A stretch of 46,780 nucleotides of DNA from a virus (Duplodnaviria > Caudoviricetes). Each line of letters opens with the position of its first letter. The first letter of the stretch is position 1. The stretch is from the IMG/VR virus record IMGVR_UViG_3300050162_000282, positions 1-46,780 of that record; one strand, written 5' to 3'. Shown here piece by piece: positions 1 through 46,780 of this stretch. The position numbers and the translations under genes were made by a program. The notes beneath the pieces are model-generated. The model searched no databases. It was not told the DNA's origin and worked only from the letters and a program-made list of their open reading frames with translations.

Positions 1-96
1 AGAAACATCTCCACCAACTTCGTTTGGCATTGTTAGCGATGTTAAAGATGAATTGTTGCTAACAGAAACACCTCCACCAACTTCACTTGGCATTGT
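1..96. repeat. Terminal overlap identical to 46685-46780 (circular assembly join inside a tandem repeat)
   Basis: Direct comparison shows the first 96 nt equal the last 96 nt. Confidence 0.95.
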
Positions 97-312
97 TAGT
101 GACGTTAAAGATGAATTGTTGTGAACATAAACACCTCCACCAACTTCACTTGGCATTGTTAGTGACGTTAAAGATGAATTGTTGTGAACATAAACATCTC
201 CTTCAAACCTAGCATCTTTGGGATTAACCTCATTATTATTAACATCTAACCAAACAGCGATTACTTCATTTCCAACTTTTCTTATTTCATATCTAGTTAC
301 TATTTTTTTCAT
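1..312 (-). CDS. 5' part of LRR-like 21-aa repeat protein spanning the circular join (continues into 45986-46684; ~336 aa if joined once)
   Basis: ATG at 312 reads MKKIVTRYEIRKVGNEVIAVWLDVNNNEVNPKDARFEGDVYVHNNSSLTSLTMPSEVGG..., in frame with ORF 45986..46777. Confidence 0.85.
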   Translation of the reverse strand, partial: MKKIVTRYEIRKVGNEVIAVWLDVNNNEVNPKDARFEGDVYVHNNSSLTSLTMPSEVGGGVYVHNNSSLTSLTMPSEVGGGVSVSNNSSLTSLTMPNEVGGDVS

Positions 313-520
313 TCTCAACCTCCCTTAAAGTTTTATTAATCTCATATTGTTTTTTAGGATCAGTTTCTAGACCATGTCTCTTAAACATAGCCGTTAATGT
401 TTTACTTTTGACATTAAACCTAACTGAAAGTTGACCAATTGTTAAGCCATCTTCTTTGTGAAGTTTAAAGGCTTTAATCATTTGTTCGTTACTAATAGTC
501 ATGATCAACTCCAGCATCAC
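293..520 (-). CDS. Small putative HTH DNA-binding protein
   Basis: LTIGQLSVRFNVKSKTLTAMFKRHG resembles an HTH. Confidence 0.55.
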   Translation of the reverse strand: MMLELIMTISNEQMIKAFKLHKEDGLTIGQLSVRFNVKSKTLTAMFKRHGLETDPKKQYEINKTLREVENEKNSN

Positions 521-671
521 TTAGTAATAGCCTTAGGTCTCCATTTAATATCTTTAAATCCCTAATCTCGTCGTAAGCTTGGTTTAGCTTTGTTTTTATT
601 TCTTCACACTCACATGCTTCATTAATAACATGCTCGCATCTTTTCTCTCCGCAAACTGCACAGTCATACAT
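492..671 (-). CDS. Small Cys-rich hypothetical protein
   Basis: CxxC and further Cys; overlaps neighbours in operon; start taken at the ATG matching the translated MSMYD. Confidence 0.5.
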   Translation of the reverse strand: MYDCAVCGEKRCEHVINEACECEEIKTKLNQAYDEIRDLKILNGDLRLLLSDAGVDHDY

Positions 672-693
672 GCTCATAATTACCCCTCGCTAT

Positions 694-945
694 TTAAACC
701 GCACTTCTTCTTTCACCGTTGCGATAATAATATCCACCATTGTTTTCTCTAGGCTCGCCTTCTTTGTTCATATTTCCACCATAGGGAAAATCTTCAATGA
801 TACCTCTATCAATTTCCCAAATCGCTTTACATGCTTTACAAGTCACCTCACTCTTATTTTTTGCAAATTCAAGAAGTAGAGATTTTGAATTGCACAAGCT
901 AACTGATCCGTTCGGGTAATTTTTATTTCTAATATGTATTTTCAT
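694..945 (-). CDS. Hypothetical early protein
   Basis: ORF with AGGA RBS, CKAC motif. Confidence 0.55.
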   Translation of the reverse strand: MKIHIRNKNYPNGSVSLCNSKSLLLEFAKNKSEVTCKACKAIWEIDRGIIEDFPYGGNMNKEGEPRENNGGYYYRNGERRSAV

Positions 946-1005
946 TTTTTTATTCCTTTAAAAAACCGGCCCTAGTAACCGGCCACACGTCGCACTGTAT
1001 ATTTA

Positions 1006-1146
1006 TTATTTAACTAGGATTTTCATTATCACCGTCCACATTCCCACATTGACCAAACTCACCGCCACACTTGCCCATAGTAGTCTTCCGATCAATGCCA
1101 TCCAAAAGAACGTCACTGTAAAAACTAAAATTAAAACTAGTGACAT
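1006..1146 (-). CDS. 46-aa two-helix membrane peptide (not in ORF track)
   Basis: Manual translation MSLVLILVFTVTFFWMALIGRLLWASVAVSLVNVGMWTVIMKILVK; start overlaps upstream gene end. Confidence 0.55.
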   Translation of the reverse strand: MSLVLILVFTVTFFWMALIGRLLWASVAVSLVNVGMWTVIMKILVK

Positions 1147-1334
1147 CTTTCTTCCTCGACCTTTGCCGCTTCATGCATGCTAATAACGTGATCGAGAATC
1201 AACTCAAGACGTTTCGGGTAAGTCGTTTGTTTCGCTGCCCATACGTCAATCTGTTCCATCGTAGGATAAATATAGCTATCCAATATTCTTTCTATTTTTT
1301 CTTTTTGCCTTACGCTAAATGCAATCGCACTCAT
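1137..1334 (-). CDS. Hypothetical protein
   Basis: ATGA overlap with the upstream gene. Confidence 0.55.
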   Translation of the reverse strand: MSAIAFSVRQKEKIERILDSYIYPTMEQIDVWAAKQTTYPKRLELILDHVISMHEAAKVEEERCH

Positions 1335-1891
1335 GACTTCACTCCTAGCTTTTCAAGTTCAAATTTCAATAATTGTAATTCTGGTTTTTTGTTTGAGACT
1401 AATTGCTGATTTGGTTTCTCTAGTTCGTAAAGATTTTCTACGCCTGCAATCTTTGCTTTGTTCAAATATGCTTTTGCCAACTCACGAAGTTGAGCTTTTG
1501 TTGTAGAGATCTCATTGTTTTGAATTGAGCAAAGATTCATCCATCCAAATCGTTCCGCTATAAAATACTTATCCCCTAAGTATGCTTTTGCTTCAGCAGT
1601 TTGTTGTGGCCCAAAACGTGAAATGCATTCAAAGATTTCGTTTGCAATAATATTTGCTTCGGAGTTTATATCTGCTTTTGGTTTTGCAAGTTCTATGATC
1701 TCTGCGACCGATGGAAAAAATTTGCACTCTTGTAAAATTTTACTAAAAGATTTTTTAAGCTCTACAACGGTAAGCTCTTTAGAAAGAAACTCCGTATATA
1801 TTTCAAGGCGGTCTTGAGGAATTGTTTCTTTCCCATATGCCTTAGCTAAATAAACTAGAGCGTTGAAAATATCCGCCTTTAACTTATCCAT
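1331..1891 (-). CDS. Putative helicase loader/replisome-associated protein
   Basis: KFFPSVAEI motif typical of phage loader-like proteins; directly follows the initiator. Confidence 0.6.
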   Translation of the reverse strand: MDKLKADIFNALVYLAKAYGKETIPQDRLEIYTEFLSKELTVVELKKSFSKILQECKFFPSVAEIIELAKPKADINSEANIIANEIFECISRFGPQQTAEAKAYLGDKYFIAERFGWMNLCSIQNNEISTTKAQLRELAKAYLNKAKIAGVENLYELEKPNQQLVSNKKPELQLLKFELEKLGVKS

Positions 1892-2711
1892 TTGCCACCT
1901 CCCATTTGTTCACATACGTGTCAACAGTTGGACGGTTAGAATTCTTGTTTGCAAAATCGCCTTTGCGTAATCGTTCAATGTTATTGTCACGTAGAATCCA
2001 ATCCAAATACGATCGAGGCTTTAATTTCGTTTTAAAGAAGTCTGACTCTAAACATAGGGCAAATATCGCAACCCAACTTTTCTCGTTAAATAAGGCCAAT
2101 TCTTTTTGTCTGGTAACGAATTTTGAAACAAGCATCGGATTGTGAAATGTTTCATAATAAGTTTTGTCGTTAAATTGCTTGGCAATCATTTCGTTGAAAA
2201 TATTTACAACCTGTGCGTAGGTTATTTTTTCATGATTGATTGCAAAATTAGAAATTGAGATCGTTTCCTTTTCTTTATCCTTATCTTTATCCTTATCTTT
2301 ATCCTTTTCTTTATCCTTATCCTTATCCTTATCCTTATCCTTATCTGTATCCATACTGTTTGCATACTCTATGGATACCCTTTGTTTTTTCTCCAGCTTC
2401 TCTAGTTTTTCTATAACGCTCTTGTGAACTTTTGAATTAGGATTTAGCTTCCCGTACTGAAAACCAACGAAGCTCTTTAAGAAAATTTTATCATTTTCTA
2501 CAACCTCAATTTTATCTGAAAATGTTTCAAGAAACTCTTCTTTAGATATTTGCTCGCCAACTTGGTAAGACATCAACCTAAAATTAATATCCCAAATTCC
2601 AGCATGGTCACAGTTGTCACAAATATAGTTCCATGCAAGCTTCATCTTTAAGTTTAATTCTTGATACCAAACCTTGTTCCACTTGTTTGTGTCAGTTAGT
2701 CTTTTAGCCAT
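1884..2711 (-). CDS. Phage replication initiator
   Basis: N-term MAKRLTDTNKW..CDHAGIW, central DK low-complexity linker, C-term LDWIL...LRKGDF; paired with loader. Confidence 0.7.
   Translation of the reverse strand: MAKRLTDTNKWNKVWYQELNLKMKLAWNYICDNCDHAGIWDINFRLMSYQVGEQISKEEFLETFSDKIEVVENDKIFLKSFVGFQYGKLNPNSKVHKSVIEKLEKLEKKQRVSIEYANSMDTDKDKDKDKDKDKEKDKDKDKDKDKEKETISISNFAINHEKITYAQVVNIFNEMIAKQFNDKTYYETFHNPMLVSKFVTRQKELALFNEKSWVAIFALCLESDFFKTKLKPRSYLDWILRDNNIERLRKGDFANKNSNRPTVDTYVNKWEVANG
2268..2346. repeat. Hexamer (TTATCC/TTATCT)n repeat encoding poly-DK
   Basis: About 13 tandem hexamer units visible. Confidence 0.9.
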
Positions 2712-2860
2712 TTCTTTTCTCTCCTTGAGAAAATAGTTTTCCGTGCGATCATTTCGATCGCCATTCCGTTGATATAAATTTCTATTGTTTGTTTATATTA
2801 TGTTGTTGCGTTGCCCATTATTCCCCCTTAAAATTATCGTGTGTTTAGTCATTAACAGCT

Positions 2861-3163
2861 CTTGAATTTCTTACATCAAAATTTTTTACATCAATTTTAC
2901 ATGGCTCATGTAAAGCTCAATGATTTTTAAGGAAACTCGGGGAAACAACTAAGACGAGATTCTTACTCGATAGATTTGTCTTATTAGACACTTATATAAT
3001 TTATAGCCATTTAACTTTACCTGCCCTTTTCGGTCAGATACAATTTATATTATATGAAGTAAATTGTGTTTCCTATTGGAGAAAAACTTAGTTCTTTGCA
3101 TTATCCTTGAATTTTTTTACATCATTTTTACATCATTCAAGTTCGAACTAAATTTTCTTACAT
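2861..3163. other. Probable attP region with integrase arm-type repeats (TTACATCA)
   Basis: Non-coding gap right after int; TTACAT(CA) clusters at 2871-2914 and 3117-3163; CTTGAATTT..TTACATCA on both flanks. Confidence 0.7.
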
Positions 3164-3174
3164 TGTTTCCTTTT

Positions 3175-4320
3175 CTATCCTCCAAATTCCACGATAGACA
3201 TTGCACTCTTTAAAAAGCTTTCTGATAAGTGAGAATAAATCATTGTTGAATTTATCGACTTATGTCCTAAGATTCTTGAGAGTGTATAAATATCTCCGCC
3301 ATTCATTAAAAAATGAGCTGCAAAAGTATGTCTAAGCCCATGTGGGCCTATGTCTGATACTTCAGCAATCGATGAAATTTTTGTTATAAAATTATTAATT
3401 ACGCGTTTTGATATAACGCTTGTTTCAATTAAAGTTGGTTTAGGCCCTCGCTTAAGTACAACTAAAGAATCGCGTTCATGACGATTTGAAAAAATAAAAT
3501 GGCTTCCTTCGTTTAATTCAATTTCTCTTTTTAAGAACTGAGTTGCCATTTTATTTAATGGAATTGTTCTGGCCTGATAATTTTTAAGCGAAGTTAAACA
3601 TAGCGTGCTCGCTTTAAATTTTGGTTCATTTGTTTTTGGCGAATAAATTGTGAATTGCGAAGTTAGTCTAATTACGCCTGTTTTAAAATCAATATCAGAT
3701 TCTTTTAATGCCAATGCTTCTGAAATCCTCATTCCGGTATTTATCATTACAACAAATAAAGAATAGTAAGGTGATCCTAAAGATGCCGCTAGTACCTTTT
3801 GAACTTCGTCCTTGCTCCAGTATTTGATTGATTCGGTTGGATTATAGGGGAGGGCGTTTCTCTGAAAATTATCCATCGGATTAACGTTGATATATTTCTC
3901 AACATTATTAGAAGCAAAATTTAATATTTCATTTGTAACTATTAATGAGTAGCTCACAATATATTCACTCGCATGCTTAAGTCTAAGCTGTTGTACAAAG
4001 CGATTTAGTGTGACCTGATTAATACTTCCAATTGCAAGGCTTCCGAGAATTGGACTTATCCATTTATTAAAATTTGATTTGTAATTTCTTACTGTAGAAT
4101 CTTTTTTGGTTTGTGATAAAAAATCTATATATCTTTCAAACACAACACTTAGGATTGTTTTATCTGATACTGTTTTATCAAATGTATTTCTTTTAAAATT
4201 ATTTAACTGCCTTTCATAGGCCTGAGCATCTTTTAATTTATCAAAGGATTTACTTTTGTAGTTCCCCCCGCCTAGATATACACGTACAACATATTTATCT
4301 TTGCGTTTTTCAATACTCAT
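3175..4320 (-). CDS. int: Tyrosine integrase
   Basis: GMRISE, HGLRH, LGH and catalytic Y; N-terminal arm-binding domain. Confidence 0.95.
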   Translation of the reverse strand: MSIEKRKDKYVVRVYLGGGNYKSKSFDKLKDAQAYERQLNNFKRNTFDKTVSDKTILSVVFERYIDFLSQTKKDSTVRNYKSNFNKWISPILGSLAIGSINQVTLNRFVQQLRLKHASEYIVSYSLIVTNEILNFASNNVEKYINVNPMDNFQRNALPYNPTESIKYWSKDEVQKVLAASLGSPYYSLFVVMINTGMRISEALALKESDIDFKTGVIRLTSQFTIYSPKTNEPKFKASTLCLTSLKNYQARTIPLNKMATQFLKREIELNEGSHFIFSNRHERDSLVVLKRGPKPTLIETSVISKRVINNFITKISSIAEVSDIGPHGLRHTFAAHFLMNGGDIYTLSRILGHKSINSTMIYSHLSESFLKSAMSIVEFGG

Positions 4321-4322
4321 TT

Positions 4323-4508
4323 TTACACGGCCTTATTACTTAGCACCCATTTTCTAATATCAGGTCTGTAGAATCGTACAAACCTTCCTAGATGAACATG
4401 GGGAATTTCTTTTCTGTGGCACATCTTTCTCAAGGTGCTAACAGCAATACCTAAATAATCGGCACATTCATGAACGTTCATTAATTCATCTCTTAATTTT
4501 TCAGTCAT
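4323..4508 (-). CDS. xis: Excisionase / MerR-like HTH_17 protein
   Basis: LMNVHECADYLGIAVSTLRK..IPHVHLGRFVRF; adjacent to int. Confidence 0.85.
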   Translation of the reverse strand: MTEKLRDELMNVHECADYLGIAVSTLRKMCHRKEIPHVHLGRFVRFYRPDIRKWVLSNKAV

Positions 4509-4521
4509 ACAAATACTCCCA

Positions 4522-4761
4522 TTACTCTAAAGCACTTCTATTTCGATCAAGCGAACTTATCGCAATCATGTCAAACTCAATATTTTCTAAACTTAGATTT
4601 TTTTGTGCAATTTCTTTTGCCTTATCAAGTAACTCAATTGAACTTGCTTCGAATCCGATATTAAAAAAGAATCCAGTTCGCTTAACTTGTCCTGATTCTG
4701 TTTTGCCGCTTGCTTGTATTTCAATTCTTTTCATTCTTATTTTCCTTTTCCTCAACATCAC
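4522..4761 (-). CDS. Hypothetical protein (true start probably MKRIEI)
   Basis: Operonic ORF. Confidence 0.5.
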   Translation of the reverse strand: MMLRKRKIRMKRIEIQASGKTESGQVKRTGFFFNIGFEASSIELLDKAKEIAQKNLSLENIEFDMIAISSLDRNRSALE

Positions 4762-4906
4762 GCTTTAAGAATTTTAAAATTTTCTTTCGCTCTTTTTCCA
4801 TCTCTTGAATATTGTCAAAATCAAAACCGATTTTTTCTTCATTCGACGTACTAAGTATTGTTAGAACCAAGTTAAGCATAGTCATTTTATTACCCGCAAT
4901 TTTCAT
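4721..4906 (-). CDS. Hypothetical protein
   Basis: Operonic ORF. Confidence 0.45.
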   Translation of the reverse strand: MKIAGNKMTMLNLVLTILSTSNEEKIGFDFDNIQEMEKERKKILKFLKRDVEEKENKNEKN

Positions 4907-5237
4907 AAAACTTATTAGAAATATCTAAGCAAGCTGGATTACTATCTTCGAAAAGATCATTCATTAACCGATTTATCTTCCACTCGTTTTCAACACTGTA
5001 ATTAAAATAAACTTCCCAAACAGAATCGATCTGCACAAGGTACAGATTTTCATACAAAGTAAATTCGACAGCAGAAAATTTTGATAGAACTTTTAAAGTT
5101 CTAATGAAGGATTCTTGTGGTGTTTTAATGGCAGACCAGTGTAAATAATATGAAGACTTTTTTTCTGGGCAATATACTAAGCCTTCGCCTTTATATTTAT
5201 CAAACCATTCAACGTAACCTAAATATTTTCTACTCAT
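4890..5237 (-). CDS. Cold-shock-domain protein
   Basis: GYVEWFDKYKGEGLV...YYLHWSAI matches CSD RNP1/RNP2; start moved to ATG 5237. Confidence 0.7.
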   Translation of the reverse strand: MSRKYLGYVEWFDKYKGEGLVYCPEKKSSYYLHWSAIKTPQESFIRTLKVLSKFSAVEFTLYENLYLVQIDSVWEVYFNYSVENEWKINRLMNDLFEDSNPACLDISNKFYENCG

Positions 5238-5247
5238 GTTCAACCTA

Positions 5248-5376
5248 CTATTCTTCGCAACTTGAGCAATGACATTCACCATCGCATTCACTGCAAAGGC
5301 CATAGCCTCTTTTAATTTCTTTATCGGTTAATTCCTGTCCACACTCTGCACATATTTCTTTTTCTTGGTTATCCAT
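5248..5376 (-). CDS. 42-aa Cys-rich zinc-finger peptide (not in ORF track)
   Basis: MDNQEKEICAECGQELTDKEIKRGYGLCSECDGECHCSSCEE fills the gap. Confidence 0.6.
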   Translation of the reverse strand: MDNQEKEICAECGQELTDKEIKRGYGLCSECDGECHCSSCEE

Positions 5377-5383
5377 AAAATAC

Positions 5384-5998
5384 CTACCTTATGAACTCAC
5401 GTGCCTTATTTATAAATTCTTGAACGTCTTTACTTGGTGTTTGCTTTTTTTCTTCATTTGTTTTGATGAACCAATCTAAAAGCCCTTTAACTTTTTCTTT
5501 TCCGGCCTCATTGAAAGTCATTCCTTTTATATCTTTTCCGTAGTTGATCACATAATTTCCAACATCTTCGCGCGGTTTTGTGAACTTATCTTTCTTCTCT
5601 TCACCTGTATCTTTTTTGTCATCTGGATCAACTTCGTCATCTAGTCCAAGTAATCCAGATAGGGCATATTTTCTTGCATAGCTTGAAGTTGCTCCAGTGA
5701 TCTGTGCTTCATCCATTCCCTTTTTAGTTAATGCTTCACGTGCAAATGCAGATGCTTCAATGCTCGACTCTCCATCTGTAATTGTTGCAGTTGATTTTAT
5801 ATAGTGCCTATCCCCGACTTGAATAATCTCATCGTTAAGCATAACCATTAGAGAATGACTTTTTAATAAAGGCTTAAGTGCAAACAAAATATCATCGGTG
5901 TCTCTGTACAGATATTTACCGAACTCATTCCATTGACCTTTAGGGACATAGATTTCGTCTTGTATTTGTGTTAATTTTTTTATGAATTCTTTGTTCAT
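5384..5998 (-). CDS. erf: Erf-family single-strand annealing protein
   Basis: AQITGATSSYARKYALSGLLGLDDEVDPD signature. Confidence 0.9.
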   Translation of the reverse strand: MNKEFIKKLTQIQDEIYVPKGQWNEFGKYLYRDTDDILFALKPLLKSHSLMVMLNDEIIQVGDRHYIKSTATITDGESSIEASAFAREALTKKGMDEAQITGATSSYARKYALSGLLGLDDEVDPDDKKDTGEEKKDKFTKPREDVGNYVINYGKDIKGMTFNEAGKEKVKGLLDWFIKTNEEKKQTPSKDVQEFINKAREFIR

Positions 5999-6001
5999 AT
6001 T

Positions 6002-6805
6002 TTATGCCCCTAGCTTATTAAAAACCCAATCTTGAAAAACAATTTCATTAATTTTTTTCTCGTAACCAAAATCTTTTAACGTGTCTGGATTTTCTAAAAA
6101 CTTTTTATATGTTTTTAGTGCTCTCTTGTATTGCATTCTGCCTAGTGCAATCTCAGCTTCTCCAATTAGAAAAGTATTAATTGCAAATGGTTTTGATGTT
6201 TCAATTGCTACAAAGTAAAATTCTTTTATGTTTGTGCCGTTTGCTTTGTTGTAAACATCCAAATAGAAAGCTGCTTGAATGTGGTATCCAAAATTAATAC
6301 ATGCTCTTATGAATCCATCACTGCTTGCATCTTGGCATGTTTTAATATCGATTAGGCAATTGTCTCCTAAGTAGTCTGGGCGGCATTTAATTTCTAACCC
6401 GGTCTCTTCATCAATTGCATAATAGCTATATTCAGCTTCTCCGCCCGAAAGCATTCCCATTGCTATTTCATGGGTTTTAAGATTTTCCAAAATGCCAGTT
6501 ACGATTTCAATTTGATCCTCAGAAAGGACAGTCTTCCCTTGTGCTTCTTGTTCGAATGCTTCAGCATTTGCCTTACCTTCTTTTGTTCTACGGTCAAACT
6601 TAGGGGAAACGATAAAATTAGATTTAAATTTTTCAGGTTCAAGAATGGCACAATGAACTGCACTTCCAAGATCAAGTGCTGCCGACTCTTTCTTCTCCTC
6701 AGTTAAGGCGTGCAAAAGACTCTTAAGAGATATTTTCTTTAAGAGAGTTGATCCAATCGATTTGTTGGCGTGATAAGCTTCGTTTGACTCTAGTATTTTG
6801 CTCAT
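6002..6805 (-). CDS. RecE/exonuclease VIII-like PD-(D/E)XK nuclease (DUF3799-like)
   Basis: YHA..IGST, GSAVHCAILEP, KCRPD..IDIKT, YHIQAAFY. Confidence 0.85.
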   Translation of the reverse strand: MSKILESNEAYHANKSIGSTLLKKISLKSLLHALTEEKKESAALDLGSAVHCAILEPEKFKSNFIVSPKFDRRTKEGKANAEAFEQEAQGKTVLSEDQIEIVTGILENLKTHEIAMGMLSGGEAEYSYYAIDEETGLEIKCRPDYLGDNCLIDIKTCQDASSDGFIRACINFGYHIQAAFYLDVYNKANGTNIKEFYFVAIETSKPFAINTFLIGEAEIALGRMQYKRALKTYKKFLENPDTLKDFGYEKKINEIVFQDWVFNKLGA

Positions 6806-7029
6806 TTATTTCTCTCCATCAAAAGGTCAGATATAGTAGGTTCTTCTTCGTCGTATCTGAAATCTGCTTCCTCTTCTTCGATCAAGGCCTCAAGTTTCTT
6901 ATTCACACAATCAACGCATAAAATTTCATCGGTGAACTTGTGAATCATGAGATCAAAATCTCTTCCGCATTCATTGCAACCGCACTTTTCAAAAAGGCGA
7001 GGATTGTTTTTGTTAGCAATTCTCATCAT
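6802..7029 (-). CDS. Small zinc-binding hypothetical protein
   Basis: CxCxxC...CxxC; GGAG RBS before ATG 7029. Confidence 0.55.
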   Translation of the reverse strand: MMRIANKNNPRLFEKCGCNECGRDFDLMIHKFTDEILCVDCVNKKLEALIEEEEADFRYDEEEPTISDLLMERNK

Positions 7030-7106
7030 GTTCTCCAAAAAAAGTCGCAAAAATCCGTTGTGTAAAAAGTACACTTATCTTGTTTAGTAAATTTAAATAG
7101 TGTTAA

Positions 7107-7340
7107 CTAAGCGGCAGAGTCGTCTTCTTTCTCAATTGGAAAAAGAATATCTTCGTCAAAGCCAAGTGCTTGCGAAATTTTTACTCTAACCTTATTAGTT
7201 TTTGGACAATTACCTTTAAGCGTTTGTCTTGCAGTTTCAGGTGCAACTGATGCAAGTACAGCGATAAGGCTTTTGGGATCTTGTTTCCCCTTTGTCCATT
7301 CTCTAAGTAGCTCAAGGTTAACTTTTCGTTTTTCTTTCAT
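7107..7340 (-). CDS. cro: Cro-like repressor
   Basis: Short HTH-like protein (KISQALGFDEDILFP) divergent from cI. Confidence 0.7.
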   Translation of the reverse strand: MKEKRKVNLELLREWTKGKQDPKSLIAVLASVAPETARQTLKGNCPKTNKVRVKISQALGFDEDILFPIEKEDDSAA

Positions 7341-7341
7341 A

Positions 7342-7419
7342 GGACTATTTTACTCCACTTTAGTCCAAAATGCAAATTACTTAGTCCAAAAATGGAATAA
7401 ATTCATAATTGGACTATAA
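7342..7419. promoter_or_regulatory. cI/cro operator region
   Basis: Four GGACTA/TAGTCC half-sites (7342, 7361, 7382, 7411) between divergent HTH genes. Confidence 0.65.
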
Positions 7420-7478
7420 GATGATAATTTAACGTAAAATTGAATACTGATTTATTACAAATTGAGTATAATAAGTTC

Positions 7479-7979
7479 ATGGTTGAGGAATATTTTTTTA
7501 AAAATTTGAGTTATTTACTTGAGAGGGATTCTCTCAAGCAATCTCATTTGGCAAAGAAGACTGGCATTCCACAATCAACTATAAAAAATTGGTTCTCTCG
7601 TAAGAGCTTACCGTCTTCCGATGCACTGAACAAACTTGCAATTGCATTCAATGTAAAGCCGCATTATTTTTTTATGGAGCCAGGTTCTCAAGAACTCCTC
7701 GCTCCTGTCACCGGCAAGACGCTCAACAAGCTTCTTGATCGATTGGCCCATGAGCACTTGACCGAAAGAGAATATAACGACTATCTAACGAATGGAGGGG
7801 TTGAAGGATTCACTAGAATACTTGTCAAAAACCTTGAGCATGAAACGTCAGTTGAATTCCCAGAGTATTTTTTAATTCTAAACAAAGAACTTCATAAATA
7901 TATTTCTATGTCATTGATGGAAAATTTGAGAGTGAAGCTTCGTGAAAGAGATAATCCGAAAAAAGCAGACGCGTCCTAG
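7479..7979 (+). CDS. cI: CI-like XRE-family repressor
   Basis: LKQSHLAKKTGIPQSTIKNW..LPSSDALNKLAIAFNV HTH_3; ATG 6 nt after TATAAT (7467-7472). Confidence 0.8.
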   Translation: MVEEYFFKNLSYLLERDSLKQSHLAKKTGIPQSTIKNWFSRKSLPSSDALNKLAIAFNVKPHYFFMEPGSQELLAPVTGKTLNKLLDRLAHEHLTEREYNDYLTNGGVEGFTRILVKNLEHETSVEFPEYFLILNKELHKYISMSLMENLRVKLRERDNPKKADAS

Positions 7980-8332
7980 TCTTTAAATATTTTCAAACCG
8001 GATTTCCCAGCGAGAATCTCGCTAACTTTAAGGCCAATATTGTTCCCCTTACTAACAACTCCTAGTGCGTCGAGTTCGATTAAAATCAAGCTTCCCGTAA
8101 AGATGATTACTTTTTGAAAATTTATTTGTTTCTCAAAATCAATTATCGTGCAATCGCGATAATCATAGTCTGCAATTATCAAATCAAAGTCTTTTCCACT
8201 TTCTAAAAAATCTTTAGGGTGCTTGAACCACTCAACTTTTACGTTGGGATTTCCAAGATTGATACTGTCAACGATTGAATCAGCGACCATTGAATTGTCT
8301 TCGATAACGGCAATAGTTGGATTTTTCTTCAT
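7976..8332 (-). CDS. Stand-alone response-regulator receiver (CheY-like) protein
   Basis: IAVIEDN, DLIIADY (phospho-Asp), IIFTG, VVSKG conserved. Confidence 0.8.
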   Translation of the reverse strand: MKKNPTIAVIEDNSMVADSIVDSINLGNPNVKVEWFKHPKDFLESGKDFDLIIADYDYRDCTIIDFEKQINFQKVIIFTGSLILIELDALGVVSKGNNIGLKVSEILAGKSGLKIFKD

Positions 8333-8482
8333 CTTTTCATCATGTACGAAATTTCAAAAACCAATCAACTTTTTTTAAAATTTTCCCTGATTTTGATATA
8401 ATAAAACTATATTCTTAAATTTTCTTAAAGATTTATACGCCCTAAAAAGGTGCAAAAATTGCCCACTTTGTATGTAAGCCAT

Positions 8483-8552
8483 AAATGTCCATACTTAATT
8501 GTATGTACATATTTAGCCACCCTTGATTGTGTGGACATGTATAGCCACCCTT
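8483..8552. repeat. Operator-like repeats upstream of RHH gene
   Basis: 26-nt imperfect direct repeats 8499-8524 and 8527-8552 (..TAGCCACCCTT) plus an inverted half-copy at 8483-8494. Confidence 0.6.
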
Positions 8553-8608
8553 TGAGATGATTCTCATTGCTATTTGGTCGGTTATGATTTAAAAAAACGA
8601 GGACTAAA

Positions 8609-8866
8609 ATGGTTAAGAAAAAACCAATTGCCGTTAAGAAAAAGACCGCCGTAGCAAAGAGAATTGTTAACAAGATGAAACCGAATCAGTTGCCAAAAAA
8701 TACTAAGACCACAATCCGAATCAATAAGGCCATCAAAGATCGTCTTAAAAAAGATGGGATTTCAATTCAAAGAGAAGTCGATAATCTGATTAACAAACTA
8801 TATGACAAAATTGATATTGATCAAGCAATTGCAAAAGAGCTTGATGAAAAACTAAAAAAAAAATAA
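8609..8866 (+). CDS. Putative ribbon-helix-helix DNA-binding protein
   Basis: TKTTIRINKAIKDRLKK beta-helix pattern; GAGG RBS. Confidence 0.6.
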   Translation: MVKKKPIAVKKKTAVAKRIVNKMKPNQLPKNTKTTIRINKAIKDRLKKDGISIQREVDNLINKLYDKIDIDQAIAKELDEKLKKK

Positions 8867-8873
8867 GTAACCT

Positions 8874-9302
8874 TAAGAGATCCTGAAATATAAATTAGAA
8901 TTTATTTTGTTATGCTCATATAATTTTATCCCGATAAAATAAGCATGAAGAGCATTAATTCCATTTATATTTTTATATCCGATCACTATACTGCAATAAT
9001 TTCCACTCTAACATTTGTAGGTATGATGATTATCGGATTCTTCCAAATCCCCAAAAAAAAGAAATGCCCATTTTGCAATAAAGAACTAGTTGCAATTAAG
9101 TCTGAATATCAAAAGTCAAATGGGTTAAAAATAATAAATTCCGGCGAAGACATTCCTACAAATAAGCAAGTTATCTATTACAAGTGTCCAAAGTGTGAAT
9201 TCACACATGAAGAAATATTTTAATATCATAGAGGTTAATTATGGCAAAGAGTACATCTATAAAAAAAAGAGCTCCAACTTTACACTAAGAGATCCTGAAA
9301 TA
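8874..9302 (+). repeat. 17-nt direct repeat TAAGAGATCCTGAAATA (8874-8890, 9286-9302) flanking one gene
   Basis: Exact match seen. Confidence 0.85.
8945..9223 (+). CDS. Membrane-anchored zinc-ribbon protein
   Basis: N-terminal TM helix, CPFC...CPKC. Confidence 0.65.
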   Translation: MKSINSIYIFISDHYTAIISTLTFVGMMIIGFFQIPKKKKCPFCNKELVAIKSEYQKSNGLKIINSGEDIPTNKQVIYYKCPKCEFTHEEIF

Positions 9303-9316
9303 AAAAATCAAAACGT

Positions 9317-9343
9317 AAAGAAGAAAACTTTAAGCCCGATATG
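9317..9343 (+). promoter_or_regulatory. Sigma28 (FliA)-type promoter candidate
   Basis: TAAA-N15-CCCGATAT versus consensus TAAA-N15-GCCGATAA. Confidence 0.45.
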
Positions 9344-9364
9344 TAATTCAAAAAAAGGAATTAT

Positions 9365-10060
9365 ATGTCTATTAACTTCACACAAAAAATTATTGATATT
9401 GCCAGTGTATTTAAAATTCAAAATAAACATGAGCAAAATAAAATAATAAAATACAACAATTCATTTATAAATTGCACGACCTTAAAAATTAAGAAAGATT
9501 ACTTTGAATTTAACTTTGGTAATTCGAGATACAATAACCGTGTAACAGGAAACTATAAATTAATTGAAGAGTTTTACTCTGATTTTATTTCGGCCGATAC
9601 TGTTAAACAAAAAAAGTCGCTTTATGAGAAGTATAAAATAAAAATTCAATCTAAAGAAATTGTTCTTCCAGACATTGAAGAACATATTAAATGTATTATC
9701 AAATCCGCAACAGAAGAAACTCCGTATAATTATTTTTCTTTCTGGAGGAAAATAACCCCGGAAATTTTAAATGAAGAATCAATGATGGAAGTTTTCTCAC
9801 ATTCAATTAGAATGCAAATGTGCTGTGACAATCAAATTACATTTTTTAAAGAAAATAATTCAGCAGATTATATCCAAGTTCTTGCAATTACAGATGGGCA
9901 AGCGGGTGATATTTGTTTTGAAGATCATAAAGGGGTTTTTGAAATAAACTACGATTACGCCTTACCACATTTTATTGGATGCAGATGTAGCTATTCACCC
10001 TTGTTTAGCTACATTAAGAAATACAAGAAAGAAATTGAAGCTTCAAAAAGACTAGATTAA
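9365..10060 (+). CDS. Accessory protein with C-terminal MuF-like domain (paralog of 38276..39262)
   Basis: DYIQVLAITDG...PHFIGCRCSYSPLFSYIKKY aligns with DFVQIIAITDG...PFHPNCRSVLSPLFSYIKKY. Confidence 0.75.
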   Translation: MSINFTQKIIDIASVFKIQNKHEQNKIIKYNNSFINCTTLKIKKDYFEFNFGNSRYNNRVTGNYKLIEEFYSDFISADTVKQKKSLYEKYKIKIQSKEIVLPDIEEHIKCIIKSATEETPYNYFSFWRKITPEILNEESMMEVFSHSIRMQMCCDNQITFFKENNSADYIQVLAITDGQAGDICFEDHKGVFEINYDYALPHFIGCRCSYSPLFSYIKKYKKEIEASKRLD

Positions 10061-10064
10061 AGAA

Positions 10065-10496
10065 TTACTTTTCTTTAATTATTTTTAAAACTTTGTTTAG
10101 AGTATTTTTCCTTGTTGAAATATTAATAAGTTTTAGCTGTTGAGATAGATTATTTGCCAGCTCGATGGCCTTTTCGATTTCTAAATTATTTTTATCTGTG
10201 TTTATACAAAAAAACTTAGGCATCAGTACTTCTAAAATATAATCTTTCGAAGGTGCATTTACAGGACAATCTTTGCTGTGTATGTAAGAGTGAAGACTGG
10301 CCGGTATTTGAACAAGGTTTCCTGGATCATTGTTTTGTTTGTTGAAGTCGCAATGATGAACGTGCCATCTGTTGGGAATTTTCCCATCTGTTTTTTCACT
10401 GATAACCCTATGTATAATGTTATATTTTTCATCACACAAATACCCGGCCTTTATATATTTTCGTGCCTTTTCTTTTTTCTTTTTATTAGGCGTCAT
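10065..10496 (-). CDS. HNH endonuclease
   Basis: HR..., HVHHCDFNKQNNDPGNL...H...H motif. Confidence 0.85.
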   Translation of the reverse strand: MTPNKKKKEKARKYIKAGYLCDEKYNIIHRVISEKTDGKIPNRWHVHHCDFNKQNNDPGNLVQIPASLHSYIHSKDCPVNAPSKDYILEVLMPKFFCINTDKNNLEIEKAIELANNLSQQLKLINISTRKNTLNKVLKIIKEK

Positions 10497-10723
10497 GAAA
10501 CCTCACGCAGCATGGTTGCGAGTTTTATATTTTAATTGTGAGATGATTTTCTAGGCTCGTTGTTTCGTAAATATCTTGCATTCACACTCATCACTTTTAT
10601 TTTTAAATAGTTTGCTATGAAAATAAATTCTAGGTTCACTGTTTCAAAAACTTTGACCCGATAGCAAATGCAATTAACCCGAAAATAATTTCTAATTTTA
10701 GAAAGATATTTTTAGGGGGTTGC

Positions 10724-11485
10724 ATGGAAACGCAAATAGAGAAACCATCATTTGATGAAGTTTATTCTTATGCTACGAAATCTATCGCTCATGCAATTTT
10801 TAAAAATGCCTACTATTTTCCGAACGAAATAAAAGAAGAACTTGAACAAGAAGCAATGCTTCGAGTTTGGAAAGCTTACCAAGTCTTAGATGTATCTAAG
10901 GGATGGAAGTCTTTTATTCAGCTTCATTGCACAGGTGCAGTTTTAGATTATTTAAAAAAAGGCGAACAAAGCACAGAGGCCGAAGTTGAGCTCGAGCAAC
11001 TGCAAGTGATTAATCGTGAAAACGATGACGGGCCTCTGAGCGTTGAAGAGATTGCTGGAATTTTCGAAGATCACTTTGAAGGCGAAATAAAAAAATCAAT
11101 TGATCCAAACTGGGAATTGATTTCAAAAATGGCATGCAAGGATGAAAACCTTCACATCGTGGCCAAGATTCTTTTAGGTTTCAGTCAAGATGCAATTGCA
11201 AAGCAGTTTGAAGTTGCTTATTCTCCAGAAATTTCACGAGAAAGAATTTCACAAAAGTATCATGAATTTTTCAAAAAGCTCGACTCTCCTGAGTTCATCA
11301 ATGATCCATGGGTTAATCAATGTATCTACGCCCTAGGATTGAGTGATATTTTCAAACAGGCAAAATTAGACAATGGATTGGGTTGGGATCTACCCTCGAT
11401 CGATTTAAGCGACACTGAGAGCTTCAAAACAATTCGAAAAATGTTTGCACCTTCTATCTTTGATGTGATTGATTTAGATCAATAA
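10724..11485 (+). CDS. Sigma-70 family (FliA/group 3-like) sigma factor
   Basis: Region 2 EELEQEAMLRVWKA..GAVLDYLKK; region 4 SQDAIAKQF..ISRERISQ. Confidence 0.75.
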   Translation: METQIEKPSFDEVYSYATKSIAHAIFKNAYYFPNEIKEELEQEAMLRVWKAYQVLDVSKGWKSFIQLHCTGAVLDYLKKGEQSTEAEVELEQLQVINRENDDGPLSVEEIAGIFEDHFEGEIKKSIDPNWELISKMACKDENLHIVAKILLGFSQDAIAKQFEVAYSPEISRERISQKYHEFFKKLDSPEFINDPWVNQCIYALGLSDIFKQAKLDNGLGWDLPSIDLSDTESFKTIRKMFAPSIFDVIDLDQ

Positions 11486-11509
11486 AAAAGCCCCAATTAA
11501 GGGGCTTTT
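11484..11509. terminator. Bidirectional intrinsic terminator
   Basis: AAAAAAGCCCC-AATTAA-GGGGCTTTT. Confidence 0.85.
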
Positions 11510-11562
11510 GTTTTGTATTTTGGCTGAACCCACAAGTGTTTCCACCTTTTGGTCGGGGTAGC
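11485..11562 (-). ncRNA. Putative antisense antitoxin sRNA (~78 nt)
   Basis: Own promoter, GAAA-capped internal hairpin, terminator; complementary to 11730-11749, 11772-11781 and 11816-11825 of the divergent mRNA. Confidence 0.75.
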
Positions 11563-11568
11563 AGTTAG

Positions 11569-11596
11569 ATTGTACCACACATCACTATTCGCACAA
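11569..11596 (-). promoter_or_regulatory. Sigma70 promoter of the sRNA
   Basis: TTGTGC-N16-TACAAT with extended -10 TG. Confidence 0.7.
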
Positions 11597-11621
11597 AATT
11601 AAAAAAACTTGAAAAAATAAC

Positions 11622-11650
11622 TTGCATAGCGTAATCTCTTATGCTACAAT
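11622..11650 (+). promoter_or_regulatory. Sigma70 promoter of toxin/HTH transcript with embedded GCATA..TATGC palindrome
   Basis: TTGCAT-N17-TACAAT with extended -10 TG. Confidence 0.8.
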
Positions 11651-11722
11651 TAAAACAAGGGAAGACAAAAGATCAACTTATCGGAATTGTGGGGAATAAC
11701 CCCCCTATAGCCGGAGGCCCTT

Positions 11723-11806
11723 GTGGCTAGTTTTGTATTTTGGCTGAACATTACTTCGTTGGTGATTGGGATTTTGGTCGGTCTTAAATCACTGCTAAAG
11801 AAGTAG
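11723..11806 (+). CDS. Putative type I toxin peptide, 27 aa (not in ORF track)
   Basis: GGAGG RBS, GTG start; MASFVFWLNITSLVIGILVGLKSLLKK, one TM helix with basic tail. Confidence 0.75.
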   Translation: MASFVFWLNITSLVIGILVGLKSLLKK

Positions 11807-11818
11807 TTTTCACCAGTC

Positions 11819-11852
11819 GGGTAGCGAGAAATCGCTACTCTTCCCTTTCTTT
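11819..11852 (+). terminator. Hairpin terminator/attenuator after toxin ORF
   Basis: GGGTAGCGA-GAAA-TCGCTACTC followed by a pyrimidine run. Confidence 0.65.
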
Positions 11853-11860
11853 AGGAAAAT

Positions 11861-12082
11861 ATGAAAAAAGAAATAAAAGACAAACTACTAGAAAAAATTT
11901 TATTAAAAATGAAAGAGCAGAATATCTCTCAGGCAAAGCTTGGCGAAATGCTTGGAGGAACAGAGAGAAGAGTTATAAATCGACAGTTAAACTCAGATCA
12001 AACATCGATTGAAAAATATTTGGATTTTGCCGAAGCACTAAAAATAAAAGTAGAAATTAGGTTTTTAGACGAGTTAGAGTAA
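11861..12082 (+). CDS. XRE-family HTH regulator
   Basis: ISQAKLGEML..SIEKYLDFAEAL. Confidence 0.8.
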   Translation: MKKEIKDKLLEKILLKMKEQNISQAKLGEMLGGTERRVINRQLNSDQTSIEKYLDFAEALKIKVEIRFLDELE

Positions 12083-12452
12083 TTTCGATTCTCTCTTTTG
12101 GATCGTTAAATATTTTCAAACTTCCATCGTGAGAATATACAAGCTTGTCATCAACATACACTTCACATTTTTGCAAAAGATCTTGAACGCCTTCATAGCA
12201 ATTTGAGAGATCCGGCTCATGCTGATGATTCTTGAGATATACCTTCATGCATAGATTGACTGGATAGTTTATCAGTAAATCTTTTTTTGCTCGCATAATA
12301 AAAGGTGCTGCAAAGAGTTCCCATTGCTCATAACGTTCAGACGATCTAAAAAATGGTTTCCGAGAATATTTATTGAACCCGATTTGCTTTGAGTTTTTCT
12401 TTATTCCAGGCCTTCCAGGAATCACACAATGAAACAAAATTTCTTCACTCAT
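12057..12452 (-). CDS. rusA: RusA-like Holliday junction resolvase
   Basis: KKNS, PDLSN...DLL...DDK, ERIEITL. Confidence 0.8.
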   Translation of the reverse strand: MSEEILFHCVIPGRPGIKKNSKQIGFNKYSRKPFFRSSERYEQWELFAAPFIMRAKKDLLINYPVNLCMKVYLKNHQHEPDLSNCYEGVQDLLQKCEVYVDDKLVYSHDGSLKIFNDPKERIEITLTRLKT

Positions 12453-13024
12453 AGATTTTTTAAACTCAATAATCTGTTTGAGCGATTAAGCCAACCGTTT
12501 AAAAATTTTCTTTGAGTAATATTTTTTTCAACAATTTGATTGAATCCTAAATCACAAAGTTTTTTGAACTTGTCTAAAAATTCATTTGGATCTGCCGAGT
12601 TGATAATTGATAGGTCGCTTGTTCCATATAGTTGATTACAATACTTGGGAGGTACGCCAACACCTCGAACAAATCCAATATCACAAAGTGCACAGGCAAC
12701 TCCTTTATTTTTAATTCTATCGAGATCAAGTTTTTCCCAATATAGTTTTCTGAATACATACCTAGCATCGTCCTTAGATAAGTCTTTTATGTTTTGAGAT
12801 GTTGCATTTTTAAATCCAAGCTGAATCAAATCATCCAAAATCACTCCGTACTTGGTAACACCTCCAGAATCAAATTCTTCATTTGAAAGTCCACCCTCGT
12901 TATCCATTGTGTAAGAATAAGCAAAGTCAAAATTTTCACTTACTGGAAATGAATAGCCTTCTGGAATCACCTTGATTGGAGAATATTTTTTAAACATGTC
13001 TTTTACTCTTGAAATCAAACTCAT
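12449..13024 (-). CDS. Endolysin, glycoside hydrolase family 108
   Basis: EGG...DSGGVTKYGV, YW, C-term QRKFLNGWLNR. Confidence 0.9.
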   Translation of the reverse strand: MSLISRVKDMFKKYSPIKVIPEGYSFPVSENFDFAYSYTMDNEGGLSNEEFDSGGVTKYGVILDDLIQLGFKNATSQNIKDLSKDDARYVFRKLYWEKLDLDRIKNKGVACALCDIGFVRGVGVPPKYCNQLYGTSDLSIINSADPNEFLDKFKKLCDLGFNQIVEKNITQRKFLNGWLNRSNRLLSLKNL

Positions 13025-13027
13025 GGA

Positions 13028-13351
13028 TTATTCCGGATCAACTTCAAGCAATGCACTGGGAGTCTCTGACTTCTTGGGAAGAGCTTGATCTAAAATGTTG
13101 TTAAAATCTTTTTCAGGCAAAGCAACAAAGTGAACTGCTTGCAAACTGCAAACTGAAACAAATTCAATTTTTCCAGTATTTAATTTTCTGTAAAATCCAT
13201 AGTTCTTTAATTCTGGATCTCTTGCACAAATTGGTTGAATTGAATCGTTAAAATTGTTAAGCCAAATCGTTGCTTGAATTTGCTCTCTTGTTACACAAGA
13301 AACAAAAAACAATGAGATTAATATTAAAATTATAAAATTTATTATTTTCAT
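13028..13351 (-). CDS. Lipoprotein, probable o-spanin
   Basis: Signal with lipobox FVSC; in lysis cassette. Confidence 0.65.
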   Translation of the reverse strand: MKIINFIILILISLFFVSCVTREQIQATIWLNNFNDSIQPICARDPELKNYGFYRKLNTGKIEFVSVCSLQAVHFVALPEKDFNNILDQALPKKSETPSALLEVDPE

Positions 13352-13608
13352 TATTTAACTCCAGGGAGTGAGTCAACAATCACTGATCCCTCTACTCCGC
13401 TCAATTCGCCTGCTCTTGAACTTCCCATCGTTTTTTCTAACTCTCTTTGATCTTGCAGGGTAATTGCGTTTTTGATGATCTCTACATCTTCTTTTTTCAT
13501 TGAATCGATTCTTGCATTTGTGTATTCTACGACAAGCTGTTGAATCCATTTGTCCACCACGGGAATTGCTTTAGCGATTGATAAGACCGCCGCTATAAAT
13601 GCACTCAT
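13351..13608 (-). CDS. Probable i-spanin-like protein
   Basis: Hydrophobic N-term, helical; precedes lipoprotein. Confidence 0.45.
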   Translation of the reverse strand: MSAFIAAVLSIAKAIPVVDKWIQQLVVEYTNARIDSMKKEDVEIIKNAITLQDQRELEKTMGSSRAGELSGVEGSVIVDSLPGVK

Positions 13609-13754
13609 TATTTACCTGACAATTTTTTAGAAACATTAACTATAAGTTGAATCCAACCATTAGATTGAAGCTTTGGGTTCAAAGACATTAACTCAGATCC
13701 AATTAGAAACAGAATCGAAGCAATCAATGGAATATTATTTATCAATGTAGTCAT
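13608..13754 (-). CDS. 48-aa holin-like peptide (not in ORF track)
   Basis: MTTLINNIPLIASILFLIGSELMSLNPKLQSNGWIQLIVNVSKKLSGK; GGAG RBS. Confidence 0.6.
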   Translation of the reverse strand: MTTLINNIPLIASILFLIGSELMSLNPKLQSNGWIQLIVNVSKKLSGK

Positions 13755-13765
13755 TTTTTAACTCC

Positions 13766-13792
13766 AAAAAAAACGGCCCTATTTCTAGGGCC
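13766..13792 (-). terminator. Intrinsic terminator in front of lysis cassette
   Basis: GGCCCTAG-AAA-TAGGGCC followed by a T run on minus strand. Confidence 0.7.
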
Positions 13793-13798
13793 ATAAAA

Positions 13799-14041
13799 TT
13801 ATGCTTTTAATTTTTTAGCTAATGAAGCAATTGCAAGTGCCGCAGTATCGTAGATAGCGTCATCTTTTAATTCTTCAGAAATTAAATTTACACCTTCAAG
13901 TGCAGCGATAAATTTTGGTAAAACATCTGAAGCAATTTCAGCTGCAGTTTTCTTTGCTTTAATATCAACGGCAACTGCTTCGATTAAATCGAAAACTTCT
14001 TTTACTTCTTTACAAACTTTTACTTCTTGAACTTCAATCAT
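13799..14041 (-). CDS. Hypothetical helical protein
   Basis: ORF with RBS. Confidence 0.6.
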   Translation of the reverse strand: MIEVQEVKVCKEVKEVFDLIEAVAVDIKAKKTAAEIASDVLPKFIAALEGVNLISEELKDDAIYDTAALAIASLAKKLKA

Positions 14042-14103
14042 AAATACTCCCTAATAGATAAATTTCTATATGGTAATAATCGAGATCAAATAAAAAATGG
14101 AAG

Positions 14104-14745
14104 CTAAGAGAAGATGACTTCTCCGGATGAAGGTATTACTCGTACATCGTTAGAGTCTTCTGTACCTGTAGGAGTAACTCTTGTAATTGTGACTTTTAAA
14201 ATATCGCCTGGAGAAACTAAAATATTATTAATTTTTCCGCTTGAATCAGTTAAGTCATAAACAATTTCTAAATTTTGATATTGCGTTGATGGGATTAATT
14301 GATCACCATTTGTAGAAGAGTATTGATTAGAAGAACTATTAACGGCATCAATTCCTTTTCTTACTAGTGTAGCTACAGATTGAGTTCTAAAATTATTTGA
14401 AGTTCCTGATGAGTATTGATTCAGCTTAAGCTTAATAGGTGTACCTGAAATATATGATGCCGGTACATGACAAATAAATCCCTTAGATTGCCCAAGTCCT
14501 TGTGAAAATAAAAAAGATTCAAAATCAAATTCAAAATTTTTCACAGGAGAAATACCTGATACATCATACCATGTTAAATTTCTCTGGGCCGTAACTCCAA
14601 TCTCGCGAACAAAATCAACCCCATTGTTTCCACGAAGAAATATTCTTCCATCATAAGAATTAGTTGCAACTTCCCCCAACGTCATTGAAGTCGTTGAGGG
14701 AGTTATATTCTGATTAGTTTTTCTTCGAGGGATTATTCCTGGCAC
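14104..14745 (-). CDS. Fibre/receptor-binding module protein
   Basis: Mtd_N-like N-term (LGEVATNSYDGRIF); C-term paralogous to 22722..23843. Confidence 0.65.
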   Translation of the reverse strand: MPGIIPRRKTNQNITPSTTSMTLGEVATNSYDGRIFLRGNNGVDFVREIGVTAQRNLTWYDVSGISPVKNFEFDFESFLFSQGLGQSKGFICHVPASYISGTPIKLKLNQYSSGTSNNFRTQSVATLVRKGIDAVNSSSNQYSSTNGDQLIPSTQYQNLEIVYDLTDSSGKINNILVSPGDILKVTITRVTPTGTEDSNDVRVIPSSGEVIFS

Positions 14746-14755
14746 TAATTATTCC

Positions 14756-15631
14756 TTAAAAAACACCACAATCAATCGTGCTATTTGTGATTCCAACTCC
14801 GTCAATTGATCCACCCGTAATTGACACTGCACTTGAGCTTTGGGTTGCCATCGTTCCAAGGCCTAAATTACCTCTTGCTGCCGATGCATTAGTAAGATCA
14901 GATAAGTTATTTGAAGCGATTAATCTCGAATTGATTTGAGCTTGTAATTTACCAAGGGCCACAAGTATAGAATCAGTAGCACTAATTGCAGAGTTCGTTG
15001 CTGTTGCAAGCCCTGTGAGTACTGTGTTTAAAACTCGCGACACTGTAAAATAGAAATTAGTAGTTCCTTCTGCAATGTTATCTGTATTTAGTACAACTGC
15101 GCCTGCCTGACCATTAACGGTTGAAACCTTATTTTGGTTATCAATATAATCCCAAGCACTGCCATCATAAGTCGCCCAGTCACCAACACCGTAAGTGTGC
15201 CCTGAAATTGTTCCGGCCACGTTTATAATGTAGTAATCGCCTTTAGATGGGGTTGATGGATATGATCCAGCAGAAGCATCTAAAGTTCCTTTGTAAGTTA
15301 AAGCACCTGCTGAAACTTGTGAAAGAAGAGATTTAACAAAGGCAGTTGTAGCTACTTTTGTTGAGTTATCCGTGCCACTTGGAGTTGGGGCAACAGGTGA
15401 AGAGCTAAATGTTTTAACTCCATCAATAACTTGATCAGTGGTGCGATTTACATAAGCACCACTTCCTGCAATAGGAATAATAGTTGTGGCAACACCCGAG
15501 CCATTATCTCCATAGCCTAAATATAAAATATTATCTTGTTCGTTATAAGCTGGCTCTGTAGTTCCTAGAGATGCCGGTGCTCCCGGTGCTCCGCCTGCCG
15601 CTCTTCGTTTAAGTCTTAAAATTGAACTCAT
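14756..15631 (-). CDS. Tail/whisker fibre protein
   Basis: GVKTFSSSPVAPT..STKVATTAFV, SNNLSDLTNASAARGNLGL, VSTVNGQAG fibre motifs. Confidence 0.8.
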   Translation of the reverse strand: MSSILRLKRRAAGGAPGAPASLGTTEPAYNEQDNILYLGYGDNGSGVATTIIPIAGSGAYVNRTTDQVIDGVKTFSSSPVAPTPSGTDNSTKVATTAFVKSLLSQVSAGALTYKGTLDASAGSYPSTPSKGDYYIINVAGTISGHTYGVGDWATYDGSAWDYIDNQNKVSTVNGQAGAVVLNTDNIAEGTTNFYFTVSRVLNTVLTGLATATNSAISATDSILVALGKLQAQINSRLIASNNLSDLTNASAARGNLGLGTMATQSSSAVSITGGSIDGVGITNSTIDCGVF

Positions 15632-15640
15632 TTTTTTCTC

Positions 15641-15907
15641 CTAAAAGTTTCCAGAGTCTATGACTAAATTGTTAATCGGATTTTCTATTGAAAGTGTTCG
15701 TGTATCTTGATTAAATGCAAGAGGCGATAAAACATTTATCGTATCAATTCCACCCGCAGGGCCTCTTTCTCCCTGATCTCCCTTGTCGCCTTTATCACCC
15801 TTGTCGCCCTTCTCTCCTTGAATGCCTGGTAAACCATTTGCACCTGGAGCGGCAACTTCTCGAACGATAATTTTTTCAGTTTCTTTTGTCCTAATTATTG
15901 AACGCAA
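15641..15907 (-). CDS. Short collagen-like fibre protein
   Basis: GxY triplets (GDK repeats). Confidence 0.7.
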   Translation of the reverse strand: MRSIIRTKETEKIIVREVAAPGANGLPGIQGEKGDKGDKGDKGDQGERGPAGGIDTINVLSPLAFNQDTRTLSIENPINNLVIDSGNF

Positions 15908-15918
15908 GCTTCCTCCGA

Positions 15919-16503
15919 TTATTTACTTTCCCAAATTACTTTGAATTTATCTTTGGCTTCATAAAAATCAGAAGGTGCTACGTTTTGAACACCTAAAATT
16001 TCTCTTAGAGTGAAAGGCATTTCTTTACATGCCATAAAATAACAATAAAAATTTAACATTGAACAATAAAACGCTGTAATTTTAGTTATGCTAAACTCCA
16101 TATCAAATTTATACGGAAGTCCTTTTTGAGAAGCCGCAATCATTGGAACAACAATCATTTCTTCTTCTGTTGCAAATAATGGTTCGAGTAAAGCTATGCT
16201 TCTCTTCCCCATTATGAAATCAATCAAATCAGTTTCTTTAACACCGCCAACAGTTACGGCCTCAATCACAGTGTTTTTGTCTTTTACAATCGCAGTATGT
16301 TTGTATTTTCCAGGAATTAATAAATTTGAAAGTTCACCTGATTTTTTTGATAATAATGTTTGTCCAGGTTTTAATAAAGCTTGAACCTCTCTATAATCTT
16401 TAGATGTGATTCTAACCTTCATAAAAGGATCTTGAAAAATCCCAAGTGACTTTGAGCAGAATGAAACAATTTCTAAAAGTAAACGATGCAAAAAGTTTTT
16501 CAT
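15919..16503 (-). CDS. Permuted papain-like NlpC/P60 (YiiX/YebB-like) enzyme
   Basis: PG..HTAIV..VIEA...Y...FYCS order (His before Cys). Confidence 0.8.
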   Translation of the reverse strand: MKNFLHRLLLEIVSFCSKSLGIFQDPFMKVRITSKDYREVQALLKPGQTLLSKKSGELSNLLIPGKYKHTAIVKDKNTVIEAVTVGGVKETDLIDFIMGKRSIALLEPLFATEEEMIVVPMIAASQKGLPYKFDMEFSITKITAFYCSMLNFYCYFMACKEMPFTLREILGVQNVAPSDFYEAKDKFKVIWESK

Positions 16504-16946
16504 TGTAATACCTTATGAAGAGAGTAATTGATTTTTACATTAATAGGATTAGAGCAAGTGTTCTTGTAGGCAATTCTGATTTTAAGTCCGGCCGGAATTT
16601 TTGCAGGATAAGCAAGCTCCTTATTAATTCCACCCGCAACATACCAATCCATAAATTGATTTAACAAAGTATCTCCCATTAATACCTGGAATTTAACTTC
16701 ATCATCAGGGCAACTTGAAGGACTATACAAATTAGCACCTGTAAATAAACTGTCATCTGTTAAAGTTAAATCAATATTTTCAGTAGCACCTGCATTCACT
16801 GTGTAGGATGCTTTTTTTCCATCAAAGTTAACCATCTTTTTATCAATCATGTTCATATTCATAACATCATACGAGGTGCCAGAAGCAGCATACGAACTAC
16901 TAAAAGTAGTAGTTATTAGTAGTAAAATAGTAGATATAACTTTCAT
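16500..16946 (-). CDS. Secreted beta-rich protein in fibre cluster
   Basis: Signal peptide MKVISTILLLITTTFSSSYA; 2 Cys. Confidence 0.65.
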   Translation of the reverse strand: MKVISTILLLITTTFSSSYAASGTSYDVMNMNMIDKKMVNFDGKKASYTVNAGATENIDLTLTDDSLFTGANLYSPSSCPDDEVKFQVLMGDTLLNQFMDWYVAGGINKELAYPAKIPAGLKIRIAYKNTCSNPINVKINYSLHKVLQ

Positions 16947-16955
16947 GTAAACCTC

Positions 16956-17756
16956 TTAATATTCAAACCCAGATAAAACTACTGTATTATTTGATGTAGC
17001 TGAGCCAATTGCACTAACTCCAAAATATTGCCCATTAGTCCACTCAATCCCATCGGTAAAGCTCATGCAGTTAGAATTTGAAACGTTTGCAATTGCTATT
17101 CCTGTACCTGTTCCAACTGTTCCGACTAAAGGTGACGTAGTTGCAACCGTTGATGTGTTAGATCTCCTTAATTGAATTACAACTCCCTGAGCCGCGGCTC
17201 CAGCATTTCTTGCCGAGACGCACATTGATTGTAGTCTAAAAGTTTTCCCAGCTGTTGGTGTGAATGACGTTGCAGCTGTTCCAGCAACACCCTCAATGAT
17301 TGGTATTAAACTTAACATTGCTTCAGTTGTTGAACCTGTGAACGTTAGTGAGAATTGTCTATTTGTTCTTCCAGCGTCTAATAAGTTTTGAACCATGAAC
17401 CCATTAGTTCCTTGAACGCCTTTTTGAATCGTTGGTGCTTGAACAGTTCCAATTGAATTTGTTCCAGCATTTAAATTTACTCCGGCTGCGATTGCTGAAA
17501 GAGTTGATATTTCTGTTGCTTGATTGGCAGACGTGGCCGCACCCGATGGCAAGGGAAGTGATGCTGCACTTATTGCTTGGGTGCCTGGAAAATTTCCAAC
17601 ATTTACTGAGTCAGTGGTATTAATGAGCGACCAAGTTCTTCCAGTCGACCATGTACCAGATTGTGAAACACTTAATGGAGTATTTAATATTGATACTGAA
17701 TTTAAATAAGCGGCCCTTGCCGAAAAGGTTAATAAAAATAGTATTAGATATTTCAT
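16956..17756 (-). CDS. Secreted fibre-like protein
   Basis: Probable start MKYLILFLLTFSARA (signal peptide); AASLPLPSGAATSANQ fibre motif. Confidence 0.65.
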   Translation of the reverse strand: MKYLILFLLTFSARAAYLNSVSILNTPLSVSQSGTWSTGRTWSLINTTDSVNVGNFPGTQAISAASLPLPSGAATSANQATEISTLSAIAAGVNLNAGTNSIGTVQAPTIQKGVQGTNGFMVQNLLDAGRTNRQFSLTFTGSTTEAMLSLIPIIEGVAGTAATSFTPTAGKTFRLQSMCVSARNAGAAAQGVVIQLRRSNTSTVATTSPLVGTVGTGTGIAIANVSNSNCMSFTDGIEWTNGQYFGVSAIGSATSNNTVVLSGFEY

Positions 17757-17806
17757 GCTCTCATTCCCAAATAAGGCACGGACATTAATCCGTGCCATTT
17801 AATTTA

Positions 17807-18634
17807 TTATAAAATATTCCAATTAGTTCCATCTGAAACAAATTCAGCTGCAAGGTATTGACCATTAATTATACTTGTAGATGCTCCATCAATTAATCCG
17901 GCCGCTGTTCCAACTGTTACAATTCCAGTTCCAACGTTCTTAACGGTAATTGATAAACCAGAATTTCCTACCGGCGTAGGTAAAGTTAAAGTGAAAGTTC
18001 CGTTTGCTAAAACAACATCATTTGCAGCTGTAAGAGATTGTGCCGCTGAAACCGCTGAAACACCTCTAAAGCTTGCACCTGTTAATTTGACTCCTGCGAA
18101 TTGTGGCGTATCAGTTATTTTTAGGCCTGTAATATCTGCTTGAGCAAGAACAACTGCACCTGTGCGACCTGCAACGCTTGCAACCAAAGTTGCGTTATCA
18201 ATTTTATCCCACGCTGATCCATCATAAGTTAACCAATCTCCAATTCTATAAACTGTTCCCGAGATCGTCCCGGCCACGGATACAATATAGTAATAACCTT
18301 GTGCTGGTGAAGATGGATAAACACCCGTGCTAGCATCGTAAGCACCTTGATATTTTAACGCTCCAAGAATAGAAGCTGGCAATTGAGATGTAGGAACCTT
18401 CCCCGATGCATCTAATCCAGCAACTCCGTTAACTGCACCAATTAATGCATTAATTGCAGAAGTAAATCTTGCAGCTGTATAATATAAATTAGTTCCTTCT
18501 GGTAAGTCAGAAGTCGTAGATGATCCTGTAAAGACACCTGAAACAAATTTAGCAACGCCCGAAAAGCCTGTTAGTGTTAAGCCTGTAAAAGTAGGTGAAT
18601 CTTTTTTTCCCGTAAATTGTCCTGAATAACTCAT
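17807..18634 (-). CDS. Fibre protein
   Basis: NGVAGLDASGKVP, YQGAYDAS..GDW module, TLTLP..DG..W C-term. Confidence 0.75.
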   Translation of the reverse strand: MSYSGQFTGKKDSPTFTGLTLTGFSGVAKFVSGVFTGSSTTSDLPEGTNLYYTAARFTSAINALIGAVNGVAGLDASGKVPTSQLPASILGALKYQGAYDASTGVYPSSPAQGYYYIVSVAGTISGTVYRIGDWLTYDGSAWDKIDNATLVASVAGRTGAVVLAQADITGLKITDTPQFAGVKLTGASFRGVSAVSAAQSLTAANDVVLANGTFTLTLPTPVGNSGLSITVKNVGTGIVTVGTAAGLIDGASTSIINGQYLAAEFVSDGTNWNIL

Positions 18635-18655
18635 TTTAAACTCCTTTTAAAATAA

Positions 18656-19054
18656 TTAAATAACGAAATAGCTCATGCCGTTGCTTACAAAGTTTAAAAC
18701 CTCGTATTGATTTCTAATCTCAAAAAATGTCTCTCCATCAATGGATTGACCGCTAATATTTAAGAGGATATTTAAAACACCCACCCCTATATTTTTAATT
18801 GTATAAATATGACCTTTATTTTGAAGAGCATCTGGAAGCGTGATGTTTATATCTCCAGAGGCAATGATTATATTTTCACTAGAAAGTAATACTGAACTTG
18901 AAATAATTGAAACTGAATTAACCGAACTTGTATTTAAGATTCTTGGTTGCCCATCACTAAACATCACATAGACAACACCCATAATGGCATATAGCTCATA
19001 AGAGCCATCTCTAGGTGCACTTGGATGATCGGTGTATTCGTCTATTAAAAGCAT
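18656..19054 (-). CDS. Fibre module protein
   Basis: C-term paralogous to that of 17807..18634. Confidence 0.6.
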   Translation of the reverse strand: MLLIDEYTDHPSAPRDGSYELYAIMGVVYVMFSDGQPRILNTSSVNSVSIISSSVLLSSENIIIASGDINITLPDALQNKGHIYTIKNIGVGVLNILLNISGQSIDGETFFEIRNQYEVLNFVSNGMSYFVI

Positions 19055-19055
19055 T

Positions 19056-19304
19056 TTACCTTTCCACTACAAGTTGCCCATGAGCAATAACTTTGCCCAT
19101 AATTCTAAATTTACCTCTAACAATCATTTGCTGATTTTCTGGAATTGTTAAAGTTTCACCTTTCCTTATTAATCGAAAAGAAAAGTTAAAATGGTTATCA
19201 ACGTAATTCTTATTTGCTACGTCATATAAATTTATTGGATCAGGCGAATTAATAATTCGCCCTTCACCATTTAAATTTAAATCTGTTTCAATGTTTTTTG
19301 CCAT
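19056..19304 (-). CDS. Small fibre module protein
   Basis: DVANKNYVD motif; N-term shared with next gene. Confidence 0.6.
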   Translation of the reverse strand: MAKNIETDLNLNGEGRIINSPDPINLYDVANKNYVDNHFNFSFRLIRKGETLTIPENQQMIVRGKFRIMGKVIAHGQLVVER

Positions 19305-19987
19305 TAGCTAGCTGAACCCAACATTTCAACTACGACTGCAGTTAGAGATCTCTTTGCGGTTAGAATTCTTTGGTTAGGGTTTGTCCCTTTTTTAATTTCA
19401 AGAATAATTTCTTCACCCACTGAATTGTAACATTGGATAGAAAATAGATCGACGAAAGATGCCGCTGATACTGTTAGCGGAGTGTTTGCTACTAGGTTCA
19501 CCGTTTGTCTTTCTTTTTTAACGTTCCCCAAAAGAGTTTCGTTAATATTTCTTTGAATCCCAATCCAGTGAGAAGCATTGGCCGGATCTGTTCCAACAAA
19601 TTTTAAAACGTCACCTACTGCTAAGTGAGCTTCTCCGCCCATCAATCCAGCAATATCACCAGCAACAGAAATATCCCAATAGTCACCACGACGAATTACT
19701 GTATCGCTATCAATTAAATTTGCAACGGTTGGCAATGCTCCACTTGATGCATCAAATGCACCTTGAGATTGACCAATTTGATTTATTTGTTGCTGTACAT
19801 AAGCCTCATCTGCAAGCACATGAATCGTAGTACCGTCATAAAATTTCTTCTTCTTTTGAGATGTATTGATCCAATGTCTTCCTGCGAATAAATCAACACC
19901 TGTGGGATCTACTGAGAGCATTTCCCATGCATCACCTAAGATGCTATTGCCATTCAAAATTAAATCTGTTTCTACCGATTTTCCCAC
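19304..19987 (-). CDS. Fibre protein
   Basis: QGAFDASSG..GDYWDISVAG module. Confidence 0.65.
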   Translation of the reverse strand: MGKSVETDLILNGNSILGDAWEMLSVDPTGVDLFAGRHWINTSQKKKKFYDGTTIHVLADEAYVQQQINQIGQSQGAFDASSGALPTVANLIDSDTVIRRGDYWDISVAGDIAGLMGGEAHLAVGDVLKFVGTDPANASHWIGIQRNINETLLGNVKKERQTVNLVANTPLTVSAASFVDLFSIQCYNSVGEEIILEIKKGTNPNQRILTAKRSLTAVVVEMLGSAS

Positions 19988-20002
19988 TATCCTCTCCTTG
20001 GA

Positions 20003-20386
20003 TTAATATCCTAAAACATGGACATTATATGTTTTTAAAATGCTTGATTTAACATCAACTGTGTTATCGATATTAATTCTCGTATCAATTTCAACTTTCT
20101 CTCTGTTGCGTTGATCGTAAACAATGACATCAACAACGCCTTTAATTATTTGAAGTGGTACATTATGCCATTCACCAACTTCACTAATTGTTATTGCAAC
20201 TGTTTCAAATCCCCCTGGCGGCCCTGGATCACCCTTAGGCCCTTGAATAACTTCACCTGCTAGAACTTTTTCTCTAACAGTTAGTCTTTCAATGCTCGGT
20301 ATTTTTATTAAACGTTCATTGCTATTCAAATCATTAGATTTAATAATCACTCTTGATGAATTATTAATTAAATCTAAGTCACTCAC
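20003..20386 (-). CDS. Fibre-associated protein with short collagen motif
   Basis: GPKGDPGPPG. Confidence 0.55.
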   Translation of the reverse strand: MSDLDLINNSSRVIIKSNDLNSNERLIKIPSIERLTVREKVLAGEVIQGPKGDPGPPGGFETVAITISEVGEWHNVPLQIIKGVVDVIVYDQRNREKVEIDTRINIDNTVDVKSSILKTYNVHVLGY

Positions 20387-20766
20387 GCCGTGATTCTTCC
20401 AATGATGTCAAATGATCCATATATAAAACTGATTACAAAACCTTCTGGAGTTGTTAGTTCTAAGTCGTATTTATAAGAACCTGGCACTAATGCAGATGTA
20501 TCACTTGCAGAAATCTTTAGAATTATTTTCCCGTTTAATGAATCAAAAGTTATTCTATTATTAGCAGTTGAAAGCTCAATTATTAAAGATGATCCAACGT
20601 CTTTTCTAACTTGCATCTTTGCGGAAAAACCAGTTAGATCAACAGGTGAAAAGACATCATCTGAAACTTCTTTTTCCCAAATAAGCTCATAGTAGAAAGT
20701 TGCTCCCTTTTCACAGGCAGTACTTCCACATTCCCCTTTTACGAAATTAAACTTCTGTGCAGACAC
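20383..20766 (-). CDS. Fibre-anchoring adaptor protein
   Basis: PVDLTGFSAKMQVR...YKYDLEL motif common in virion adaptors. Confidence 0.65.
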   Translation of the reverse strand: MSAQKFNFVKGECGSTACEKGATFYYELIWEKEVSDDVFSPVDLTGFSAKMQVRKDVGSSLIIELSTANNRITFDSLNGKIILKISASDTSALVPGSYKYDLELTTPEGFVISFIYGSFDIIGRITA

Positions 20767-20767
20767 A

Positions 20768-21001
20768 TTACACCTCGATCTTCGTTTCTATCTTTGTAAT
20801 TCGTCCTTCGTGATGCTCCATCTCTTTGACTACAACTGCGAGCTGAATACTAAGTTCTTGAACATTTTCTTTAAGCTCAATAGCGACTTGCTTTGTTTCT
20901 TTCATTTCTGAACGCATGCTATTCATAATCCAGACAATTAAAAAGCCAATCACGGTAAACAAAATGCTTAAGAAGAATAAAAAAATCTCAATATTATCCA
21001 T
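20768..21001 (-). CDS. Single-TM coiled-coil protein (holin-like)
   Basis: N-term TM, HEGRITKIE C-term. Confidence 0.55.
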   Translation of the reverse strand: MDNIEIFLFFLSILFTVIGFLIVWIMNSMRSEMKETKQVAIELKENVQELSIQLAVVVKEMEHHEGRITKIETKIEV

Positions 21002-21011
21002 CTAAAAAATC

Positions 21012-22703
21012 CTAGTACGTTGCTTGGCAATTTAATAAACCGTAAGAATTAACCGCTGTTGCACCTGTATAAGTCGAAAATGTAAAAGTGTTAGCATTAA
21101 CATTTTGTGCATTTATAAAACCAGTTGCCATTGCTGTTGTTCCATTCCAACCATTCACTGAGCACCAAAGCGACTTATATGATTTTGCAGTCGTCATTGT
21201 GTAAACTGTTCCCGATGCTGAAATTGAAGAAACGGTTGTTCCAGGTTGAGACAAGTAAGCACATGCTCCACTAGTACAGTTTGTGTTTGAAGTTGCTCCA
21301 TAAGACACAGTAAAGAAGTCTGTTCTAACTGCACCAGGAGACATCAACATATCTCTTGATTGAATAATTTGTTGTGAAGTTCTAGCCGATAAATAATCAG
21401 CTCCATTCTTTCTGCACATAATTGTAAATGGGAATGCTAAGTTTGCAGCCGATAAAGATTGCAAGGTTCTAACAGTTACTCCAGAAGAAGTAGGAGCTAC
21501 TTCAGAAAATACTACCGCCGCACCACTGATATTTATTGTGTAAAAACAAGTTGGAGCCGTTGTAAAAACTCCCGAAGTAAATGTAATTGCAAAAGTTGAT
21601 GTATTTGACAATGATGCATTTCCATTGATCCAACCAAGCCCATCGTTTGACTTAATTCCGGCATTTGAAAAGTCTGCCGTTAAAACCGTCTCGCAGCTAA
21701 GTGGATTATCACATCTAGTTGTAAAAGCTCCATCAGTTGAAGCAAGTTCAGCTATTGGAAGGTTGTATATTTCAAAGAAAATAACTTCTGATGTGTTAAA
21801 AATTGCAGTAGCGTTTTGTGCAACTAGAGGGTTTGCTGTTAAACCTGCACCTTCAGCACCAAACTCAATATAATTGTTCCCTGTAATAGCAAGAACGTTA
21901 CCTCCAAGTGGAGAGCTTTCTCCCCTATTTCTCTTAAATGTTCCAACAACAAAAGTTCCAGCAACGTTTTGAGCGCCAATCGTATAATTATTTGGGAGAC
22001 TTATTCTTGCAGGTGATGCCGCTAATGATCCCGCTGCAAATCTACATTTAGCTGAAAGATACATTCCATTTAAACTATATGAACAAGATGTCGTATTGAT
22101 TGAACCGAAAGAACCATTTGGCGATGTTGGAGTAAAAGCAGTTGGAGCTTTTACGGTTTGCCCCTGTGCAAGTAAAGGGCGATCTTTTAAAGTGGCCTTA
22201 TCAACATAAACAGTAGTTGCACTTGAACCGCTTAAGCGAATTCCATTTGAAGAGTTTCCATACTGTGGATATACAACCATTCTTTGAGGTAGACCTGCAC
22301 CTGTGTATTGCATGCAACCATTAGCTGTTGAGGTCGCCAAAACATTTGAGTCCATAAAAGGACATAACCAAATATCAGTTGCAGCTGATTGAACCCAAAT
22401 TGCTACTTCAGCATTTTGACCAGCTTTTCCTGTTGCATACTTCGTTAACGATTGCGAGAGTGTCCACGATCCACTAGTGACAAGTGCCGCCGACTTCGCT
22501 CCTTCTTGAAGGTTAATAGTAGAGCTTGTAAATGAAGTAACACCAGTTGTAACCCATCCGGCCTTTCCATTTTCAAAACCGCCATTAGTTAAAAGATTCA
22601 GCTCAACATATTGCCCATCAGTTGGAGCTAGTTGAGCAAAGGTAAAATTAATTGCACAAATTAAAAAACAAAATGTCGCAATTAAATGTTTAAAATATTT
22701 CAT
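21012..22703 (-). CDS. Secreted multidomain adhesin/receptor-binding-like protein
   Basis: Signal peptide ending TFA; NLLTNGGFENG CBM-like domain; 12 Cys in mature part. Confidence 0.65.
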   Translation of the reverse strand: MKYFKHLIATFCFLICAINFTFAQLAPTDGQYVELNLLTNGGFENGKAGWVTTGVTSFTSSTINLQEGAKSAALVTSGSWTLSQSLTKYATGKAGQNAEVAIWVQSAATDIWLCPFMDSNVLATSTANGCMQYTGAGLPQRMVVYPQYGNSSNGIRLSGSSATTVYVDKATLKDRPLLAQGQTVKAPTAFTPTSPNGSFGSINTTSCSYSLNGMYLSAKCRFAAGSLAASPARISLPNNYTIGAQNVAGTFVVGTFKRNRGESSPLGGNVLAITGNNYIEFGAEGAGLTANPLVAQNATAIFNTSEVIFFEIYNLPIAELASTDGAFTTRCDNPLSCETVLTADFSNAGIKSNDGLGWINGNASLSNTSTFAITFTSGVFTTAPTCFYTINISGAAVVFSEVAPTSSGVTVRTLQSLSAANLAFPFTIMCRKNGADYLSARTSQQIIQSRDMLMSPGAVRTDFFTVSYGATSNTNCTSGACAYLSQPGTTVSSISASGTVYTMTTAKSYKSLWCSVNGWNGTTAMATGFINAQNVNANTFTFSTYTGATAVNSYGLLNCQATY

Positions 22704-22721
22704 CGGGATAATCCTCCGTAA

Positions 22722-23843
22722 TTAACTAAAAATTAATTCTGTAGTACTTGGAAGCATACGAACGTCTTCAGTATCTTCAGTCGATAAAGTTGCAACTCTT
22801 GTTAGTGTCACAAGAACCAAATCACCACTTTCAATCGCTACACTTCCAACAGATCCATTCGAAGCAGATAAGTCGTATTGAATTTCAATATTTTTAAAAG
22901 AAGAAGAATTTGATACTTCTGAATTTGTAGAATTATAAATATTGGCACTTGAATTTATCGAATCAACACCCTTCTTAATTAAAGAAGATGTTGTTTTAAA
23001 CTTAAATGAGTTAGATGAGCTTGGTGAATAATGCGTAAGCTTCATCTTAATTTGTGTCCCTTGCACATAAGAGCTAGGAACTTTGACTAAATAGCAGCAT
23101 GCTTGACTTGCACCTTGAGAAAATAGCAATGCCTTAGCACCATATTCAATTGCCTCAATAGGTGATACTCCCTCAACTCCTGCCCATGAAGCTCCGCCGC
23201 CCGCACCACCTCCGCCGCCTGATCCGAATGATGAATATCTAACTCCATCATTTGAAAACTCTAACAATGAAGATGATTGATTGAATCTAATAAATGAAGA
23301 TCCAATTTTCATTTTAGAAGGAATAAAAGAAACATCTGTAACTTGTGAAACGTTTGTATCAAGCAATTGGGATTGCCCTGCAATTGTTGAAATTAGACCA
23401 AGAGAAATATTTGAGCTTGTTTGCCCTGGAGCAACTGGAGTTGCACCTGCAGTACCTTGAACAACATTTATTGAAGGAACATAAACTTTATCTAATATTA
23501 GATTGTTGCTATTTATATCAACTACTGTTGTATTGTTTGTAGTTAAGTAACTTAACTCAATTCTATCAATTCTAGGATTAGTTGAGTTTGCTGCCGGAAC
23601 TGTAAAATTTAATTCAGGAAAAGTAACTAATTGGCCGTCTGGAAACATTGCAACCCCTGACGAAATCTTTGCTTGCATTCCACTTACGATAGAAATTTTT
23701 CCACCAGAAATAATTCCATAAGTTCTAGTTCCACCCAATACAGATGAAAGCATGCTTGTCATGTAAGTTTGAAATAACTCCATGTCGCTTGGTTGAACCA
23801 TATAGGCGGCAAGGTTTTGCCAATTCATTTTTCCTAGAGTCAT
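22722..23843 (-). CDS. Baseplate-attached tail fibre protein
   Basis: Follows baseplate genes; NPRIDRI motif, Gly hinge. Confidence 0.7.
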   Translation of the reverse strand: MTLGKMNWQNLAAYMVQPSDMELFQTYMTSMLSSVLGGTRTYGIISGGKISIVSGMQAKISSGVAMFPDGQLVTFPELNFTVPAANSTNPRIDRIELSYLTTNNTTVVDINSNNLILDKVYVPSINVVQGTAGATPVAPGQTSSNISLGLISTIAGQSQLLDTNVSQVTDVSFIPSKMKIGSSFIRFNQSSSLLEFSNDGVRYSSFGSGGGGGAGGGASWAGVEGVSPIEAIEYGAKALLFSQGASQACCYLVKVPSSYVQGTQIKMKLTHYSPSSSNSFKFKTTSSLIKKGVDSINSSANIYNSTNSEVSNSSSFKNIEIQYDLSASNGSVGSVAIESGDLVLVTLTRVATLSTEDTEDVRMLPSTTELIFS

Positions 23844-23844
23844 A

Positions 23845-24474
23845 TTAATTAGCTCCTAATGTTGAATTTATTCCGAGAGCGACATTCCCCATAATCCATC
23901 TACGCGCTGGAGCAAAAACTTTGTGTCGCGATCCTGCTTTTTCGATTATCGTCAATCTCTCATCGAGTTTTTTTAAGAGTGTGGAATCAACAGGTGCAGT
24001 GAACGAAACGAGATAAAAACCCGTCGTTGATTCACCGCCTGTAAAAATAGTTGATGCTCCCAAGGTTGATTGTCCTAGAGTAAAGCCAAACTTGTTTACG
24101 TTTCTTGTAACAACCGGACGAACGCCTGTAATCGATCTTGATAAATCAATTACGCCTTGTACATTCATGTGAAATCTTTTATTGAATTTAATAAGTAATT
24201 CATCGACTCTTGTTTGAAGATCAACTCCGGATTTCACAAAGCCGAAATACTCATTCTCCCAATCATCAATAGCTAGATTTGTAACCGTTTCGGGATACAT
24301 ATTAGCTTGAAGCTCTTCAACGGTTTCTCTTGCACGTGCCAAAAGTCTTGCATAAATGCGATTATGAATTGAGTTTATTGAAGAATTAACATCAGTGTTT
24401 TCTGAGTAATCCTTATAGAAAACTGGATGATCAGTTCGAACAAGTAATTCATAATATGTTTGCTCTTTACTCAT
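23845..24474 (-). CDS. Baseplate wedge protein (Mu gp48/DUF2313-like)
   Basis: PET..IDDWE motif; synteny. Confidence 0.65.
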   Translation of the reverse strand: MSKEQTYYELLVRTDHPVFYKDYSENTDVNSSINSIHNRIYARLLARARETVEELQANMYPETVTNLAIDDWENEYFGFVKSGVDLQTRVDELLIKFNKRFHMNVQGVIDLSRSITGVRPVVTRNVNKFGFTLGQSTLGASTIFTGGESTTGFYLVSFTAPVDSTLLKKLDERLTIIEKAGSRHKVFAPARRWIMGNVALGINSTLGAN

Positions 24475-24477
24475 TTT

Positions 24478-25614
24478 CTAAAACGCCTGTATTGTAATCG
24501 TTCCAGGTGTTAAAATATTCACACTTGGAACAATGTAATATGAAGTAGAAGAATCTAAGTCTCCACACTTTCTTTCTTTAATTAAATTTCCAATTGATTG
24601 ATCTACAAGACGCTCGATTGCTGAAGGCGTAAGCGTATCTTCAGGTCTTGCTTTGTATAAATAAACTTGAATAATCTTTCTAATAACTCCATCGCAATAA
24701 CTTCTCATTGCAACCGATTCTTCATAAAGTGAATATTTGAAAATTAAATCTTTTGATAATTCAATCGGAGCTTTCGTAATGTGATCATCGGTAACTGGAT
24801 TCAAGGCAAGGATGTATGCTTGAACGGTATTAATCAAGGTTTGACTTGGTAATCTATTTACTGGCAATCCATTTTCAACTGCCGATTGAATGTCCGTTGT
24901 GCCTGAAGTGATGTAAGTATCAACACTGTCAACACCTCTAGGCCGTCTAATTGTCTTTGCAGTTACAACTTCATTACTTGCTTCTTTTGCCCATGTTTCA
25001 TAGGCCGTTGCATTTCCGCCTGTATTGTCATCTTGATCATGGGCCATAATTCTCGCAAGCATTTCGCTTGGAGTTTCAAGATCTCGCCCGTCAAGAAAAA
25101 GTGTTTCACTTGAACAGCTATTACTCACGCCTGTAATTGGCGTAGATAAAACAAATGGCTCACCCGTTGAATCTAAATTTTTATCAGTACCAGTTTCAAT
25201 CGATTCACAAAAAACTGAAACAAAACCAGCACTGCCAATTGTTGCTTCTTGAATCGTTTGGTAAATTGCTCCATCCTTTACTCTTTTAACTTGAGTATAA
25301 AGAGGAATAAAGCTCCCATTAGATCCACTGAAAACAATTTTACCGTGGGATTTTTGCGGCTGTATTTGATCTTCTAACAATCGCGTCTTTAAATGCTTTC
25401 TTAAAGCTAAAGTTGACGCTGTAACTGGAAATATATCATTTGCCGTTCTTTGCAGCTCAGAGTAAAACGCAGACAAAGGGCCTGCATAAGTGTACATCTT
25501 AATTACGTGAGGGTTATCTATTTGTCCTGGAGATAATGTAACTTGAGTTATTGATTTAAACTCATCACATGCCTCTTGAACTATTTCACTTGTAGATTTA
25601 AAAACACTAGCCAC
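24478..25614 (-). CDS. Baseplate J-like protein (Mu gp47)
   Basis: GRDLET..MLAR..GGNATAYETWAKE. Confidence 0.9.
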   Translation of the reverse strand: MASVFKSTSEIVQEACDEFKSITQVTLSPGQIDNPHVIKMYTYAGPLSAFYSELQRTANDIFPVTASTLALRKHLKTRLLEDQIQPQKSHGKIVFSGSNGSFIPLYTQVKRVKDGAIYQTIQEATIGSAGFVSVFCESIETGTDKNLDSTGEPFVLSTPITGVSNSCSSETLFLDGRDLETPSEMLARIMAHDQDDNTGGNATAYETWAKEASNEVVTAKTIRRPRGVDSVDTYITSGTTDIQSAVENGLPVNRLPSQTLINTVQAYILALNPVTDDHITKAPIELSKDLIFKYSLYEESVAMRSYCDGVIRKIIQVYLYKARPEDTLTPSAIERLVDQSIGNLIKERKCGDLDSSTSYYIVPSVNILTPGTITIQAF

Positions 25615-25927
25615 TGATTGTCTCTCTTGTTATCAATGCCTGTATCGAAGAAACTCCACGACTCGTAAATCGATCAGTTATTTGTGGGCCATAAGGAGAT
25701 AGGTAAAACTTAACTTCTTTTTCGAATTCTTGAATTTTTGATTCTGTCGCTTTTACGTTATTGAATCTTTTTAATTCATGTCCTGAGTTTGGAGCATACA
25801 ACCAGTCACCTTTATTTAGTGCTAATGCAACTCTTGCAAGCCAAACTGGATGCTCGCTTGATTTTGGATTTAAAGTTCCTTCATCTACAATTATTTTCCC
25901 ATCAACATCTATTTGCTCAATAATCAT
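25607..25927 (-). CDS. Baseplate protein (gp46/gp25-like)
   Basis: GDW..P..G motif; synteny. Confidence 0.55.
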   Translation of the reverse strand: MIIEQIDVDGKIIVDEGTLNPKSSEHPVWLARVALALNKGDWLYAPNSGHELKRFNNVKATESKIQEFEKEVKFYLSPYGPQITDRFTSRGVSSIQALITRETISG

Positions 25928-26163
25928 GTAATCGATCCTTGTGCTGTTCTTTGCACGTCGCTTGTAATTGAAATCGAACCCGAAACAGTTGTTTGACTAT
26001 CCATATAGTTCATTGTCACAACACCATTGCTTTTAATTTCAGCAATAATTGCGGTGGCCATGGCCTTGGCGTACTTGATCATGTAATCATTCACGGCCAC
26101 GCCGAATGTGTTTGATAATTCCGATTCTATTCTTGTAGCTAGCGAATCTTTATCTAATGCCAT
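25924..26163 (-). CDS. Small baseplate-region protein
   Basis: Synteny after spike. Confidence 0.5.
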   Translation of the reverse strand: MALDKDSLATRIESELSNTFGVAVNDYMIKYAKAMATAIIAEIKSNGVVTMNYMDSQTTVSGSISITSDVQRTAQGSIT

Positions 26164-26171
26164 ATAGCCTC

Positions 26172-26855
26172 TTACTTCTTCGCCTTAACGGTCTGAGATA
26201 AATGTATTGACGAACTTGGCACTAATGGAGTTGAAGTTGGATAACCAATATTTCCCATGTGCTGATGATTATTAAAAAACTGTTGAAAAGTTTCTCCGTT
26301 AAGAATTTTTTCAACTGTTCCCACGCCAACTTCAATATCATCGCTATTCATTTCTATTTTGGTCGCAGCTGTTATTTTCACTTCTGCTTGAGAGTTAATT
26401 TCTACGTTAGAGCTTGCAGTGATTAATGCCTTTGCTTGTGTAGTAATTTCTGAATTACCGACACAATTAATCTTTAAAGTTGTTGGTGATGTTATTTCGA
26501 TTGATCCATCGTTTTTTAAAACTAGAGTCGCTTTGACAGTTGTTCCATCTTCCGTAGTTGAATAGAGAATTACTTCACCAACACCAACCGGAGTAGGCCT
26601 ATTCTTATGTAGATAACCAAGAATAATATTTTCATAACCCGAACCAAACAGAGAGTTCCAAAATGCTGGAATGGCTTTTGGCACTCGAGAGATAAAACCA
26701 AACGGAGAAAGATTTCTAAAATTATCTGCAGTGCCTTCTGGGTAAAGATTATCAAGCTTCGTATTTAACTCGTCTTGAGATACAACAAGTCCAGTCTTAA
26801 ATGGTTTAACAATTGAAAGAATAAAATTTCGAAGAGAGTTATTATCCCATTTCAT
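26172..26855 (-). CDS. Baseplate spike (Mu gp45-like)
   Basis: PFGFIS, GEVILYS, beta-helix, HQH iron-binding tip. Confidence 0.85.
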   Translation of the reverse strand: MKWDNNSLRNFILSIVKPFKTGLVVSQDELNTKLDNLYPEGTADNFRNLSPFGFISRVPKAIPAFWNSLFGSGYENIILGYLHKNRPTPVGVGEVILYSTTEDGTTVKATLVLKNDGSIEITSPTTLKINCVGNSEITTQAKALITASSNVEINSQAEVKITAATKIEMNSDDIEVGVGTVEKILNGETFQQFFNNHQHMGNIGYPTSTPLVPSSSIHLSQTVKAKK

Positions 26856-28018
26856 GCTAAAGAATCCTTTAGAATAAATAAGAGTTGTACTTCAAAATCA
26901 GAATCAGTTTGAGAATAATTAATTCCAACTAGTCTCATCTTGTCATTGATCTTGAATGATTCAGATTTAATATTCCAAATTTGATTAACTTCATAACCAA
27001 TATGAGTTCCATCAGGTGCAATATAATAAGGCAACGAAGTGCTGATTATGACCTGAAGAAGATTTTGATTGCTCTTTCGTAAAATGCTCTTAGCAAGATT
27101 GTTTTTGTCTGTTTGTGCAGAAATTGCAGCTTCTTTAGTTACAAGACTTGAAAATTGATAAGTTCTAATCAAGGGTTGATAAACCTGCAAAGCTCTTGAT
27201 TCTGTGTTTTTAAACGGCAAAGAAGGCGTAAGAGAATAACCAATATTGTTTTCTCCAGTCATCCAGAAAACTTTTACCTCTGAAACAACTCTTGAAAAAT
27301 TTTCTCTAACTGTAAACTTGTTAACGTTAAAGTCATTCTTTTCATTTAATGTATATGGAATTTGAAGAGCCAGACCTCCATCAGATCCCCAAATTATGGC
27401 CTGACCAAATCTGTTTTGGTAAATAATATTATAAACTTCATCTGCAGTTTGTTGAAGTACAGGTGCTCGCATGGCATCCGACAACTGTGGAACCAGTAAT
27501 GGATTTTGATATGCACCACTTTCAATTACAATTCTCTTAATACCTTTATGTTCAAGGTATTTTTCCATATAAGTATTTTTAATTGAATAGCTTAAGAAGT
27601 CGTATAACGAGGCACTCTTCAAAGGTTGTGCATCAAAAAAAGGTAAATTAAAAAGTTGACCTAGAAAATCTCTACCATTTGCTTGAAAACGAAATATGTT
27701 TCCAGAAATTTCTTTTACGAAATCTTCAATAAAGCCACAACAAATTTGAAACTTGTCTCCATCGCTAACTCCAAGAGCATTCTTATCATTTGATAATCTT
27801 GTATTATTCAATGAAATATAGAATTCAACAAAGTCGTGGGAGTTTATATCGATCTGACTATCTAAGCGAAACGTAATATCAAAATCAAAAGAGTCAGTTA
27901 GTTGACGAATATCCTTATTAATCGTTACCCGATTAATAGCTGGGATCGTCGTTATAACTTCACCTTTTTGTCTATTGATAAAATTGATGTAAATATTTGG
28001 CTTATAATCGCTCATCAA
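26852..28018 (-). CDS. Baseplate hub (Mu gp44-like)
   Basis: DSFDF, GFIE, GRD motifs; synteny. Confidence 0.75.
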   Translation of the reverse strand: MMSDYKPNIYINFINRQKGEVITTIPAINRVTINKDIRQLTDSFDFDITFRLDSQIDINSHDFVEFYISLNNTRLSNDKNALGVSDGDKFQICCGFIEDFVKEISGNIFRFQANGRDFLGQLFNLPFFDAQPLKSASLYDFLSYSIKNTYMEKYLEHKGIKRIVIESGAYQNPLLVPQLSDAMRAPVLQQTADEVYNIIYQNRFGQAIIWGSDGGLALQIPYTLNEKNDFNVNKFTVRENFSRVVSEVKVFWMTGENNIGYSLTPSLPFKNTESRALQVYQPLIRTYQFSSLVTKEAAISAQTDKNNLAKSILRKSNQNLLQVIISTSLPYYIAPDGTHIGYEVNQIWNIKSESFKINDKMRLVGINYSQTDSDFEVQLLFILKDSLA

Positions 28019-28047
28019 AGAGTTATTCGATTAATCCCATCAATTCG

Positions 28048-29250
28048 TTAGAGGTTGATAACGGTGTATCTTGGAATGTCTAAAATATCAGTTAAATTTC
28101 TATTGAGTTCGTAAACATCGTCTATATCATTTATCGTCTTGCCATTTTCAAAACACACTTCAAGAAGGCTTGTGTTATTCATTGTTACGACTTGAGTTGT
28201 TGATTCGTTATTCAGTAATGCAATTAGATCATTTATTTGATTAACGAGTTGAATCCCTCCAAGTGTAACATCTTTGGTTGCACCTTGAGTTTGTGCTTCA
28301 AGCGTTTTTTGAGTCTCTCTAATTGACTTTGCAAAATCTTTAAGAAGCTTTACGGCCTCTTTATTATCTTGAACCTGAGTTTTTGTCGTCGTGATAATAT
28401 TTACTTTTTGGTCGTTGCTAATACTTGTAGAGGTTGTTGTGCTTGGGTTTTTAAAATCAAGTGCTGATAAATTTGAATTGTATTGAGTCGCTGACTTCTT
28501 AGTAAACTTATTTTTTAACTGATCAACCATTTCTCTAATTCCATCAACTGCACTATGAAGGCCTGTAATGGTATTAGTTAATGATTTTTCTAAAGAGATA
28601 ATCATCTCTCTTGTGTTTCTTGAAATATTTGTAACAGAGTTAATTGTTACTCTTGCAGTTGTAACTAAGCTTTCAGCTTCTTTGATTGCACTTATAATTA
28701 CGTTATTTGCAATTAAGTCTTGCGTGCCAAGTGCAAGATCCTGAACCGCATTCATTGCCGCATGAGTGTCTGCAAGAAATTTTTCAATTGTAGAAATTGA
28801 TTTTTTCTTGCTATTCAAATCATCAAGCAAGTTGCCTTTATTGTCGATGTCTTCAATCCAAGAAATGCTTAAGATTGTTGAGCCGCCATCTTGTGCAGTG
28901 GTCTTTCTTGATTGTCGCTGAAACTTTGCCCATACAACTTCATCAAGATCTGGAAGAATTAATTTTCCAGATGTTCCTTTATTTAAAGTTTTTTCAAACG
29001 TTGCTAAGTCGTTTCTGTAGTCGTTCCCGAAAAAAACAACTTCAGCATTGAACGTTCTTGCCTTTCTACCGAAGTCTTCAACTTGAGATCCATCGATCAA
29101 TGCTTTGTCTGAAATTTGCAATCTTCTTTCAGTTACAACTTCTTGCGATACTGCACCAAAGCCAGTTGTATAATTCTTCTTAGGAATTGCGACATGAAAA
29201 CGTACGCTTTTAAAACTTCCATCAGTGATGTTCCAGTTAGTACTTGCCAT
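28048..29250 (-). CDS. DNA circularization protein N-like (Mu gpN)
   Basis: GSFKSVRF, VEDFGRKAR, G.LILP. Confidence 0.8.
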   Translation of the reverse strand: MASTNWNITDGSFKSVRFHVAIPKKNYTTGFGAVSQEVVTERRLQISDKALIDGSQVEDFGRKARTFNAEVVFFGNDYRNDLATFEKTLNKGTSGKLILPDLDEVVWAKFQRQSRKTTAQDGGSTILSISWIEDIDNKGNLLDDLNSKKKSISTIEKFLADTHAAMNAVQDLALGTQDLIANNVIISAIKEAESLVTTARVTINSVTNISRNTREMIISLEKSLTNTITGLHSAVDGIREMVDQLKNKFTKKSATQYNSNLSALDFKNPSTTTSTSISNDQKVNIITTTKTQVQDNKEAVKLLKDFAKSIRETQKTLEAQTQGATKDVTLGGIQLVNQINDLIALLNNESTTQVVTMNNTSLLEVCFENGKTINDIDDVYELNRNLTDILDIPRYTVINL

Positions 29251-31109
29251 TATTGCACCCTCGCATCTCTAGCATTGTCTGCAGCTGTTGGACGTGCCAT
29301 AAAGCCTGGATGCTTAACATCGATTTCAACTTTTACTACTTGGCTTTTTGAGCCATAAGTGTCTTCATATTCTTCTTTGCTCATTCCACCCAATGATTCA
29401 GGAACTAACTTTGCCATCCCTTTTTCAAAAACATTATATTTTTGACCGTACTTATTTGTCGTTCCATTATCAGTTGCATACTCATCAATAAGTGATCCCG
29501 CACCGGCCCCTAATAATCCAGCACCGGCAACCATGCCGAGCTTGCCAAGTAAACCCATGCCTTTTGCACCTGCACCAGTTGCGGCCGTTGTAGAGTTATT
29601 CATGGCCTCTTCAAAAGATGTCTTAAAGTTCTTCCCGATCTCAGATCCATTAACAACATATACCGGAGTAATTCCGGCCTTCTCTAATGCTTTACCTTCG
29701 GCAACTCCAGAAGCAAGTCCACCGCCTATTCCAATTTTTGACAAGACGTTCTTAAGAAGCATCCCTCCGCCGGCAACGGTTAATAATCCAGCACCAACTA
29801 ATCCTGGGTGCTCCGCAACTCCTTTCATCCCTTTGCCGATTGCTCCAGGTGTTTCAGACATTGCTTCAACAATATTTCCTTTTAATAAGCTTTTAAAAGG
29901 TTTTTCAAACCCGCCAACAATATCAGTTACGCCTGTTATTAATTTGTTTTTAAAGCCAGAATAAGCATTAACGAGATTGTCTTTTGCCTCTTCCGCACTT
30001 TCAGAAAACTTTTTCTGATCTTTACCGGCCTGCTTAACAGTTCCGTTTAGTTCATCAAAGTTTTTTACCATGTTGAAAATAGCATCTGAACTTTCTGCCG
30101 ATAACCCTGAAATTTTTGAAAAAACTTCACGTGCTTTATTTTCATCGCCTCCGCCATATCCTAACAGTCTTTGATAAGCTCCCTTTGTTCCAAGTTTTGA
30201 AATATCAAACTTACCGCTTTTGTCTGTTAGTTTATTTGTGCCAAGAACCGAAGCTAAAACCGATCCTTCCGTAAGGCCATTATTAGAAATAGAAATTAGA
30301 TCACTGATCGCTTTGATTGAATTTTCTTTACTTGATCCCGTCTTGGTTGCACCGGCCATTATTGATGCAAGTTCTTTTTCAGATAGTTTCGATTTTTGCA
30401 ACGATTGACCGCTAACAGATCCCATTGCTTCCATTGCATCGTCTATGTCTTTAAATCCGTTTCCATTTCGTCTTAATACATCTGAAGCTCCAAGGACATC
30501 ATTAACGTTTGCTAAATTTACTGCACGTCCTTGACCTTGCAATGTGCTCTTAACAAAACCTGAAACCTTGGTCGCATCCCCATCTCCCATCGCTGCAGCA
30601 TTCCCGATAACACCCATTATCTTGAGAAGCTCGTCTGGGTTCTTTACTGATGAAAACATGTCTTTAAAAGATTCTGCCATTGAATCCATATTGGCTGTTG
30701 TTTCACCTGAAATTTGCATGATGGATTTTTTCCATTTTTGCAAATCTTGTTCACTGGCATTTGATCTTGATTTAATTTCTGCGAATGCTTTAGAAAATGA
30801 AAATGCCATTTCAACAGCATCACTTGCTGCCTTCTTAATGGCCTTTGATCCAAGATCAAGAGTTAATGCTCTTGCACCTAGACCAATATTCTCTTTCATT
30901 TTTTTGCCGTAATCTTCAAACTCTTTAGAGACTGACTGTCCCCATTTTTTAACTTGAGATTCATTTTGTGCCATGACCTTAGAATTTTCAGTCATGGATT
31001 TATTCATTTCAGTCGTTGCTGATTTTGTTTCAGTATTGGCCTTTTTTATCCCTTCAACGTATTTACTTGAATCAAGGGAAACTTTTTGAGTTAAATTTTT
31101 TTCACTCAT
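29250..31109 (-). CDS. Tape measure protein
   Basis: Ala/Gly-rich helical, TPVYVVN motif; synteny. Confidence 0.85.
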   Translation of the reverse strand: MSEKNLTQKVSLDSSKYVEGIKKANTETKSATTEMNKSMTENSKVMAQNESQVKKWGQSVSKEFEDYGKKMKENIGLGARALTLDLGSKAIKKAASDAVEMAFSFSKAFAEIKSRSNASEQDLQKWKKSIMQISGETTANMDSMAESFKDMFSSVKNPDELLKIMGVIGNAAAMGDGDATKVSGFVKSTLQGQGRAVNLANVNDVLGASDVLRRNGNGFKDIDDAMEAMGSVSGQSLQKSKLSEKELASIMAGATKTGSSKENSIKAISDLISISNNGLTEGSVLASVLGTNKLTDKSGKFDISKLGTKGAYQRLLGYGGGDENKAREVFSKISGLSAESSDAIFNMVKNFDELNGTVKQAGKDQKKFSESAEEAKDNLVNAYSGFKNKLITGVTDIVGGFEKPFKSLLKGNIVEAMSETPGAIGKGMKGVAEHPGLVGAGLLTVAGGGMLLKNVLSKIGIGGGLASGVAEGKALEKAGITPVYVVNGSEIGKNFKTSFEEAMNNSTTAATGAGAKGMGLLGKLGMVAGAGLLGAGAGSLIDEYATDNGTTNKYGQKYNVFEKGMAKLVPESLGGMSKEEYEDTYGSKSQVVKVEIDVKHPGFMARPTAADNARDARVQ

Positions 31110-31135
31110 TTATTTCTCGCTGAAGGCCAGATTCA

Positions 31136-31690
31136 TTAGATAGAACCAGGTTCTTTGTCCGTCGGTAAGTTCGGCACGATTTCCGCCAAAAAGAATTTCC
31201 CAATTTCCGCAAGCTCCCATGTAAAATAATCTTTCGGAGTCTTTTGCTTTTTTTTTACTTCTTCAATTATCTTTTGGATAATTTCAACACTCATAACTTG
31301 AATGTCTGGATTTATAGCATTATTGATCGTCATGTATTGATCATATAAATTTGATAAAACTGGCTCAGGTAATGACTCAAGAAAACCAGCGGCAAAATAA
31401 GGAGCACCTTCAATTGTTGTTGCACGATCAATGACTTTAATCATTGCTTCGATTGCCTCAAATTGTTCGGCCTTCTTCCCAGTTGGATTATTTCTTTTTG
31501 CACTTTCACTTGCAATTATAGAAATGTTTATCATTTCTTTTGCAGATAAAAGCCTGCAAGGAACTTTCCACCCATCGATACCGATCTCAATTTTTTGAGA
31601 GTTTCCTTTTCGAAGGTAGGAAAGTAATTCCTCTGCAGATTTGATGTTGTGTACTTTATTAGCGTCAACCGCTTCAAGTTCGTTTTTCAT
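31136..31690 (-). CDS. Tail assembly chaperone
   Basis: Between tube and TMP. Confidence 0.6.
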   Translation of the reverse strand: MKNELEAVDANKVHNIKSAEELLSYLRKGNSQKIEIGIDGWKVPCRLLSAKEMINISIIASESAKRNNPTGKKAEQFEAIEAMIKVIDRATTIEGAPYFAAGFLESLPEPVLSNLYDQYMTINNAINPDIQVMSVEIIQKIIEEVKKKQKTPKDYFTWELAEIGKFFLAEIVPNLPTDKEPGSI

Positions 31691-31693
31691 TTA

Positions 31694-32107
31694 TTAATAA
31701 CCTATAACCGCATTAACTCCAGGCCCGCCTTCGTTAACTGCATCGATCGCTTCAAAGTTAATTGTCTTAGAAGCATCTCCAACTGAACCAGAGTAATCTT
31801 GATTAGACTGTGCAAGACCTTTAAGGGTCCAACGCTCTCCAGAGTTACCAAGTTGGCATATAGCATTTACATCTTGTCCATATAAGAATGCTAAATCGAT
31901 TTCTGCTTTATCATCTGGAACTTCAAGTTCGATTGAACCAGTAATCTTTCTGTTTCCTTTTTTGTACCCTGCAGTTCTTCTATTGGCCGTCATTGTCTCT
32001 ACTCGAGTTAATGACTCATCAACAGTCCATTTGATACTTTTAATATTTTGTTTTTGAACACCGTTGATTGTTAAAAATCCTCGGTCTGCATAAAAATTTG
32101 TGGCCAT
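31694..32107 (-). CDS. Tail tube protein
   Basis: Size and position after sheath. Confidence 0.75.
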   Translation of the reverse strand: MATNFYADRGFLTINGVQKQNIKSIKWTVDESLTRVETMTANRRTAGYKKGNRKITGSIELEVPDDKAEIDLAFLYGQDVNAICQLGNSGERWTLKGLAQSNQDYSGSVGDASKTINFEAIDAVNEGGPGVNAVIGY

Positions 32108-32121
32108 TTATCTCTCCTTAA

Positions 32122-33318
32122 TTAAGCAACGATTACATCAAATTGAGTTCCAGCATCTATTTCAATACCCTTGTTATGGAAGCCTGGAATTACGTTTGTA
32201 GGAACTCGGAATAAACCGGCATGTCTATTTAGTACTGATCTCTCAACTGTGAATTGATCAACCAACTTGTCTACATATTGAAGCATTTCTAGGTCTTCCA
32301 TTATTTGACAAATTTGAATCATTTCAGATTTTAAAGATTTTAATTTTTCAATGCTCGCTTTTGCTCTCTTGTAACGAGGTTGAGAAGCAAGATTGTAAAT
32401 ATTTTTTCTTAAGTAATATAAAACTTGCCAGTCTTGCATATCGTAATAAGCCGTATCAGCAATCGTTGAAACTGTTCTTACGCTTGTAATAGTTCTTGTA
32501 ATTGCAACCTTACCAGAAGCATTGATTGCAAGTGGTGCAAGTCCTGAATCCAATCCAAGTGCAATTGTTCCAGTATCGCCCGCCGTATGCCAATCAGATG
32601 CATTTGCAGGTGCAACTAGTCCACCGATAACAATTCCATTAAGAGGTAAGAATGGAACTGTTAAAGATGCACAAACTGCAGCGTATGCGGCCGCAACGTT
32701 AGAAACTTTATTTGATTTTACTGTTGCTGTATCTCTTAACCAAGGTAGGCAGATAGCTTGTGATGCCGCTGCAATTCCAACCGGAGTTACAGTCGCCATT
32801 TCGCCTTCAAGTGCCATAAAACCAAATGAACCGAATTGTCCATTGTCACCGCGATCATTGCCATTGATTGCTGTTAAATGATTTGTAAGTGCAGTCAATG
32901 CAGCTGTATCTGTTCCTTCAAATGGTAATGCAATATATGGGAATGGAGTTGATAAATATCCTCCGAATAAACCTGTTAGATCTGCAGAAGTTGCATCGTG
33001 TGCCATTGCTAAAACTTTAATTGGTGGAAATAATTTTGTATCAAGATCAGAGTAAAGAACACCCTTAATTGCTGCAACAACCATTTCTAAAGCTTCTGAG
33101 CTTGTACCGAACTTTGCAGTACACTCAGTAGCGGCAAGAGCTGGATCACCATAGTTTTCAATTGCAGTTAATGAACCAACTGCAACGCTCGCACCACTCG
33201 CTGCAAGTCTTGCTACAATAACTAAAGTATTATCTGCAGCAACTAAACCTGAAAGTTCCACCTTTACTGGAATCTTTGTGCTCGGTGCTCTAGTAAATGT
33301 AATATTAGGTGATGTCAT
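32122..33318 (-). CDS. Tail sheath protein (Mu gpL-like)
   Basis: FG..S motif, PLNG..I, ITRTIT, VIPGFH C-term. Confidence 0.85.
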   Translation of the reverse strand: MTSPNITFTRAPSTKIPVKVELSGLVAADNTLVIVARLAASGASVAVGSLTAIENYGDPALAATECTAKFGTSSEALEMVVAAIKGVLYSDLDTKLFPPIKVLAMAHDATSADLTGLFGGYLSTPFPYIALPFEGTDTAALTALTNHLTAINGNDRGDNGQFGSFGFMALEGEMATVTPVGIAAASQAICLPWLRDTATVKSNKVSNVAAAYAAVCASLTVPFLPLNGIVIGGLVAPANASDWHTAGDTGTIALGLDSGLAPLAINASGKVAITRTITSVRTVSTIADTAYYDMQDWQVLYYLRKNIYNLASQPRYKRAKASIEKLKSLKSEMIQICQIMEDLEMLQYVDKLVDQFTVERSVLNRHAGLFRVPTNVIPGFHNKGIEIDAGTQFDVIVA

Positions 33319-33521
33319 TACTTGTCTCCTATTTCTAAAATATGTTTTTTATCTAATGCTCTTTTTAATTGGATCTCTGACTCGTATTTAAGCAAGCTCA
33401 TATCGATCTCAACCGGTTCTTCACCTATGCGAATAATCGAATTATTATAAAAAATTGGGAGAATAAATCCTTTCTCAGCCTTGAATTTTTTAAGTGAACT
33501 AATTTGTTTGGCCTGTTTCAA
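33318..33521 (-). CDS. Small hypothetical tail-region protein
   Basis: Synteny (Mu gp38-like position). Confidence 0.5.
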   Translation of the reverse strand: MKQAKQISSLKKFKAEKGFILPIFYNNSIIRIGEEPVEIDMSLLKYESEIQLKRALDKKHILEIGDK

Positions 33522-34146
33522 TCTGCACTCCTACATTTAAGGATTCGTTATCCTCGCTCTTGAAAATATCTAAAACCATGCCTTCAAGCTCTCCGACATC
33601 AGCTTCATCAAGTGAAGCGAATGGATCAAAGCCTTCATTGTCTGCACGTAGTTTTTGTAAATCGAATTTGAAGGGAATAGTTAATTGAATTGCCGGAGCT
33701 GAAAATCCATCCATCTTGGCAACGCCTTCATAGTTGAAATCTGTTCCATATCCAAATGAGATTAGCCCTGGGACTTTATCGAATAAATTTAATGGCCCAC
33801 CTAGAAAGCGTTGAAAGATCAATCCTACTTTTCTCTTGTGTCCTATTTTCTTATCAAGGTTAACTGGCAAGGCGATCGTCATAGAGATCGTGCCTTCAAA
33901 ATAAACATTGAAGCTTTTAAAGTTTTCTTTTTTCCATTCAACCAAAGCGAATGGTAATATAGTTTCATTTATGTTTGGATAATAGTTATCGTAAATACGA
34001 CTTCCCTTCTCTCCTCCAAACATGATTTGAAAGACTTTCTCTTTCATCATTTCATTTTTTAATTCTTTAATTAGATTTTCACCGACCAAAATTCCAGATA
34101 CATTGGCATAAGAATTTTCAACTCGGTTTTCATTGTTTCCACTCAT
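33499..34146 (-). CDS. Probable tail terminator
   Basis: Position; LP..LV pattern. Confidence 0.5.
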   Translation of the reverse strand: MSGNNENRVENSYANVSGILVGENLIKELKNEMMKEKVFQIMFGGEKGSRIYDNYYPNINETILPFALVEWKKENFKSFNVYFEGTISMTIALPVNLDKKIGHKRKVGLIFQRFLGGPLNLFDKVPGLISFGYGTDFNYEGVAKMDGFSAPAIQLTIPFKFDLQKLRADNEGFDPFASLDEADVGELEGMVLDIFKSEDNESLNVGVQIETGQTN

Positions 34147-34703
34147 TCAAAACCGCCTTTAGACAAGTGGTGCATTATCTGTTTAGAAATCGCATCCTCA
34201 TCTTCAGATCCAAAGCCAATAAAGGGACGAGCTGGAATTTCAAAAATTCTTTCCGGAACAGTGAACTCGATTCCTTTTCCAAAACCATTTTCAACTTCAA
34301 AAGAAGGAACAACTACAAGCCCTCCATCGTTTTGGATTTTTGCATATCGAACATTTGTTCCAAGTATTATTTCATCGCCTGTTGTTGATCTAATTTGCTC
34401 AGGGGGTGAATCTTTTTTTGCCAAAGAGTTTTTTAAAGTTCCTGTATCTTGAAGGATTTTAATATTTCCTTTTTTCTTTTTATCTTTGATTTTCTTATTT
34501 CTTAAAGCTTCAGATTTTTTTGACAATGACTGCCAAGCTTCGCCATCAGGCGTTCTTTCTTGTTCGAACTCATTATCTTTCTGACGTATCATTAAAAAAA
34601 GAATTTCGTTTTTTAAGTCTTCGTAGACTTTTCCTTGCATCATGTTTGTTATTTGGATTGGTTTTCCAAAATCAAAGTCTAACTTCAAATGCCCATCTCC
34701 CAA
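34143..34703 (-). CDS. Virion morphogenesis protein (Mu gpG / P2 gpS-like)
   Basis: PDGEAW, LQDTGTL, GTNVRYA, IPARPFIG. Confidence 0.9.
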   Translation of the reverse strand: MGDGHLKLDFDFGKPIQITNMMQGKVYEDLKNEILFLMIRQKDNEFEQERTPDGEAWQSLSKKSEALRNKKIKDKKKKGNIKILQDTGTLKNSLAKKDSPPEQIRSTTGDEIILGTNVRYAKIQNDGGLVVVPSFEVENGFGKGIEFTVPERIFEIPARPFIGFGSEDEDAISKQIMHHLSKGGFE

Positions 34704-35179
34704 TTATTGTCATCGTAATAAATCGGGTAAGTTCGATTATCTGCACGAGCTAATCCTAGATTCTGAATTGGATTTTGTGCGTTTTGAGCTTGGACAAGTA
34801 AAGCAAAGCCAAAATCAATCATTGGATCTAAGAGTGATTTTATTTGTGACTTGTACTCGATGCCGTGAACGTTGATAAAACGCTCCGTAGAGTCAATAGT
34901 ACCCGTTAGCGTTCTATTTTTATCGTAACCGATAATCTCACGCACTTTGCACGTCATGAGATTTAAAATCTTATTGCGAGCAAATTGTCGACATGTGGAA
35001 TAGGCCCCACCGTCAACCGAGATTAATGGAACGACGAATTTTTTTGACAAGTCAGTTTCAAGATCTGCAGTTGCACGGTCTAGTAATCTTTGCTTCTTTC
35101 CATCTTCACAAGTTTCATAATTGAGATCGTCTAAGATCCCTTGAAATTGTTCCGATGTGATGTATTGATTATGGGCCAT
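34685..35179 (-). CDS. Head-tail adaptor (Mu gp36-like)
   Basis: YIT N-term, A...E..L..KF.VPL; synteny. Confidence 0.6.
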   Translation of the reverse strand: MAHNQYITSEQFQGILDDLNYETCEDGKKQRLLDRATADLETDLSKKFVVPLISVDGGAYSTCRQFARNKILNLMTCKVREIIGYDKNRTLTGTIDSTERFINVHGIEYKSQIKSLLDPMIDFGFALLVQAQNAQNPIQNLGLARADNRTYPIYYDDNNWEMGI

Positions 35180-35184
35180 TTTAT

Positions 35185-35403
35185 TTATTCCAGAATGTGT
35201 TTAATGTCTTCTTTGAATTGAGCTTTTAAATGCTCATGATCTGCTAAAGAAATTTCAGACTCTTCGCCCTTAATTAGAGCTCCACCATTCGGAAGATGCA
35301 TGAATACTTTGCCTTTAACTTTTAAAGTCTTTTCTTTCTTTGCTACTTCTTTAGGTGCAACTAATTTAACTTCTTTCTCTTCACTTTTTTTCATTTCTGC
35401 CAT
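35185..35403 (-). CDS. Small post-capsid protein
   Basis: ORF with RBS. Confidence 0.55.
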   Translation of the reverse strand: MAEMKKSEEKEVKLVAPKEVAKKEKTLKVKGKVFMHLPNGGALIKGEESEISLADHEHLKAQFKEDIKHILE

Positions 35404-35420
35404 TTTGATTCTCCATTGTT

Positions 35421-35459
35421 AAAGCGACATGAATTAGATTTCTCCTCTTCATGCCGCTC
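35421..35459 (-). terminator. Stem-loop after major capsid gene
   Basis: GCGACATGAA...TTCATGCCGC inverted repeat. Confidence 0.45.
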
Positions 35460-35504
35460 GCTCAATATTTGTACCAAGTCCGTTTGTTACTAATATTTAG
35501 CGAA

Positions 35505-36593
35505 TTAAATTCCAGCTTTTGTATTAATAACTAAAACGTCGTTTGATCTCATAAGGTTTGGCCCGCCGTTAAATCCTGCAGTAACATCAACCCATGGAGC
35601 TTTCTTGTTTCTTAATCCCTCTTCATCAAGGAATGTATAAACACCGATTGCCGGTCTTTCGATTGTTGCTGTTGGATCGTTCAGGTTGTAAGTCATTTGG
35701 ATTTCTCCGTATTGACCGTAAAGAGTTCCACCCATGTCAACTACTGCAAGAATTTTGTAGTCTGGTTGGAAGTATTTAGCTGCACCGTTAACAATTTTAC
35801 CGCCAACAGTTGATTGATCTTGGTAAGCATCTTTAACAACTTTAATTGGTGGAAGTAACGGATATAAGATTTCTCTAATCTTGTTGATGTCACCAACTGC
35901 ATTTGCGTTGTTTGTGATAACAACTTGAGCTTCTTTAGACATTAACATTGCTGCAGCTGTAATTGGGTTTACTACAAGTTCTTTTACAATGTACTTATAG
36001 TAAGTAGAGTTTAAGCTGAAGATTGTATAAAGATCTTTGAATGGTGTTGAAGTATCAGCATTTGACCAATCAGTTGCAGTTTGAACTGTGTTACCAGCTG
36101 GCTTTGCGAAATCAAATTTCGTTTGTCCACGATACTGATATGTTCCGCTAAACATAGCATCACATGCTAATTGATTTAATCTGTTGTTTAATTTAACTTC
36201 AAGGTTTTGTCCAGCACGTGTTAAGAAGTCTAATGCTCCCTTAGTAACGCCCGTTGCACCTCTTTCTCCGATTGATCCTAATCTTCTAAGAGTGATTAAA
36301 TCTCTTTCGCCGAATCTAACAGATTCTTGATAAGCACCTGGAGAATATTCGAAAACTTCTGAGCTAGAAGCGTCGCCATTTTTTCCTTCTTCACCTAAAG
36401 TTCTTTCCGCAATCAATCCACCAAATCCGCTTACCTTTTCATGGTAAACAAGATGCTCAGGTCTTGATACTGGAGGCAATAAGCTTAAAAAGTATTGCTC
36501 GGCCGGTTTAACCGTGATTTCGTCTACAACAGCACCAATGATTGCTGTCTCTCTTTGTCCAATGATTCCCGCTAGGGCAACATTATTTCCCAT
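35505..36593 (-). CDS. Major capsid protein (lambda gpE-like)
   Basis: 362 aa, W...P.KD motif, after decoration protein. Confidence 0.85.
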   Translation of the reverse strand: MGNNVALAGIIGQRETAIIGAVVDEITVKPAEQYFLSLLPPVSRPEHLVYHEKVSGFGGLIAERTLGEEGKNGDASSSEVFEYSPGAYQESVRFGERDLITLRRLGSIGERGATGVTKGALDFLTRAGQNLEVKLNNRLNQLACDAMFSGTYQYRGQTKFDFAKPAGNTVQTATDWSNADTSTPFKDLYTIFSLNSTYYKYIVKELVVNPITAAAMLMSKEAQVVITNNANAVGDINKIREILYPLLPPIKVVKDAYQDQSTVGGKIVNGAAKYFQPDYKILAVVDMGGTLYGQYGEIQMTYNLNDPTATIERPAIGVYTFLDEEGLRNKKAPWVDVTAGFNGGPNLMRSNDVLVINTKAGI

Positions 36594-36611
36594 TCTAAAC
36601 TCCTTTTAAAA

Positions 36612-36989
36612 TTATTTAAGTCTTACTTCGTCTGCATCGATAAAATGAAAGCCAGCTGCAACTGTTAAATCCGCAGCAACTAATCCAGAGTTAACAGCTG
36701 ATAAAGCTGCCATTCTGAAAAATCCTTCAAAGAATCCAACTGCAAAAGCGTCAACGCCCGCTGTGATTTTCATTTCGTCTTGTAAAATACGAACAGCATC
36801 AAGTGCTAGAGTGTCAGTTCCATGAACAAACTTTCTCCATTTACCATTTGCTTTTTTAACTAGGATTGTTCCTTTTAATAGAGACGCATCCGCTGAAAAC
36901 TCAGATCCATCGATAACAACACTAGATGCAAGAGCGAATTTTTCAAAACGCGATGTAATGCTCATGTTTGTAATTGTTGGGTTTGCCAT
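36612..36989 (-). CDS. Head decoration protein
   Basis: LKGTIL..GKW; synteny. Confidence 0.7.
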   Translation of the reverse strand: MANPTITNMSITSRFEKFALASSVVIDGSEFSADASLLKGTILVKKANGKWRKFVHGTDTLALDAVRILQDEMKITAGVDAFAVGFFEGFFRMAALSAVNSGLVAADLTVAAGFHFIDADEVRLK

Positions 36990-38251
36990 TATTCTTCTCC
37001 TTCATCTTCGCTATCTTCTTCAGACAACTTGTGTTCTTCTTCTTTCTTTTTAATTTCTTCTTCTTCTTTATCTTCGCCTTCTGACATATCTTTGATAGCT
37101 CCAGACATTTCCTTGAATTTAGAAATACACTCTGCAAGCTTTGCATGATGTCCTTCCATTTCTTCAAGGCATGCTTTTAGATCTTCGGCCGACATTGAAT
37201 CATGATCTTTGTCTTCAACTTTTTCTTTGTCGTCTTCAGATCCTTCAGCTAATTTTTTCTTTGCTTCGTCTTCTTCTTCTTGTGAAAGCTTTATGCCTTT
37301 ACCTGATTTTTGAAGTTTGATGGCCTCTCTCATTGCTTCTGGACTCATATCAAGATTGATTTTCTTGTCTGCTTTTTGCCCGTAAGTTTGAGCATCTCCC
37401 ATTGGCTTTCTCGTTTCATACGCTGCTAAAACTGCAGTGATTGCAACTTCAGGCATTGCCGCAAGAGTTTTGAAATCCATAGCTTTAAGCTCAACTGGAT
37501 TCACTTTATCTTGGCGAACAAGAGCATTAAGCTTGCCCTTGATGTGGCCTGCTTTAATTGAAAGAGCGATTTCATTTGATTTTTTTTCAAGAGTAACTAG
37601 CTCGCCCTCTAGTTTCTCAATTTGAGAAATCATTTTGCTTAAGGCCGCCTTTCTCTTTTTGCGGCCATCGCTAATCACTCCCATCAAAGCAGTGTGCTTC
37701 TTTGATAGCGTGGCGATGTTTTTATTTTTTGCCATCTTAGATCCTCCTTTAGGATTCTGTTTCTTGTGTTCTAAAACTATTGAGCCTCGGGCCGCTTCAA
37801 CAGCGACAAACGAAACTTCAAAAAACTCATAAGTTTCTTCATCAAATGAAATTGATAATTGTGCATACTTGCCGGTTTCGACTTTCTTGATTGCATCTTC
37901 TTCATCGATGCGAAGGTTTCCAAAAAGACCAAACGTCATTTTTCCATCAATCTCTTTCCACTTCTCAACACTCATTCCATCAGCTAGTAATCGCCCTTGA
38001 ACAAGTTCAACATTTCGATCATGGTTTAAAAGAATTGGAGCGTAGTCGTGTTGGTTTGTAGGATTAGCTTTATCGGAAATGTATCTTTCCATAATGCCTT
38101 CGAGCATTTCTTTAGTAACAGTCACCTCGCCATACATTCCGCTAAACGTTCCAGTTCTACAAAGTAAGGCCTTCTTAATTAGACCTTTCTCTTTGCTTGC
38201 TAGAGATTTGCTTTTTGAAATAGAACCACTATCTAACTGTTGTTTTTTCAT
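36989..38251 (-). CDS. Capsid maturation protease/scaffold (Mu gpI-like)
   Basis: TGTF, PILLNH, YAQLS, EVSFV; acidic scaffold C-term. Confidence 0.8.
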   Translation of the reverse strand: MKKQQLDSGSISKSKSLASKEKGLIKKALLCRTGTFSGMYGEVTVTKEMLEGIMERYISDKANPTNQHDYAPILLNHDRNVELVQGRLLADGMSVEKWKEIDGKMTFGLFGNLRIDEEDAIKKVETGKYAQLSISFDEETYEFFEVSFVAVEAARGSIVLEHKKQNPKGGSKMAKNKNIATLSKKHTALMGVISDGRKKRKAALSKMISQIEKLEGELVTLEKKSNEIALSIKAGHIKGKLNALVRQDKVNPVELKAMDFKTLAAMPEVAITAVLAAYETRKPMGDAQTYGQKADKKINLDMSPEAMREAIKLQKSGKGIKLSQEEEDEAKKKLAEGSEDDKEKVEDKDHDSMSAEDLKACLEEMEGHHAKLAECISKFKEMSGAIKDMSEGEDKEEEEIKKKEEEHKLSEEDSEDEGEE

Positions 38252-38275
38252 TTAGTACTCCATACAGTTCATCGA

Positions 38276-39262
38276 CTATCCCCAAGCAATTGGAACCTCG
38301 GGGACTTTTCTTCGTCCTTTAAAAGTTTTGCCTGATTCATCGGAGTGAACACTTCCAAACTCTGAACCTAGGTTTTTTTCAATTTCTTCTTGATATTTTT
38401 TTATATAGCTAAAGAGTGGTGATAAAACCGATCTACAATTTGGATGAAATGGAGGTTTAAATTCCTTTTCATTAGCTCGATCCACTGGAATAACGTAGTG
38501 ATTGCGACACTCGCAAATCTTAGATATACGTCCATCTGTTATCGCGATAATTTGAACAAAATCAACGCTAGTGCTTGTTTGAAAATATTCAACTCGTGAG
38601 TCATTAAAATATTTAGTGGTTTCAGTTCTAAAAATTGTTTCAACTTGAGCATCTGTTTTGTGATACCAATTTTTCAGAATTTCTTTTTTGAAATCAATAT
38701 CGCTTTTGGTGTGTTCATTTTTATACAAATCATCTGCAAATCTTTTAAAAGTTTCTTCTAAGCTTTTTAAGTAACGTTTCTTTTCTTGCTTTGCAGTTCT
38801 AGTTAAGAACAATTTATTTTTTCTTCTTAAACGTTCTTCAATTCTATTAAATATACTGTCTCGTGATTTTTTCTCGGTGAGATTTGTAAATGTTTGTTCA
38901 ACTGGGTACCAATAAGGATACTGCTCCCAAGTTGATAATTTTTTTTCAGGTGTTACTTCACGATAGCCATCACTAACACCGGCATAGATTGTTGCTTGCA
39001 TGTGACGATACAATACGGAGTAAATATCTTTTTCGATGTCTGAATTAGGCAAAGAAACTCTTCTATCCCCATCTCTAAATGCTTTGTCTAATTTTGGTAA
39101 GAGCCGATTCGTTTCACTTGAATATACTCGCATCAACTCAAGTCGATACTTATTCGTTATTCGATCAAGCGTCGACCTCTTCCAAGCATTATAGGCCTTG
39201 AGGTTATTCATCCTCTTTTTTAACCTTGTTCGAGGCATCACTATCAACTTCTTGGTTTTCAC
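38276..39262 (-). CDS. MuF-family minor head protein
   Basis: IFRTET, D.R...IC, PPFHPNCRS. Confidence 0.9.
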   Translation of the reverse strand: MKTKKLIVMPRTRLKKRMNNLKAYNAWKRSTLDRITNKYRLELMRVYSSETNRLLPKLDKAFRDGDRRVSLPNSDIEKDIYSVLYRHMQATIYAGVSDGYREVTPEKKLSTWEQYPYWYPVEQTFTNLTEKKSRDSIFNRIEERLRRKNKLFLTRTAKQEKKRYLKSLEETFKRFADDLYKNEHTKSDIDFKKEILKNWYHKTDAQVETIFRTETTKYFNDSRVEYFQTSTSVDFVQIIAITDGRISKICECRNHYVIPVDRANEKEFKPPFHPNCRSVLSPLFSYIKKYQEEIEKNLGSEFGSVHSDESGKTFKGRRKVPEVPIAWG

Positions 39263-40745
39263 CTGTATCGTTCACGAAATCAGGCATTGGCTCGGAGTAA
39301 AACGACTCTTCTTGTTCAGGAAGATGCAGAGTCGATCGAACATAGTCGCCGTCTTTTTTATCGTAAGCTTTCATGTATCCTGAATTTGCAAGAGTACTAA
39401 ACATGTTTGCGAGTCGCTCACGTTCGTCAATGCTTTGAGGTCGTTGTGCAAAATGACCGTAATCATCTTGTTCGCCAAAATTCATTTCAATCGCTGGACG
39501 AATAAGAGACTTGATAATTGTTTCAGTAAACTTCTGTGCTTCTTCCGACGCAATGAAATCTACAATTTCAAAATGCTTATCTCCGAGTGCTCTTGATCCG
39601 GCCGAGCCATCTGTCATTACTAATGATGGAAGTAAAAATGCTCGGAAGATTTGAGTGTCGAGCCAGTTTAAAACTGTTAGATATTGATTGAGATCCATTT
39701 GCGATGTAATCGCTGTTAACTTGTAGCCTTGATTTTCAGGGCCTGTAACAACTGAATCATCGCCTTCTCTGTTGGCCAGAATGCTAGTCAATGCTTCGAT
39801 TGGATTGATCAGCTTCTTTGATCCATCGGGCATTTTTATTTCAACGTTATTTGAATTTTGTGGAGCTGTTGCCCAGACAAAAGGAGAAGCTTGTCTCTTA
39901 CCAGCAATCCCCATTTGCTTCATGAAAAATACTTTTAACTGCCATGCAAGATGTGCAGTCCTAACCGGAGTTTTTCCGTAAGGAGATCCAAAACTCAACA
40001 TTGAGTTGTATATATGATGAATACATTTATCTTTTGGAATTCTTGTTAGACCATAGTTATTGATGAAGGGTATGCGATAAGGAAGCAATCTATCATTAGG
40101 GGTTGTAAATGGATTCTTTACCGCATACCCGTGTTGGAAATAAGGAAAGTACTGATTCGGGTTCGACATTTGCGAATTTTGTATGACAAATTGTATTACG
40201 CCGTTTTCAGTTATATTCCCAAAAGCATCTACTTCAAATGCGATTGTTGATGGATGATATGTTGGAACTTTGACTGGAACTTTTTTATTGTCTTTGCTAA
40301 TTCCCCAAACAATTTCAGAGATAGAAAAACCGTAAGCAGAGTATGATGTTTGTCCTTCGAGCGACTCTCTCCAAGTAGGGCCTTCCATTCGCTTCAAAAA
40401 TGATCTAACAAAGTCTGCGATCTCTTCATTTTCGTGTTGATATTCACCAACCTTTGAAAGCATCATGAGTGACTTGAATTGCACGGCACTCATAACAGTT
40501 GCATCAGTCTCAATCATTCTTGCAAGGATACCGATGCCAACGTTTGACGGATTTGTAATGAACGTTTCAGATGAACCAAAATATCGTGGCGTTGATGTTC
40601 CGACCTGTGTACTGTCTTCAACACTGCTAGCACCCGAGTTGTTCAATCCTCCGAGCATATCCTTCATGTAACGATCTTCGTTTTGAAGCTCAGTAATTCT
40701 GTTTTGCAATTCCTGTTCTAGTTGTGGCGAAATTGAATAATTCAT
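39204..40745 (-). CDS. Portal protein (DUF935/Mu gp29-like)
   Basis: YGFSISEIVW, SPYG, GSRALGDKH, LIRP....NFG. Confidence 0.9.
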   Translation of the reverse strand: MNYSISPQLEQELQNRITELQNEDRYMKDMLGGLNNSGASSVEDSTQVGTSTPRYFGSSETFITNPSNVGIGILARMIETDATVMSAVQFKSLMMLSKVGEYQHENEEIADFVRSFLKRMEGPTWRESLEGQTSYSAYGFSISEIVWGISKDNKKVPVKVPTYHPSTIAFEVDAFGNITENGVIQFVIQNSQMSNPNQYFPYFQHGYAVKNPFTTPNDRLLPYRIPFINNYGLTRIPKDKCIHHIYNSMLSFGSPYGKTPVRTAHLAWQLKVFFMKQMGIAGKRQASPFVWATAPQNSNNVEIKMPDGSKKLINPIEALTSILANREGDDSVVTGPENQGYKLTAITSQMDLNQYLTVLNWLDTQIFRAFLLPSLVMTDGSAGSRALGDKHFEIVDFIASEEAQKFTETIIKSLIRPAIEMNFGEQDDYGHFAQRPQSIDERERLANMFSTLANSGYMKAYDKKDGDYVRSTLHLPEQEESFYSEPMPDFVNDTGENQEVDSDASNKVKKEDE

Positions 40746-40751
40746 AGTCCC

Positions 40752-42227
40752 CTAATAATCTGATTCCACCGAAAGAATCTGATGAATATAAGCTTCCGGT
40801 TTGTTTCTATTGATGTAAGTTAGGGCCTTAACCATATCGATGTGCTTATCTGCTTTTGGCTTTGATAAGGTCATCTTTCCTTGTGAAGAGGAATATTTTG
40901 TCCAGGAAACTTGCCTTTTGAATTCTGCATAGTCTGGACTTGCATCATCTCTAAACATCTTCACTGCAGAGTAATTAAGCCTTGCTAGTAGATCGAAACA
41001 ATCTTCTGAAATGGTAGAAGAGCTTGCGATATATTTATTGACGATGAATGTTCCAAAATCTTGTTCTAATGACTCTGCAATTTGTCGACCGATACCAACT
41101 CCATCGACGGTAACTTTCGAAACTCTCCAATCGAGAATTAGTCTTTTTATTTGTTCTTGTTGTTGAGGAAGTGGGACGCCTGTCCACCAATACATATTTG
41201 AAATTTTAACTACTGGATAAATATTATTTTGGCAGATGATTCTTGTGACTTCATATATCCATATAACAGTTGAGTCAGTGTGAGTTTCTCCCTCGCCGAT
41301 AAATTCTTTGTCGGGATTAAAATCTTCATTACCTCCGGCCAAGTCGATTAACATTTCATACTGGACATTCGGTCTTGGAAATAATTCTCTTTCGTGCGAG
41401 CTATCAAAAAGATTGTGAGCTTGCTTGGCATTGATAAACGTGCCTTCGTTTGCAACTGGAATTAACCTGTATTGAGTCTTTATGATTGGATGATCCCATC
41501 CCAATGCTTGAACACGTCCTTCAACGTGCGATCGATAAATCGGATTTACTTCGGCCCACAAATCACAAGGATAATATAGGTTGAGATGTTTATTTCCGCT
41601 CTCTGCATTTGATTGTCGATACCATTCAATCGTATCAAGCCCATCGGCCGCAACTCCCCAAAGAAGAGTGCCAGCATTGGTTGATGCCGTGAACGGCATA
41701 AAGTCTTCATCAAACTTTGCCTTATCTATTTTGTGGGCCTCATCCATGTCGAGGCAATAAGATGCAGTTGCACCAACAACATTTGAATGCGGGCCTGAAG
41801 ACATAAATTCAACAGTCGCGTTTCCAACTTGCCAGATATATCCTTCAGACTTTTTTATTTTTTGCTCTTGAAATAGTGGATGATGAATCACGTTCTTGAT
41901 GTCAATTTTCATTAACTCTTCAAGTCGTTTTTTTGAGTTAACGATTTGAGGCTCGTGTGTCGGAGCTGTTCGAATCCAGCTTTTTTTAAGTTCGCTATAT
42001 TGGTTTCGAAACAAATGCCTTCTTTGAAGCACGGCCGAAGTTTCATTCTTTCCAGTTTGACGTGCAGACACAATGGGCATTACTCCACCGTTGCCAGAGT
42101 GTAAGAAAGCTTCAACTCGACTAACTATTTCTGCCTGGATCTTTCGAAGCGGACGAAGTGAAATATGAACTGACTCCCACATGGGATCAATCAAACACCG
42201 TTTGAAAACATCTTTTTCGGTGATCAC
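40752..42227 (-). CDS. terL: Terminase large subunit
   Basis: ARQTGKNE Walker A, DEAH Walker B, IDLAG, DGVGIG, HIDMV. Confidence 0.92.
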   Translation of the reverse strand: MITEKDVFKRCLIDPMWESVHISLRPLRKIQAEIVSRVEAFLHSGNGGVMPIVSARQTGKNETSAVLQRRHLFRNQYSELKKSWIRTAPTHEPQIVNSKKRLEELMKIDIKNVIHHPLFQEQKIKKSEGYIWQVGNATVEFMSSGPHSNVVGATASYCLDMDEAHKIDKAKFDEDFMPFTASTNAGTLLWGVAADGLDTIEWYRQSNAESGNKHLNLYYPCDLWAEVNPIYRSHVEGRVQALGWDHPIIKTQYRLIPVANEGTFINAKQAHNLFDSSHERELFPRPNVQYEMLIDLAGGNEDFNPDKEFIGEGETHTDSTVIWIYEVTRIICQNNIYPVVKISNMYWWTGVPLPQQQEQIKRLILDWRVSKVTVDGVGIGRQIAESLEQDFGTFIVNKYIASSSTISEDCFDLLARLNYSAVKMFRDDASPDYAEFKRQVSWTKYSSSQGKMTLSKPKADKHIDMVKALTYINRNKPEAYIHQILSVESDY

Positions 42228-42757
42228 TTCTCCCTCGCTTCGCGCTCAAGTTCTTCCATTGCTTTTAGAAGTGCATTCTTAGAAGTGATTGCTGTTTGAT
42301 CTTCTCGCTTATCGTAACCAAGAAGCTTAACAAGGGAGTCGAGAGCTTTTACTTTTTCTTTTGCGAGGGTTTTAACTACAACCTTTTCGCAATCCTTTCC
42401 CAAAGTAATTTTTTCAATTGAATCAAGAAACTTCATTCCATCAGGAGTTATTTCATCTTTTGGAATTGCGAACATGTTTTCGCCGTCCCAATTAGCGACC
42501 ATGCCGATATTTCCAAATGCAATTGCAGCATATTCACGAACAATTTTCTCAAGTGTTACATCAAGCTTTTCCTCGACTTCCTTCTCTTGCTTCTGAATTA
42601 GCTCCCAAATGCTAGCTTTTGCCAGTAACTTAGCAGAATCTACATTTGGGTTTTTGCACTTTGGATACACCCTTCGATACGCTTCAGATGCGTTTCTATT
42701 GCAGATGAAATACTGCTTAACAAACTCACGATGTCTTGGGTTTATTTTTTTAGACAT
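42224..42757 (-). CDS. terS: Terminase small subunit
   Basis: FVKQY..NASEAY..AKLL; KVKALDSL. Confidence 0.88.
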   Translation of the reverse strand: MSKKINPRHREFVKQYFICNRNASEAYRRVYPKCKNPNVDSAKLLAKASIWELIQKQEKEVEEKLDVTLEKIVREYAAIAFGNIGMVANWDGENMFAIPKDEITPDGMKFLDSIEKITLGKDCEKVVVKTLAKEKVKALDSLVKLLGYDKREDQTAITSKNALLKAMEELEREAREK

Positions 42758-42936
42758 GATTCTTTTTTGATCGAATTATTTTGTTTTAAGACAAGCTTAA
42801 CCTGATCAAGAAGACGCATCTTCCCGAGTTCATATCTCATCATGAACGGAGAAGTTTGAAAGCTTCTTGCAAGTGAAGCAATTGAAGAATGATTATTGAT
42901 TTCTTTTAATATTTGATCTCGTTCGAATTTCACCAA
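42742..42936 (-). CDS. Small HTH-like protein heading the late operon
   Basis: SIASLARSFQTS; GGAGG RBS. Confidence 0.5.
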   Translation of the reverse strand: MVKFERDQILKEINNHSSIASLARSFQTSPFMMRYELGKMRLLDQVKLVLKQNNSIKKESCLKK

Positions 42937-42982
42937 AACCTCCTTGGGTTTCGGTTATTAATCGAAGAGTGCTGGGAAAACG

Positions 42983-43003
42983 TAACTTAGACTAAGTTAG
43001 TCT
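42983..43003. promoter_or_regulatory. Overlapping palindromes upstream of late operon
   Basis: TAACTTAG-A-CTAAGTTA and AGACTAA-G-TTAGTCT. Confidence 0.45.
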
Positions 43004-43018
43004 TTTAAAATTTGGAAA

Positions 43019-43666
43019 CTATTCACTTTCTCCATTTCTGTGCTTTTTGTTTTGTTCTTTAAGCTTTTCTATCAAGTTCACTAATTCCGACTCAATTTGC
43101 CATGTTTCAAGGGGATTCCTGTTATCATTTACCAAATCTTTTATTTTAAAACTCTGATCAATATCGCTTTTGTATTGATCCAATTTTTCTTTCAATTCAC
43201 GCTTTATATCATTAAGGGTTACTTTGCGTATGTCGTTATTTGAAAATAGCTCAAGTTTTTTATAAACATTATCAATTGCTCTATAATGCTTTTTATCAAT
43301 ATCAACCTTTAAAAAAAAGATGTCTTTCTTAGTTATGTTTAAAATTTTAGTCAAAGTCTCTTTAATGTTTTTATTCATCACGTCTCTTTTATGAGATCGT
43401 TGATCTATTTTATCTTTAAAGTACGCATAAAACTCGATAAAATATGGCATTAAAAAACTAAAAAAAATTCCAGAAAGAAAAGGGTATCCAACGGTTTTCC
43501 CGAATGACTTATGTGCTAAAAAGTAAGCAACCTTTTGATCTGCAGAATTATTACCAAGTAAATAAATAGAAAATCTCCAATTATAAATTGGCCAAGACAT
43601 CAAAAAAGGCCCTATTACGGGTAAATTAAATCTTTCAAAAACTGGATTACTCATAAAACTCTTCAA
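43019..43666 (-). CDS. AT-rich membrane protein (moron-like)
   Basis: Two TM segments (P..G.F..SW..YNW) plus coiled coil. Confidence 0.6.
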   Translation of the reverse strand: MKSFMSNPVFERFNLPVIGPFLMSWPIYNWRFSIYLLGNNSADQKVAYFLAHKSFGKTVGYPFLSGIFFSFLMPYFIEFYAYFKDKIDQRSHKRDVMNKNIKETLTKILNITKKDIFFLKVDIDKKHYRAIDNVYKKLELFSNNDIRKVTLNDIKRELKEKLDQYKSDIDQSFKIKDLVNDNRNPLETWQIESELVNLIEKLKEQNKKHRNGESE

Positions 43667-43778
43667 TTGATTAAATAATTTTTACAACTATGACCTATCA
43701 ATTGAAACACAAAATGTATATTGGATAGACTTTTTTACATAGTTGCACTTAAGAGGACATGGGGATTTTAAATAAACT

Positions 43779-44099
43779 TCACTCATCGCCATTCTCCTCA
43801 AGCCATTCTTTCGCCTGCTTTACGAGCTCATCTTTAAAAACCCAGGGGATGATTACTTTTGCAAACTCCCTCGCCTCTACGATTGCTTTCTTTTGTTTCT
43901 CAATTATTTTCTCTTTTGCTTCTATCTTGTCCGCTTCCTTTTTCAGCTTTCCAGAATTAAAAACTTCGATTTTTACGCCTTTAATTTCATCACCATTTAT
44001 AAATAAATTTCCATTCTGAATCTCTTTCCTCTGTCTTTCAACTTCCAACTCTAAATCAACCCCATGGGGCGAATAGTGGTTATGATTATTGCTTTCCAT
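43779..44099 (-). CDS. Hypothetical early protein
   Basis: Start at shared RBS repeat. Confidence 0.55.
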   Translation of the reverse strand: MESNNHNHYSPHGVDLELEVERQRKEIQNGNLFINGDEIKGVKIEVFNSGKLKKEADKIEAKEKIIEKQKKAIVEAREFAKVIIPWVFKDELVKQAKEWLEENGDE

Positions 44100-44310
44100 T
44101 TTTAATTCCTTCACTTGTCTCATGTTTCAAAAGATCATACGCTTCTAAATATTCATACGCTAAAGTTTGACTATCTTCCGAGTTATAAACTAAATGGTTG
44201 ATAACTTTATTTGCCTTATCAAGTTGTTCCTTTACCTTTGTTAATTCACTTTTATTATAACCATAGGTACATTCTCTATTCATGGTGTCTGTTAAAGAGT
44301 TACTGTACAT
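44086..44310 (-). CDS. Hypothetical early protein
   Basis: ORF with AGGA RBS. Confidence 0.55.
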   Translation of the reverse strand: MYSNSLTDTMNRECTYGYNKSELTKVKEQLDKANKVINHLVYNSEDSQTLAYEYLEAYDLLKHETSEGIKNGKQ

Positions 44311-44410
44311 TTATTAAATCCTTTGTATAATTTAAATACCTCTAATGAATTGATAATATCATTTTTTAGAGAAATGTTTTCTAACTTGGGCGTAGTTGAA
44401 ACGATATACA

Positions 44411-44680
44411 CTACGCTTTTTTATTATTTATCATAACAAGCACTCCTTCAACATCAGCACATCTTCTACATACCCACATTTCATATCTTTTAATTTTATC
44501 CTCGGTCTCTTCTTTAAAGAAAGAATGGTGAACTTGTCTTTTATGTCCAAAGATTTTGCATAAAAAGTTATTTCTTCCTTTGTGTATGGTTTTAACTTCA
44601 TCGTGGGAAAAAACTTCAAGTGAATTATTTAAATCTCTTTTATCTTTTCTGTTTTGTAATTTTTGTTCTAGTGTTTCCAT
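44411..44680 (-). CDS. DUF1660-like zinc-binding protein
   Basis: LCKIFGHK...CRRC. Confidence 0.6.
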   Translation of the reverse strand: METLEQKLQNRKDKRDLNNSLEVFSHDEVKTIHKGRNNFLCKIFGHKRQVHHSFFKEETEDKIKRYEMWVCRRCADVEGVLVMINNKKA

Positions 44681-44690
44681 TTTTAATTCC

Positions 44691-44876
44691 TTAAATATCA
44701 TTCGATGATTTTATATTTATAAAACAATTATGGCACTCGCCATCAAAACAATGGTCTACCTTTTCAGTTTTCTCTATGTTGTACCAACCATGTTCATCGT
44801 AATCGATTATGACTTCAAGATTTCCATGCTTTTCTTCTAGTTTTTGTAGCTTTTTAATTAATTCTTTTATTTCCAT
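44691..44876 (-). CDS. Hypothetical protein
   Basis: M..KELIKKL..HGNLEV common small-phage-gene pattern. Confidence 0.6.
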   Translation of the reverse strand: MEIKELIKKLQKLEEKHGNLEVIIDYDEHGWYNIEKTEKVDHCFDGECHNCFINIKSSNDI

Positions 44877-44957
44877 TTTTAATTCCTTATAATTTAATTA
44901 TCAGATTCAGGTTTTCTTCAAGATTGCCGTCAATTACCGCTCAGAAATGGGCGGTGT

Positions 44958-45155
44958 TTATTCTTTTAAAATTATAAACTGCTCCAATAGCTTTACAGTT
45001 TTTTTCCCAATTTTAGATTTATCAAGTCCATTAAATTCATCCCCAATAATTATTGAGTGACCATTTGGGAAATTAATAGACAAGGTTTCGTTATCTATTT
45101 CTCTAATATCGATCACTAAATCAGATTTTTTATCAACCAGAAAGAATCCTTTCAT
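44958..45155 (-). CDS. Hypothetical protein
   Basis: Start at RBS repeat; followed by hairpin 44936-44955. Confidence 0.5.
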   Translation of the reverse strand: MKGFFLVDKKSDLVIDIREIDNETLSINFPNGHSIIIGDEFNGLDKSKIGKKTVKLLEQFIILKE

Positions 45156-45181
45156 TTTTAATTCCTCCACTCGTGCGGTGG

Positions 45182-45307
45182 TTATTCTTCAATCTCTTCA
45201 CCGATTCCAGCTAACAACTCACCGCAATCACAGTACTGATTTTCTTCGTAGTCCATTGGTATAGAGTACTCTCTCCCACATTCACCACAGGTTATATGTA
45301 ACATCAT
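45182..45307 (-). CDS. 41-aa zinc-ribbon peptide (not in ORF track)
   Basis: MMLHITCGECGREYSIPMDYEENQYCDCGELLAGIGEEIEE. Confidence 0.55.
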   Translation of the reverse strand: MMLHITCGECGREYSIPMDYEENQYCDCGELLAGIGEEIEE

Positions 45308-45337
45308 CACTGCCTTTAGCTTCTTCTCACTCATCTC

Positions 45338-45589
45338 TCACCCCTGAATATAGTTAAAATTCTCACCATTAATTTGATTTACACATATTTCGTTTTTGGG
45401 AATTAGGTCACTGGTTAATTTACTCTCATAAGTTGTTTTTAAAAAATTAAACATGTTAAAAGTAATTGGAAGTTTTTTCCTTATGTTATTAAATATAAAA
45501 GTATCCCATCTCCAAAAAGCTATCTTAAATAATTCAAACAAATCATCTTCTAATTGCAGGAGTTCTTCATTTGTCATTCTATACCTCAC
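45338..45589 (-). CDS. Hypothetical protein
   Basis: Operonic ORF. Confidence 0.45.
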   Translation of the reverse strand: MRYRMTNEELLQLEDDLFELFKIAFWRWDTFIFNNIRKKLPITFNMFNFLKTTYESKLTSDLIPKNEICVNQINGENFNYIQG

Positions 45590-45989
45590 CCTTTTTATAT
45601 TTATGAGTGTAAACTGGTTCTAGTTTTACCCAATGAAAGTCTTCTGGGTAGGTTGAGGCATACTTAAAAAAATCCTCAGTTGATTTATATAAAGCGGACG
45701 AATAATTAGGCCTGTCACTTGTTTTTTTATGCGAATAAACCCTATGCCAAGTAACCTCTTCATACTCTTCTGGGCGGTTGACTAGTTTAATACTTGGGTG
45801 GGTGTGTTCTTCTTGATACTTTCCATATACTGTAAAGCCAATTGGGCGATCATCTTTCTCAATATATAGGCAATATTTCCATGAAATTCTTTGTTTTATT
45901 TCAAAAACCTCATCCCCATAAAACGCACACGTAACCAAATCACCTTTTTTGAATTTAAAATTATTTTCATTATTGTTTTCCATTCTCAT
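45579..45989 (-). CDS. Hypothetical protein (SH3-like N-term)
   Basis: FKKGDLV motif. Confidence 0.55.
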   Translation of the reverse strand: MRMENNNENNFKFKKGDLVTCAFYGDEVFEIKQRISWKYCLYIEKDDRPIGFTVYGKYQEEHTHPSIKLVNRPEEYEEVTWHRVYSHKKTSDRPNYSSALYKSTEDFFKYASTYPEDFHWVKLEPVYTHKYKKGEV

Positions 45990-46780
45990 TCTCCCTTAAA
46001 AAATTCTACAAATTGATTATTCCCATATCGCCCATTTGTTAGTGCAAATACTTCTTTAATTGAATACTTTTTTTCTGTGTCAATTTGAGTGCAAAAATCT
46101 TTTACACCAAACTCGCAAGCTCCAGTAATTGACCTATAAGCAAGAATCAATTCGTCTACCGGCCTCTTTTTTTCTGTGTCCCAATTTTTAAACTGATCAA
46201 CATCTCTTGAAGATAATTTGTACTTTAAAGAATCAATCGCTTCTTTAACTGTCTTTCCATGTGAGAATTGACCATTTCTATAAACACAGTAAGAAATTTC
46301 TTTCTTTCCATATATTCTTATTTTAAAGACATTATTTTTTTGAGAGATAATTTTAGACATTATCCCATCGGCCCAAAGGATATTCTTAGCGAGAAAAATC
46401 GCAGCAATTAAATCTTTAATAGATCCTTGGTGATAATTATTTCCCTTGTTCTCTTTTGGAATATTATAACTTTTTAAAGATGAATTGCTTTCAACATAAA
46501 CATCTCCACCAACTTCGTTTGGCATCGTTAGTGACGTTAAAGATGAATTGTTGCGAACAGAAACATCTCCACCAACTTCGTTTGGCATTGTTAGCGATGT
46601 TAAAGATGAATTGTTGCTAACAGAAACACCTCCACCAACTTCACTTGGCATTGTTAGTGACGTTAAAGATGAATTGTTGTGAACAGAAACATCTCCACCA
46701 ACTTCGTTTGGCATTGTTAGCGATGTTAAAGATGAATTGTTGCTAACAGAAACACCTCCACCAACTTCACTTGGCATTGT
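45986..46780 (-). CDS. 3' part of LRR-like repeat protein
   Basis: 21-aa repeats MPxEVGGxVxVxNNSSLTSLT then C-term HGKTVKEA..ITGACEFG domain. Confidence 0.85.
   Translation of the reverse strand, partial: TMPSEVGGGVSVSNNSSLTSLTMPNEVGGDVSVHNNSSLTSLTMPSEVGGGVSVSNNSSLTSLTMPNEVGGDVSVRNNSSLTSLTMPNEVGGDVYVESNSSLKSYNIPKENKGNNYHQGSIKDLIAAIFLAKNILWADGIMSKIISQKNNVFKIRIYGKKEISYCVYRNGQFSHGKTVKEAIDSLKYKLSSRDVDQFKNWDTEKKRPVDELILAYRSITGACEFGVKDFCTQIDTEKKYSIKEVFALTNGRYGNNQFVEFFKGE
46478..46780. repeat. 63-nt coding tandem repeat (continues at 1-200)
   Basis: Alternating variants form a 126-nt higher-order unit. Confidence 0.95.

Follow-up and report, generated by a model that had tools for sequence, protein, structure and literature searches.

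Type I toxin-antitoxin systems combine a small (20-60 amino acids), usually hydrophobic protein with an antisense RNA of 60-200 nt that has at least 15 nt of complementarity (PMC8594479; PMC4147584). Further marks of the class are expression of both RNAs, repression of toxin synthesis by the antitoxin, toxicity of the protein with rescue by the RNA, and a primary transcript kept translationally inert by sequestration of its ribosome-binding sequence. In the available text of the literature, divergent antitoxins are placed on the 5' UTR and pairing through repeats is found in convergent loci (PMC4147584; PMC7472228; PMC8309996; PMC8594479; PMC12721322; PMC8167048; PMC7667032; PMC6733600; PMC12390103); the reviews among these sources assign repeat-based split pairing to convergent Gram-positive loci and the pairing of divergent antitoxins to the 5' leader. 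The divergent systems (tisB/istR-1, shoB/ohsC, zor/orz, dinQ/agrB and timP/timR) encode a small hydrophobic peptide, with the sRNA gene 5' of the mRNA and not overlapping it, and their perfect pairing of approximately 18-21 nt lies in a long 5' UTR, away from the initiation site and the coding sequence (PMC4147584; PMC8594479; PMC7667032). In the convergent par locus of pAD1 (fst/RNAII), direct repeats in the DNA are read in opposite directions to create the pairing, the repeats cover the Shine-Dalgarno (SD) sequence and start codon, and a terminator common to both RNAs seeds the interaction; its mRNA has a GUG start, an SD-sequestering stem and a 5'/3' helix (PMC7472228). The mRNAs of hok/Sok and aapA/IsoA are highly folded, with 5'-3' pairing and alternative SD-burying helices, and long-distance pairing silences the SD until 3' processing; their antitoxins overlap in cis (PMC6733600; PMC4147584). 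Pairing in the coding region occurs in ibs/Sib, where Sib overlaps the whole ORF in cis and has two recognition domains, and in ralR/ralA, where regulation by RalA is reported to be Hfq-dependent (PMC4147584).

The window analysed here, a 46,780-nt stretch of DNA, is an entire viral record (G000) whose ends repeat over 96 nt. Between a sigma-factor gene (10724-11485, plus strand) and a gene for a Cro/C1-type helix-turn-helix (HTH) protein, it carries a cassette of less than 400 bp (Table 1). Promoter-like boxes, an ORF, terminators and three collinear complementary blocks can be read directly from the letters. On this sequence, the cassette appears to work as type I toxin-antitoxin loci do and is a member of no family tested. 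The probability that it is a type I toxin-antitoxin-like module is put at roughly 0.65, and antisense control of the peptide gene in some form is very likely. A divergent sRNA with split complementarity to a hydrophobic-peptide mRNA had been proposed in a preliminary description; this remains the best reading, with the details of the second site and of activation replaced.

Table 1. Features of the cassette and its flank, in window coordinates.
Feature	Position	Strand	Remarks
Antisense RNA, predicted, ~79 nt	11484-11562	-	start inferred from -10 box; fold z -2.50
Bidirectional terminator hairpin	11486-11509	both	U-tail on both strands; ends predicted sRNA (-) and upstream sigma-factor gene (+)
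Site 1	11510-11529	-	20/20 complement to codons 3-9 (= 11730-11749); A-rich 3' part single-stranded
Site 3	11534-11562	-	complement of mRNA 11801-11825; 22 identities in 30 columns
Site 2	11547-11556	-	10/10 repeat of 11772-11781 (hairpin loop); nested in site 3
sRNA promoter	11569-11596	-	TTGTGC 11596-91, 16 nt, TACAAT 11574-69, TGn extended -10; consensus match only
Peptide-gene promoter	11622-11650	+	TTGCAT 11622-27, 17 nt, TACAAT 11645-50, TGn extended -10; consensus match only
Peptide mRNA, predicted, ~195 nt	11657-11852	+	end helix 11657-64/11840-47; fold z -3.37
Leader hairpin and SD GGAGG (11713-17)	11677-11728	+	competing short helices partly bury SD
27-aa hydrophobic ORF	11723-11806	+	GTG start; one predicted membrane helix, S12xxxG16xxxG20, basic C-terminus
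Long coding-region hairpin	11740-11816	+	6-nt open loop 11774-79; base = targets of sites 1 and 3
Terminator-like hairpin of peptide mRNA	11819-11852	+	-14.2 kcal/mol; U-tail interrupted; 5' arm within site 3 target
73-aa Cro/C1-type HTH gene	11861-12082	+	just behind terminator; no own promoter seen; possible third component

Both predicted products fall within the type I ranges, the peptide by its length and hydrophobicity and the 79-nt RNA, as a sequence, by its 20/20 pairing. The locus resembles the tisB, shoB, zor, dinQ and timP systems in its small hydrophobic peptide, in the divergent, non-overlapping position of the sRNA gene 5' of the mRNA, and in the length of the perfect pairing (20 nt). 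Unlike in those systems, pairing here involves codons 3-9, the hairpin loop and the mRNA's 3' end, and the leader is only approximately 66 nt long; neither peptide nor sRNA gave a sequence match to this group in Pfam, NCBIfam, PDB or Rfam. The locus recalls fst/RNAII in its oppositely read direct repeats, its GUG start, its 5'/3' helix and, in the models, a stem that partly sequesters the SD, and the P/D/S/T-xxx-G motif of Fst and Ldr membrane segments (PMC7472228) recurs, as a low-information motif, at S12-G16. In contrast to par, the genes diverge, a bidirectional terminator is common to the sRNA and the sigma gene instead, and the repeats begin at nt +8 of the coding sequence. There is also no tryptophan between the helix and the charged C-terminus, unlike in Fst/Ldr peptides, although the Fst prototype itself is described without it (PMC7472228). 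Tests of membership in Fst/RNAII fail.

With aapA/IsoA and hok/Sok, the locus has in common a highly folded predicted mRNA, 5'-3' pairing and alternative helices that partly cover the SD in the models, and the antisense RNA is predicted to bind shorter forms better than the full-length mRNA. Unlike those systems, 3' trimming leaves the ribosome site closed in the models, and, as also distinguishes the locus from ibs/Sib and ldr/Rdl, the antitoxin gene is not overlapped by the mRNA (layout as given in PMC8594479). The coding-region pairing resembles that of ibs/Sib and ralR/ralA. RalR, for its part, is a DNase of prophage origin rather than a membrane peptide. No description of a divergent antitoxin that pairs in the coding sequence and 3' UTR turned up in searches of the open-access literature. 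If the proposed reading is true, the divergent layout is joined here to pairing that falls within the coding region and at the 3' end, and a trans-acting antitoxin may arise by plain duplication and internal deletion of a toxin gene. Family-based annotation misses the cassette. The weight of these points is limited by their resting on a single locus in an uncultured phage.

PHROG matches in the genome comprise integrase, repressor-like HTH, exonuclease VIII, Erf, sigma factor, RusA and endolysin, together with the structural genes for portal, terminase, capsid, tail sheath and baseplate. The window is a temperate myophage, as the integrase, repressor-like HTH and tail sheath/baseplate matches indicate. 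TGA is the stop codon in 11 of 53 long ORFs. In the search for a host, portal matches were only 22-25% identical and spread over unrelated hosts, the major capsid gave no match, and the sigma profile matched 2 of 51 genomes around G004, one of them weakly. The region is present in ten DNA runs labelled leaf-litter metagenome, four of which contain at least half of its words, with two of them possible sources; the sequencing-run search listed no RNA dataset holding it. Misassembly of the locus was rejected because an 18,956-nt contig from a second assembly (run X3, which may share a sampling campaign with the source of the window) covers 10851-13000 with 0 differences, so that the repeats are not an assembly error.

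The two promoters were described earlier as back-to-back and strong. Their positions and boxes proved correct letter by letter, and the strength is not borne out, given that both -35 boxes match TTGACA at only 3/6 positions and a generic promoter scan listed neither the plus- nor the minus-strand promoter. A pattern fitted post hoc to both found no third site in 46.8 kb, and shuffled genomes average 2.2. The predicted starts of the two RNAs are approximately 94 nt apart and the genes do not overlap. The predicted sRNA does have its own terminator, as had been stated, in the hairpin listed on both strands. Inspection by eye picked out a short inverted repeat (5-bp arms, 11-nt spacer) over the plus promoter at 11624-11644, a possible operator for the neighbouring HTH protein.

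The predicted sRNA folds better than most shuffled versions of itself (2 of 200 fold equally well), with a 5% share for its best fold. Its second segment had been placed largely in a bulge; 5 of its 10 loop-matching bases are unpaired in this best fold. The 20-nt repeat behind site 1, confirmed letter by letter, was reached in 0 of 1000 shuffles, and 14 nt in one; the window contains two further exact 20-nt repeats (2266/2302 and 44674/44870). The 10-nt repeat of site 2 exists as described; a repeat of its length arises in 125 of 1000 shuffles, within chance alone. Site 3, overlooked in the preliminary description, is complementary to the stop codon, the 3' UTR and the terminator's 5' arm, and its alignment score was equalled in 3 of 2000 shuffles. 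Because site 2 lies inside the 5' segment of the sRNA that also makes up site 3, the two sites are alternatives. Bare duplex energies are -28.7 kcal/mol for the exact 20-mer, -28.6 for site 3 and -15.6 for the loop site, and all words of at least 6 nt shared between sRNA and mRNA are in the coding sequence or 3' UTR, with none in the leader.

In alignment, the sRNA template is collinear with the peptide gene and runs through codons 3-9, a gap, the last codon, the stop and the 3' UTR. With this third, longer match, the sRNA resembles the peptide gene copied with an internal deletion and read in the opposite direction, and it probably originated by local duplication of that gene and loss of the middle. 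The collinear blocks, the presence in the genome of other short repeats of ordinary origin, and the failure of the searches to show conservation would also fit the leftovers of a small gene duplicated locally not long ago, with a minus-strand RNA that is unmade or has no role. Such an origin without function is considered highly improbable, given that the copy is without SD, start codon and ORF middle, is flanked by a promoter and a terminator of the minus strand, and has kept the blocks that form the two strands at the hairpin base.

None of 200 shuffles equalled the fold of the peptide mRNA. Its ends are complementary over nine positions as reported, of which eight form a helix (mean P 0.88; ninth pair P 0.16). 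The SD, said to be enclosed by TAGCC/GGCTA, is partly buried in the models, with 3 of its 5 bases mostly paired at all four transcript lengths modelled; that helix is a minor fold (P 0.22), and GGCC/GGCU (P 0.70) and the leader segment 11677-84 compete for the SD. Burial of the initiation region is no more than moderate: its opening costs 11.9 kcal/mol versus 7.6 +/- 3.7 for 29 phage genes, five of which are higher. The long hairpin in the coding region was also recovered, with base helices at 11740-48/11809-16 and 11750-57/11800-07 and a loop open over 6 nt rather than 10. In the trimming models, the opening cost was 9.8-12.9 after 3' trimming versus 10.1 at full length, and 7.3-9.5 after 5' trimming. 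End pairing thus has no effect on burial of the ribosome site in these models, and the hok/aapA-like end-paired activation suggested earlier is not supported; the end helix is more likely to stabilise the mRNA, or to weaken it as a target for the antisense RNA, than to silence it.

The coordinates of the 27-residue ORF were verified letter by letter. The peptide has a GRAVY of 1.41 (best 19-residue window 2.09), three C-terminal lysines, no acidic residue and a single tryptophan at residue 7, and its small and polar residues N9, S12, G16, G20 and S23 lie on one face of the helix. Among mononucleotide shuffles, 126 of 20,000 gave an equally hydrophobic open frame, as did 21 of 3,000 among dinucleotide shuffles. 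The other two frames are interrupted by stops, and the ORF is the only plus-strand one among 11 GGAGG-plus-start sites. The idea that the peptide is a by-product of G/U-rich hairpin RNA was rejected on the rarity of such frames in the shuffles.

Toxicity is suggested by this composition. A non-toxic phage membrane protein under sRNA control, serving superinfection exclusion, lysis timing or modulation of a host membrane protein, would fit all of the RNA evidence equally well, and the position of the locus, close to where the late/lysis genes have their far end (endolysin, 12449-13024), agrees with it. Endogenous TimP, moreover, is tolerated after deletion of its sRNA (PMC7667032). This alternative is nevertheless considered unlikely on balance, because a buried SD, end pairing and a dedicated 20-nt antisense site typify toxic peptides (PMC6733600; PMC4147584).

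As the preliminary description anticipated, the peptide is not a recognised one: it matched nothing in Pfam, PHROG, NCBIfam or PDB sequences (Pfam, NCBIfam and PDB at E up to 10, with HMMER filters that drop weak matches), and Rfam returned no family at gathering score and 26 sub-threshold, terminator-like matches. The tblastn search for homologous loci that it had suggested found no phage record and a single plasmid record, a chance match in an MFS transporter (E 9). Searching the region by blastn gave nothing in plasmids and 420 phage records, the best 20 of which all lie over the terminator hairpin. Patterns run on viral contigs were likewise negative: FVFW[LF]NI (115 loci, none peptide-like in 64 short-frame rows inspected), the SD stem (119 of approximately 240 loci, none similar in 53 short-ORF rows), the 3' motif (119 of approximately 480 loci, 0 with a hydrophobic ORF) and the C-terminal half of the peptide (one match, an unrelated 25-codon frame). 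Searches from the HTH protein returned only itself, from integrase only unrelated phages, and from RusA nothing. Look-alikes of the peptide in the ESM Atlas (0.83-0.86, unnamed) serve as a lead only.

For the 29 sigma-factor proteins, DNA was compared at three viral, one genome and two metagenome loci, all distant, and the peptide was found in 0 of 4 sigma-related records. Identity is 32-36% at the five viral and metagenome loci, with three complete records among them without the peptide, and absence from such distant phages says little. An architecture scan over the window and 95 loci (1.07 Mb) listed 174 SD-bearing hydrophobic small ORFs, with 30 rows having a repeat of at least 12 nt; the cassette was the only row in the window, and three related phages had none except one 12-nt row. 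No homologue having been found in these searches, conservation and covariation lend no support to the module, and a single locus does not earn the word family. Contigs of run X6, from the same habitat, contain related-phage fragments over 10954-11451 and 12180-12922 at approximately 82-91% identity; they do not cover the cassette and are uninformative on its presence. Deeper assembly of this habitat could supply a homologue.

Cofolding of the sRNA with the full-length mRNA gave a gain of -16.2 kcal/mol versus -4.0 +/- 3.0 with shuffled sRNA (0/60). For mRNAs ending at 11752, 11785, 11800, 11816, 11826 and 11840, the gains were -26.0, -28.6, -27.1, -21.9, -34.4 and -24.7, respectively, so binding peaks on the RNA ending at 11826, and four of the five RNAs that end at or before this position show gains of -26 to -34. 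Forbidding site 1 reduced the full-length gain to 0.0 and forbidding site 3 reduced it to -14.0; site 1 is therefore essential for binding to full-length mRNA in the model. The 10-nt loop was rejected as the main second site on full-length mRNA because the gain was unchanged without it. The loop site contributed 6.6 to the RNA that ends at 11785, and all loop-site figures are to be read with loop-loop pseudoknots (kissing) outside the program's model. Site 3 was worth 12.1 kcal/mol on the RNA ending at 11826, and the match to the 3' UTR and terminator accounts for the second main site better than the hairpin loop does. When both strands were searched outside the sRNA's own template, the peptide mRNA was the best partner (-45.8; next -35.9).

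The cofolds suggest an order of events for the proposed toxin-antitoxin-like module. The U-rich beginning of the site 1 target (10 nt) is nearly open, at a cost of 0.5 kcal/mol, and faces the unpaired A-rich stretch of the sRNA. Contact would be made there, just after the start codon, and would zip to 20 bp inside the footprint of the initiating ribosome, with a 4-bp extension over 11725-28 possible only if the sRNA terminator opens. Next, the opposite strand at the foot of the coding hairpin (11806-11825) would be bound by the sRNA's 5' portion. In the cofold, both strands of the base are gripped and the upper hairpin remains closed; the 10-nt match to the loop may serve as a passing contact while the nascent RNA is still shorter.

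Pairing just downstream of the start codon is established as a block to initiation for bacterial sRNAs. The first 24 coding nucleotides are discussed in this connection in PMC12721322. By analogy, the duplex would block initiation and RNase III may cut it, and the divergent RNA would prevent translation of the 27-residue peptide, for which insertion into the host membrane is predicted. Should the sRNA no longer be supplied, on prophage loss or when another phage shuts off transcription, translation would start on the folded mRNA, the more stable of the two RNAs, and the membrane would be depolarised by the peptide. The role considered most likely is stabilisation of the prophage.

The reach of site 3 into the terminator also bears on the downstream gene. 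It covers 11816-11825, and an sRNA anchored at site 1 could capture this 5' arm and permit read-through into the Cro/C1-type gene, with the ORF serving as a leader or as a co-regulated toxin. Capture of the arm places the complex only 0.6-1.7 kcal/mol higher than the terminated form, binding is at its peak on the RNA ending at 11826, the mRNA terminator has an interrupted U-tail, and 11760-11861 contains two TAnnnT hexamers only and no fitting extended promoter for the HTH gene. Nevertheless, the best equilibrium cofold retains the terminator, a weak terminator may permit read-through by itself, capture would require binding within approximately 100 nt of elongation, and no homologue ties the HTH gene to the cassette. 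A switch that exists for the downstream gene is thus judged quite improbable. The models also raise the combined and rather unlikely case of an undescribed class of phage RNA switch, in which an internally deleted gene copy would clamp the hairpin base, silence a membrane toxin and, via capture of the terminator arm, switch on the Cro/C1-type regulator. If true, an addiction module would be tied to the transcriptional control of the phage.

Several minor observations concern the rest of the genome. The sigma gene upstream of the cassette is of the sigma-70 type and belongs to an unnamed family that, with itself counted, numbers 29 proteins (32-59% identity, the closest relatives at 44-59%); every member comes from a metagenome-type source and several lie on 40-50 kb contigs. 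A 50%-identical piece is found on a 1452-nt contig (L119) within a Gracilibacteria genome bin, possibly a mis-binned phage fragment. A 118-aa protein (7976-8332, minus strand), convergent with the repressor-like gene, has a weak response-regulator receiver match (Pfam E 0.027). The 463-nt non-coding stretch 3' of integrase (2712-3174) contains repeated TTTTACATCA words and is a candidate attachment site; no tRNA was found. At 44674-44693, 44870-44889 and 45153-45166 (minus strand), the same ribosome-site-plus-start sequence opens three consecutive small genes, exact over 20 nt in two of them, and resembles repeated gene-start modules. The gene across the record ends (45986-46780 and 1-200, minus strand) carries 63-nt tandem repeats (21 aa), and because the 96-nt terminal overlap falls inside them, their copy number may be uncertain. 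A 263-aa part of this gene has a relative upstream of the sigma gene in another locus (L121).
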